Both the position numbers and the translations under genes were made by a program. Shown here piece after piece: positions 1-24,680 of a stretch of DNA of 24,680 nucleotides. This stretch comes from Candidatus Baldrarchaeum yapensis. GTDB lineage: Archaea > Asgardarchaeota > Baldrarchaeia > Baldrarchaeales > Baldrarchaeaceae. The notes beneath the pieces are model-generated. The model was given only the letters and a program-made list of their open reading frames with translations, had not been told where the DNA came from and did not search any database. Position 1 is the first letter of the stretch. Every line of letters starts with the position of its first letter. The stretch spans positions 1 to 24,680 of the forward strand of contig JAEOSH010000030.1 of NCBI GenBank assembly GCA_016840465.1, given 5' to 3'.

Positions 1-1
1 C

Positions 2-823
2 GAAGTTCCCTACTTCGGCACACGCGACGAGTGGGTCCACTACTCCCCCGCCAAGAAGTGCTACGTGCACAGGTACGTCGTGGCAGCCGCCATCGACGGC
101 CCACGGAAGATCCCACTCTCCATAAGGCCCATCTCCATGTTCGACAGCCGCGCCGACGCCGTGGAGGCGGTGCTTCGTGACATCGAGAGGCTGGGGCTCG
201 AGGTCGAGGGGGTCTACATGGATTGTGGCTTTTTCTCGGTGGAGGTCATGGAGGTTCTCGCGAGAAGGAACATCCCGTTTGCGATCGCCGCTAGGAGGAC
301 GGCGGGTATAAGGAGGGTTCTGGAGGGGCTGAGCGGCGACGGTCCACACGTTGTTCCGTACGTTGTGAGCGCGGGCGATGGGGGGAGGCAGATTAGAGTT
401 GATCTCGTTGTTTACTGGCGCGGTGGGAGGCGGATTGTGGTAGTGTGTCGCGGCATGTCGTTGGGCAATGCATTGGAGTACTGGCGGAGGTGGGGCGTTG
501 AGACGTGCAATCAGATGGTGAAGGCGCGGAGGGCGCGGACGTGCTCACGCAGCGTCGCGCTTAGATGGTTTTTGTTGCTTGTTTCCGCGGTCATTTATCT
601 TTCATACGTTTACCTTATTTCGCGATGCGATTCAGCCCCGGCGAGCTACACGTGCTTTCTCGGAGCGCTTGTTTTGCACTTCTTCGAGTTTGTGGTTGAT
701 AGGGCCCGCCCCCGGCTGATGTTCAGGATCTGCATGGTATTGCTTAGGGTTGCGCCCGCCGTACCGTATTTCGGTCGCCCGCCGGTGTGCGTTTCGCCGC
801 AGGGTGGGAGGTGGTGTGAATGA
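2..823 (+). mobile_element. IS4-superfamily (ISH3-like) DDE transposase, 5' end cut off by the window edge
   Basis: The frame is open from position 2 (EVPYFGTRDEWVHY...). It has a DDE-type motif VYMDCGFFS and an IS4 Y-R-E-K signature YWRRWGVETCNQMVK. The sequence is visibly GC-richer than the rest of the window. Confidence 0.85.
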
Positions 824-856
824 GGGAATAGACCATAAATGTCCATTCCTCAGAAA

Positions 857-871
857 GTTTCAGAAGTACTA
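857..871 (-). repeat. Candidate right terminal inverted repeat of the IS (TAGTACTTCTGAAAC on the minus strand)
   Basis: It lies 34-48 bp after the transposase stop, and its xAGTAC start resembles my recollection of ISH3-family ends. The partner repeat is outside the window, so it cannot be verified. Confidence 0.35.
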
Positions 872-904
872 TCTTCAAAAACCGTGTGAGAAGAATATTG
901 AAAA

Positions 905-1873
905 TCACAACACAACGAGGTCGGCAAGGTCTTCGCCATAATCTCCCATCTTCTTAAGTGTATTTATGACGGAATTTATAACGACAATATCCCTCCCGTT
1001 TTTCAAGGCTGTAGCACTCGCATCCTCAAGCAAACGGTAAAATTTCTGCTTCTTCTCTATTATCGTATCTGCTAGTTGTTTGTCCCGATTGTAAAAGGCA
1101 TCAAACGCCGTCTTGTGCATCTCGTAGGCACTATTGCTTAACATCCTTATTTTGTCCCTAATATCGGTGGATAGCATCGCCGGCGCCTCAATTGCCCGCT
1201 CACATATTTCAACGGCACAGTCCGCAAGAGACTCGATTATTTTCACTGCAAGACGATAGTCAAGACATTCAAGAGGTGATAAATTGAGCTTCCGCGCAAC
1301 GTGAGGGTCCATAACGGCCACTCTCAATTGCCGCACCAGCAAGAAGTAGAGCCTGTCAACCTCATCGTCTCTATTTATAACGTTCTTGGCAAGTTCCTCA
1401 TCTTGATTAAGAAAGGCGTCCACAGCATCCATATGCATCCTAGACGCCATCATATAAATTCTCTTAAGAGACTTCTTCACTGGGAGCGCCACGGGCGATA
1501 GTAGACACTGAAGTGTTATTTTTTTGGAATCCTCATCAACTATTTCAACCCCTACGAGTTTCTGCACGGTTGCCTTCACCTTCATCCGTTGCTCATAAGT
1601 TATTCTGTCTTTAGCCACCAACTGTATGATGTCGTATCCAAGCAAATATTTGGCAACTATCTCCCGGAAAAGATCCTTTGCATCGATGTTTATCGTTGCA
1701 ACGCTCCGCTCCGCCTCCCTCTCATGCCTCGGATCAAGTAACAAAGATCCGTCCTTTGTCACAAATATCGCTATGGGATCGCCCTGCTTTAGCCCCATGC
1801 GCTCGACCCATTCTTTCGGTAATGATATCAGGTACGTGCTCCCGCCTGTCTTCTGCAACTTCCTTACTTCCAT
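905..1873 (-). CDS. phoU: Phosphate uptake regulator, PhoU family, with N-terminal AbrB/SpoVT-type DNA-binding domain
   Basis: N-terminal RKLQKTGGSTYLISLPKEWV is the AbrB-like motif. PhoU repeats follow (VINRDDEVDRLYFLLVRQL; KKMGDYGEDLADLV). The start is placed at ATG 1873 after a GGTGG RBS; the ORF track extends to 1957. Confidence 0.92.
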   Translation of the reverse strand: MEVRKLQKTGGSTYLISLPKEWVERMGLKQGDPIAIFVTKDGSLLLDPRHEREAERSVATINIDAKDLFREIVAKYLLGYDIIQLVAKDRITYEQRMKVKATVQKLVGVEIVDEDSKKITLQCLLSPVALPVKKSLKRIYMMASRMHMDAVDAFLNQDEELAKNVINRDDEVDRLYFLLVRQLRVAVMDPHVARKLNLSPLECLDYRLAVKIIESLADCAVEICERAIEAPAMLSTDIRDKIRMLSNSAYEMHKTAFDAFYNRDKQLADTIIEKKQKFYRLLEDASATALKNGRDIVVINSVINTLKKMGDYGEDLADLVVL

Positions 1874-2027
1874 ACTCGAACCACCACTATAAAATTCGCG
1901 ATGAAAATTTAAAGACTTGCTCATATCTTTGGTAATGGTTCGGTAATAATTCAACAAATATAAAGTCTATATTAATACCTTCATGCAGATAAAAATTGTA
2001 ACTAACTATATAGTTTTGGTGACCAGC

Positions 2028-2618
2028 GTGAAGTGCCAGCGCATCAGAGTTGTAGGCGTGGATCTCGCAGGATCTGAGAGAAGAGAAACCGGGTGGGCCT
2101 TACTAGATGGAAGAACGCTTACCGTTAAGAAATTATTTTCGGACGATGAAATAATAAGGGAAACACTAGATGCTCATCCTCTCGTGGTTGCAATAGATGC
2201 CCCACTTTCGCTACCGACCTCTGGTAAAATGCGCAGAGCCGATAGGGAGATGCATAGATTCGGGCTCCCAGTGCTGCCACCGCTTTTTCCGCACATGAGA
2301 ATGCTGACATACCGAGGTATTAGAATAGCACGCATCCTCAGATCACACGGCTTAAAAGTCATAGAGGTTCATCCTACATCAACACGAAAAATACTCGGAC
2401 TGCCCCCAAGAAAAGATCCTATGGTTATCCAAGATGCCATTACGAAATTGGGCTACAACGGGGACGTAAGGAGAAAAAGCCTGTCAATGCATGAGGTAGA
2501 CGCTATACTTGCGGCAATAACTGCAGAACTTTACATTCGGGGGCTGACCACAGAGGTTGGAGATCCGATGGAGGGAGTAATAATAATACCCCGTAGGAGT
2601 GATGAGCGCATTGAGTGA
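2028..2618 (+). CDS. DUF429-family predicted nuclease (RNase H-like fold)
   Basis: Motifs VGVDLAGSERRETG, VVAIDAPLSLP, IEVHPTST and HEVDAILAA. The start is uncertain (GTG 2028 preferred, ORF open from 1983). Confidence 0.8.
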   Translation: MKCQRIRVVGVDLAGSERRETGWALLDGRTLTVKKLFSDDEIIRETLDAHPLVVAIDAPLSLPTSGKMRRADREMHRFGLPVLPPLFPHMRMLTYRGIRIARILRSHGLKVIEVHPTSTRKILGLPPRKDPMVIQDAITKLGYNGDVRRKSLSMHEVDAILAAITAELYIRGLTTEVGDPMEGVIIIPRRSDERIE

Positions 2619-3984
2619 GAATAATATTGCTCTTAAAATAGTGAAAAGACTCCTAAAAGAGGGATTGCACATAACTCCAGAGGCTCTCGATCTGCTTATT
2701 AAGACCGATAATCCCGAAGGCGCTCTCAACACTCTTCTCGAAAAACTAAAAGAAATGAAAGAGTTGCCAATAGTCGTTGATGTACCCCATCTGAGCAATA
2801 TCATACACCCGCCGGAAAAAGAGTTTCCGGAACGTGAGGAGATCACCATTGAAGAGTTTTCGATATTACGCCAGCCATCTTGGGACTCCTTTATGGGAAC
2901 AAATATGAACGCACGTGTAAATTACCTGAAGTCGAGATATGAGAAGTTAAAGTCCATATTCACGCAGCAATACGAGCACGTAAGTATTGCAGAGGCTAAG
3001 AAGTTCAAAAAAGGAGAAGTTGTTTCATTGGTAGCAATGATTACGGGTGTCAATCGCGAGGATGAGAAAGTAACAATGATGTTGGAGGACGAGTCCGGTG
3101 CGGTTCTAGCAATCGCTGATCTGAAGAATATGACCATATTTCCGGTGCCAGATATTGTCATTTATGTTAAAGGGGAAGTTGAAAGTCCAGATACCATAAT
3201 TGTAAAAGAAGTAAATCTGCCACCAGAAGACTTCGAAAAACGTCAATCACTTAAACCACCTTCCACAGTGTTTGCAGTGCTGATTTCTGATATACATGTA
3301 GGAAACCCGAATTTTGCTGAGGAACAGTTCAAAAAGTTGTTAAGGTGGATATCGCACAACCACAAATCCCTTAACATAAAATATATCATAATCGCGGGAG
3401 ATGTAGGAGAATTTTCACCAAGTTCCCCATACACTCCCTATGAAAGATTCTCACAACTTATCTCTCAGATACCATCGGAGATAAGAATAATAATCATACC
3501 TGGAGATAGCGATAGCCTCATCCCGACACTTCCACAGATTCCCCATAAGTTCATCCAGAAAATTGAGAAGTTGAGAAATAATATGCATGTGTTTGGAAAC
3601 CCTACACTTATCTCGCTATTAGGAGTGAAGATTTTTGTATACCATCCAATCGGACTCGAGAAGGTTGCATTATCGTTACCAGGCGTCACACGTCCCTCGC
3701 AAATTGTCGAATATCTAATAAAAACTCGATGCATGGCCCCCTACCTCGAAAAAGTTCCTGTATTGCCCCATAAGGATGATATCTTCGTACTAGAAGACGT
3801 TCCCGATGTCATACACTTAGGGCATCTACACTCCGCAGACTCCGGCCGCTATAAGAACCTGGTATATGTGTGCTCCGGTTCTTGGATAAAAAACGACCCC
3901 GGAAAACTGCCATTCTCACCATCCACATGCGTTGCACATCTCCTAAACCTAAAAACATTGGAAGTTCACGAAATTACCTTTTGA
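2599..3984 (+). CDS. DNA polymerase D small subunit (DP1)-like protein with OB fold and calcineurin-like phosphoesterase domain; exonuclease motif degenerate
   Basis: N-terminal helical domain, OB-fold segment (MMLEDESG), and motifs SDIHVG, IIAGD, VPDVIHLGHLH and SGSW. The canonical GNHD reads GDSD. The gene is adjacent to orc1/cdc6. Confidence 0.8.
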   Translation: MMSALSENNIALKIVKRLLKEGLHITPEALDLLIKTDNPEGALNTLLEKLKEMKELPIVVDVPHLSNIIHPPEKEFPEREEITIEEFSILRQPSWDSFMGTNMNARVNYLKSRYEKLKSIFTQQYEHVSIAEAKKFKKGEVVSLVAMITGVNREDEKVTMMLEDESGAVLAIADLKNMTIFPVPDIVIYVKGEVESPDTIIVKEVNLPPEDFEKRQSLKPPSTVFAVLISDIHVGNPNFAEEQFKKLLRWISHNHKSLNIKYIIIAGDVGEFSPSSPYTPYERFSQLISQIPSEIRIIIIPGDSDSLIPTLPQIPHKFIQKIEKLRNNMHVFGNPTLISLLGVKIFVYHPIGLEKVALSLPGVTRPSQIVEYLIKTRCMAPYLEKVPVLPHKDDIFVLEDVPDVIHLGHLHSADSGRYKNLVYVCSGSWIKNDPGKLPFSPSTCVAHLLNLKTLEVHEITF

Positions 3985-5221
3985 GAACCGAGGATGGTAA
4001 ATTAAAATCACTCAATTTTCTGAGAAACGGGTCCTCGTTCAGGACCTCCTTTATCAACTCCAACGGAACCGTCAATGTTATCTTCTTGGTCCTGCCGTAC
4101 CGCCCCTTACTTATAACTCTTGCGTTTATTAGCCCTAACATGTCCAAATCGTTAAGAAGATCACTCATCCTGCGTTGCGTCACAGGATCTATTCTCAAGA
4201 ACTGACAAACTTCCTTATACGTTTCGTATATGAGACCTGTTATCGCCTCCGCAACCTTTGCCCTTTTAAGCAGATAAATGCTGAATAGAACCAACTTTGA
4301 TTGTAATGGTAACGTGCGCACGGTCTCCCTCACAGTATCTCTCTCTATCTCCCTCAAAGCTCTCCAAACATGATCCGTCGTAACCTTACTGGCTCCCTCC
4401 CTCTCCGCAATTTCCCCAGCAACCCGCAGGAGATCTAAAGCTCTTCTAGCATCGCCATGCTCCCTCGCAGCGAGCGCTGCACAGAGATTTATCACGTCAT
4501 CTCCCACGACCCCATCATTAAAACTTATTTTCACCCTCTGCAACAATATGTCCCTTAATTCGTCTGCAGTATATGGGGGGAAGAAGACTTCTTCCTCACT
4601 TAAGCTACTAAGAACACGAGGATCGAGATAATCCTTAAACATCATGTCATTCGAAATCCCGATCACACAAACGCGTGCCTGAGAAAGATGCGAGTTTATC
4701 CTAGTGAGATTGTACAAAACGTCATTTGCAATGTCTTTATTCTTTTTTATCAATCTGTCTAACTCATCTAAAACTATTATCATTAGATTTGATGTTCTAT
4801 CAAGGTAAGCCTTGAACTTCTCGTAAAGCGTGTCGGTGGGTAACCCGGTGAAGGGAACTTTCCCACCAACTTCTTCACAGAGGCGTGCCAACACCCTATA
4901 ACACGTATCCACAATCCTACAATTAATATATGCGGTCAAGGGCTTTGAAACACCTAATTTGTCACATACGTTCTCTAAATACTTGAGAACATAAAGTGCA
5001 ACAGCGGTTTTTCCGGTCCCCGTCTTCCCGTATAAGAACGCGTTTGAGGGCGTCCCGCCCTTGAGTGCAGTGGCAAGGATCGCACCCAACTTTGTTATCT
5101 GCTCCTCGCGATGAGGAAGTTCATCAGGAACATAACTAGGCCTTAATGCGTCCCGGTTCTTGAACAGAGATGGCGATGACAGTATCTGCTTGAATAGATT
5201 ATCGAGAATGCTGCTCTTCAT
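3974..5221 (-). CDS. cdc6: Orc1/Cdc6 replication initiator (AAA+ plus winged helix)
   Basis: Walker A GKTGTGKT, Walker B VLDELD, sensor GDARRALDLL, and C-terminal wH segment SKGRYGRTK. The start is placed at ATG 5221 after a GGTGA RBS; the ORF track extends to 5293. Confidence 0.96.
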   Translation of the reverse strand: MKSSILDNLFKQILSSPSLFKNRDALRPSYVPDELPHREEQITKLGAILATALKGGTPSNAFLYGKTGTGKTAVALYVLKYLENVCDKLGVSKPLTAYINCRIVDTCYRVLARLCEEVGGKVPFTGLPTDTLYEKFKAYLDRTSNLMIIVLDELDRLIKKNKDIANDVLYNLTRINSHLSQARVCVIGISNDMMFKDYLDPRVLSSLSEEEVFFPPYTADELRDILLQRVKISFNDGVVGDDVINLCAALAAREHGDARRALDLLRVAGEIAEREGASKVTTDHVWRALREIERDTVRETVRTLPLQSKLVLFSIYLLKRAKVAEAITGLIYETYKEVCQFLRIDPVTQRRMSDLLNDLDMLGLINARVISKGRYGRTKKITLTVPLELIKEVLNEDPFLRKLSDFNLPSSVLKR

Positions 5222-5387
5222 GCCGCTACTCACCACTAACTGCAATTCGGTTTTCAGAACATGATTCACTTCCACTCTCAAGATTTCTTCCATCTCTTAA
5301 ATATCCTCATATTACGTTTAACATAATAGCCCATGACGATCCTCTCAACTCCCGTTTAATGTCAACACCGATATCTCACGATAAAAG

Positions 5388-5403
5388 GTGGCCCAAGGGA
5401 CCC
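5388..5403 (+). promoter_or_regulatory. GC-rich motif GTGGCCC-RR-GGGACCC, copy 1
   Basis: GTGGCCCAAGGGACCC in the cdc6/HTH-CBS intergenic region; near-identical copies at 6476 and 8194. Confidence 0.6.
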
Positions 5404-5590
5404 ATTTTTAATCTCCTTAAAGGATCTGAAAATGCTGACTTTATACTTTATACTCTGTCAAAAACTTCATGACTCGATTAACAATCAGGGAGTTTCTACC
5501 TAGCGAACCGCATACCTCCCGATTTGCCATCCCAAAAAATTAACATCTCCTGTTAGCAAAATATATACACGATCCATCCTACGGAGTCGT

Positions 5591-6187
5591 GTGTCGATGA
5601 GTGAATTCAAGATACCGGAGCTTCCCACCGCCGAGGATATAAAGAGACTCAGAAGAATGGTCAAATTAACACAAGCAGAATTGGCAAAACTAGCAGGCGT
5701 AAGTCAGTCACTCATTGCTAGGATAGAAAAGGGATCCGTGGATCCTAGGCTCTCAACGTTGAGAAAAATCATAGAGGCGATTAAAAAAGCCGAAAAGAAA
5801 AACCTTGAAAAGAAAAAAGCCAGCGATGTCATGTATAAGGGAGTTATTACCGTCAGAAAGAATGATACCGTGAAAAAAGCCGTAGAACTTATGGAAAAAT
5901 ATGCAATATCGCAGTTACCGGTCGTTGATGAGAACGGATACCCAGTGGGCGGAATACAGGAATCCACGATACTTAAGAAATTGCTCGATTACGATCCGAA
6001 CGAGTTATTCGAAATGAAGGTGGAGGAAATCATGGAAGAGTGCTTTCCGCTCGTATCGCCATCTACAAGCATAGATACCGTCTATGAACTAATCCTAAGT
6101 GGGCACCCCGCAGTACTTGTTATGGACAAAGGGAAGCTCGTTGGCATAATCACGAAAATCGACCTTATTTCTCATGCGAAGAAGTAG
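5591..6187 (+). CDS. XRE-type HTH transcriptional regulator with tandem CBS domains (COG3620-like)
   Basis: HTH segment LTQAELAKLAGVSQSLIARIEKGSVDPRLSTL, followed by CBS repeats (ISQLPVVDENGYPVG; AVLVMDKGKLVGIITKIDL). Confidence 0.92.
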   Translation: MSMSEFKIPELPTAEDIKRLRRMVKLTQAELAKLAGVSQSLIARIEKGSVDPRLSTLRKIIEAIKKAEKKNLEKKKASDVMYKGVITVRKNDTVKKAVELMEKYAISQLPVVDENGYPVGGIQESTILKKLLDYDPNELFEMKVEEIMEECFPLVSPSTSIDTVYELILSGHPAVLVMDKGKLVGIITKIDLISHAKK

Positions 6188-6213
6188 TGTTCTTGTTAAT
6201 TTTGTAACAAGAG

Positions 6214-6238
6214 ACCCCCTCCTTTTCTTCCACTGGAA
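6214..6238 (-). promoter_or_regulatory. Origin recognition box ORB1
   Basis: Minus strand reads TTCCAGTGGAAGAAAAGGAGGGGGT, matching the archaeal ORB pattern TTCCAGTGGAAA plus G-string. Confidence 0.85.
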
Positions 6239-6408
6239 GTTTCCAAAAGAAGTATTGTTACTTTATTAGGGATAATAATATAACCCCCCATTATTTCTTT
6301 CATAGGTCAAATAAAAAATTCACACTAAAAAATTATGAAGAAATTTTCAAGAAATTTTGATAGACTTTTGTTACAAAAGTAACAAACAAAAGATCGTCTA
6401 TACACGTG

Positions 6409-6434
6409 TTCCAGTGGAAATAGAGGGGTGGGGT
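6409..6434 (+). promoter_or_regulatory. Origin recognition box ORB2
   Basis: TTCCAGTGGAAATAGAGGGGTGGGGT, with an extended G-string. Confidence 0.88.
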
Positions 6435-6475
6435 CGTCATACGTTGCTTTTTAAGTAATAAACGGGAATATAGGG

Positions 6476-6491
6476 GTGGCCCGGGGGACCC
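6476..6491 (+). promoter_or_regulatory. GC-rich motif GTGGCCC-RR-GGGACCC, copy 2
   Basis: GTGGCCCGGGGGACCC, between a TATA-like TTTTAAGT (~6449) and the RBS/ATG of the 6502 gene. Confidence 0.6.
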
Positions 6492-6501
6492 GGTGGTTGG
6501 A

Positions 6502-6939
6502 ATGATACGACTTGTGGTGTTTTGCTTCCATTTTTCGTCAAAGCCAAGTGACCCGAGGGATTTAAAAAGATGGTCCGTTAAAAAGACAAAATTCTACCGC
6601 GAACTTTATGGTGCCGACGTGAAGAACGTGAGGCGCAGGAAGGATGGAACAGTAACTGAAAGAGTATATCACGTACGTGGCCTTCTTGACGGAATACCGC
6701 ATATAAAACTTGATAGGAGCGTGTTTGCAGTCCCACCGGAGTTTGCGGCACGAGTTAGGAGTTTCTTTGAGAAGTATGCCGATGAAGTCGACTTTTGCAC
6801 TTTTATCGGATTATTTGATGAGGACATTATCAGGAAGAATTGCGATGGTGGAGAACTTTTACGGTTTATCACAAAAAATTTAGGAGATTTTACGAACAAG
6901 GAAAAGAATGGGAAAAATTATGAGAGTACTAATCTGTAG
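6502..6939 (+). CDS. Small hypothetical protein, possibly Cas2/PaaX-central-domain-like ferredoxin fold
   Basis: ORF with a GGTGG RBS before ATG 6502. The pattern LVVF...KFYRELYG...GLL...IKLDRSVFAVP suggests the fold. This is inference only. Confidence 0.55.
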   Translation: MIRLVVFCFHFSSKPSDPRDLKRWSVKKTKFYRELYGADVKNVRRRKDGTVTERVYHVRGLLDGIPHIKLDRSVFAVPPEFAARVRSFFEKYADEVDFCTFIGLFDEDIIRKNCDGGELLRFITKNLGDFTNKEKNGKNYESTNL

Positions 6940-7142
6940 TAGATTTTAGGTCGTCCTCTTCTTCCATCCCTGAGTGCGTATTTTTCGACCTTGCCTTCAA
7001 GTATCAGCTTTGTGAGGAGGTCGTACAGTGTGGTTCTTGGGATTCCTGTTATTTTTGACAGTTCATTTCTGGTTATTGGCCCCCGTTCCTTGAGAACCTG
7101 TAGCACCAATTGCTTTTTCTCCTCAACGTTTCTCTTAGCCAT
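6918..7142 (-). CDS. Small winged-helix DNA-binding protein (TrmB/ArsR-like)
   Basis: GPITRNELSKITGIPRTTLYDLLTKL helix-turn-helix, wing GRRGRPKIYY, and a GGAGGT RBS. Confidence 0.85.
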   Translation of the reverse strand: MAKRNVEEKKQLVLQVLKERGPITRNELSKITGIPRTTLYDLLTKLILEGKVEKYALRDGRRGRPKIYYRLVLS

Positions 7143-7234
7143 GCGTCATAACCTCCTTTGTAGCGCTTCTATCCTTTAGGTCGGACTTTGTAGAAAATAG
7201 TAACATATGTTTTTGAACTTTTTCATATCAACCG

Positions 7235-7651
7235 TCACATATTTTTAATGGCATTTTCAATAAGTCTATACTCTCTATTTAATCTGGCCCCCCTCCTATC
7301 GAGAATTCCCTCCTCGTAGAACCTTGCCAGGTAAGTTGCGACAGTGCTTGCCTTTATTTCCTCACCAAACTGCCGTTCATATTCTTCTTTCACGTCGGAG
7401 GACCGGAACCATCCGTATTTGAAATTGTTTTTGATGATATGTAGAAGTCTATCCTTTATAGTCAGTGACTCCAACTCGGTGGGCTCCTGTAACTCGGTCC
7501 CTCCCTCCCTTGGCACTTGGAGAAGTACAGCTTCTATGTATTTTTTCACCTCGGAGGGATCCTCTAATACCCACTGTCCCTTAATCGATAGCCTTACTTC
7601 CCCCTTCCCAGGGAGTTTGAGTTTCACTTCAATTTCGGGACCTTCTGGCAC
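7235..7651 (-). CDS. Hypothetical protein with C-terminal winged-helix domain
   Basis: C-terminal FRSSDVKEEYERQFGEEIKASTVATYLARFYEEGILDR...EYRL is wHTH-like. The start is placed at GTG 7651 after an AGGTGG RBS; the ORF track gives 7660. Confidence 0.72.
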   Translation of the reverse strand: MPEGPEIEVKLKLPGKGEVRLSIKGQWVLEDPSEVKKYIEAVLLQVPREGGTELQEPTELESLTIKDRLLHIIKNNFKYGWFRSSDVKEEYERQFGEEIKASTVATYLARFYEEGILDRRGARLNREYRLIENAIKNM

Positions 7652-7945
7652 ACATGCCACCTTTTATAATTACACGGGAAGCGTTGCGAATTCGCGAAAT
7701 AGATTCTCATGTAGAATTGTGAAATGGTGAATAAAAAAGTTACTGCATATTACAGTATCACGCATAATTATGAGAAATGCCATGTTATTTTTTGAGAATG
7801 TCTCATTTGTCATCATAATATTGCAAAAATAGGTGAAATTTTCGATATTTAATAAAGAAATCGGAACTTTCCAATCGCATTATTCACACAATTTCACAGG
7901 TTTGTGAAAAAGCGCAATGGAGAAATCTTATTAAACATCTCAGAT

Positions 7946-7966
7946 TTCCAGTGGAAACAAAGGGGT
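7946..7966 (+). promoter_or_regulatory. Origin recognition box ORB3 (distal)
   Basis: TTCCAGTGGAAACAAAGGGGT is a near-consensus ORB in a non-coding stretch of about 750 bp. Confidence 0.85.
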
Positions 7967-8193
7967 TCGGAAATCATATGTGAAATGGTACATAATGTGA
8001 TTCAATGGCGTTGCGAATTATTGTTTGAGGAATATGAGCGTGAAGTTATATACACAGGATGGCGCCATGAGAGAACATGTTAATTGTACATGTATGGGCA
8101 GTCCCATCACATAACTGGTTGCATGCGTGCGGAACATGCTGGGGCATCAGCACTAGAGGTCTCCGTTCTGCCACCGTATATGTAATATCAGTT

Positions 8194-8209
8194 GGGTCCC
8201 CTGGGCCAC
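8194..8209 (-). promoter_or_regulatory. GC-rich motif GTGGCCC-RR-GGGACCC, copy 3
   Basis: Minus strand reads GTGGCCCAGGGGACCC. Confidence 0.6.
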
Positions 8210-8405
8210 GTCCTTGGTTTTCTTCATTTACAGACAGTAGTTTATATGAAAAATGACGGGTCGAATTGTATCAAAGCTTGTGACGGTCAGAGTTGATGGT
8301 ATACAAACATTGGAGGAGGGGTCACAAATTTATAGGAATCAGTACATTGAACTTAAGTGGTATCTTCTTCGGATGGGCAGATGCAATAAATGGAGGGTAT
8401 TTACG

Positions 8406-9104
8406 TTGGACGTCTTCGAGGCGATATACACGCGCCGATCGATCAGAGAGTTTGACAAAACAAAGAAGGTACCCGACTGGATGGTAGAGAAGATATTAGA
8501 TGCAGCAAGGTATGGCCCATCTCCGGAAAATGTACAGCCATGGCGCTTCATAGTAATCAGGGATGAGGAGAGCAAAAGATTCTTGGCAGATATGGCGCAG
8601 GAGACGAGTTCGGGAGCGTTTGGGATGACGAGATATGAAATGACATCAGACAGAATCTGGTACGTGTCTGAGGAGGCGAGAGTGGACGTTGTAGAGAGAA
8701 TGTTCGATGGTAGGCTTTTCAGATATCCTGAGGAGGCGGATGTCGTAATACTCGGATGCACCAGTGATCACTGGTATGATATGCCGACCATTCCTGCATC
8801 AATTAAGGAGATAACTGACATGGCATTTGCGATGGCGGTGCAGAACATGTGGCTTGCAGCAACCGCACTTGGACTCGGTGCAGGATGGGATAGTTTCGTG
8901 TGCATAGGTGATGAGAGAAGGCGCGAAATGGTCGCGAGGTACTTTGGCATACCCAGAAACTGGAGGCCTATAACGGCATTCTGCATAGGCTGGCCAAAGC
9001 GTGCAAGGATACTTGGTCCATCTAGGTATCCGATAGAGGCTATAGCGTTTGAAGAGTATTGGGGTCGTCCCTATTTAAGACAGGCGTTTAGAAAGAAGAG
9101 GTGA
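8406..9104 (+). CDS. Nitroreductase-family flavoprotein
   Basis: Motifs AIYTRRSIREF, PSPENVQPWRFIVI and AVQNMWLAATALGLGAGW. The start is placed at TTG 8406 after a GGAGG RBS. Confidence 0.9.
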   Translation: MDVFEAIYTRRSIREFDKTKKVPDWMVEKILDAARYGPSPENVQPWRFIVIRDEESKRFLADMAQETSSGAFGMTRYEMTSDRIWYVSEEARVDVVERMFDGRLFRYPEEADVVILGCTSDHWYDMPTIPASIKEITDMAFAMAVQNMWLAATALGLGAGWDSFVCIGDERRREMVARYFGIPRNWRPITAFCIGWPKRARILGPSRYPIEAIAFEEYWGRPYLRQAFRKKR

Positions 9105-9109
9105 TTTGC

Positions 9110-9400
9110 ATGTCTCTGTCTATAGAACTTCCAGAGGAAGTTAGAGCGAAAATAGAGGAGTTTGCTAAGAAAATAGGTATAAATGTCAGCGAATTCTGCA
9201 AGATAATCTTGGAACTATGGATAAAGCATGAAGGAAGAATAGTTCCTGGCAGGGTTAAGGGAGGTATTCAGAGAATAGCGGTGGAGTTTCCGATGGGCTT
9301 TGTCCTTCTTGAAAAGGGGCCTGAAGGTATCAAAGAAATAGAGAAGAAGGTTGGTGTATTTACTACGAGAGTTAATGAGCAAAGTTACTGGGAGGTGTAA
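9110..9400 (+). CDS. Small protein with N-terminal ribbon-helix-helix (CopG-like) domain
   Basis: SLSIELPEEVRAKIEEFAKKIGINVSEFCKIIL fits the beta-alpha-alpha RHH pattern; GAGGTG RBS. Confidence 0.7.
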   Translation: MSLSIELPEEVRAKIEEFAKKIGINVSEFCKIILELWIKHEGRIVPGRVKGGIQRIAVEFPMGFVLLEKGPEGIKEIEKKVGVFTTRVNEQSYWEV

Positions 9401-9403
9401 TTA

Positions 9404-9658
9404 ATGAGTGAGTTCCTCGGTAAGGTTGAGATAAAGGAAGAAGACCTTCCAATGTGGCTCAGAAGTAAAGATTCGGCATTCATGGGGAGCATAGTGAAGT
9501 GGTTCCTCGAAGAGATGTTAATGCGCATAGAGATAGTGCTTCCAAGGGACCTCCAGAAGAAGTTTGAAGAAAAGGTTCAGAAGATTTATGGGAAGGTAAG
9601 CGCGGCGAACATAAGAAGAGCGGCCCTTCAGGCGATAAAGGAATGGTGTGAGAAATAA
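9404..9658 (+). CDS. Small protein with C-terminal RHH-like domain
   Basis: RIEIVLPRDLQKKFEEKVQKIYG...IRRAALQAIKEW; GGAGGTG RBS; tightly linked to its neighbours. Confidence 0.62.
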   Translation: MSEFLGKVEIKEEDLPMWLRSKDSAFMGSIVKWFLEEMLMRIEIVLPRDLQKKFEEKVQKIYGKVSAANIRRAALQAIKEWCEK

Positions 9659-9673
9659 TAGGGGGAAATTGAT

Positions 9674-10039
9674 ATGTCTGCGGAGAAGATAATGGACGCG
9701 TTTAAGAGAATAATTGACGCGATTAATAAGAACGAGAAGGCAAAAGAGTTCCTGAAGAAATGGAATGAGGGCTACGTTGGCAAAATAATAAACTTTAAGA
9801 TTGGTGATAAGGCGTTCCACTTAATCTTTACGGCTGAAGAGGCTAGGTTTGAGGAGGGCGAGTATCCTGCACCGGATCTAATGATAATAACGGATCCTGA
9901 GAGTTGGACAGCGATGGCAACAATGAAAAAGAAGTGGAGCGAACTGCTTGCGGAAGGAAAATTGATGATAATAGGGAATGCTCACGAACTTGCAACGCTT
10001 ACGAGGTTAATCATGCTCACAGGAATTATGCCGATTTGA
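9674..10039 (+). CDS. SCP2 (sterol carrier protein 2)-like lipid-binding domain protein
   Basis: FHLIF...EEGEYPAPDLMIITDPESW...LAEGKLMIIGN matches the SCP2 C-terminal pattern. Confidence 0.8.
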   Translation: MSAEKIMDAFKRIIDAINKNEKAKEFLKKWNEGYVGKIINFKIGDKAFHLIFTAEEARFEEGEYPAPDLMIITDPESWTAMATMKKKWSELLAEGKLMIIGNAHELATLTRLIMLTGIMPI

Positions 10040-10058
10040 TAAATATACAGAACAATAC

Positions 10059-10070
10059 TTTTTATTTTTT
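10059..10070 (+). terminator. Candidate archaeal oligo-T terminator
   Basis: TTTTTATTTTTT about 20 bp after the SCP2 stop. Confidence 0.4.
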
Positions 10071-10088
10071 AGATCCTCACTCTTTCTG

Positions 10089-12443
10089 GTGTGGTTTTTG
10101 GGATCTCGCGCCGACATTCTCGTTTATGGTGCTGTCCAAGGAGTCGGTTTTCGTCCTTTTGTTTATAGATTAGCTATGATGCTCGGACTGAAGGGATATG
10201 TTCGGAATCTCGGAAATGGTAGTGTGAAGATAGTAGTTGAGGGTAATAAACGGGAAATAGAGAAGTTTATTCGATACTTAAGAGAGAAAAAGCCACCAGC
10301 TGCAAGATATACACGTTTTCAGGTAAAATGGGGAAATGCTACGGGGGCTTTTGATGATTTTCAAATACTGAAAAGTAAAGTCTCCGACACTTTTTCCGAA
10401 TATTCGTATATACCGCCGGACATAGCAATATGTGATGATTGCATTCGTGAACTTTTAGATCCAAGTGACAGAAGATACAACTATCCTTTAATAGCTTGTT
10501 CACATTGTGGTCCGCGGTTTACGATAATATGTGATTTTCCTTATGATAGGGATAGAACCACAATGGTAGATTTTCCGATGTGTCCTACGTGCAGGCGAGA
10601 GTATGAAGATCCGGCGAATAGGAGATTTCACGCACAGGTCATTGCCTGTCCGGCTTGCGGGCCCAAGATGACCCTGTACAATAAAGATGGAGAGGCAATC
10701 GAATGTTCAGATCCGGTGGCCGAGGCCGCACGTCTGATATTAGAGGGTTATATTGTAGCGATCAAAGGAGTTGGTGGCATTCATCTTGCGGCAAAGACAA
10801 CTGATGATGATATTGTTTTAAAACTTAGAAAAAGAAGAAGACGCCCAAGCCAGCCGTTTGCTGTAATGTCTCCTGATGTGGATGCAGTTAAAAAGTACGC
10901 TGAAGTTACACCATTAGAGGAGGAACTACTCAAGTCTTTCAGGCGTCCGATCGTTCTATTAAAGAAAAGGGAGGATTTTTGTCTTAGTGAGTGGGTATCT
11001 CCGGGTTTACATACGATAGGTGTTATGCTTCCATACACGGGCATACACATTCTGCTATTCAAACATATTAGAGAGGAACCCGCTGTTATTATGACGAGTG
11101 GAAATTATCCTGGAGAACCTATGGTAATCGACAACGATGAGGCATTCATAAGGCTTGGAAGGGTAGCGGATTACTTTCTTCTTCACAATAGGAGGATATT
11201 TCAGCGGTGTGATGATAGCGTGATAAGGGTTGTGGACAATAGTGTTCGGATAATAAGGAGATCGAGAGGGTACGTTCTTGAGCCAATAGAAATACCATTT
11301 TCATCACCTAACATTGTACTTGCGACGGGCCCGGAGTTAAGAGTCACCGGGGCCATTATTAAAGGGGCTAAGTGCTACCCAACTCAGCATATTGGTGATG
11401 TGGACAAATTAGAATCTCTGGAGTTTTTACGCAATGCACTTGTGCATTTACTTAGAGTGCTGAAAGTACCAAAAGTGAATGTTGTGGCATGTGATCTTCA
11501 TCCTCTCTTCTTGACGACACGTCTCGCCTCAGAGCTATGCGAGGAAATGAGATGTGAAGTCATAAGGGTGCAACATCATCACGCTCACATGGCATCTCTG
11601 ATGGTCGATAGTGGTGTTAATATCGATGAACATGTGGTTTGCATAACTGCAGACGGTGTTGGCTATGGTACTGATGGAAATGCGTGGGGTGGAGAGATCC
11701 TCTTGGGGGGATATGACGGGTTTGAACGAGTCGCCCACTTAGAGGAACACCTGATGCCAGGTGGGGATTTAGCAGTCAAATATCCGGCAAGGATGGCGGC
11801 TGGGATTCTTAGTAAGGTGTTGTCTAGGGAAGAGTTAATTGAGTTCTTAATGAAAAGGTGCTTGGACGGATTTGAGCGTGGTTCCCTTGAAATTCAGTTT
11901 GTGGTAAAACAAATTTATGATAGAATCAATGTTGCAAAGACGACGAGCACCGGGAGGTTCTTAGACGCAGTTGCTGCAATTTTAGGGATATGTTTTAAGA
12001 GAACATACGAGGGGGAGCCAGCAATGAAGCTTGAAGCAGTAGCTGCAAGAGCAAAGGGTTTGCCGCAAATGTGCTCAGCAAAGATTGTTGATGACGTTAT
12101 TAACTATAAGAGAAACGGGGTAGTGGAGATAAAAACCTCTACAATATTAGAGAACATCTTAGAAGGTCTTAACAAGCAGAAATCCGAGGAATTAGCATTC
12201 TTTGCACATTACGTGATAGCAAGGGCATTTGCTCGCGTGGCAGTGGAAGTTGCAAAAGAGAATGGTGTGGGGAAGGTGGGATTCACCGGTGGGGTTGCGT
12301 ATAATGAGATAATTTCTCGAATTATAAGGGAAGAGGTCGAAAAAGAGGGTCTGAAGTTTTTACCGCATAACGGGGTGCCGCCGGGGGATGCGGGAGTATC
12401 TATCGGTCAGGGGGTTATTGCAGCAGTTCTTTATAAAAAATGA
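10089..12443 (+). CDS. hypF: Hydrogenase maturation carbamoyltransferase HypF
   Basis: Acylphosphatase-like GAVQGVGFRPFVY, two CxxC zinc fingers (CDDC/CSHC, CPTC/CPAC), KGVGGIHL, QHHHAH, DGVGYG and GDAGVSIGQ. Confidence 0.97.
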   Translation: MWFLGSRADILVYGAVQGVGFRPFVYRLAMMLGLKGYVRNLGNGSVKIVVEGNKREIEKFIRYLREKKPPAARYTRFQVKWGNATGAFDDFQILKSKVSDTFSEYSYIPPDIAICDDCIRELLDPSDRRYNYPLIACSHCGPRFTIICDFPYDRDRTTMVDFPMCPTCRREYEDPANRRFHAQVIACPACGPKMTLYNKDGEAIECSDPVAEAARLILEGYIVAIKGVGGIHLAAKTTDDDIVLKLRKRRRRPSQPFAVMSPDVDAVKKYAEVTPLEEELLKSFRRPIVLLKKREDFCLSEWVSPGLHTIGVMLPYTGIHILLFKHIREEPAVIMTSGNYPGEPMVIDNDEAFIRLGRVADYFLLHNRRIFQRCDDSVIRVVDNSVRIIRRSRGYVLEPIEIPFSSPNIVLATGPELRVTGAIIKGAKCYPTQHIGDVDKLESLEFLRNALVHLLRVLKVPKVNVVACDLHPLFLTTRLASELCEEMRCEVIRVQHHHAHMASLMVDSGVNIDEHVVCITADGVGYGTDGNAWGGEILLGGYDGFERVAHLEEHLMPGGDLAVKYPARMAAGILSKVLSREELIEFLMKRCLDGFERGSLEIQFVVKQIYDRINVAKTTSTGRFLDAVAAILGICFKRTYEGEPAMKLEAVAARAKGLPQMCSAKIVDDVINYKRNGVVEIKTSTILENILEGLNKQKSEELAFFAHYVIARAFARVAVEVAKENGVGKVGFTGGVAYNEIISRIIREEVEKEGLKFLPHNGVPPGDAGVSIGQGVIAAVLYKK

Positions 12444-12487
12444 TAGCAAACTTGTTTCTAATGTAGCAAGTAGCAAGTACTTCTCGA

Positions 12488-13840
12488 TCACTTCTTCAGG
12501 TACTCTTTTTCAATCGTTGCTATGTTTCTTTCCAGAATTTCGAGGGCGATATCAACCAAATCTCTATCTATGATTAACGGTGGGCAAATTCTTATTGTTG
12601 ACACTCCGGCAGTTATTATGGCCAATCCCTGCTTCCAGCATCTTATCATAACTTCTTCTGCCTCCTTCTTTGCGGGGGTCTTTTTTCTGCGGTCGCGAAC
12701 CAATTCTACTCCTATCATGAGGCCTTTGCCTCTAACGTCTCCGATGATCTCGTATTTATCCTGCATTTCTCTCAACCGGGCCATTATGTAAGTACCTTGC
12801 TTTTCAGCGTTTTCCAGCAGGTTCTCCTCCTCTATGACGTTAATCACCTCGATGGCAGCCGCACATGCAACAGGATTTCCACCAAAGGTTGTGGCATGTG
12901 CACCTCTTTCCCAATCCATAACCTCAGCTCTGGCAACAGTTGCACCAAGGGGGAGCCCTGAAGCAAGTGCCTTTGCTATACATATAACATCAGGCACAAC
13001 ATCCCAATGTTCAATGGCAAACCAGCGTCCAGTTCTTCCCATACCGCTCTGGACTTCATCCGCGACGAGCAAGATGTCATACTTGTCTGCAAGCTTTTTC
13101 AGTCGTTGGAAGAACTCAGGAGGCGGCACAACATATCCTCCCTCCCCGAGTATTGGTTCGAAGAAGAACGCCGCGACCTCTTCGGGTGGCACGTACTTTC
13201 CTAGCACCCACTCCTCTATGTAATCTATACACCAATAGTCACAATCCGGGAATTCCTGCTTGAAAGCACATCGGTAGCAGTAAGGATACGGCACATGAGT
13301 TACTCCAGGCACTAACGGGAAGAAATACCTTCTTTGTACGGGTTTACTCGCCGTTAATGAAAGTGCTCCATAGGTACGACCGTGAAATGCTCCTATGAAC
13401 GCAATAATGCGGGGCCTTCTTGTATGCCATCTTACTAATTTTATTGCTGCCTCCACACTCTCAGCACCGCTGTTTCCGAAGTATACGCGCTTTTCGAAGT
13501 CCCCAGGGGTTATCTGAGTTAGTTTTTCCGCTAACGTAATCGACACTTCATAGTAAAAGTCGGTGTTTGAGTAGTGGAGAAGCTTTTCCGCTTGGCGTTT
13601 TATGGCCTCAACGACCCGAGGATGGCAGTGACCCACCGCCAAGACGGCAAGACCGCTGTTAAAGTCTATATATACGTTTCCATCAACATCCTTTATCAGG
13701 CAACCTCTACCCTCTTCTACAACGAGGGGATACCATCGGACGTAGGAAGGGGACAGGAACTTCTCGTCTTTCAAGAGCAACTCTCTTGCGCGTTTGCCCG
13801 GTGGTGTCACTATAATCTTAGGCACTTTCTCCTCCATCAT
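12488..13840 (-). CDS. Class III PLP aminotransferase (4-aminobutyrate/acetylornithine aminotransferase-like)
   Basis: NSGAESVEAAIK, FHGRT, EPILGEGG, DEVQSGMGRTG, PLP lysine in IAKALASG, and TTFGGNP. The substrate cannot be determined by eye. Confidence 0.9.
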   Translation of the reverse strand: MMEEKVPKIIVTPPGKRARELLLKDEKFLSPSYVRWYPLVVEEGRGCLIKDVDGNVYIDFNSGLAVLAVGHCHPRVVEAIKRQAEKLLHYSNTDFYYEVSITLAEKLTQITPGDFEKRVYFGNSGAESVEAAIKLVRWHTRRPRIIAFIGAFHGRTYGALSLTASKPVQRRYFFPLVPGVTHVPYPYCYRCAFKQEFPDCDYWCIDYIEEWVLGKYVPPEEVAAFFFEPILGEGGYVVPPPEFFQRLKKLADKYDILLVADEVQSGMGRTGRWFAIEHWDVVPDVICIAKALASGLPLGATVARAEVMDWERGAHATTFGGNPVACAAAIEVINVIEEENLLENAEKQGTYIMARLREMQDKYEIIGDVRGKGLMIGVELVRDRRKKTPAKKEAEEVMIRCWKQGLAIITAGVSTIRICPPLIIDRDLVDIALEILERNIATIEKEYLKK

Positions 13841-13996
13841 GATTCCCAACTCTCAGTATTTGAACAATTGAACCTTCGCTGCCATTTGATATTAATATGA
13901 TGGTTGCGCTCATCGTAATTTGCCATTACGTTTATAGGCGGATACATAATTAGCAGGTTTGAAGTCTAAGGGTGCTAAATTTGAGGTGAAACGAAA

Positions 13997-14494
13997 ATGG
14001 GTGTTGAGGGTTTAAAAATCGAAGTGGTGACTGTGGAAAAGCCAGAGGACGTTAATGTAATCATCGGTCAGTCTCATTTCATAAAGACCGTTGAGGACCT
14101 TTACGAGGCTCTTGCGGAGTCAGCGCCAAATATAAAGTTCGGGATAGCTTTTTGTGAATCTTCCGGTCCATGCTTAGTGCGAGTTGAAGGAAATGATGAG
14201 GAACTGAAGGAGTATGCGGCGAAAAATGCATTTAAAATTGCGGCTGGGCATTGTTTTATAATAATGATAAGGAACGCATACCCCATAAACGTCTTAAATA
14301 GAATAAAGCAAGTATCGGAAGTCTGTAGAATATTTTGTGCAACTGCAAATCCATTGCAAATAATAGTTGCGGAAACTGGTCAGGGGCGCGGGATTTTAGG
14401 AGTTATAGATGGCTATCGGTCGAAAGGTATCGAAAAGGAGGAAGATGTGAAGGAGAGGAAGGAGTTCTTGAGGAAGATAGGTTATAAACTTTAA
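13997..14494 (+). CDS. DUF355 / adenosine-specific kinase family protein
   Basis: [27 protein letters not shown] and [10 protein letters not shown] are family-typical motifs. Confidence 0.88.
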
Positions 14495-14528
14495 TAACGA
14501 TGAAGTGTAGAGATAACATGGTAACTAT

Positions 14529-14586
14529 GTGATGAGTCTAGCCCCAACTGAAGGCTCAAGCCGATGATGAGGATCTTGAGTGCTGA
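14529..14586 (+). ncRNA. Box C/D methylation-guide sRNA (double guide) targeting pre-tRNA-Leu
   Basis: C box GTGATGA 14529-35; guide GTCTAGCCCCAA; D' CTGA 14548-51; K-loop hairpin GGC-TCAA-GCC; C' ATGATGA 14564-70; guide GGATCTTGAGTG; D CTGA 14583-86. Both 12-nt guides are complementary to the tRNA-Leu gene at 24506-24610. Confidence 0.93.
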
Positions 14587-14890
14587 TAAGACGTAATGTT
14601 ACATATTGGAAATTATCGTTTATATCGATTTTCTACATGCTCTATTTTTGACGAACTACTTATTCAAGTCTTATTCTCCTTTCCTAACGATTTAATTGAA
14701 AATTCGATGATGGTTAACAAAAACTTGAAGCATATAAAAGATTGGAAAGAATGCACGATAATGGGCCAAAGAAGTATCATCAATATGACCCTTTAGGAAA
14801 TTAGAGCAAATAGGATCAGTCAAATGGCCGAAAATCTTTATATATCGCTGTTTATGGAAATCTGCTTGGAAATACAAAAGTACGGGGTGT

Positions 14891-15676
14891 ATGGGCATTC
14901 GACTTCCAATGGAAATTAAACGACCAACTCTAGGTATCTATATGACCTTAGGGTACCCTGATGTTTCCAAATTTTCCGAGATTCTTGAAAATCTTGCTCC
15001 TTATGTGGGCTTCTATGAGATAGGGATACCAACGAGAAACCCGAAATACGATGGTCCGACAATACGTACAACTCATTACCATATGGTAAGAAGTGGAATC
15101 ACAGGATTGGAGGCGCTAAAACTTTTAGATAAGATCGAGATCATCAAGCCATTCACGATAATGGCCTATTTAAGCGAATTTATTGCTCAATTACGCCTTT
15201 TCTTAGAGGAAGCGGCAGCAGTGGGTGCACTCTGTGTGCTTTTTCCAGATTTGGCGTTCGAATATCCCGAGATGATTGACAAGTATATTGAGGAATCTGA
15301 AAGAGTCGGATTACGCACGTGCTTTTTTGCCTCCAGTAGATTTCCTCACCAGTGGCTCAGACTTTATGCTGCACTAAATCCTCTGTACATATATCTTGGA
15401 CTTCAACCGGCAACGGGCATTAAGTTACCAATATTCGTCGAGAAAAATGTTCGAATTGCCCGATTATTGATTGGAGATCGATATTTAGTCGTAGGATTTG
15501 CTATACGAACACCGGAGGTCGCATTATCGTTGATCAAGAATGGTGCGGATGCAATTGTCATCGGTTCCGCAATTATCGAACGTATTATTAATAACGATGT
15601 CAAAGGTGCCGTCGAACTTGCTCACAAAATACACGCCTCGATAAACATCAAAAATCATCCAACTGGATGCAGGTGA
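14891..15676 (+). CDS. trpA: Tryptophan synthase alpha subunit
   Basis: YMTLGYP, catalytic YEIGIP and YDGPTI, VVGFAI and DAIVIGSA; BRE/TATA (CGAAAA-TCTTTATATAT) at about 14830-14846. Confidence 0.9.
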   Translation: MGIRLPMEIKRPTLGIYMTLGYPDVSKFSEILENLAPYVGFYEIGIPTRNPKYDGPTIRTTHYHMVRSGITGLEALKLLDKIEIIKPFTIMAYLSEFIAQLRLFLEEAAAVGALCVLFPDLAFEYPEMIDKYIEESERVGLRTCFFASSRFPHQWLRLYAALNPLYIYLGLQPATGIKLPIFVEKNVRIARLLIGDRYLVVGFAIRTPEVALSLIKNGADAIVIGSAIIERIINNDVKGAVELAHKIHASINIKNHPTGCR

Positions 15677-15681
15677 TCGCA

Positions 15682-16974
15682 ATGACCTATTTACCGAGCT
15701 ATTGGTATAACATTGTTGCGGATCTCCCCGTGCCATTACCCCCCTTACTTGATCCACCTGAGTACGAATCCTCTAGGATTGCGCAACTAACAAAGATATT
15801 ACCATCACGAATCATCGACGAAGAGTATACATTGAATCGGTTAATAAGAATACCGGAGGAAGTTCGGGCAGTATATCGAAAAATAGGACGTCCAACTCCA
15901 CTTATACGAGCTGAAGGTTTTGAAAAAGCATTAGGGGTTCATAGAGTGGTCACGATTTATTATAAGTACGAAGGTGCACTTTTAGCGGGCAGTCATAAAC
16001 TGAATACTGCCGTGCCTCAAGTTTATTATGCTAAAACCGATGGAGCCAGTGAGGTCGTAACAGAGACTGGTGCAGGGCAATGGGGACTTGCAGTATCGAT
16101 GGCCGCAGCAATGTTAGGAGTTAAGGCGGCCATTTTCATGACAAGAAGTAGTTATTTAAGTAAGGTGTCACGCCGAATTGCGATGGAAGCTCTTGGGGCT
16201 AAGGTTATACCAAGTCCGAGCAGACGGACCAAAACGGGTAAGAATGCCCTCTACAGAAATGCGCATCATCCAGGTACCTTGGGGTTAGCAATAACCGAGG
16301 CAGTGGAGTACGTCCTCGCATCACCTTATCGGCGTTATGTGGCCGGATCGGTACTTGAGAGCGTTATAACTCATCAAACAGTAATAGGTCAGGAAGTTTT
16401 GCATCAAATGCCGGAAGAACCAGATTATATGGTGGCATGCGTTGGCGGCGGTAGCAATATGGCGGGATTCACGTATCCTGCCATCGGCATGAAACTTCGT
16501 GGTGAAGGGTTTGAGAAGACAAAATTTATTGCCGCAGAATCTGCAGCAGCCCCACGATTAAGCAGAGGGGAATATCGGTATGACGGGCTTGACACGGGTC
16601 TAGTTCTTCCTTTGGCGAAAATGTATACGTTAGGTAGGGAATATGTTCCTCCACCAATCCATGCTGCGGGTCTTCGGTACCATGGCGCATCCTCAAGCTT
16701 ATCGCTTCTTCGAAAGTTAGGATATATCAAGGCGGTAGCTTACGAGCAAGAGGAGGTTTTACGAGCGGCTATATTGTTCGCGAGGAGTGAGGGCATAATA
16801 CCGGCACCTGAAAGTGCACATGCTATTAAAGCCGTCATAGATATCTCCCACAAAGCACCTAAGGGAAGTGTAATAATTTTCAATTTGAGCGGTCACGGTC
16901 TCTTAGACACCGATGCTTATGAGTCGATATGTAATGAACTTGTTACTGGTGAAATTTCTGTTTTTAATGATTAA
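15682..16974 (+). CDS. trpB: Tryptophan synthase beta subunit, type 2 (TrpB2)
   Basis: TrpB2-type N-terminus YWYNIVADLP, GSHKLNTA (PLP lysine), ETGAGQWG, CVGGGSN, PAPESAHA and NLSGHG. Confidence 0.95.
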   Translation: MTYLPSYWYNIVADLPVPLPPLLDPPEYESSRIAQLTKILPSRIIDEEYTLNRLIRIPEEVRAVYRKIGRPTPLIRAEGFEKALGVHRVVTIYYKYEGALLAGSHKLNTAVPQVYYAKTDGASEVVTETGAGQWGLAVSMAAAMLGVKAAIFMTRSSYLSKVSRRIAMEALGAKVIPSPSRRTKTGKNALYRNAHHPGTLGLAITEAVEYVLASPYRRYVAGSVLESVITHQTVIGQEVLHQMPEEPDYMVACVGGGSNMAGFTYPAIGMKLRGEGFEKTKFIAAESAAAPRLSRGEYRYDGLDTGLVLPLAKMYTLGREYVPPPIHAAGLRYHGASSSLSLLRKLGYIKAVAYEQEEVLRAAILFARSEGIIPAPESAHAIKAVIDISHKAPKGSVIIFNLSGHGLLDTDAYESICNELVTGEISVFND

Positions 16975-18023
16975 TGTCGCATGGGGGAGTTATTGTGGAT
17001 CCGATGAATGTTCTTGAAAAATTGCTTGAGAGAGTAAGGATAAGCTTTTTGGAGGCGTACCAGATTGCAAGAGCAATAATTGATGGCAAATTTGACGAGA
17101 CAATTATTGCAGCGTTGCTTGTAGCACTTAGAGCGCATGGTGAGACTCCTGATATAATAGCGGGATTTGCTAAGGCTTTGCGCGAAGCTAGTTTGAAGGT
17201 AAATACGAGAGGGCTAAGCCCGATAGATACAGCTGGTACAGGAGGTGATGGTTTCCACACGATAAACGCTTCCACAGCAGCAGCGCTCGTAACTGCGAGT
17301 CTTGGCGTTCCTACGCTTAAACATGGAAACAGAAGTGTAAGTAGTCGGAGTGGGAGTGCCGATTTCTTAGAAGCACTAGGTTATAAAATAGATCACGGGC
17401 CGCATGAGGCCGAGTTCATGTTACGGAAAGTAGGTTTTGCCTTTCTTTATGCTCCAAGGTACCATCCAGCACTTAAAAGAGTGATGCCTATTAGGCGTAA
17501 GCTTGGTATAAGGACGATTTTCAACCTCATAGGTCCTCTCGCGAATCCAGGTAGTATTCGAATTCAAGTGTTGGGAGTTGCAAGCCCTAAACTTTTAGAA
17601 GTAATGACAACAGCTGCCTTGATGCTGAACTATGATAGAGTCCTTGTGGTTCATGGAAAACCGGGAATAGATGAGGTTAGTATCAGTGGGGAAACTGAAG
17701 TTTTCGAATTGAGGAGGAAATCTTTGGACAGGTATACGATATCACCGGAAGATTTGGGTTTACGTAGATATAGAATTGAGGATTTACGCGTATCGTCGCC
17801 TAATGAAAGTGCTAAAAGGTTCCTAGCGGTAATTAATGGTCACGGAAGCCCGGCAGACAGGGATTTTATAGCAGCAAATGCCGGGGCGGCGCTTTACGTC
17901 GCAGAACGTGCATCTGACATTCGTGATGGTGTAGAGATGGCCCTTCAGGCGATTGAAGAAGGAATAGTTGCGAAGTTTATAGATACTCTATGTGAGGTAT
18001 CGAAATATGCGGGATTGCGTTAA
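16974..18023 (+). CDS. trpD: Anthranilate phosphoribosyltransferase
   Basis: DTAGTGGDG, NASTAAA, KHGNRSVSSRSGSAD and RTIFNLIGPLANP. The true start may be GTG 16995. Confidence 0.96.
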   Translation: MSHGGVIVDPMNVLEKLLERVRISFLEAYQIARAIIDGKFDETIIAALLVALRAHGETPDIIAGFAKALREASLKVNTRGLSPIDTAGTGGDGFHTINASTAAALVTASLGVPTLKHGNRSVSSRSGSADFLEALGYKIDHGPHEAEFMLRKVGFAFLYAPRYHPALKRVMPIRRKLGIRTIFNLIGPLANPGSIRIQVLGVASPKLLEVMTTAALMLNYDRVLVVHGKPGIDEVSISGETEVFELRRKSLDRYTISPEDLGLRRYRIEDLRVSSPNESAKRFLAVINGHGSPADRDFIAANAGAALYVAERASDIRDGVEMALQAIEEGIVAKFIDTLCEVSKYAGLR

Positions 18024-18702
18024 GGTAAAGATTTGTGGAATTACTAACCATAGGGATGCGGAGTTTGTGGATGGTCGCGTTGACTATGTTGGGTTCATTG
18101 TCTCGAAGTTCAAAATTAGCCCCAGAGTGTTGACTTTAAAAGAAGCAAGAAGCCTTGCAGAGGACATTCATTATAGTCGAAGAGTACTTGTCGTACATGG
18201 TTACGATTCTAAGGCTACTCTAAACATAGCCTCAAGATTGGAAGTCTTCGAAGTTATTCAATACCATCATGCAGAAAAGTTCGAGAATTTGCTATCTCTT
18301 GCGAATGATCTTAAACTCATAGGTATGAAAGTAGCTCCTGTTGCATTGTGGAGCGGTAATGGCTGGATTTCTCAAAACCCGTATATTTTGGCCAAGTTGC
18401 CAAATTACGAGTATTTGTTAATCGATGCTATCAAGACGGGAGGACAACGGTATGAGATGGGGTTACGTGTACCCCTCAAAGTATTCCGGAAACTTTCAGC
18501 TTGCCTGAAGAAAGTGGGAGCTGCTGGAGGAATAGATCCAACAAATGTGCATTTGGTAGTTTCTACAGGAGTATACATGGTTGATGTTAACAGTGGCATT
18601 GAAAGAAGTCCGGGCCGTAAAGATCCTGTCAAGACACTTAAGTTTCTGGAGGTGGTGAGAAATGCTACCATTAAGGACAACTATTTGGGAAGAGGCTCGT
18701 AA
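18007..18702 (+). CDS. trpF: Phosphoribosylanthranilate isomerase
   Basis: VKICGIT, DYVGFI, LLIDA, AAGGI and VDVNSGIE. Confidence 0.9.
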   Translation: MRDCVKVKICGITNHRDAEFVDGRVDYVGFIVSKFKISPRVLTLKEARSLAEDIHYSRRVLVVHGYDSKATLNIASRLEVFEVIQYHHAEKFENLLSLANDLKLIGMKVAPVALWSGNGWISQNPYILAKLPNYEYLLIDAIKTGGQRYEMGLRVPLKVFRKLSACLKKVGAAGGIDPTNVHLVVSTGVYMVDVNSGIERSPGRKDPVKTLKFLEVVRNATIKDNYLGRGS

Positions 18703-19972
18703 AATTCCATTGAGTCATGCTCCAGATCCCTACCACCTGGTTGCATGGGCCGAAGAACAGACCTGTCATGTAGCGCTTCTAGAGGGATATTGTGGTCTTA
18801 GTGGTTGGTCCCGGTATACAATAGTAGCGTATGGAAAAAAGCATAAGGTTGAGGAAGAAAACCCATTTAAGGCATATAAAGCCTTAGAAAAGATTACATC
18901 GGCGAATTATAAAAGTGTACCATGTCCGGATATGGTTTTTGGCGTTGTTGGATATGAGGCAGTTGTATCAGTAGAGCCGTGGTTAGGTAGCATGTTAAAA
19001 AGACACAGATGGCCAGTAGTTATTGCATTTAAGCCGGAAGTTTTAGTAGTCTATGACAAATTACTAGGAAACGTAATAATTTATCCGGAAGATACGGATT
19101 TGGGTAAAAAGGATATAAATGGATGGAGGCCGGCACAAGGGCCAATTTACGAGACTCCAAAAGAAACCTTTGAGGAATGGGTTAAGGAAGCATTAACACT
19201 TTTGGATAAAGGAGAATTTTTGCAAATTGTGCTGTCGAGAGTTGAGCAATACGAGTATCAAGGCGAGCCACTGGCTCTCTATAAAAGACTTGCTCAGAAG
19301 AGCCCATCGCCATATATGTTCTATATGCGGTTCGATGACAGATGGATACTAGGGTCAAGTCCTGAACTACTAGTCAAAATGGAGAATGGCCGCCTAGAGA
19401 CTTGTCCAATAGCGGGTACAAGGCCCCGTGGGGTGACGCCCGAAGAGGATCTTGCGTTAGAAGAGGAATTGCTCAGAGATGAAAAAGAGATAGCTGAACA
19501 CCTTATGCTCGTAGATCTTGCAAGGAACGATTTAGGAAGGGTAGCACGTCCAGGTACCGTTAAGGTATTGAAGTTCATGGATGTAGAAAAATATAGTGGT
19601 GTACAACACATAGTAAGCCGTATTGAGGCGGATGCGCACCTAGGAGTAACATATATCGATGTACTCGCATCAATGAACCCTGCTGGAACGGTATCTGGGG
19701 CGCCTAAACCGAGAGCCATGGAGGTTATTGCCAAACTTGAGGATGAACCGCGGGGCCCTTATGCCGGTGCTGTTGGCATGTACTCAAAATATGCTGGGGA
19801 GACTGCTATAACAATACGAAGCTTGTGGAATATCGATGACAGCACAATCGAAGTAAGGGCTGGTGCAGGAATAGTTTATGATTCCAAACCGTATCGCGAA
19901 TATTTGGAAATTAAGTACAAGTTAAATGCGATATATCAGGCGCTTGGAATAAACGTGGAAAAAATTTTCTGA
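18662..19972 (+). CDS. trpE: Anthranilate synthase component I
   Basis: PSPYM, GSSPE, PIAGTRPRG, EHLMLVDLARND, PAGTVSGAPK and RAGAGIV. Confidence 0.95.
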   Translation: MLPLRTTIWEEARKIPLSHAPDPYHLVAWAEEQTCHVALLEGYCGLSGWSRYTIVAYGKKHKVEEENPFKAYKALEKITSANYKSVPCPDMVFGVVGYEAVVSVEPWLGSMLKRHRWPVVIAFKPEVLVVYDKLLGNVIIYPEDTDLGKKDINGWRPAQGPIYETPKETFEEWVKEALTLLDKGEFLQIVLSRVEQYEYQGEPLALYKRLAQKSPSPYMFYMRFDDRWILGSSPELLVKMENGRLETCPIAGTRPRGVTPEEDLALEEELLRDEKEIAEHLMLVDLARNDLGRVARPGTVKVLKFMDVEKYSGVQHIVSRIEADAHLGVTYIDVLASMNPAGTVSGAPKPRAMEVIAKLEDEPRGPYAGAVGMYSKYAGETAITIRSLWNIDDSTIEVRAGAGIVYDSKPYREYLEIKYKLNAIYQALGINVEKIF

Positions 19973-19985
19973 TGGAGGCAAAAAT

Positions 19986-20576
19986 ATGGCATATGACACT
20001 CTCGTTCTGATAATCGACAATTATGACAGTTTTGTTTATAATCTAGTTCATGTACTAGCAGAATTTGGTGCGCGTTGCATCGTTGTGCGCAACGACGAAA
20101 TATCAGTATCGGGGATAAAAAGAATAATGCCGGACCGCATAATAATATCTCCGGGTCCCGGGTCTCCGACAGTTCCTCGTGATATTGGCATATCGCTCGA
20201 AGTTGTTCGTAAACTGGGAGAAGAGGTACCAATACTAGGAGTATGTCTGGGTCATCAAGTGATAGGGATCGCATATGGTGCAATTGTAAGACGTGCTAAG
20301 AGAGTATTGCACGGAAAAATAGACAATATAGAGCACTATGGAGATAAGCTATACCGTAATGTTCCTAAGGTGTTTACTGCCGTGCGATATCATAGTCTGG
20401 TTTTAGATAACATTCCTGAGGAGTTAATAGTAACCGCTAGAAGCAAGACCGATGGTGAAATCATGGGACTGAGCCATGTGGAACATCCTATCTGGGGGGT
20501 TCAGTTTCATCCAGAGAGCATAGCTACGCCCATCGGTCCAACAATATTGAAAAACTTTCTCGACAATCCATGGTGA
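19986..20576 (+). CDS. trpG: Anthranilate synthase component II (glutamine amidotransferase)
   Basis: IDNYDSF, SPGPGSP, GVCLGHQ, RYHSL and QFHPES. Confidence 0.96.
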   Translation: MAYDTLVLIIDNYDSFVYNLVHVLAEFGARCIVVRNDEISVSGIKRIMPDRIIISPGPGSPTVPRDIGISLEVVRKLGEEVPILGVCLGHQVIGIAYGAIVRRAKRVLHGKIDNIEHYGDKLYRNVPKVFTAVRYHSLVLDNIPEELIVTARSKTDGEIMGLSHVEHPIWGVQFHPESIATPIGPTILKNFLDNPW

Positions 20577-21373
20577 AGGAAAAAATGGAACGGAAGGGCT
20601 TCTTAAGATCGGCTTTTCTGCGCAGTGTAGAGAGAATAAATTTATTAAGAAATCCACCGAGGCCGTATGGTCTTCGTAGGATTATAAAACATATAAGAGA
20701 GGTTGAGAAAAGGCCTGCAATGATAATAGAATATAAGCGTTGCGGGCCACGAGGATTTTTGAAACACTACACTCCATGGGACTACATTCGTAAAACAATC
20801 TCCATTGCCGATGCTTATTCCGTGTTAGTAGAACCGTACTGGTTTTGTGGAAGTCTAGAATTGATTCCATGGTTTGCACAATATCGCCCGGTTCTGGCAA
20901 AAGACTTTGTTGTCTCATTCCAACAACTTTTAACATACAGACAAAAGGGAGCATCGGCGGCACTTCTCATATTGGATATGCTTGGCTGGGAAATGTTAGA
21001 TGACCTATACGCTGATGCCATGGACATAGGCATTGAAGTGGTAATCGAGACGAGTAACGCAAATGATGCACTGGAGGTTATGCATAGTTACCCTAATGCT
21101 ATGATCGGGTTAAATGCTCGAGATTTAAAGACTCTTAATGTCAACTTTACAAAACTGCTAACAGAAATATCTAAAGTGGTATCTCAGAAACCGTCTAATG
21201 CTTTATTAATTGCAGAAAGTGGTATAGACTCCTTAGATAAGGCGTTGAAGCTTGCTGAACTCGGAGTGGACGGTATGCTTATAGGAACTTGGGTTATGAA
21301 AGACCCATCAACTGCATCGAAAAAACTCGTATTGCTTAAGAATAAGGAACGAAACCATGTAGAACATGGATAA
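20570..21373 (+). CDS. trpC: Indole-3-glycerol phosphate synthase (divergent)
   Basis: IIEYKR, PVLAKDF, IGLNARDLKTL, IAESGI and MLIGT; last gene of the trp operon. Confidence 0.88.
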   Translation: MVKEKMERKGFLRSAFLRSVERINLLRNPPRPYGLRRIIKHIREVEKRPAMIIEYKRCGPRGFLKHYTPWDYIRKTISIADAYSVLVEPYWFCGSLELIPWFAQYRPVLAKDFVVSFQQLLTYRQKGASAALLILDMLGWEMLDDLYADAMDIGIEVVIETSNANDALEVMHSYPNAMIGLNARDLKTLNVNFTKLLTEISKVVSQKPSNALLIAESGIDSLDKALKLAELGVDGMLIGTWVMKDPSTASKKLVLLKNKERNHVEHG

Positions 21374-21432
21374 AATTTAGAATTTAAATCGTTGAAAAAT
21401 AAGTAAGGCGAAATCTTAAACTGAAATGCTAC

Positions 21433-21720
21433 TTACTGTCTCTCTAGCACTATTTCTATCGCTGATACATTTATCTGCTTACCATCGGGAGTTGTAAGGG
21501 TTTCCGTTCCGGTCTTTATATCCTTAACTTCTAAGTTAAATCCAAGCCTCTTTCTGAGAATCTCCGCAATATCGACAGCCCTGCTTATTGCTCTTCCACG
21601 GGCTTTTAAGACTATTCTCTTTGCACCCTCATTTAGTTGTGTTATTGCAGCAAGTATGTAGCTCGATAACGGCTTCTTGCCCACAAATACAACGTTTTCC
21701 GTTGGCGCCTCTTCAGACAT
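21433..21720 (-). CDS. albA: Chromatin protein Alba
   Basis: [20 protein letters not shown] and VSAIEIVL. Confidence 0.96.
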
Positions 21721-22034
21721 GTGAGTACCCCCTGGCTTGTTGTGCTACTGTAAGAGGTTATTGGATGTTCAACTGCATAGCTTTATAAAAGTTTTCGGGC
21801 ACATTTTCTCGAATTTTTGTAACGCTGATGACAGAATCCTTTTCCACACGCAGATCGAAAAGAGTGGTTCTCAGATATTTGGTATCAAAAGTGAGACACA
21901 AATGTTTATCATTGAAAAAGCCCCATATAGTCAATAAAATTATTCGGGAAAATCGGGAAAAACCATTTATGAGTATACATTGGAATTATAAAATCAATAT
22001 TTGAAGAGAGAAGAAATTACCAAAAAACCATCCA

Positions 22035-23261
22035 CTACTTCCCCTTAAATCGCTGAGCGGCACGTTTTAGAGCCTCAATCACTGGAAGTTTCTCTCCGGA
22101 GAGGAGAGCCATCATGGCACCACCACCCGTACTTATGTGGCTTATTTTTGATTCTATTCCCATTTCGACGGCTAATGCTCCAAGATGCCCCCCACCAATT
22201 ACCGAAAATGCGTTCACATTTGCAATTGCCTTGAGAATCTCATTTGTTCCACGCGAATATTGTTCCTCCTCAAATACTCCCATTGGGCCGTTTGCAACAA
22301 TGGTTTTCGCAGATCTTAGGATTTCCGCGTATTTTACTATTGTGTTTTGCCCAATATCCTTAATCCTTCCCTTTGCGGGAAGATCAGTAATTGATATTTC
22401 TTGACGAGTTCCATCAACCTCGACAGCGACATCGTCAGGGAGTTCTATGAATTCCCGATATTTGCTGAATATTTCCATTGCCATGTTGACAACTTGGTCA
22501 AACTTCCTAATTGCGCGCTTATTTTCTTCGCCTATATTGTATCCCGCTGCTATTAAGAAAACATTAGCCACTAACCCGCCAAGAATGATCTTGTCAACGC
22601 GTGAATTTTCAATTGCACTCTTCATCACCCTTATTTTGTCCTCAATCTTTGCTCCCCCGAACACAAAAACACATGGACGTTCAGCCGCCTCCAGTAATCT
22701 TTGTAAAGCCTTTAATTCCCTCTCCATAACTCTACCAGCAACTGTCGGTAATATTTCGGCAAATCCCACCAACGACGGCTGTGAACGATGCGCGGCCGCA
22801 AAGGCATCGTTCACGAAGAGGTCAAATAATGGTGCAAGCCTTCTAACGAGGTGAGTTCGCACAAGGAATTCCGGAGGTCCCTCCAATACCTCCTCCGAGC
22901 AGAATCGAACATTCTGGAGCATCAGTATTTCTCCGTTTTCTAATTCCTGAATTGCGTGTCTTGCGGCCTCCCCGATGACATCATCGACAAATTTTACTGG
23001 CCTGTTCAAATACTTTTCAAGAATTTCTGCATGTGGCTCGAGAGTTGTAAAGTCTTTCTCACCGGGGCGCCCCTGATGCGCTAATATCACAACCTTTGAA
23101 TCCTCTAATTCCTTCAACGTTGGAATTATGGCTTTGATTCTCCAATCATCTAGAATCTCCATGGTTTCTGGATTTATGGGAGAATTTATGTCAACACGCA
23201 ATAAAATACGCTTTCCTGCGGTTTCAACATCATCAAGGGTCAAAAAGTCAATCCCTCTCAT
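22035..23261 (-). CDS. pgk: Phosphoglycerate kinase
   Basis: LRVDINSP, AHQGRPG, NDAFAAAHR, GGAKIEDK, NGPMGVFE and STGGGA. Confidence 0.97.
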   Translation of the reverse strand: MRGIDFLTLDDVETAGKRILLRVDINSPINPETMEILDDWRIKAIIPTLKELEDSKVVILAHQGRPGEKDFTTLEPHAEILEKYLNRPVKFVDDVIGEAARHAIQELENGEILMLQNVRFCSEEVLEGPPEFLVRTHLVRRLAPLFDLFVNDAFAAAHRSQPSLVGFAEILPTVAGRVMERELKALQRLLEAAERPCVFVFGGAKIEDKIRVMKSAIENSRVDKIILGGLVANVFLIAAGYNIGEENKRAIRKFDQVVNMAMEIFSKYREFIELPDDVAVEVDGTRQEISITDLPAKGRIKDIGQNTIVKYAEILRSAKTIVANGPMGVFEEEQYSRGTNEILKAIANVNAFSVIGGGHLGALAVEMGIESKISHISTGGGAMMALLSGEKLPVIEALKRAAQRFKGK

Positions 23262-23420
23262 CGTTAATCCCTCGTCCTTAAGGCATTAACAAAGCGAGCC
23301 CAGGAACTCTTATAGACTTTTAGCGTTATAAAATTATCCGGCAATAAGCAGAAATAGCTTTAAACCACGAGGTTCAGAATTGGAAGCTTGAATTTCAATT
23401 TACGTACCATAGTGATAATG

Positions 23421-23566
23421 TGGTGCCGGGGCCGGGATTTGAACCCGGGACCTCCGGATCTCTCAGATGGCAACCCTATGAGTTTCACCCGCCGATCTGA
23501 TAATCGGCAACCGGCGCTCTAACCAGGCTGAGCTACTCCGGCCGCGGGTATGCCGCGGTCCCCGGC
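23421..23566 (-). tRNA. tRNA-Met(CAT), elongator type, with three introns (7/8, 30/31, 37/38) and encoded CCA
   Basis: Removing 23536-23559, 23484-23510 and 23460-23476 gives a 78-nt cloverleaf, GCCGGGG-TAGCTCAGCCTGGTTAGAGC-G-CCGGA-CTCATAA-TCCGG-AGGTC-CCGGG-TTCAAAT-CCCGG-CCCCGGC-ACCA. Each junction fits BHB geometry. Confidence 0.9.
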
Positions 23567-23840
23567 GCACTTCTGGCCCCGGCTGTAAATAGAATACCTT
23601 ATATGCGTTATAAAACTTTTCTTAGGAACTCTAAGGTAGCGATATGATATGAGAGTTCAAGTGAATGGAAAACTAGATGTAGGAAAAACGATTTCCGAAC
23701 ATCTCTTCGTTGTCCCTGTCGTTCGGCTAAAAAATCTGATACGACGAATATGAAACCATTTACTTTTTCTGCTGGATGCATGAACTAACGAAAAACTTAT
23801 TTGACACCCATAATCATATTCTACAACGTGGATAATGCGT

Positions 23841-24008
23841 GGGGCCGTAGTCTAGCCAGGTAGGACGGCAGAACCCTGGGTCTCAGGGTTCCGTTAAGGG
23901 CTCCAGAAGAGTGATCTACAACGGGTTTACCGACCGTACGGGATGAAGAACTTCTGGAGCGCTAGAGAAACCCGTTGATCGCGGGTTCAAATCCCGCCGG
24001 CCCCACCA
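23841..24008 (+). tRNA. tRNA-Trp(CCA) with two introns (28/29 and 37/38) and encoded CCA
   Basis: Removing 23870-23897 and 23907-23969 gives a 77-nt cloverleaf with anticodon arm GCGGG-CTCCAGA-CCCGT. Confidence 0.9.
23907..23969 (+). ncRNA. Intron-encoded box C/D guide RNA for C34 and C39 of tRNA-Trp
   Basis: D' CCGA (23930-33) preceded by guide CAACGGGTTT; C' GGGATGA (23940-46); guide CTTCTGGAGC followed by variant D CTAGA (23962). The D+5 rule lands on C39 and C34. Confidence 0.82.
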
Positions 24009-24028
24009 AAACTATTTCTTATACACGT

Positions 24029-24156
24029 GGGGCCGTGGTCTAGCTTGGTATGATGCCAGTGCCGTAAATCTCACGGCGGTGAAGCTTGGGACCTGGTGGA
24101 CCGGAGGACGAGTCCTCCGGGCCAAATCCCGGGTTCAAATCCCGGCGGCCCCACCA
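24029..24156 (+). tRNA. tRNA-Pro(TGG) with two non-canonical introns (30/31 and 46/47) and encoded CCA
   Basis: Removing 24060-24083 and 24100-24126 gives a 77-nt cloverleaf (CCAGG-CTTGGGA-CCTGG; variable loop TGGTC). Central helices are TGCC/GGTG and TGGT/GCCA, with 3-nt bulges. Confidence 0.9.
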
Positions 24157-24204
24157 TTCAGAAACTTTTTAAAATCTAGGAACGGGATAATAAGCCAAGA
24201 TATA

Positions 24205-24278
24205 GCCGCCGTAGCTCAGCCTGGTGGAGCGGCGGGCTTGTAACCCGCCGGTCCCGGGTTCAAATCCCGGCGGCGGCT
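24205..24278 (+). tRNA. tRNA-Thr(TGT), intronless, CCA not encoded
   Basis: GCCGCCG/CGGCGGC acceptor, GCGGG-CTTGTAA-CCCGC anticodon arm, GGGTTCAAATCCC T-arm; TATA TTTTTAAA at about 24166. Confidence 0.96.
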
Positions 24279-24505
24279 TCACTTCGTAGCTTTGTTTTTA
24301 TTTGGGCTACTGTGGAGTTCGGCTCGTCATTAATTCGGTAAAAACTCGCATCTGGATTGTGTATAGTTTTATTCTTTAAATAATGGCATTTAATTTGATA
24401 GTAGTCTCCAATGAGATGTATTTAGAAATTGCTTGAAGACATCTTCTGATGAAAATTTGCTCAGATAAACTGTGAATGTAGTATACCGATTTAGTGAGGA
24501 ATTAC

Positions 24506-24610
24506 TGGTGCGGGGGGTGGGATTTGAACCCACGCAGGCCTGCGCCAGCGGATCTTAAGTCCGCCGCCTCTGGACATCTAGCCCCATTGTCCGGGCTCGG
24601 CCACCCCCGC
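24506..24610 (-). tRNA. tRNA-Leu(TAA) with a D-loop intron (21/22) and encoded CCA
   Basis: Removing 24570-24586 (17 nt) restores the D-loop AGCCCGGACAAAGGC. Anticodon arm GCGGA-CTTAAGA-TCCGC; long variable arm. Confidence 0.92.
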
Positions 24611-24680
24611 ACTATATAACGCTACGATCTTAGCGTTAATTAATTTTTCTTAATTTTCATAAGTGGAGATGTTCAAGAAT

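Follow-up and report, generated by a model that had tools for sequence, protein, structure and literature searches.

A 16-bp motif restricted to one species-level Asgard lineage, with an inverted outer pair that brackets a flipped replication-origin block

Why should the origin locus of an uncultured Asgard archaeon carry three copies of a 16-bp word, GTGGCCC-RR-GGGACCC, that is found nowhere else in its assembly? The locus lies within a 24,680-nt window (the whole stretch of DNA that was analysed) on contig JAEOSH010000030.1 of Candidatus Baldrarchaeum yapensis (GCA_016840465.1; Baldrarchaeia-order). Asgard replication origins are almost unstudied, with no paper on the origin of this lineage in the literature searched, and most of what has been characterised of accessory origin factors to date comes from Sulfolobales.

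We confirmed all three copies reported by the initial annotation, at 5388-5403 (+, centre AA), 6476-6491 (+, centre GG) and 8194-8209 (-, centre AG), together with their intergenic placement. The 14 arm positions are invariant (14/14), and variation is restricted to the two central bases, such that the word can be described either as a pseudo-dyad around a free RR or as two near-copies of GGG-N-CCC 9 bp apart. Identity between the flanks is at the random level (25-27% pairwise; all three copies agree in 1 of 60 columns). No further copy had been seen in the window, and this now extends to the whole 2.27-Mb assembly (96% complete), in which scans returned exactly three matches at zero or one mismatch with RR, all in the origin block. 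The 13-bp core is likewise present at this locus only, and the motif is the sole 7-2-7 word of the assembly with at least three copies confined to 5 kb. Shuffled windows contained a mean of 0.29 matches and a maximum of 2, even with three mismatches allowed. Independent ENA, JGI, NCBI and Logan assemblies agree on the motif letter for letter, and the same-species assemblies checked carry identical copies, apart from contigs ending before a copy; an assembly artefact is therefore very unlikely and was rejected.

The first gene of the locus is the cdc6/orc1 initiator ORF (3974..5293, -), for which the true start is probably the ATG at 5221 behind GGTGA, judging from the sequence and alignment starts. 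A Cdc6 search of a collection of genome contigs returned matches from distant archaea only. Beyond the cdc6 spacer is an HTH(XRE)-CBS regulator gene (5597..6187, +), conserved across Asgard origin regions, followed by ORB1 (6215..6238, -) and ORB2 (6409..6432, +), both with a G-string. Two conserved accessory origin boxes accompany this pair, a TTGTTA-N4-GTAACAA palindrome at 6193..6210, which is distinct from the motif, and a second GTAACAA palindrome at 6368..6385. Next come orf145 (6502..6939, +), a member of an uncharacterised archaeal family; wH74 (6918..7142, -), a TrmB/Lrs14-like winged-helix gene conserved near Asgard origins; and wH138 (7235..7651, -), an uncharacterised winged-helix gene that adjoins cdc6 in most Asgard origin regions sampled. 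ORB3 lies at 7946..7966 (+); the relatives have this ORB in the spacer that separates wH138 from cdc6, some 420 bp away from codon 30 of cdc6. A cassette of four genes (nitroreductase, two RHH-like ORFs and SCP2; 8406..10039, +) follows; in related contigs the nitroreductase cassette has another location, beside SIR2, without the motif upstream. The ferredoxin-like alpha/beta model of orf145 has no confident structural match, and its candidacy as a recombinase or Cas2-like enzyme was rejected (good model, pLDDT 85; no PDB match at E <0.001).

The copies are distributed one per spacer over the three large intergenic spacers of this rearranged locus. Each is at most 1.1 kb from an ORB, and all fall outside the ORB-unwinding element-ORB core (6215-6432). 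Copy 2 lies between ORB2 and the orf145 Shine-Dalgarno sequence GGTGG, and copy 3 is upstream of the nitroreductase cassette. A rough promoter matrix, trained on 11 tRNA promoters and yielding predictions only, placed the best tRNA-like promoter of the cdc6 spacer just upstream of copy 1, a BRE-TATA element at 5439..5451 (-; 11.1 bits) that would fire toward cdc6 from about 5416. Copy 1 would then occupy approximately +14 to +29, in the predicted cdc6 leader. With this matrix only copy 1 has a good promoter fit, and copies 2 and 3 show no consistent distance to a promoter. The initial annotation had placed copy 2 at the transcription start of the 6502 gene; TTTTTAAG does lie 27 bp upstream, but its score of 2.5 bits, against 8-13 for the training-set tRNA promoters, leaves that placement weakly supported. 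A 12-mer beside copy 1, ATAAAAGGTGGC, does recur at 7667-7656 (-) as claimed, but there it forms the Shine-Dalgarno region that precedes the wHTH gene, and by our estimate a match of 12 letters is near chance level. In a sister lineage, AAAAGGTGGC is conserved at the same Shine-Dalgarno region.

It was first proposed that the motif is the site of a conserved origin-associated factor from this locus, namely HTH-CBS, wH74 or wH138, by which cdc6 expression and origin activity would be linked. The copies lie beside these three genes and close to the ORBs, the predicted cdc6 leader contains copy 1, and archaeal accessory origin boxes with their own binder do exist, as in the case of ucm and UBP (PMC12141716). 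On this model the motif was expected at orthologous origins, and its absence there had been named beforehand as the result that would speak against it; the motif is missing from all those examined. Clustered copies were found in none of 20 Asgard origin regions, Baldrarchaeum-type origins hold no match within three mismatches, and among 300 Asgard genomes no other had more than one copy of the 13-bp core. In a sister lineage, the copy 2 position is without the motif, as seen on one 1-kb contig, and no sister-lineage contig spanning copy 1 or copy 3 was found. The motif is restricted to one species-level lineage. The recognition helices of HTH-CBS (SQSLIARIE) and wH74 (PRTTLYD) nevertheless hardly vary throughout Asgard, and a homolog from a sister lineage has the very same recognition helix as wH138; all three are kept although orthologous origins are without the motif. 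The elements conserved at the examined Asgard origins in place of the motif are ORBs, GTAACAA palindromes and TCACA boxes, and the last two, which are present here too, suit these three proteins better. Moreover, no motif copy lies between the inverted ORBs, the place that the essential ucm occupies in Sulfolobus oriC1. We consider a conserved origin factor very unlikely, and the cognate protein of the motif is probably not HTH-CBS, wH74 or wH138. What survives of the proposal is the variation pattern of a protein site and a plausible link to cdc6 expression, the latter because copy 1 closely follows the best of the predicted cdc6 promoters.

A second feature of the locus is its gene order. 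Relative to cdc6 and hypF, the origin block at 5404..8193 (approximate limits; HTH-CBS, the ORB pair, orf145, wH74, wH138 and ORB3) is inverted compared with Baldrarchaeum-type relatives, and this block of 2.8 kb is bracketed by copies 1 and 3, which are themselves inverted. The interval between them is exactly the gene set inverted with respect to six Baldrarchaeum-type loci, and the two copies form an inverted repeat of 17 bp with one mismatch (16/17 bp; copies 2 and 3 pair over 15/16 bp). The copies may be sites at which recombination flipped the block, either still functional or as relics, a reading that we regard as unlikely overall. When the inversion is undone at the motif centres, the ORB3-to-cdc6 distance becomes 445 bp compared with 417-427 bp in relatives, a length fit within 18-28 bp, and only 16% of possible breakpoint pairs come within 30 bp of the relatives' range. 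Homology to the relatives starts at ORB3 and ends near 8115, which puts the right break beyond that point; copy 1 lies in the left breakpoint zone and copy 3 in the right. Lineage-specificity is common to the motif, the inversion and the cassette move, and copy 2 is flanked by a TATA-like box and a ribosome-binding site. Alignment scores, on the other hand, do not favour the motif as the place of the breaks (rank 76 among 105 reconstructions of the same length), breaks have to be intergenic in any case, and single inverted pairs of like quality are common (179 in the genome vs 93 in a shuffle). A 13-mer at 8176-8190 shared with genome G002 and an 11/12 match near 5311-5322 might hint at breakpoints off the motif; both are at about chance level and were left out.

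If the sites recombined, their +, +, - geometry would be shufflon-like. Recombination of copies 1 and 3 would flip 2.8 kb and restore the gene order of the relatives, whereas copies 2 and 3 would flip 1.7 kb. The predicted cdc6 promoter is within the flipped block, and the larger flip would remove it from cdc6 and return ORB3 to the side of cdc6. It could be imagined, as a long shot, that the three copies are working sites of an invertible origin cassette, with a trans-acting recombinase and low-frequency flips that switch cdc6 between a promoter-attached and an ORB3-adjacent state and so phase-vary replication initiation. The unequal centres (AA, GG and AG) stand against recombination at the copies. 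A mismatch in the central dinucleotide blocks serine-type recombination (PMC5062993), and the identity of crossover core that this requires is lacking here, though a tyrosine-type crossover could take place within one 7-bp arm. The recombinases found in the assembly (96% complete) comprise one tyrosine-type enzyme (XerA-like, in a housekeeping context) together with serine enzymes of the IS607 type. Searches revealed neither a dedicated invertase nor an IS110 transposase, and no recombinase close to the locus. Only one block orientation occurs in the same-species assemblies examined, and each copy is bridged by contigs that run in the reference orientation, among them, across copy 3, those of a strain about 95% identical. 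No joint at a motif copy appeared among the matches listed from the contigs of four runs, where contigs drop rare variants and runs X1 and X3 may be the source sample. An active switch is accordingly quite improbable in our view, and a fixed relic of recombination is improbable to a lesser degree. The inverted outer pair may also have supplied short homology for a one-off inversion.

The pattern of variation points elsewhere. Fixed arms around a free spacer are the usual pattern of an operator and the opposite of what a crossover site requires. In the motif, conserved half-sites flank a free spacer in an intergenic position, and the combination of fixed arms, a free 2-bp centre and flanks of random identity fits a selected protein-binding box with two half-sites. 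Both variable columns would fall at the dyad centre in 1 of 120 placements under neutrality, by our own calculation with motif borders chosen post hoc. Our preferred reading, held short of confidence, is that the motif is the operator of a putative lineage-specific protein, and the 16-mer could plausibly serve as its double-stranded binding site, composed of two GC-rich half-sites. The triplet is unique in the genome, with one intergenic copy per spacer and copy 1 about 14-29 bp downstream of the predicted promoter start. Against an operator, the assembly (96% complete) offers no further member of such a regulon, and the promoter distance of copies 2 and 3 is inconsistent. Point mutation, moreover, would not easily produce the same asymmetric box three times, so that some copying event is needed. 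The putative protein, on copy 1 in the cdc6 leader and on copy 2 before the orf145 ribosome-binding site, would block or tune transcription of the initiator and its neighbours, and the convergent outer copies might be bridged to form a loop around the three ORBs; protein binding, the promoter positions and any regulatory effect of the motif are what we infer from the sequence. The RHH-like ORF at 9404 was considered as the binder. It has a changed strand (R-I-E-I-V vs H-I-F-I-V), but the strands of its homologs are variable and hydrophobic, with Arg at that place in one relative too, homologous cassettes have no motif upstream and the model is poor, making it a weak candidate.

The motif could instead act in RNA, since the strand reading GGGUCCC-YY-GGGCCAC can form a 5-bp hairpin that holds the variable positions in its loop, as in a leader attenuator or a target of a protein or sRNA. 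A terminator-like hairpin with a T-run was called at 5402-5390 (-), within the predicted cdc6 leader. A candidate structured RNA on contig C81 has one end complementary to the motif at 14-15 positions; it is the sole 1-mismatch relative of the motif in the genome when the centre is left free, and it folds well (z -5.2). However, about one such match is expected by chance (estimate 0.7), and the ends of the C81 element are tied up in an 18-bp stem of their own. The motif copies fold no better than shuffles (z -0.8 to +1.7), show no compensatory changes and are oriented differently relative to their genes, and there is no Rfam match. We find an RNA function very doubtful.

A little less credible still is the view that a mobile element left the copies behind, as ends or footprints that have no function today. 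Several active-looking IS and MITE-like families are present in the genome, and the motif is sharply bounded and lineage-specific. A scattered MITE or REP fragment, the possibility raised at the outset as damaging to a specific site, was not found: the genome, contig ends included, has no dispersed copies or element-end matches, IS607 regions and a 270-bp repeat element give no match better than four mismatches, and no target-site duplication is visible at the copies. Neutral relics would also not be expected to confine all changes to the dyad centre. Other candidates were rejected. No known RNA family matched, and tRNA fragments match only at three mismatches. GGNCC, considered as a restriction or methylation word, is mildly avoided but too short to account for 14 bp. 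Ten scattered matches in viral contigs, nine of them single-copy within two mismatches, are consistent with chance rather than with a viral att site.

Being exclusive to the origin locus, the box offers a ready bait in the search for a lineage-specific cdc6 regulator. The locus suggests that origin control can be rewired together with a local inversion. The distribution is narrow, one species-level lineage, which limits general importance unless the sites still recombine; if they do, the result would be a phase-variable chromosomal origin, for which we found no precedent.

Bacterial parS centromere sites are, like the motif, 16 bp long, few in number and all origin-proximal. The motif is not the parS palindrome, and this assembly contains no ParB_N match. 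Comparison with archaeal dif/XerA and the integrase inversions of Thermococcales is encouraged by the XerA-like enzyme of this genome and by the frequency of inversions in vent archaea (PMC8371274). However, dif is a single-copy 11-6-11 inverted repeat, and the IntpTN3-type inversions demonstrated so far involve identical segments at least about 100 bp long (PMC8371274); with its 7-2-7 structure, three copies and unrelated flanks, the motif is not a dif site. ORB/mini-ORB and WhiP-type initiator boxes (reviewed in PMC4010727) are also repeated, directional and origin-proximal in an inverted arrangement. The motif is unlike the ORB consensus, does not flank an AT-rich unwinding element and is not conserved with cdc6, and the classic ORBs of this locus are separate from it.

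The ucm/UBP system of Sulfolobus origins (Dhanaraju et al. 2025, PMC12141716) is similar in that ucm is a short non-ORB box at an archaeal cdc6-linked origin, presumably with a lineage-restricted binder. This AT-rich box of 11 bp sits between ORB2 and ORB3; its conservation extends over Sulfolobales and Aeropyrum, and it has more than 300 genomic sites (PMC12141716). The motif here is GC-rich, lies outside the ORB pair, has three genomic sites and is absent from the nearest related family. Among invertible systems, the R64 shufflon and Hin/hix offer a comparison, and with its third site this locus would have a multi-state geometry. Bacterial invertons and shufflons (PMC9881135) share inverted repeats of at least 14 bp (here 16/17 bp and 15/16 bp) flanking a kilobase block with a promoter inside, the orientation of which differs between genomes. 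In contrast, no second orientation of the present locus was seen within the species, its centres are mismatched and it has no adjacent invertase. What it would flip, moreover, is a chromosomal origin and not genes for surface or restriction functions.

The origin locus runs in the order cdc6/orc1 (-), HTH-CBS, an inverted ORB pair (6215-6238 and 6409-6432), orf145, two winged-helix genes (wH74 and wH138), a third ORB (ORB3, 7946-7966), a nitroreductase cassette and hypF. The rest of the assembly yielded no comparable group of ORBs. In the closest relatives, homologs of the neighbouring genes bear the name Candidatus Baldrarchaeia. Among the genomes compared, this one is the sole member of its family, and four others of the same order belong to a different family; it is probably an Asgard archaeon of that order. 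The product of orf145 (6502-6939, +) is a member of an unnamed archaeal family that shows conserved K-x-x-FYRxLYG and GLLDxIPH-x-x-L-x-x-SVF patterns and a confident ferredoxin-like model. Its linkage to the origin is seen in Baldrarchaeum-type loci and in one or more further Asgard families. A C-run in the origin spacer (6283-6289) differs by one base in length between assemblies.

Three copies of the motif GTGGCCC-RR-GGGACCC lie at 5388-5403 (+, AA), 6476-6491 (+, GG) and 8194-8209 (-, AG), exactly where the initial annotation had placed them. Aligned in register, they show the claimed 14/16 invariance, with all 14 arm positions fixed and the two central positions varying among purines. The reported absence of further copies from the window extends to all of the assembly (2.27 Mb, 96% complete), where no site other than these three matches the RR pattern with up to one mismatch, and the motif is the sole 7-2-7 word whose three or more copies all fall within 5 kb. 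Shuffles of the window, with three mismatches allowed, gave a mean of 0.29 matches (maximum 2). The copies are identical in independent same-species assemblies, and their flanks share only 25-27% pairwise identity. That they are relics of a mobile element is improbable. Each copy admits two readings: a pseudo-dyad (5/7 pairs), or a pair of GGG-N-CCC-like heptads set 9 bp apart. The 12-mer said to recur before a winged-helix gene does recur, but as that gene's Shine-Dalgarno region, which is conserved in a sister lineage. No description of the motif or of this origin was found in the searchable literature, and the feature is real, undescribed and narrowly distributed.

The motif was previously attributed to an origin-associated factor, with HTH-CBS, wH74 and wH138 nominated as binders. 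Related origins have ORBs, TTGTTA-N4-GTAACAA palindromes and TCACA boxes in common with this one, but not the motif: 40 relatives give only scattered, control-level matches at one mismatch. A clustered copy or comparable GC-rich triplet is absent from 20 Asgard origin regions, and none of 300 other Asgard genomes searched contains the 13-bp core more than once. A contig of a sister lineage, 72% identical at the nucleotide level, spans everything from the ORB2 G-string to orf145 and has nothing closer than 5 mismatches. HTH-CBS and wH74 keep nearly invariant recognition helices throughout Asgard, and the helix of wH138 is the same in its sister-lineage homolog. Since a conserved reader of a non-conserved site is unlikely, these three candidates are disfavoured, and a conserved origin factor seems improbable.

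The locus also differs from its relatives in arrangement. Six Baldrarchaeum-type loci read cdc6 (-), ORB3, wH138 (+), wH74 (+), orf145 (-), ORB pair, HTH-CBS (-), hypF (+), and wH138 likewise points away from cdc6 in most of the other Asgard loci sampled. In the window, everything from HTH-CBS through ORB3 is turned around as one block, which separates cdc6 from its ORBs and leaves ORB3 seemingly distal. The nitroreductase cassette now lies between the reversed block and hypF; in related contigs it adjoins SIR2 and has no motif upstream. This cassette (8406-10039; L145-L170) comprises a nitroreductase, two RHH-like ORFs and SCP2 and is conserved in several Asgard families. Its nitroreductase shares 84% identity with Baldrarchaeum-type copies, well above the 50-70% for neighbouring genes, which may reflect strong constraint or transfer. 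HTH-CBS, wH74, wH138, orf145 and hypF form a conserved gene set around Asgard cdc6 origins (L040-L059), and their order and orientation vary so widely that this part of the chromosome has the look of a local hotspot for rearrangement.

Copies 1 and 3 make up a 17-bp inverted repeat (one mismatch), and each of the two spacers where a breakpoint must lie holds one of them, which would suit a recombination site or its relic. Turning the block back at the motif centres would put ORB3 445 bp from cdc6, versus 417-427 bp in relatives; of all breakpoint pairs, 16% come within 30 bp of that range. Homology to relatives is recognisable from ORB3 up to ~8115, and alignment scores show no preference for the motif breakpoints (rank 76/105 among same-length reconstructions). 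Inverted pairs as good as this one are frequent in any case (179 in the genome, 93 when shuffled). Taken together, active or relic, we consider the recombination-site reading rather unlikely. The stretch between ORB3 and copy 3 (8085-8190) is GC-rich, with three short hairpins that fold no better than shuffles, and is unlike the relatives' spacer.

Present-day flipping appears less likely still. Every same-species assembly fetched has the orientation of the window, and contigs from four runs bridge the copies in reference orientation, with no joint at any copy among the joints listed. A minor flipped state is conceivable, since run contigs drop rare variants and the source sample may itself be X1 and X3. 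In X3 (depth 85-103) contigs break at 6903-6932 and 8380-8409, away from the motif, and in run X7 a strain of ~95% identity stays colinear through copy 3. The genome encodes a single XerA-like enzyme, set among housekeeping genes, and IS607-type serine recombinases; no IS110 transposase or ParB was found in the 96% complete assembly. Differing centres block serine-type exchange (PMC5062993), and since the centres differ in all copy pairs, such exchange between the copies would be blocked. An archaeal dif site was rejected, as the motif is not 11-6-11 (PMC8371274). Active recombination sites are doubtful, and an invertible origin switch is a slim prospect.

The fixed arms, free 2-bp centre and unrelated flanks point to selection by a protein reading two half-sites. 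A rough promoter matrix, built from 11 tRNA promoters, places the best predicted promoter of the cdc6 spacer at 5451-5439 (-), with a start near 5416. Copy 1 would then lie ~14-29 bp into the cdc6 leader, with the promoter within the inverted block. Copy 2 adjoins the orf145 ribosome-binding site, where the upstream promoter score is weak, and copy 3 is ~120 bp upstream of a weak predicted nitroreductase promoter. A role as RNA hairpin or sRNA target could draw on a terminator-like call at 5402-5390, but the copies carry no folding signal and this role is improbable. Given the conservation pattern and promoter placement, we adopt the operator reading tentatively, at somewhat less than an even chance: a lineage-specific protein would bind the putative operator through its two half-sites and repress or tune cdc6 and its neighbours. 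The RHH-like ORF at 9404, whose protein has an altered strand in this genome (R-I-E-I-V versus H-I-F-I-V), is a weak candidate for the binder. The operator and relic readings are compatible if the inversion was seeded by the inverted operators.

Other elements were noted in the genome. At G000:C81:15516-15684 (L123 ~4516-4684) lies a single-copy GC-rich element ~170 nt long, which an 18-bp terminal stem closes; it has a long rod fold (z -5.2) and, on the minus strand, a TATA-like box ~26 bp upstream. At its ends, 13/14 arm positions agree with the motif. It has no Rfam match and no blastn match in the four same-order genomes, and is a candidate new non-coding RNA or lone MITE. An element of ~270 bp at G000:C96:28615-28895, with further copies on C8, C55, C56, C58, C74, C79, C82 and C88, is without terminal inverted repeats, has internal GC-rich direct repeats and length variants, and often sits at contig ends; it is probably a non-autonomous IS607- or IS110-like element. 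The contig start (1-871) carries a DDE_Tnp_1 insertion sequence with many diverged copies in the genome.

Among known systems, the Sulfolobus ucm (PMC12141716) is also a non-ORB box located at a cdc6 origin, although the motif described here differs from it in conservation and position. The copies likewise have the geometry of invertons (PMC9881135), but depart from them in core identity, and no dedicated invertase was found in the assembly.

Follow-up and report, generated by a model that had tools for sequence, protein, structure and literature searches.

A box C/D sRNA of Candidatus Baldrarchaeum yapensis with one guide complementary to the anticodon loop and the other to the introns of the same tRNA precursors

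The window analyzed here is a stretch of 24,680 nucleotides from the Asgard archaeon Candidatus Baldrarchaeum yapensis. On its forward strand, positions 14529-14586 encode an RNA with canonical terminal C and D boxes and internal D' and C' boxes, which together delimit two guides of exactly 12 nt each. Read from the sequence, the elements run from a C box GUGAUGA (GTGATGA in the DNA, 14529-35) through the D' guide GTCTAGCCCCAA (RNA GUCUAGCCCCAA, 14536-47) to a D' box CUGA (CTGA, 14548-51). After a 12-nt D'-C' spacer (AGGCUCAAGCCG, 14552-14563), in which inspection indicated a possible 3-bp hairpin, follow a C' box AUGAUGA (ATGATGA, 14564-70), the D guide GGATCTTGAGTG (RNA GGAUCUUGAGUG, 14571-82), and a D box CUGA (CTGA, 14583-86). 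No Rfam family matched this region at gathering thresholds. The archaeal model snoPyro_CD (RF00095) nonetheless aligned over its full length, including the C, C', and D boxes, with 35.8 bits and an E-value of 3.4e-6, against a gathering score of 45. Genes for two of the proteins with which such an RNA would act were detected in the same genome, fibrillarin (C64:1307-1987, 349 bits) and, adjacent to it, Nop5 (C64:2098-2775, 259 bits). The locus is almost certainly a real archaeal box C/D methylation-guide sRNA, and one that is presumably expressed.

The sRNA starts 35 nt downstream of an open reading frame at 13997-14494. A TATA-like, A/T-rich stretch (TTATAAACTTTAATAA, 14482-14497, forward strand), noted by inspection 32-47 nt upstream of the C box, overlaps the stop of that reading frame and is possibly the sRNA's own promoter; the g2 homologues have ATATATTTAA at a similar distance. 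A related-locus search showed the protein encoded at 13997-14494 to be conserved across bacteria and archaea, and gave no synteny. Sequencing runs containing positions 14380-14700 were exclusively DNA metagenomes, derived from hydrothermal vent and sediment.

Approximately 10 kb from the sRNA, on the reverse strand, lies a tRNA-Leu(UAA) gene of 102 nt (24509-24610) with a D-loop intron and with CCA encoded just downstream. Neither ARAGORN nor Rfam detected this gene, owing to the intron in its D-loop. The intron comprises 17 nt (UGGGGCUAGAUGUCCAG, 24570-24586, reverse strand), with splice sites placed by inspection at a bulge-helix-bulge formed by a GGAC:GUCC helix and 3-nt bulges AAU and AGA. 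Without these 17 nt, the D-loop reads AGCCCGGACAAA, like the intron-less Leu isoacceptors of the same genome.

The first-pass annotation of the window had proposed that both guides of the sRNA pair with this one precursor, and both duplexes were recovered in our analysis. The target of the D' guide is UGGGGCUAGAU, which makes up intron nucleotides 1-11 (24586-24576, reverse strand); the duplex consists of 10 Watson-Crick pairs and a terminal G.U, with the D'+5 position forming a Watson-Crick G-C pair with the intron G at 24583. This duplex begins at intron nucleotide 1, abutting the inferred 5' splice site. The D guide pairs with A31-C41 of the tRNA (ACUUAAGAUCC, 24560-24550, reverse strand) through 10 Watson-Crick pairs and one G.U. 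The G.U falls at U34 (24557), the wobble nucleotide, which lies at D+5 opposite G14578 of the guide.

We searched both guides against the whole 2.27-Mb assembly and against the 46 pre-tRNAs of the same genome (4475 nt). Among the pre-tRNAs, the top three matches to the D guide were Leu(CAA), Leu(UAA), and Ser(CGA), and the top three matches to the D' guide were Ser(CGA), Leu(UAA), and Leu(CAA). The first-pass annotation had predicted that a CAA isoacceptor would pair perfectly with the D guide and would share the anticodon arm and a similar intron with Leu(UAA). Such a gene was found (C67:69828-69940, reverse strand), and its A31-C41 segment forms 11 Watson-Crick pairs with the D guide, placing C34 at D+5. 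The expected arm is therefore present, whereas the intron corresponds only in part. It carries the motif GGGGCUA, but is a 28-nt insertion between G30 and A31 rather than in the D-loop, and pairs with the D' guide at 10 of 12 positions, seven of them contiguous, with two mismatches.

The gene for tRNA-Ser(CGA), which has an anticodon intron at 37/38 (G000:C86:14355-14484), repeats the two-arm match. Its intron pairs with the D' guide over 11 nt, while the D guide is again in register with nucleotide 34, such that C34 forms a Watson-Crick pair at D+5, G35 forms a G.U, and the duplex continues past the exon boundary for 4 nt of intron sequence. In all three tRNAs, the D' guide pairs exclusively with intron nucleotides. 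The earlier proposal of a trans-acting double guide that would hold a pre-tRNA by its intron is supported in its core, and the two-arm match extends to Ser(CGA) and, more weakly, to Leu(CAA). Both of these genes are located on other contigs than the sRNA, and inspection of the introns of the three tRNAs revealed no C/D boxes. Unlike guides of the tRNA-Trp type, the sRNA is not encoded inside the intron of its own target.

The matches of the D' guide exceed what chance would give. When the D' guide was shuffled and compared with the 46 pre-tRNAs, 12 of 2000 shuffled guides produced a run of 11 nt in one or more tRNAs, and 1 of 2000 did so in two or more. The real guide has such runs in two tRNAs, both of which are also targets of the D guide. 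Genome-wide, complements of the D' guide with 10 contiguous Watson-Crick pairs occur at three sites, two of which are tRNA introns, and the third (C61:29693) coding-looking sequence. Duplex free energies for the D' and D guides, respectively, were -21.1 and -17.1 kcal/mol with Leu(UAA), -20.7 and -16.3 kcal/mol with Ser(CGA), and -16.1 and -19.3 kcal/mol with Leu(CAA), compared to medians of -11.9 and -9.5 kcal/mol over the 46 pre-tRNAs. The weakest D' match, that of Leu(CAA), coincides with the perfect D match, and the D' match is strongest where the D match is imperfect; the same D'/D ranking of tRNAs was found in the sister family. Among eight C/D candidates identified in this genome using a strict and narrow regular expression, the sRNA at 14529-14586 was the only one to match both exon and intron of one pre-tRNA.

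Some of the similarity among the introns may have another source. The introns of Ser(CGA) and Leu(CAA) have CGUGA in common, which lies beyond the complement of the guide, and they are probably paralogous through intron transposition. Such paralogy probably explains part of the resemblance of the motifs within this genome, but not their covariation with the guide across families.

Other classes of target were also considered. An rRNA target was rejected, as the best matches in the 23S rRNA and the assembled 3' part of the 16S rRNA reached at most 9.5 of 12 positions, with internal mismatches. Neither guide had a match of at least 10 pairs in the 23S rRNA or in the assembled 16S rRNA, of which the first ~700 nt are missing from the assembly, so the better double matches in rRNA that the first-pass annotation had named as evidence against its proposal did not appear in these sequences. 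In relatives, matches to the D' complement were located in tRNA introns, in the sRNA gene itself, and at scattered coding-like sites, with none in rRNA, including in a closed single-contig genome from another family (G014). A second sRNA specific for U34, with the guide GAUCUUAAG beside a D box, was not found in this genome.

The sRNA is present in all five genomes of the class (this genome and four others), and its D guide is far more widely distributed, with GAUCUUGAG occurring next to box motifs in 161 of 400 genomes of the phylum. The N+5 position of the D guide was always G across the phylum. The core of the D' guide, UCU(A/G)(G/A)CCC, recurs in at least eight Asgard families. In the remaining four genomes of the class, the D' guide reads (G/A)AUCCAGCCCCA and the Leu(UAA) D-loop introns carry GGGGCUGGAU(U/C), such that C-G takes the place of the U-A pair present here. 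This sister family has the motif in the same three tRNAs, perfectly matched in Leu(UAA), with G.U pairs in Ser(CGA), and with one central mismatch in Leu(CAA).

Covariation between guide and intron in relatives, for which the first-pass annotation had recommended looking, was evident when the D' guide of each of 24 Asgard genomes from four families was compared with the genome's own Leu(UAA) gene. Cognate guide and intron formed 9-12 contiguous pairs in 24/24 genomes. Five columns of the duplex vary, exchanging C-G with U-A, A-U with G-C, G-C with G.U and A-U, C-G with U-A, and U-A with A-U. One family shows a double change, with UCUGACCC/GGGUCAGA in place of the usual UCUAGCCC/GGGCUAGA. The 24 genomes are related, and these counts are not independent events, although the distinct types of compensatory change arise in different families. 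A mismatch-tolerant alignment score discriminated poorly, as 11% of shuffled guides reached the lowest cognate score, and we used contiguous runs and covariation instead.

The position of the intron itself is not constant. In three families, the target intron of Leu(UAA) lies 5' of the anticodon, on the D-loop side, whereas in the fourth it lies 3' of it, as an anticodon intron. Retention of the motif despite a shifting intron position would be difficult to account for if the D'-intron pairing were not under selection, and we consider it highly likely, from these sequence comparisons, that it is. Searches for Leu(UAA) genes in more distant families were near-empty at a BLAST E-value of 1e-5; a laxer search recovered only the gene of a fifth family (G066), with an 8-bp match in a 5'-side intron, while for another genome (G267) it yielded only Leu(CAA), without the motif. 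Overall, Leu(UAA) has the best-conserved D' match. Conservation of the pairing does not extend to the elements that would direct methylation from this arm, given that the D' boxes of relatives are degenerate (CGGA, CAGA, CCGA) and that D'+5, measured against the conserved CCC/GGG core, corresponds to different guanosines among the three lineages examined.

Collectively, these results are best accommodated by a two-point, precursor-directed guide for wobble 2'-O-methylation, in which the second arm would anchor on, or unzip, the intron. We assign this reading a probability of about 0.6. With L7Ae, Nop5, and fibrillarin, the sRNA would contact each of the three tRNA precursors in two places. The D guide, on the anticodon loop, would place nucleotide 34 in the catalytic D+5 register, predicting Cm34 in tRNA-Leu(CAA) and tRNA-Ser(CGA) and possibly Um34 in tRNA-Leu(UAA). 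A Watson-Crick pair at N+5 has been reported to be essential (PMC6009581), and, given its G.U at this position, Leu(UAA) may be held by the sRNA yet escape methylation. The D' guide would bind the short motif GGGGCUAGAU, which is present solely in the introns of these three precursors. Because the D'+5 register shifts and the D' box is degenerate in relatives, we interpret the pairing of the D' guide as anchoring and not as guiding methylation; it would strengthen binding where the D duplex contains imperfections.

How the two arms might cooperate depends on the location of the intron. In pre-tRNA-Ser(CGA), the minimum free energy fold (z = -5.5) pairs the D' target (AGAU...GGG) with the 3' portion of the D target (AUCU), and the same pairing between D and D' targets was found in the folds of two Leu(UAA) precursors of another family whose introns lie beside the anticodon. 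Each guide is thus complementary to a different strand of the anticodon-intron helix. In such precursors, the D' guide may capture the intron strand and free the anticodon strand for the D guide. With both guides bound, the anticodon-intron helix would be unzipped and nucleotide 34 presented for modification. The D and D' target sites of Ser(CGA) are only 7 nt apart, and a single sRNP may be unable to bind the two simultaneously, which we counted against this reading. Unzipping would be inapplicable to precursors with D-loop introns, where the D' duplex would add affinity and would sit beside the 5' splice site.

In either case, wobble methylation would take place on the unspliced precursor, and the intron would serve as an address tag for the sRNP. 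The first-pass annotation had gone further in describing the sRNA as specific to the unspliced precursor. This applies to the D' arm only; the D guide fits the spliced tRNAs too, and methylation therefore need not require the intron. The box architecture, the complementarities with their specificity within the genome, their conservation and covariation, and the fibrillarin and Nop5 genes were observed directly; that the sRNA is expressed, that it methylates its targets, that it needs the intron to do so, and that it influences splicing are inferred from sequence.

The same pairings could also serve a purpose other than modification. The sRNA might act as a chaperone or timer, holding the precursor open or shielding the 5' splice site and thereby ordering folding and splicing; Leu(UAA) would then be unmethylated, with the C34 tRNAs alone methylated, or methylation would be irrelevant altogether. 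Consistent with this, the G.U at N+5 for U34 of Leu(UAA) is kept across the phylum, and a conserved non-Watson-Crick N+5 has been taken to indicate interaction rather than modification (PMC6009581). Leu(UAA) is also the tRNA with the best-conserved D' match, and its D' duplex starts at the first intron nucleotide, beside the inferred 5' cut site. However, the perfect 11-bp match that places C34 of Leu(CAA) at N+5 has the classical geometry of an Nm34 guide (PMC7994747), and, with no paralogue bearing A at N+5 in the genome, any need for Um34 would fall on the sRNA at 14529-14586. We regard a role as chaperone or timer as unlikely, although it is compatible with guided methylation. A further possibility concerns the D' arm, which in this genome has a canonical D' box CUGA, a C' box, 12-nt spacing, and a D'+5 position facing a Watson-Crick G-C at 24583, and could on these grounds be a true methylation guide for the intron guanosine, marking or stabilizing the excised or circularized intron or modulating cleavage. 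The shifting D'+5 register and the degenerate D' boxes of relatives make this very unlikely, and, as introns are discarded, the methyl group would have no obvious use.

It might finally be argued that the complementarity between the D' guide and the introns is non-functional, produced by chance and by the shared ancestry of transposed introns, with the real D' target, if any, elsewhere. About 10 chance sites with 11 contiguous pairs (G.U allowed) were found genome-wide, mostly in coding-looking DNA. The introns of Ser(CGA) and Leu(CAA) resemble each other beyond the guide complement, showing that intron paralogy is real, and the unassembled 5' part of the 16S rRNA could harbor another target. 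Nonetheless, only 1 of 2000 shuffled guides equaled the real one among the pre-tRNAs, and the D' matches coincide with the targets of the D guide. Compensatory changes at five positions in four families, and a motif that persists as the intron changes position, would likewise not be expected from chance and common descent, and the closed relative with its complete contig has no rRNA match. We consider a non-functional match highly improbable. The reading that we prefer therefore remains that of a two-point wobble methylation guide with the D' arm as its anchor.

It has long been asked why archaeal and eukaryotic tRNA genes keep their introns, and concrete answers are few; the guide within the tRNA-Trp intron is the textbook archaeal case of a tRNA intron with a function. 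Results here point to a second, different solution, in which the intron would be a docking site for a methylation guide acting in trans, with which it has co-evolved phylum-wide. As a tentative extension, for which we claim somewhat less than even odds, Asgard genes for tRNA-Leu(UAA), and in some lineages also the genes for Leu(CAA), Ser(CGA), and perhaps Met, may have retained their introns because these carry an address tag recognized by the second guide of one ancient box C/D sRNA. The tag would be required for productive engagement of the anticodon loop, making the intron a required cofactor for Nm34, and would be preserved as the intron relocates among the D-loop, position 30/31, and position 37/38. 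If true, this would provide a selective reason for tRNA intron retention in the closest archaeal relatives of eukaryotes. In eukaryotes, modification of C34 of tRNA-Leu(CAA) is also intron-dependent. The hypothesis is directly testable with existing reconstitution systems for archaeal C/D sRNPs and in Asgard archaea that are in culture.

Several elements of this proposal are already known, namely C/D-guided Nm34 formation in tRNA-Leu, intron-dependent Nm34 formation, and dual guides for nearby rRNA sites. A full-text literature search retrieved no description of a trans guide complementary to a tRNA intron, and what appears to be new, as something not described in the literature searched, is a trans sRNA whose second guide addresses the intron of the same precursor whose anticodon is addressed by the first.

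The closest parallels for the first guide are the Pyrococcus sRNAs for nucleotide 34 of tRNA-Leu(CAA), Leu(UAA), Met, and Trp, of which three act in trans, while the guide for tRNA-Trp is the intron itself (PMC7994747). As in the sRNA described here, a C/D guide antisense to the anticodon loop places nucleotide 34 at N+5, and Leu isoacceptors are among the targets. Pyrococcus differs in having separate sRNAs for CAA and UAA, where here one sRNA matches three tRNAs, and in that no role has been described for the second guide, which here pairs with introns. To our knowledge, the tRNA-Leu genes of Pyrococcus are without introns.

Intron-dependent, RNA-guided wobble methylation in haloarchaea and Euryarchaeota was reportedly treated by Joardar in 2011. 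In these organisms, a C/D guide within the intron of pre-tRNA-Trp directs Cm34 and Um39, and sR-tMet/sR49 directs Cm34 of the intron-containing pre-tRNA-Met (PMC7994747, PMC2584109, PMC4033218). These systems share with the mechanism proposed here a C/D RNP, Nm34 formation on an unspliced precursor, and intron sequence as a participant in guide-target pairing. In tRNA-Trp, however, the intron is the guide, and in tRNA-Met a single guide duplex forms on the intron-containing precursor. Here, by contrast, an sRNA acting in trans has the intron as an additional target, matched by its second guide, and this target lies up to ~25 nt from the methylation site, in an intron of the D-loop, at 30/31, or at 37/38. 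A more distant parallel is offered by H/ACA sRNAs of Sulfolobales, for which a role in forming pseudouridine 35 in pre-tRNA-Tyr has been proposed (PMC2651775). The likeness is in RNA-guided modification of the anticodon of an intron-containing precursor, by another class of RNP and with another modification.

Ziesche, Omer and Dennis are reported to have found in 2004 that double-guide sRNPs are most active with both sites in cis on the substrate. For the use of two guides on one substrate, the nearest precedents come from rRNA. Dual guides on nearby rRNA sites are thought to improve target identification and to stabilize the complex (Lui 2018, PMC6009581), and extra base-pairing aids methylation by snoRNPs (van Nues 2011, PMC3116282). 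Approximately 80% of the tRNA-targeting sRNAs of Pyrobaculum were assigned an orphan second guide in a survey that scanned mature tRNA sequences alone (PMC6009581), and the partners of many such guides may have been missed for this reason. Pyrobaculum sRNAs with an orphan second guide number 115 in that work. The sRNA described here resembles the dual-guide cases in that a second nearby duplex on the same substrate would raise affinity and specificity or chaperone folding; where those cases concern rRNA, the substrate here would be a pre-tRNA.

In the source genome, two of the tRNA genes whose anticodon loops are complementary to the D guide of the box C/D sRNA (window 14529-14586, +) each carry a 28-nt intron: that of tRNA-Ser(CGA) (G000:C86:14355-14484) lies at position 37/38, and that of tRNA-Leu(CAA) (G000:C67:69828-69940) at position 30/31. 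These introns have GGGGCUA..CGUGA in common, a stretch that runs past the complement of the D' guide, and on this likeness they look like paralogs residing at different positions of different tRNAs, which suggests intron transposition. The Ser(CGA) gene holds a second intron in its D-loop. In the sister family, the tRNA-Leu(CAA) genes (L014 in G004, L025 in G002 and L032 in G001) are 153-156 nt long and appear to contain three introns: a D-loop-side intron that carries GGGGCUCGAUC, an anticodon-stem intron near 30-32 and a variable-arm intron.

The intron tag also occurs in a different tRNA in another Asgard family, where two genomes of one genus (L079 in G015 and L082 in G014) have AAGGGCUAGAU, around position 1501, in the intron of an elongator-type tRNA-Met(CAU), complementary to the D' guide of the same genome. 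Neither genome yielded the exact anticodon-arm pattern of Leu(UAA), and pairing of the D guide with this tRNA-Met would place C34 at D+5 with two mismatches. Judging from these complementarities, the same sRNP may be steered toward different tRNAs through a tag in the intron. The complement of the D' guide also matches coding-looking sequence (UUGGGGCUGGAU and GGGGCUGGAU; G000:C81:4803, −, and L190/L196 in G001 and G003), and one such match recurs in two sister-family genomes, seemingly in the same gene; these matches are probably due to chance or to a protein motif. At a locus in one Asgard family (L223, G134), the D guide and the C' and D boxes are present, with no recognizable C box or D' guide upstream of the D guide, and the sRNA may, from its sequence, be a single-guide or rearranged form.

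Five tRNA genes are clustered at the end of the window (23424-24610): 23424-23542 (−), 23841-24005 (+, 165 nt), 24029-24153 (+, 125 nt), Thr UGU at 24205-24278 (+) and Leu UAA at 24509-24610 (−). Four of the five contain at least one intron, some at non-canonical positions. ARAGORN detected a single gene of the cluster and Rfam two when the window was scanned, with a third (24029-24153) matched only in the whole-genome search.

Directly upstream of the sRNA lies an ORF of 165 aa (13997-14494, +), whose product is 60%–70% identical to proteins of very many bacterial and archaeal MAGs, a level of cross-domain conservation that is, by sequence comparison, unusually high. The genes for fibrillarin and Nop5 are adjacent elsewhere in the source genome (G000:C64:1307-2775, −), which is the usual archaeal operon arrangement.

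What the first reader, a model, noticed from the sequence alone, without database searches (positions are those of the whole stretch)
14529..14586. Double-guide C/D sRNA that grips pre-tRNA-Leu by its D-loop intron and targets wobble base 34
Seen: the D' guide (14536-47, GUCUAGCCCCAA) pairs over 11 nt (10 WC plus a terminal G-U) with UGGGGCUAGAU, the loop of the 21/22 intron of tRNA-Leu (24586-24576); D+5 is an intron G (24583). The D guide (14571-82, GGAUCUUGAGUG) pairs over 11 nt with A31-C41 of the same tRNA (24560-24550); D+5 is position 34 (24557), G-U with UAA and perfect with a CAA isoacceptor. Known: the D+5 rule; bacterial TrmL 2'-O-methylates position 34 of both Leu(CAA) and Leu(UAA). 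Inference: a trans-acting guide specific to the unspliced precursor, making wobble methylation depend on the intron and possibly timing splicing. Prediction: a tRNA-Leu(CAA) elsewhere has the same arm and a similar intron.
Basis: partly seen in the sequence, partly recalled or inferred. Interest (0 to 1): 0.92.

Follow-up and report, generated by a model that had tools for sequence, protein, structure and literature searches.

The report
Guide RNA docking on tRNA-Leu intron
A small archaeal methylation-guide RNA uses one arm to address the wobble base of leucine tRNAs and the other arm to hold a piece of the unspliced precursor that is later cut out. The two partner sequences have changed together across many archaeal families, which points to a use for otherwise puzzling tRNA introns.

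Summary
Window 14529-14586(+) is a canonical box C/D sRNA. Its D guide puts position 34 of tRNA-Leu at N+5: perfect for Leu(CAA), G·U for Leu(UAA). Its D' guide forms 11 contiguous pairs with the D-loop intron of the window's tRNA-Leu(UAA).

This is not chance. Of 46 tRNA genes in the genome, only Leu(UAA), Leu(CAA) and Ser(CGA) have a good D' site. All three sites are intronic, and the same three tRNAs hold the only usable D sites.

The sRNA family is widespread in the phylum. The D' guide and a removable segment of pre-tRNA-Leu(UAA) (D-loop intron, intron near position 26, intron 3' of the anticodon loop, or 5' leader) co-vary with compensatory changes in at least eight families. The docking site usually lies 7-19 nt from the anticodon site.

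N34 guides for tRNA-Leu are known from Pyrococcus. I found no description of a trans-acting guide that docks on an intron.

The most likely function is bivalent capture of the unspliced precursor, which helps wobble 2'-O-methylation of weakly matched substrates. Methylation itself is untested, and the G·U at N+5 may prevent it on Leu(UAA).

The parts
14482..14497 (+). A/T-rich TATA-like boxes (TTATAAA, TTTAATAA) 31-47 nt upstream of the C box; putative archaeal promoter
   Evidence: Read from the sequence only. The second box overlaps the stop codon of the upstream adenosine-kinase-like ORF. Inferred, not tested.
14529..14535 (+). C box GUGAUGA
   Evidence: The Rfam snoPyro_CD model aligns over its full length: 35.8 bits, E 2.4e-6, below the gathering score of 45.
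14536..14547 (+). D' guide GUCUAGCCCCAA; docks on introns of pre-tRNA-Leu(UAA), pre-tRNA-Ser(CGA) and, less well, pre-tRNA-Leu(CAA)
   Evidence: Co-varies with the intron site in other families.
14548..14551 (+). D' box CUGA
   Evidence: Degenerate in many relatives: CGGA, CAGA, UGAG, CCGA.
14552..14563 (+). [quoted passage not shown]
   Evidence: Longer hairpins occur at this place in some relatives.
14564..14570 (+). C' box AUGAUGA
14571..14582 (+). [quoted passage not shown]
   Evidence: The guide core plus D box is found in 94 of 301 genomes of the phylum, against about 4 hits for the reversed control.
14583..14586 (+). D box CUGA
24508..24610 (-). tRNA-Leu(UAA) gene with one intron in the D loop
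   Evidence: ARAGORN miscalls it Asp. Rfam at gathering score does not report it.
24575..24590 (-). D-loop intron of about 16 nt; the exact splice junctions were not determined
   Evidence: Comparison with the intronless Leu isoacceptors. No strict bulge-helix-bulge motif was assigned.
24576..24586 (-). Docking site UGGGGCUAGAU for the D' guide; N+5 = G24583
24550..24560 (-). D-guide site A31-C41; position 34 = U24557 (G·U with the guide)

Best explanation
This is a trans-acting, dual-guide box C/D sRNA of an old family that is widespread in this archaeal phylum.

The invariant D guide addresses wobble position 34. In all lineages it addresses tRNA-Leu(CAA) and tRNA-Leu(UAA). In this genome it also addresses tRNA-Ser(CGA).

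The D' guide pairs with a part of the precursor that is later removed, an intron or in one family the 5' leader. That site usually lies 7-19 nt from the anticodon site. One sRNP can therefore hold one unspliced precursor by two duplexes.

Inferred function: the extra duplex of about -20 kcal/mol captures the precursor and opens the anticodon stem. Fibrillarin can then 2'-O-methylate N34 on substrates whose D match is imperfect. On this reading the step has to happen before splicing.

Shown: the sRNA architecture, both complementarities, their restriction to the same three precursors, and co-variation of guide and docking site.

Inferred: expression, simultaneous binding, methylation, and dependence on the intron.
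For: Evidence in the window's own genome:
- Canonical boxes and 12-nt guides. A full-length hit to the generic C/D model. Fibrillarin is encoded in the genome.
- Of 46 tRNA genes, only Leu(UAA), Leu(CAA) and Ser(CGA) have a D' site with at least 10 Watson-Crick pairs. The same three have the only 11-pair D sites with a pairable N34. All three D' sites lie in introns, and the introns sit at three different positions.
- Duplex strengths run in opposite directions. For D' they are -21.1, -20.7 and -16.1 kcal/mol for Leu(UAA), Ser(CGA) and Leu(CAA). For D they are -17.1, -16.3 and -19.3.

Distribution: the D guide plus D box occurs in 94 of 301 genomes, against about 4 hits for the reversed control.

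Co-variation between docking site and D' guide:
- Window: GGGGCUAGAU with GUCUAGCCCC.
- f2 (same order): GGGGCUGGAU with AUCCAGCCCC.
- f18 and f8: GGGGUCAGA with UCUGACCCC.
- f7: GGGGUCAUA with UAUGACCCC.
- f5: AAGGGCUAGAU with AUCUAGCCCUU.
- f16: GGGCCGGACA with UGUUCGGCCC.
Shuffle p values are 0.001-0.03 in nine families.

Position and census:
- The docking site sits in a D-loop intron, an intron near position 26, an intron 3' of the anticodon loop, or a leader hairpin. It stays 7-19 nt from the D site in seven families.
- Motif-next-to-anticodon-arm patterns occur in 18 and 42 of 301 genomes. The reversed controls give 0 hits for both.
- A prediction held. f7 genomes with the site GGGGUCAUA each carry an sRNA with the guide AUGACCCC.

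Specificity and register:
- Leu(CAA), the perfect D substrate, lacks a docking site in f5, f7, f8, f16 and f18.
- The N+5 register in the docking site drifts (G1, G3 or G4 of the G run). The D register is fixed on position 34.
Against: - There are no expression or modification data.
- A Watson-Crick pair at N+5 is reported as essential for methylation (PMC6009581). The best-docked substrate, Leu(UAA), offers G·U there.
- f13, f25 and f29 have only bulged or weak sites in Leu(UAA).
- f27 has the motif but no sRNA was found.
- G057 has the motif but its sRNA has an aberrant 5' half.
- In f18, f13 and one f5 genome the same motif also lies in the canonical intron of elongator tRNA-Met. The D guide fits the tRNA-Met loop with two internal mismatches.
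- Whether a 7-19 nt linker lets both duplexes form on one sRNP is argued from the known antiparallel layout of the two guides. It was not modelled.
Confidence: 0.55

Rival explanations
1. Non-catalytic hold or chaperone. The sRNP binds pre-tRNA-Leu(UAA) by both guides but does not methylate U34, because N+5 is a G·U pair. Only C34 of Leu(CAA), and here of Ser(CGA), is methylated. On Leu(UAA) the binding would fold, protect or delay the precursor, for example until other modifications or splicing occur.
For: - A Watson-Crick pair at N+5 is reported as essential. Conserved non-Watson-Crick N+5 positions in Pyrobaculum dual guides are read as cases where the interaction matters rather than the methylation (PMC6009581).
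- N5 is G in every member recovered, although the search pattern itself required it.
- The docking duplex is stronger than the D duplex.
Against: - G·U is a pair and not a mismatch. Its effect at N+5 was not addressed in the text read.
- From general knowledge, Um34 derivatives on tRNA-Leu(UAA) are made by TrmL in bacteria and Trm7 in yeast.
- A Pyrococcus sRNA is predicted to target that same position (PMC7994747).
- Ser(CGA) has a Watson-Crick N+5 and still carries a perfect docking site.
Confidence: 0.25
2. The D' guide works as an ordinary methylation guide whose real product is a 2'-O-methyl G inside the intron (G24583 here). That modification would control cleavage by the splicing endonuclease or the fate of the excised intron, independently of the D guide.
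For: - The window has consensus D' (CUGA) and C' boxes and a 12-nt spacing.
- The motif also occurs in tRNA-Met introns, where the D guide fits poorly.
Against: - The nucleotide facing N+5 differs between lineages: the first G in f5, the third in the window, the fourth in f18.
- D' boxes are degenerate in many members.
- In f12 the site lies in a 5' leader rather than an intron.
- The constant short distance to the D site is not needed under this model.
Confidence: 0.12
3. The intron match is coincidental or a by-product. On this reading the D' guide really targets rRNA or another RNA, and introns share the motif only through common descent of mobile introns.
For: - A partial match to the conserved 23S peptidyl-transferase-region segment CUGGGUUUAGAC (9 Watson-Crick pairs plus 1 G·U, with an internal mismatch) at C59:3832.
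- From general knowledge, related introns at different tRNA positions are known from Thermoproteales.
Against: - That rRNA segment is invariant, yet the guides changed together with the intron sites. The change was wholesale in f16.
- The exact 10-mer has no rRNA hit in the complete genome G039.
- Reversed-pattern controls gave 0 of 301 genomes.
- The three sites in the own genome coincide with the three D substrates.
Confidence: 0.03

Closest known systems
Pyrococcus box C/D sRNAs predicted to methylate position 34 of tRNA-Leu(CAA) and tRNA-Leu(UAA) (Clouet-d'Orval et al. 2001, as summarised in PMC7994747)
   Same: - A trans-acting C/D sRNA.
- An antisense element over the anticodon loop with N34 at N+5.
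- The same two tRNAs as targets.
   Different: - Pyrococcus is described as having one sRNA per tRNA, with no role for introns.
- Here a single guide with G at N5 covers both isoacceptors, and the second guide pairs with an intron.
- Sequence homology to the Pyrococcus RNAs was not tested, because their sequences were not at hand.
Intron-encoded box C/D guide of euryarchaeal pre-tRNA-Trp (Haloferax volcanii; Cm34 and Um39)
   Same: - Wobble 2'-O-methylation by a C/D RNP that is tied to an intron and acts on the unspliced precursor.
   Different: - In pre-tRNA-Trp the intron is the guide.
- Here the intron is the docking target of a guide encoded 10 kb away.
- Reviews call the Trp case a unique example (PMC4090602; PMC11408192).
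Dual-guide archaeal sRNAs with both targets within 100 nt on rRNA (Pyrobaculum, PMC6009581), and the extra base-pairing of yeast snoRNAs (from general knowledge)
   Same: - Two nearby duplexes on one substrate.
- They are thought to stabilise binding and help folding.
- A weak guide may be rescued by a strong neighbour.
   Different: - Those substrates are rRNA and both sites stay in the mature RNA.
- Only about 20% of tRNA-targeting Pyrobaculum sRNAs are dual guides.
- Introns were removed before the Pyrobaculum target search.
H/ACA sRNAs of Sulfolobales and Aeropyrum proposed to guide pseudouridine 35 in intron-containing pre-tRNA-Tyr (PMC2651775)
   Same: - A trans-acting guide RNP proposed to act on an intron-containing pre-tRNA.
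   Different: - A different guide class and chemistry.
- Only the abstract was read here.
Intron-dependent m5C34 of eukaryotic pre-tRNA-Leu(CAA) by Trm4/NSUN2; protein enzymes TrmL and Trm7 for Nm34 of tRNA-Leu
   Same: - The same tRNA family and the same nucleotide.
- For Trm4, the wobble modification requires the intron.
   Different: - These are protein-only enzymes, and the intron acts through structure rather than by pairing with a guide RNA.

Membership tests
Archaeal box C/D sRNA | C box RUGAUGA near the 5' end and D box CUGA at the 3' end | tested here: met
   GUGAUGA at 14529-14535 and CUGA at 14583-14586.
Archaeal box C/D sRNA | Internal D' and C' boxes, with guides of about 12 nt between C and D' and between C' and D | tested here: met
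   CUGA at 14548-14551 and AUGAUGA at 14564-14570. Both guides are 12 nt.
Archaeal box C/D sRNA | Match to a curated covariance model | tested here: inconclusive
   snoPyro_CD (RF00095) aligns over positions 1-58 of 58 at 35.8 bits, E 2.4e-6. This is below the gathering score of 45. Nothing was reported at the gathering threshold.
Archaeal box C/D sRNA | The partner methyltransferase is present in the genome | tested here: met
   Fibrillarin PF01269 scores 349 bits on contig C64. Nop5 and L7Ae were not searched.
Archaeal box C/D sRNA | The RNA is expressed and assembled into an sRNP | not testable with these tools
   Support is indirect only: TATA-like boxes upstream, and conservation of the gene in many genomes.
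tRNA-Leu N34 methylation guides (Pyrococcus type) | An antisense element of at least 9-10 nt over the anticodon loop, with position 34 at N+5 | tested here: met
   11 Watson-Crick pairs with Leu(CAA). 10 Watson-Crick pairs plus G·U at N+5 with Leu(UAA).
tRNA-Leu N34 methylation guides (Pyrococcus type) | Nm34 is actually present on the tRNA | not testable with these tools
   Needs RiboMeth-seq or mass spectrometry.
Intron-encoded C/D guide (pre-tRNA-Trp type) | The guide RNA lies inside the intron of its own target | tested here: not met
   The sRNA gene at 14529-14586(+) is separate from the tRNA gene at 24508-24610(-). The introns are 16-28 nt long and contain no boxes.
Dual-guide sRNA with neighbouring targets | Both guides pair with the same RNA within 100 nt | tested here: met
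   The gaps are 15 nt in Leu(UAA), 16 nt in Leu(CAA) and 7 nt in Ser(CGA). In relatives they are 7-19 nt.

The most novel reading that the evidence does not exclude
Non-canonical tRNA introns, and in one family a leader hairpin, are kept in a large archaeal clade because they serve as docking sites for a modification-guide RNP. The intron can move within the gene or between tRNAs, so long as it carries the sequence complementary to the guide and stays close to the anticodon loop. One guide can thereby serve several imperfectly matched tRNAs: Leu(UAA), Ser(CGA), and perhaps elongator Met. On this reading, wobble methylation is obligatorily ordered before splicing.
Probability: 0.3. Interest if true: 0.88.

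Novelty: new variant of a known kind. Interest (0 to 1): 0.78.

Why it matters
Why archaeal tRNA genes keep introns, especially at non-canonical positions, is an old open question. The only accepted link between an intron and a guide RNP is the intron-encoded tRNA-Trp guide.

This finding describes a second kind of link. An intron serves as the landing pad for a separately encoded guide. The link is supported by compensatory changes across many families and by a prediction that held in further genomes.

It has three practical consequences:
- It suggests a reason why second guides of tRNA-targeting sRNAs appear as orphans. Target searches have used spliced tRNAs.
- It offers a mechanism by which one guide can serve several isoacceptors.
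- It makes intron function directly testable, using compensatory mutants in a reconstituted sRNP.

Tried and rejected
- **rRNA as target.** No match as good as the tRNA matches was found in the 23S or the assembled 3' half of the 16S. The 5' half of the 16S is not in the assembly. In the complete genome G039, the five genomic copies of the 10-mer that lie outside the sRNA loci and the tRNA-Met gene show no rRNA or other Rfam family at gathering score.
- **tRNA callers.** ARAGORN with introns mislabels the multi-intron tRNAs: Leu(UAA) as Asp and Ser(CGA) as Phe. I replaced it with an acceptor and T-arm scan.
- **A wasted search.** One pattern search was mis-specified by one base and found nothing. 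It was repeated correctly.
- **Ser(CGA) elsewhere.** A D-guide-compatible loop was found only in f16, and those genes have no intron. Ser targeting therefore looks specific to this lineage.
- **f27.** The docking motif is present, but the only hits for a matching sRNA were the antisense strand of the tRNA gene itself.
- **A dedicated tRNA-Met C34 guide.** None was found in five genomes or in the window's own genome. The tRNA-Met intron motif remains unexplained.
- **Generality within this genome.** Among 27 C/D candidates found with a strict pattern, no other pairs with an intron.
- **Exact splice junctions.** No strict bulge-helix-bulge motif could be assigned to the D-loop intron.
- **Literature.** Four full-text searches and eight papers were consulted. 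None describes a trans C/D guide pairing with a tRNA intron. The original Pyrococcus paper (PMC92551) is not held.

Full report
**1. What is at the coordinates**

Window 14529-14586(+) reads as a textbook archaeal box C/D sRNA:
- C box GUGAUGA
- a 12-nt D' guide, GUCUAGCCCCAA
- D' box CUGA
- a 12-nt spacer that can form a small hairpin
- C' box AUGAUGA
- a 12-nt D guide, GGAUCUUGAGUG
- D box CUGA

The generic Pyrococcus C/D covariance model aligns over its whole length at 35.8 bits (E 2.4e-6). That is below its gathering score of 45, so it supports the architecture and is not a curated family call. Nothing was reported at the gathering threshold.

The gene sits between an adenosine-kinase-like ORF and trpA. 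A/T-rich TATA-like boxes lie 31-47 nt upstream. The genome encodes fibrillarin.

The assembly is 2.27 Mb in 100 contigs, with 46% G+C and a 65% G+C 23S rRNA. It is the only member of its family among the genomes held. The best hits of a neighbouring HypF protein, at about 50% identity, are MAGs labelled Nitrososphaerota, Culexmicrobium, Hadarchaeales and Bathyarchaeia.

**2. The two complementarities**

The gene at 24610-24508(-) is tRNA-Leu(UAA). Its D loop holds about 16 extra bases compared with the four intronless Leu genes of the genome.

The D' guide forms 11 contiguous pairs (10 Watson-Crick plus a terminal G·U) with 24586-24576 inside that insertion. N+5 faces G24583.

The D guide forms 11 pairs with A31-C41. 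N+5 faces U34 (24557) as a G·U pair.

**3. More than chance in this genome**

Sites of this quality for the D' guide occur 18 times in 4.5 Mb. About 0.02 would be expected in all tRNA genes together.

I rebuilt the tRNA set with an acceptor and T-arm scan, because ARAGORN mislabels the multi-intron genes. Among 46 tRNA genes:
- Exactly three have a D' site with at least 10 Watson-Crick pairs: Leu(UAA); Leu(CAA) on C67 (GGGGCUAUAC, 10 of 12); and a class-II tRNA on C86 that is Ser(CGA) (UGGGGCUAGAU, identical to the Leu(UAA) site).
- The same three are the only ones with an 11-pair D site and a pairable N34. Leu(CAA) is perfect. Ser(CGA) has one U·G at position 35.

All three D' sites are intronic, and the introns sit at three different places: the D loop, the 5' strand of the anticodon stem, and 3' of the anticodon loop. 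The gaps between the two sites are 15, 16 and 7 nt.

Duplex energies run in opposite directions. The substrates with the weaker D duplex have the stronger D' duplex.

No match as good as these was found in the 23S or the assembled half of the 16S. The best is a 9 Watson-Crick plus 1 G·U match with an internal mismatch to the conserved CUGGGUUUAGAC segment.

**4. The family**

A search with the sRNA in 60 relatives hit mainly the C' box, D guide and D box half. Reading the loci showed complete C/D sRNAs with the same D guide and related D' guides.

Across 301 genomes sampled from the phylum, the D-guide-plus-D-box pattern occurs in 94 genomes from 22 families. The reversed control gave about 4 hits. 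Of 20 newly fetched hits, about 15 had clear C/D architecture. The 94 is therefore an upper bound for true members.

All four genomes of the sister family in the same order carry the sRNA.

**5. Guide and docking site change together**

I collected pre-tRNA-Leu(UAA) genes from 27 genomes and paired each with its own sRNA. Docking site and D' guide by lineage:

| Lineage | Docking site | D' guide | Location of site |
|---|---|---|---|
| Window | GGGGCUAGAU | GUCUAGCCCC | D-loop intron |
| f2 | GGGGCUGGAU | AUCCAGCCCC | D-loop intron (A-U became G-C) |
| f18, f8 | GGGGUCAGA | UCUGACCCC | D-loop intron (two adjacent pairs swapped) |
| f7 | GGGGUCAUA | UAUGACCCC | intron 3' of the anticodon loop |
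| f5 | AAGGGCUAGAU | AUCUAGCCCUU | intron 3' of the anticodon loop |
| f21 | GGGCUAGA | UCUAGCCC | D-loop intron |
| f16 | GGGCCGGACA | UGUUCGGCCC | intron near position 26 (wholly different pair, 9 Watson-Crick + 1 G·U) |
| f12 | AAGGGUCAG | (matching) | hairpin loop of the 5' leader |

Best contiguous runs are 8-11 pairs, with shuffle p of 0.001-0.03 in nine families. f13, f25 and f29 have only bulged or weak sites.

The docking site lies 7-19 nt from the D site in seven families, whichever side it is on.

Two census patterns placed the motif next to the Leu(UAA) anticodon arm. They matched 18 and 42 of 301 genomes, and added f4, f6, f23 and f27. The reversed controls matched none.

A prediction was then tested. 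f7 genomes whose intron reads GGGGUCAUA should hold an sRNA with AUGACCCC upstream of the Leu D guide. Four of the five genomes tested do.

**6. What the pattern says about function**

- The D register is fixed, with N5 always opposite position 34. The nucleotide opposite N+5 in the docking site drifts (first, third or fourth G), and D' boxes are often degenerate. Selection therefore seems to act on the pairing, not on one methylated intron nucleotide.
- Every docking site lies in sequence that is removed during maturation, so the bivalent complex can exist only on precursors.
- Leu(CAA), the perfect D substrate, has no docking site in f5, f7, f8, f16 and f18, and only degenerate ones here and in f2. 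The imperfect substrates have good ones.

The simplest reading is that the second duplex compensates for a weak first one, and that a single guide with G at N5 serves both C34 and U34 isoacceptors. This matches the published view of dual guides on rRNA, where a strong guide is thought to stabilise a weak neighbour within 100 nt (PMC6009581).

**7. Caveats**

- The same paper states that a Watson-Crick pair at N+5 is essential for methylation. It reads conserved non-Watson-Crick N+5 positions as interactions without modification. The G·U on Leu(UAA) may therefore mean a non-catalytic hold, which I keep as the main rival.
- The motif also sits in the canonical intron of elongator tRNA-Met in f18, f13 and one f5 genome. 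There the D guide fits with two internal mismatches. No dedicated tRNA-Met guide was found. I cannot explain this.
- f27 has the motif but no sRNA was found.
- The G057 sRNA has an aberrant 5' half.
- Families are related and the genomes are mostly MAGs. I count families rather than genomes, and I treat absence as "not found".

**8. What is known**

[quoted passage not shown] The D-guide half of this finding is therefore a known kind.

That review states that tRNA-targeting sRNAs generally use one guide while the other has no target. The Pyrobaculum study removed introns before target prediction.

Reviews of intron-dependent tRNA modification list only the intron-encoded tRNA-Trp guide for archaea, and call it unique. 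I found no paper describing a trans-acting C/D guide that pairs with a tRNA intron. The library is incomplete and the original Pyrococcus paper is not held.

**9. Verdict**

The catalytic consequence is open.

It is a new variant of a known kind: a dual-guide N34 sRNA whose second guide docks on removable precursor sequence.

Noticed in passing
window 23424-24610: A cluster of five tRNA genes, most of them interrupted:
- elongator tRNA-Met, 23424-23542(-), with two introns
- two long multi-intron genes, 23841-24005(+) and 24029-24153(+)
- tRNA-Thr(UGU), 24205-24278(+)
- tRNA-Leu(UAA)
ARAGORN gives wrong identities for several of them (Gly, Pyl, Asp).
   Followed up: partly
L068 (G039), L210 (G030), L201 and L202 (G035), L057 (G028): The canonical 37/38 intron of elongator tRNA-Met carries the same docking motif in three other families, with up to 11 Watson-Crick pairs to the local D' guide. 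The D guide fits the tRNA-Met loop only with two internal mismatches (U·U and C·A at positions 36 and 37). The window's own tRNA-Met introns lack the motif.
   Followed up: partly
own genome, outside the window: C56:1424-1472(+) and C58:16237-16287(-): Two further C/D sRNA candidates have both guides matching exon sequence of the Leu tRNAs (variable arm and T stem; D arm and variable arm). tRNA-Leu may therefore be addressed by three sRNAs in this genome.
   Followed up: no
own genome C86:14355-14487(+): tRNA-Ser(CGA) has two introns and an anticodon stem identical to that of the Leu(UAA) and Leu(CAA) genes. In other families, Ser(CGA) genes with a D-guide-compatible loop were seen only in f16, and those have no introns.
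   Followed up: partly
L264-L266, L039 (family f12): The docking motif lies in the loop of a hairpin about 10 nt upstream of the tRNA-Leu(UAA) 5' end. This is a leader rather than an intron. These genes also have an intron right after the acceptor stem, around positions 7-9.
   Followed up: partly
L073 (G039:C1, about 1739859): A second sRNA-like gene lies 200 nt from the Leu sRNA on the opposite strand. It has the same type of D' guide and good C, D' and C' boxes, but no recognisable D box.
   Followed up: no
window 14552-14563; L244, L012, L243, L248: [quoted passage not shown] It is 3 bp here and 7-8 bp in some relatives. From general knowledge of archaeal C/D sRNAs, whose D'-C' spacers are usually only a few nucleotides, this looks unusually long; I did not check it against a reference set.
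   Followed up: no
L311/L315, L312/L316, L313/L317, L314/L318 (family f7); window 14529 versus 24610: The sRNA gene and the tRNA-Leu(UAA) gene lie on the same contig, about 39-42 kb apart, in four f7 genomes. They are 10 kb apart in the window.
   Followed up: no
own genome C59:3832: The D' guide has a partial match (9 Watson-Crick pairs plus 1 G·U, with one internal mismatch) to the universally conserved 23S segment CUGGGUUUAGAC near the peptidyl transferase centre. I judged it not to be the target, because the guides vary while this segment does not.
   Followed up: yes

Follow-up and report, generated by a model that had tools for sequence, protein, structure and literature searches.

Archaeal tRNA introns are described at noncanonical positions such as 20/21 to 59/60, in addition to the canonical position 37/38, and position 3/4 in the Thermoproteales has been called "an extreme case" (PMC4090602). 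These 3/4 introns, which interrupt the acceptor stem, are credited to Sugahara et al. 2008 (cited in PMC4090602) and to Marck & Grosjean 2003. Asgard genomes are described as very intron-rich, with many introns missed by tRNAscan-SE (PMC11291895). Mispredicted tRNA genes have been exposed before by the logic of promoter distance (Chan et al., PMC3218864).

Here, we analyze a tRNA gene of Candidatus Baldrarchaeum yapensis that lies in a stretch of 24,680 nucleotides (contig JAEOSH010000030.1 of assembly GCA_016840465.1), called the window below. A first-pass annotation of the window, made from the sequence alone, had proposed that this tRNA-Met gene holds three introns, one of them at position 7/8, with a 3′ end that imitates nucleotides 1 to 7 of the tRNA. 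Judged from sequence and comparative data, the 24 nt at 7/8 are very probably a real, recently gained BHB intron at a rare position. Upstream of it we find a further copy of the acceptor strand, which may help in splicing.

RESULTS

Anatomy of the tRNA-Met gene

Read from 23542 on the minus strand, the tRNA(CAU) gene starts with GCCGGAG and has an A6xC67 mismatch; a perfect acceptor strand, GCCGGGG, lies 24 nt upstream of that start, at 23566-23560 on the same strand. All of these elements are located where the first-pass annotation had placed them. In minus-strand order, GCCGGGG (23566-23560) is followed by ACCGCGGCATACCCGCGGCCGGAG (23559-23536, also written ACCGCGGCAUACCCGCGGCCGGAG) and then by TAGCTCAG from 23535, with UAGCUCAGCC as the downstream continuation. 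The gene ends with the acceptor strand CCCCGGC, followed by A and CCA (23431-23421). The Rfam tRNA model places the gene at 23542-23424 with 48.5 bits, a 53-nt insert in the anticodon arm, and the 6:67 pair marked as nonstandard. ARAGORN calls no tRNA on the unspliced locus, and it reads the 75-nt RNA from which three introns have been removed as tRNA-Met(cat) with a perfect acceptor stem.

All parts of the gene are on the minus strand. Exon 1 (23560..23566; nucleotides 1 to 7, GCCGGGG) is the perfect complement of CCCCGGC (23431-23425) and equals the 5′ strand of 12 orthologues. The candidate intron 1, of 24 nt at position 7/8 (23536..23559), is delimited by the BHB scan, a local fold, and shuffles. 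Exon 2 (23511..23535; nucleotides 8 to 30, comprising the D-arm and the 5′ part of the anticodon stem) follows from the Rfam alignment and the splice reconstruction, and intron 2 (23484..23510; 27 nt, position 30/31) has a full hBHBh′ motif. Exon 3 (23477..23483; nucleotides 31 to 37, ACUCAUA, with the anticodon CAU) again comes from the splice reconstruction, and intron 3 (23460..23476; 17 nt, at the canonical position 37/38) comes from the BHB scan. Exon 4 (23421..23459) holds nucleotides 38 to 73 (23459-23424), including CCCCGGC and the discriminator A, and ends with an encoded CCA at 23423-23421. The introns at 30/31 and 37/38 are also real, as their BHB motifs indicate.

From its ARAGORN call, we take the gene to be probably that of the elongator tRNA-Met, with tRNA-Ile2(CAU) as the other candidate. 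The initiator tRNA (AGCGGGG..., with A1:U72) is encoded by a separate gene on contig C30, and BLAST with the mature sequence found no second elongator Met gene in the assembly, which is 96% complete and consists of 100 contigs. With no other elongator Met gene in the assembly to take its place, it must be functional.

The BHB motif at 7/8 and the look-alike start

Our BHB scanner required four central pairs and 3-nt bulges and counted the flush lengths of the inner and outer helices; the splice rule applied was a cut after the second base of each bulge. At 7/8, it reports the same parts that the first-pass annotation had assembled by eye: a central helix of CCGG (23565-62) with CCGG (23541-38), the bulges GG|A and AG|U, and a 6-bp inner helix (CCGCGG/CCGCGG), with the outer helix, previously described as weak, at 0 bp. 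On the exon side, nucleotides 2 to 5 (CCGG) form the central-helix strand, and the 5′ bulge opens with G6 and G7. The intron itself consists of A (the third bulge base), CCGCGG at 23558-53, a CAUAC loop at 23552-48, CCGCGG at 23547-42, CCGG at 23541-38, and AG at 23537-36. The splice rule would yield GCCGGGG|UAGC, and a cut at 6/7 would give an identical product; the predicted mature junction sequence is GCCGGGG-UAGCUCAG.

Under a strict hBHBh′ definition, with both flanking helices, the 7/8 motif fails and falls into a relaxed one-helix class. The inner-helix-only geometry is also found in several other accepted introns of the genome. The local MFE fold of a 50-nt region, at 79% of the ensemble, contains both the central helix and the 6-bp helix, with the GGA bulge between them; in this fold, the 3′ splice site lies inside a weak 3-bp helix, with no clean 3-nt bulge. 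When the 24 nt were shuffled 200,000 times, four central pairs plus a flanking helix of at least 3 bp arose at the exact boundary in 0.11% of the shuffles, and four central pairs plus a 6-bp inner helix arose there in 0.0015%. For intron 2, the central helix is CGCC/GGUG, the bulges are GG|U and AA|A, the inner helix has 7 to 8 bp, and the outer helix has 3 bp. Intron 3 has the central helix CUCA/UGAG, the bulges UA|G and AG|A, and a 3-bp inner helix; its outer helix is the 5-bp anticodon stem, which counts 1 bp before and 5 bp after the removal of intron 2. BLAST found no sibling copies in the genome of the 7/8 intron or of the Met and His leaders described below, and there is thus no sign of intron transposition.

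The resemblance between the end of the intron and the start of a tRNA has a structural basis. CCGG, nucleotides 2 to 5 of the acceptor strand, is palindromic, and so the central-helix strand contributed by the intron must read CCGG too. G23542, just before this CCGG, closes the inner helix with C23558, and the AG after it is the part of the 3′ bulge that belongs to the intron. BHB geometry would then account largely for six of the seven identities with GCCGGGG. The likeness to nucleotides 1 to 7 noted by the first-pass annotation is therefore present, but this "mimicry" is mostly forced by the palindrome and the geometry of the motif. With a look-alike forced in this way, covariance models settle on the wrong start. 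That standard scanners would miss the position, as had also been predicted, holds for Rfam/Infernal and for ARAGORN; we do not extend it to tRNAscan-SE 2.0, in which candidates are extended by 60 nt in a search for BHB introns near the ends (PMC8450103).

Acceptor stems, orthologues, and processing enzymes

In the 36 other bona fide tRNAs of the genome, acceptor pairs are standard in 252 of 252 cases, with the G3:U70 of the tRNA-Ala genes counted as standard. The A6xC67 pair would be the sole acceptor mismatch among 37 bona fide tRNAs.

Orthologues of the gene were obtained from two same-order genomes, and scans by sequence pattern gave 12 more records in JGI metagenomes and GTDB genomes; those of the 12 that carry a name are Candidatus Baldrarchaeota MAGs. 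In all orthologues, GCCGGGG stands directly before U8, and the 3′ end reads CCCCGGCACCA. They share the introns at 30/31 and 37/38 and have a T-loop intron in place of the 7/8 intron, and neither the 7/8 intron nor the leader copy occurs in the 12 scanned orthologues. The orthologues without the 7/8 intron point to a lineage-specific gain and to GCCGGGG as the ancestral mature 5′ strand. The pattern GCCGGGG N14-34 CCGGNN TRGCTCAG... had zero matches in GTDB genomes and JGI metagenomes. The first-pass annotation had suggested that relatives be rescanned for acceptor mismatches with a perfect strand upstream; no relative with this 7/8 intron was found among the orthologues, 400 Asgard genomes, GTDB species genomes, or JGI metagenomes, and hence there is no covariation to draw on. 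The intron is confined to one assembly, and no other genome in the set belongs to the same family.

EndA is present in the genome as two paralogues (PF01974; open frames of 203 and 199 amino acids; genes at C56:16145-16384 and C53:4158-4412), a pair that, going by sequence, would be compatible with an (alpha-beta)2 enzyme. The genome also encodes an archaeal RNase P RNA.

A hidden tRNA-His gene

A search for T-arm and acceptor ends that lacked an Rfam call led to a tRNA-His(GUG) on contig C78, at ~18986-19124 on the plus strand (L001/L064), with the gene itself at ~19005-19124. The locus has no Rfam match at E≤0.001. Its order is G-1, GCCGGGG, U8, a 22-nt intron (UGCGCCGAUAAGGCGCCCCGAU), and then GGGGUAGCGG.... 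The BHB motif, at 8/9, is built on acceptor nucleotides 3 to 6 (CGGG/CCCG); its bulges are GU|U and AU|G, its inner helix has 5 bp, and 0.03% of shuffles match it. A second intron, also of 22 nt, interrupts the anticodon stem, and a tRNA-His becomes readable only after both the 8/9 intron and this second intron are removed. The true strand is preceded by the expected G-1, which is encoded in the tRNA-His of four of five relatives, and a distal copy of the strand in the leader is preceded by A. No 8/9 intron was found in the tRNA-His of six other Asgard genomes. We consider this gene independent support for the idea that the machinery of this organism can handle acceptor-strand BHBs.

A leader copy of the acceptor strand

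The first-pass annotation does not mention an additional element in the leader of the Met gene. Upstream of exon 1, the window reads ACA, then GCCGGGGCC (23583-23575), then AGAAGUGC, and then GCCGGGG. The distal copy (23575..23583, minus strand) consists of GCCGGGG plus CC and is a 9-nt complement of GGCCCCGGC, that is, the end of the T-stem and the 3′ acceptor strand. The 8-nt spacer AGAAGUGC (23567..23574, minus strand) separates this copy from the true strand and would be expected to be removed by RNase P. In the tRNA-His leader, GCCGGGA GCCGGGG CAAGUG stands directly before the true strand, and its spacer, CAAGUG, is similar to the Met spacer. An exact copy of the acceptor strand upstream of the gene was found only for Met and His (2/2, versus 0/44 for the other tRNAs, among 46 in the genome); two further double matches in this survey are neighboring tRNA genes. 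Full-text literature searches yielded no paper in which an acceptor-strand copy in the leader serves an intron in cis.

The sequence AAGUG is common to several leaders, being present as GAAGUGC in Met (window 23567-23574) and as CAAGUG in His (C78:19000-19005) and in a tRNA-His of a distant family (L065, G025). We set aside homology of the Met and His leaders through AAGUG; the motif is too short, and RNase P context or chance could explain it.

In partition-function folds, the Met leader copy pairs with the 3′ strand with P ~0.99. Without the leader copy, the true strand occupies the 3′ strand (P 0.92 to 1.0), and the BHB central helix has P≤0.003; with the leader copy, the true strand becomes available, and P for the central helix at 75°C rises to 0.21 for Met and 0.13 for His. 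In the His folds, it is a shifted register of the two leader copies that occupies the 3′ strand. In folds of the whole precursor, the BHB never rises above 0.21 and is a minority conformer. When the spliced product is folded, the 9-bp leader copy stays on the 3′ strand (P 0.99), and its release would need a factor outside the model, such as tRNA tertiary structure or proteins. Leader truncation was the informative control in these folds; GC-rich scrambles formed new pairings and gave no clean control.

We also scanned 400 Asgard genomes, blind to introns, for two GCCGGGG copies 3 to 20 nt apart. At least 75 matches were obtained, mostly chance matches in GC-rich genomes, and 30 loci were screened. 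Among these 30, the only other tRNA-linked match is a tRNA-Ser(CGA) gene in another Asgard family (L096, G012:C24, ~4625-4870, plus strand), which reads GCCGGGG, an 8-nt spacer, GCCGGGG, a 32-nt insert, and UAGCCAAG. The insert lies directly after nucleotide 7 and has a relaxed BHB (CCGG/CUGG, GG|A, AA|U), with a 2x2 loop that breaks the inner helix. This gene has several further introns, and its distal copy is at ~-36 from the TATA box.

Predicted promoter and transcript start

The predicted TATA box of the Met gene, TTTTATAA (23608..23615, minus strand), is the best match to the tRNA promoter consensus of the genome (aaaNTTTAAA) and is a consensus match only; an A-rich, BRE-like run lies upstream of it at 23620-23617 on the same strand. 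Promoters of tRNA genes in this genome (~19 genes) have an A-rich stretch and then TTTAAA or TTTATA, 32 to 41 nt before the mature 5′ end. In 19 other tRNA genes whose box is clear, the hexamer start lies at -32 to -41 relative to that end. For Met, the hexamer start is at -48 from 23566, -31 from 23583, and -72 from 23542; for tRNA-His, the distances are -48 (true strand) and -35 (distal copy). The distances of -31 (Met) and -35 (His) put the distal copy at the very start of the predicted transcript, and the Met primary transcript probably begins near 23584-23586. TATA spacing can thus be used in this genome as a yardstick for miscalled tRNA 5′ ends.

Other interrupted tRNA genes

Five tRNA genes are clustered within 1.2 kb of the window: the Met gene, a hidden tRNA at 23841-24008, a tRNA-Pro, a tRNA-Thr(UGU) at 24205-24278, and a tRNA-Leu. 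The hidden gene (plus strand) is a 168-nt multi-intron tRNA, GGGGCCG...CGGCCCC A CCA; after the removal of two introns, its anticodon is possibly CCA (Trp). ARAGORN and the Rfam tRNA model both miss it, and its only match is a subthreshold one to tmRNA, at 29.7 bits. The tRNA-Pro(UGG), at 24029-24153 on the plus strand, is an interrupted gene of 125 nt whose anticodon stem and variable region hold inserts, and the tRNA-Leu(UAA), at 24509-24610 on the minus strand, is interrupted by an insert in the D-loop. At least 11 tRNA genes of the genome are missed or only partly matched by Rfam as a result of multiple or D-arm introns: the initiator Met (C30), Tyr (C61), Ser (C56, C86, and C95), His (C78), Lys (C66), Arg (C56), and three in the window. 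An automatic catalogue, made by splicing and rereading with ARAGORN, solved many of the multi-intron genes and not all; the failures include the genes at 23841-24008 and 24029-24153 and the initiator on C30.

DISCUSSION

We propose that the Met transcript carries, in order, the spare copy (23583-23575), the 8-nt spacer, the true strand (23566-23560), the 24-nt intron, and the rest of the tRNA with the introns at 30/31 and 37/38. The 24-nt intron would fold with acceptor nucleotides 2 to 5 into a BHB unit, and the splicing endonuclease (EndA) would cut at GG|A and AG|U. A ligase would then join G7 to U8, replacing the look-alike GCCGGAG with the genuine GCCGGGG and creating a fully paired acceptor stem. 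These events we infer from the anatomy of the locus, the rarity of the motif by chance, the 5′ ends of the orthologues, and the parallel with tRNA-His; the order of the steps and the part given to the leader are inferred as well. While the true strand is engaged in the BHB, the leader copy may sit on the 3′ acceptor strand and so prevent its pairing with the true strand or with the look-alike; in our judgment this step has an even chance of being right. We are just as evenly divided over the steps that would follow splicing, in which the true strand would take over the 3′ strand and RNase P would remove the leader.

That the leader copy is a cis helper of Met splicing is, on the basis of the folds, a suggestion with close to an even chance of being correct. 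The leader copy is found only in the two genes with a conflict over the strand, which suggests a cis-acting aid to RNA folding and a fixed order in which splicing precedes trimming. A broader and more tentative proposal, to which we lean slightly less than halfway, is that acceptor-proximal introns in Asgard archaea may be two-part devices, in which the 5′ strand is borrowed as a splice signal and a stand-in from the leader is placed on the 3′ strand. If true, the stand-in would also force splicing to occur before RNase P trimming.

Other explanations of the locus need to be weighed. If there were no third intron, the tRNA would start at 23542 as GCCGGAG with its A6xC67 mismatch, and the upstream hairpin and copies would form a long, structured leader cut by RNase P. 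This would agree with the Rfam alignment, which runs from 23542 at 48.5 bits, and with ARAGORN, which accepts the two-intron product as tRNA-Met; it would also suit a BHB that lacks an outer helix and is in the minority in whole-precursor folds, and an intron seen in no relative. However, the sole mismatch would then be set against 252 standard pairs and would fall in the sole elongator Met gene, and the orthologues have G6 in 12 of 12 cases. The leader would be ~42 nt long with the promoter at -72, far outside the range of -32 to -41. Only 0.0015% of shuffles reproduce the exact BHB register, and tRNA-His would be unreadable without its equivalent intron. We consider a two-intron gene with this leader improbable.

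It is also conceivable that the distal copy (23583-23577) provides the mature 5′ strand and that 41 nt (23576-23536) are removed, at once or as 17 plus 24 nt, to give the same mature sequence. The spacing between the TATA box and the distal copy is indeed the usual one (-31 for Met, -35 for His, and ~-36 for the G012 tRNA-Ser), the CCGG of the distal copy can pair with the CCGG of the intron, and in folds this copy wins the 3′ strand over the proximal one. Against this, a 41-nt or 17-nt intron would have an inner helix of 1 bp (read by hand) and no outer helix, and the scanner reports neither; moreover, in tRNA-His the required G-1, encoded in four of five relatives, precedes the proximal copy, and an A precedes the distal one. 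For these reasons, namely, an inner helix of 1 bp with an outer helix of 0 bp and the position of G-1 in tRNA-His, we rejected both the single 41-nt intron and an additional 17-nt intron that would begin at the distal copy, and we regard this mature 5′ end as very unlikely. The locus might finally be a decaying pseudogene or an assembly artifact with duplicated acceptor fragments, the functional elongator tRNA-Met being encoded in the unassembled 4%. An assembly of 100 contigs at 96% completeness leaves room for this, and no close relative confirms the arrangement. Yet the four exons are intact and almost identical to those of the orthologues, the other two BHB motifs are good, there is a promoter match and an encoded CCA, and the tRNA-His gene, on another contig, has the same architecture; a broken or misassembled gene is hardly credible.

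We therefore prefer a BHB intron at 7/8, as the first-pass annotation had argued. In favor of it are a predicted splice product that equals the 5′ end of the orthologues, the argument from the sole mismatch, the shuffles, the tRNA-His gene, and the promoter. For annotation, the consequence is that a covariance model or ARAGORN misplaces the 5′ end or misses the gene, and the genome would look as if its elongator tRNA-Met were defective and its tRNA-His missing. For splicing, it would mean that four bases are contested between a splice signal and the acceptor stem, stretching the known tolerance of protein-based tRNA splicing.

Like the noncanonical BHB introns described in other archaea, the proposed 7/8 intron is short (24 nt), would be spliced by proteins, and has a 4-bp helix between two 3-nt bulges and one flanking helix. 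The gene also resembles those of the Thermoproteales in having multiple introns, and three per gene is the published maximum in that group; the two EndA paralogues recall the (alpha-beta)2 enzymes of broad specificity. In contrast to the Thermoproteales cases, the position is 7/8, at the junction of the acceptor stem and D-arm, and the phylum is Asgard, not Thermoproteota. The central helix here is formed with acceptor nucleotides 2 to 5, so that the BHB and the acceptor stem are mutually exclusive, which is another difference from the Thermoproteales introns. Unlike the transposing intron families of the Thermoproteales, the 7/8 intron has no sibling in its genome.

Closer in phylogeny are the Asgard introns treated in PMC11291895 and 10.64898/2026.10.13.758758. 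In these papers, many introns are noncanonical and multiple, a large share is missed by annotators, gains are lineage specific and recent, and most genomes have two EndA paralogues, all of which our case shares. Their focus differs in being on Atabeyarchaeia, Freyarchaeia, and Jordiarchaeia and on genes missed through the D-arm; the available parts of the text contain no description of a 7/8 intron mistaken for the start of a tRNA or of a leader copy of the acceptor strand.

The trans-spliced split and permuted tRNAs of Nanoarchaeum, Caldivirga, and Thermofilum (PMC3218864) offer a parallel for the leader. They, too, have extra GC-rich complementary segments in leaders or trailers, which there join the pieces and form the BHB, and there, as here, promoter distance revealed a gene longer than predicted. 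In the Met gene, unlike split tRNAs, everything is in cis on one transcript, and the extra segment is proposed to hold the 3′ acceptor strand and not to build the BHB.
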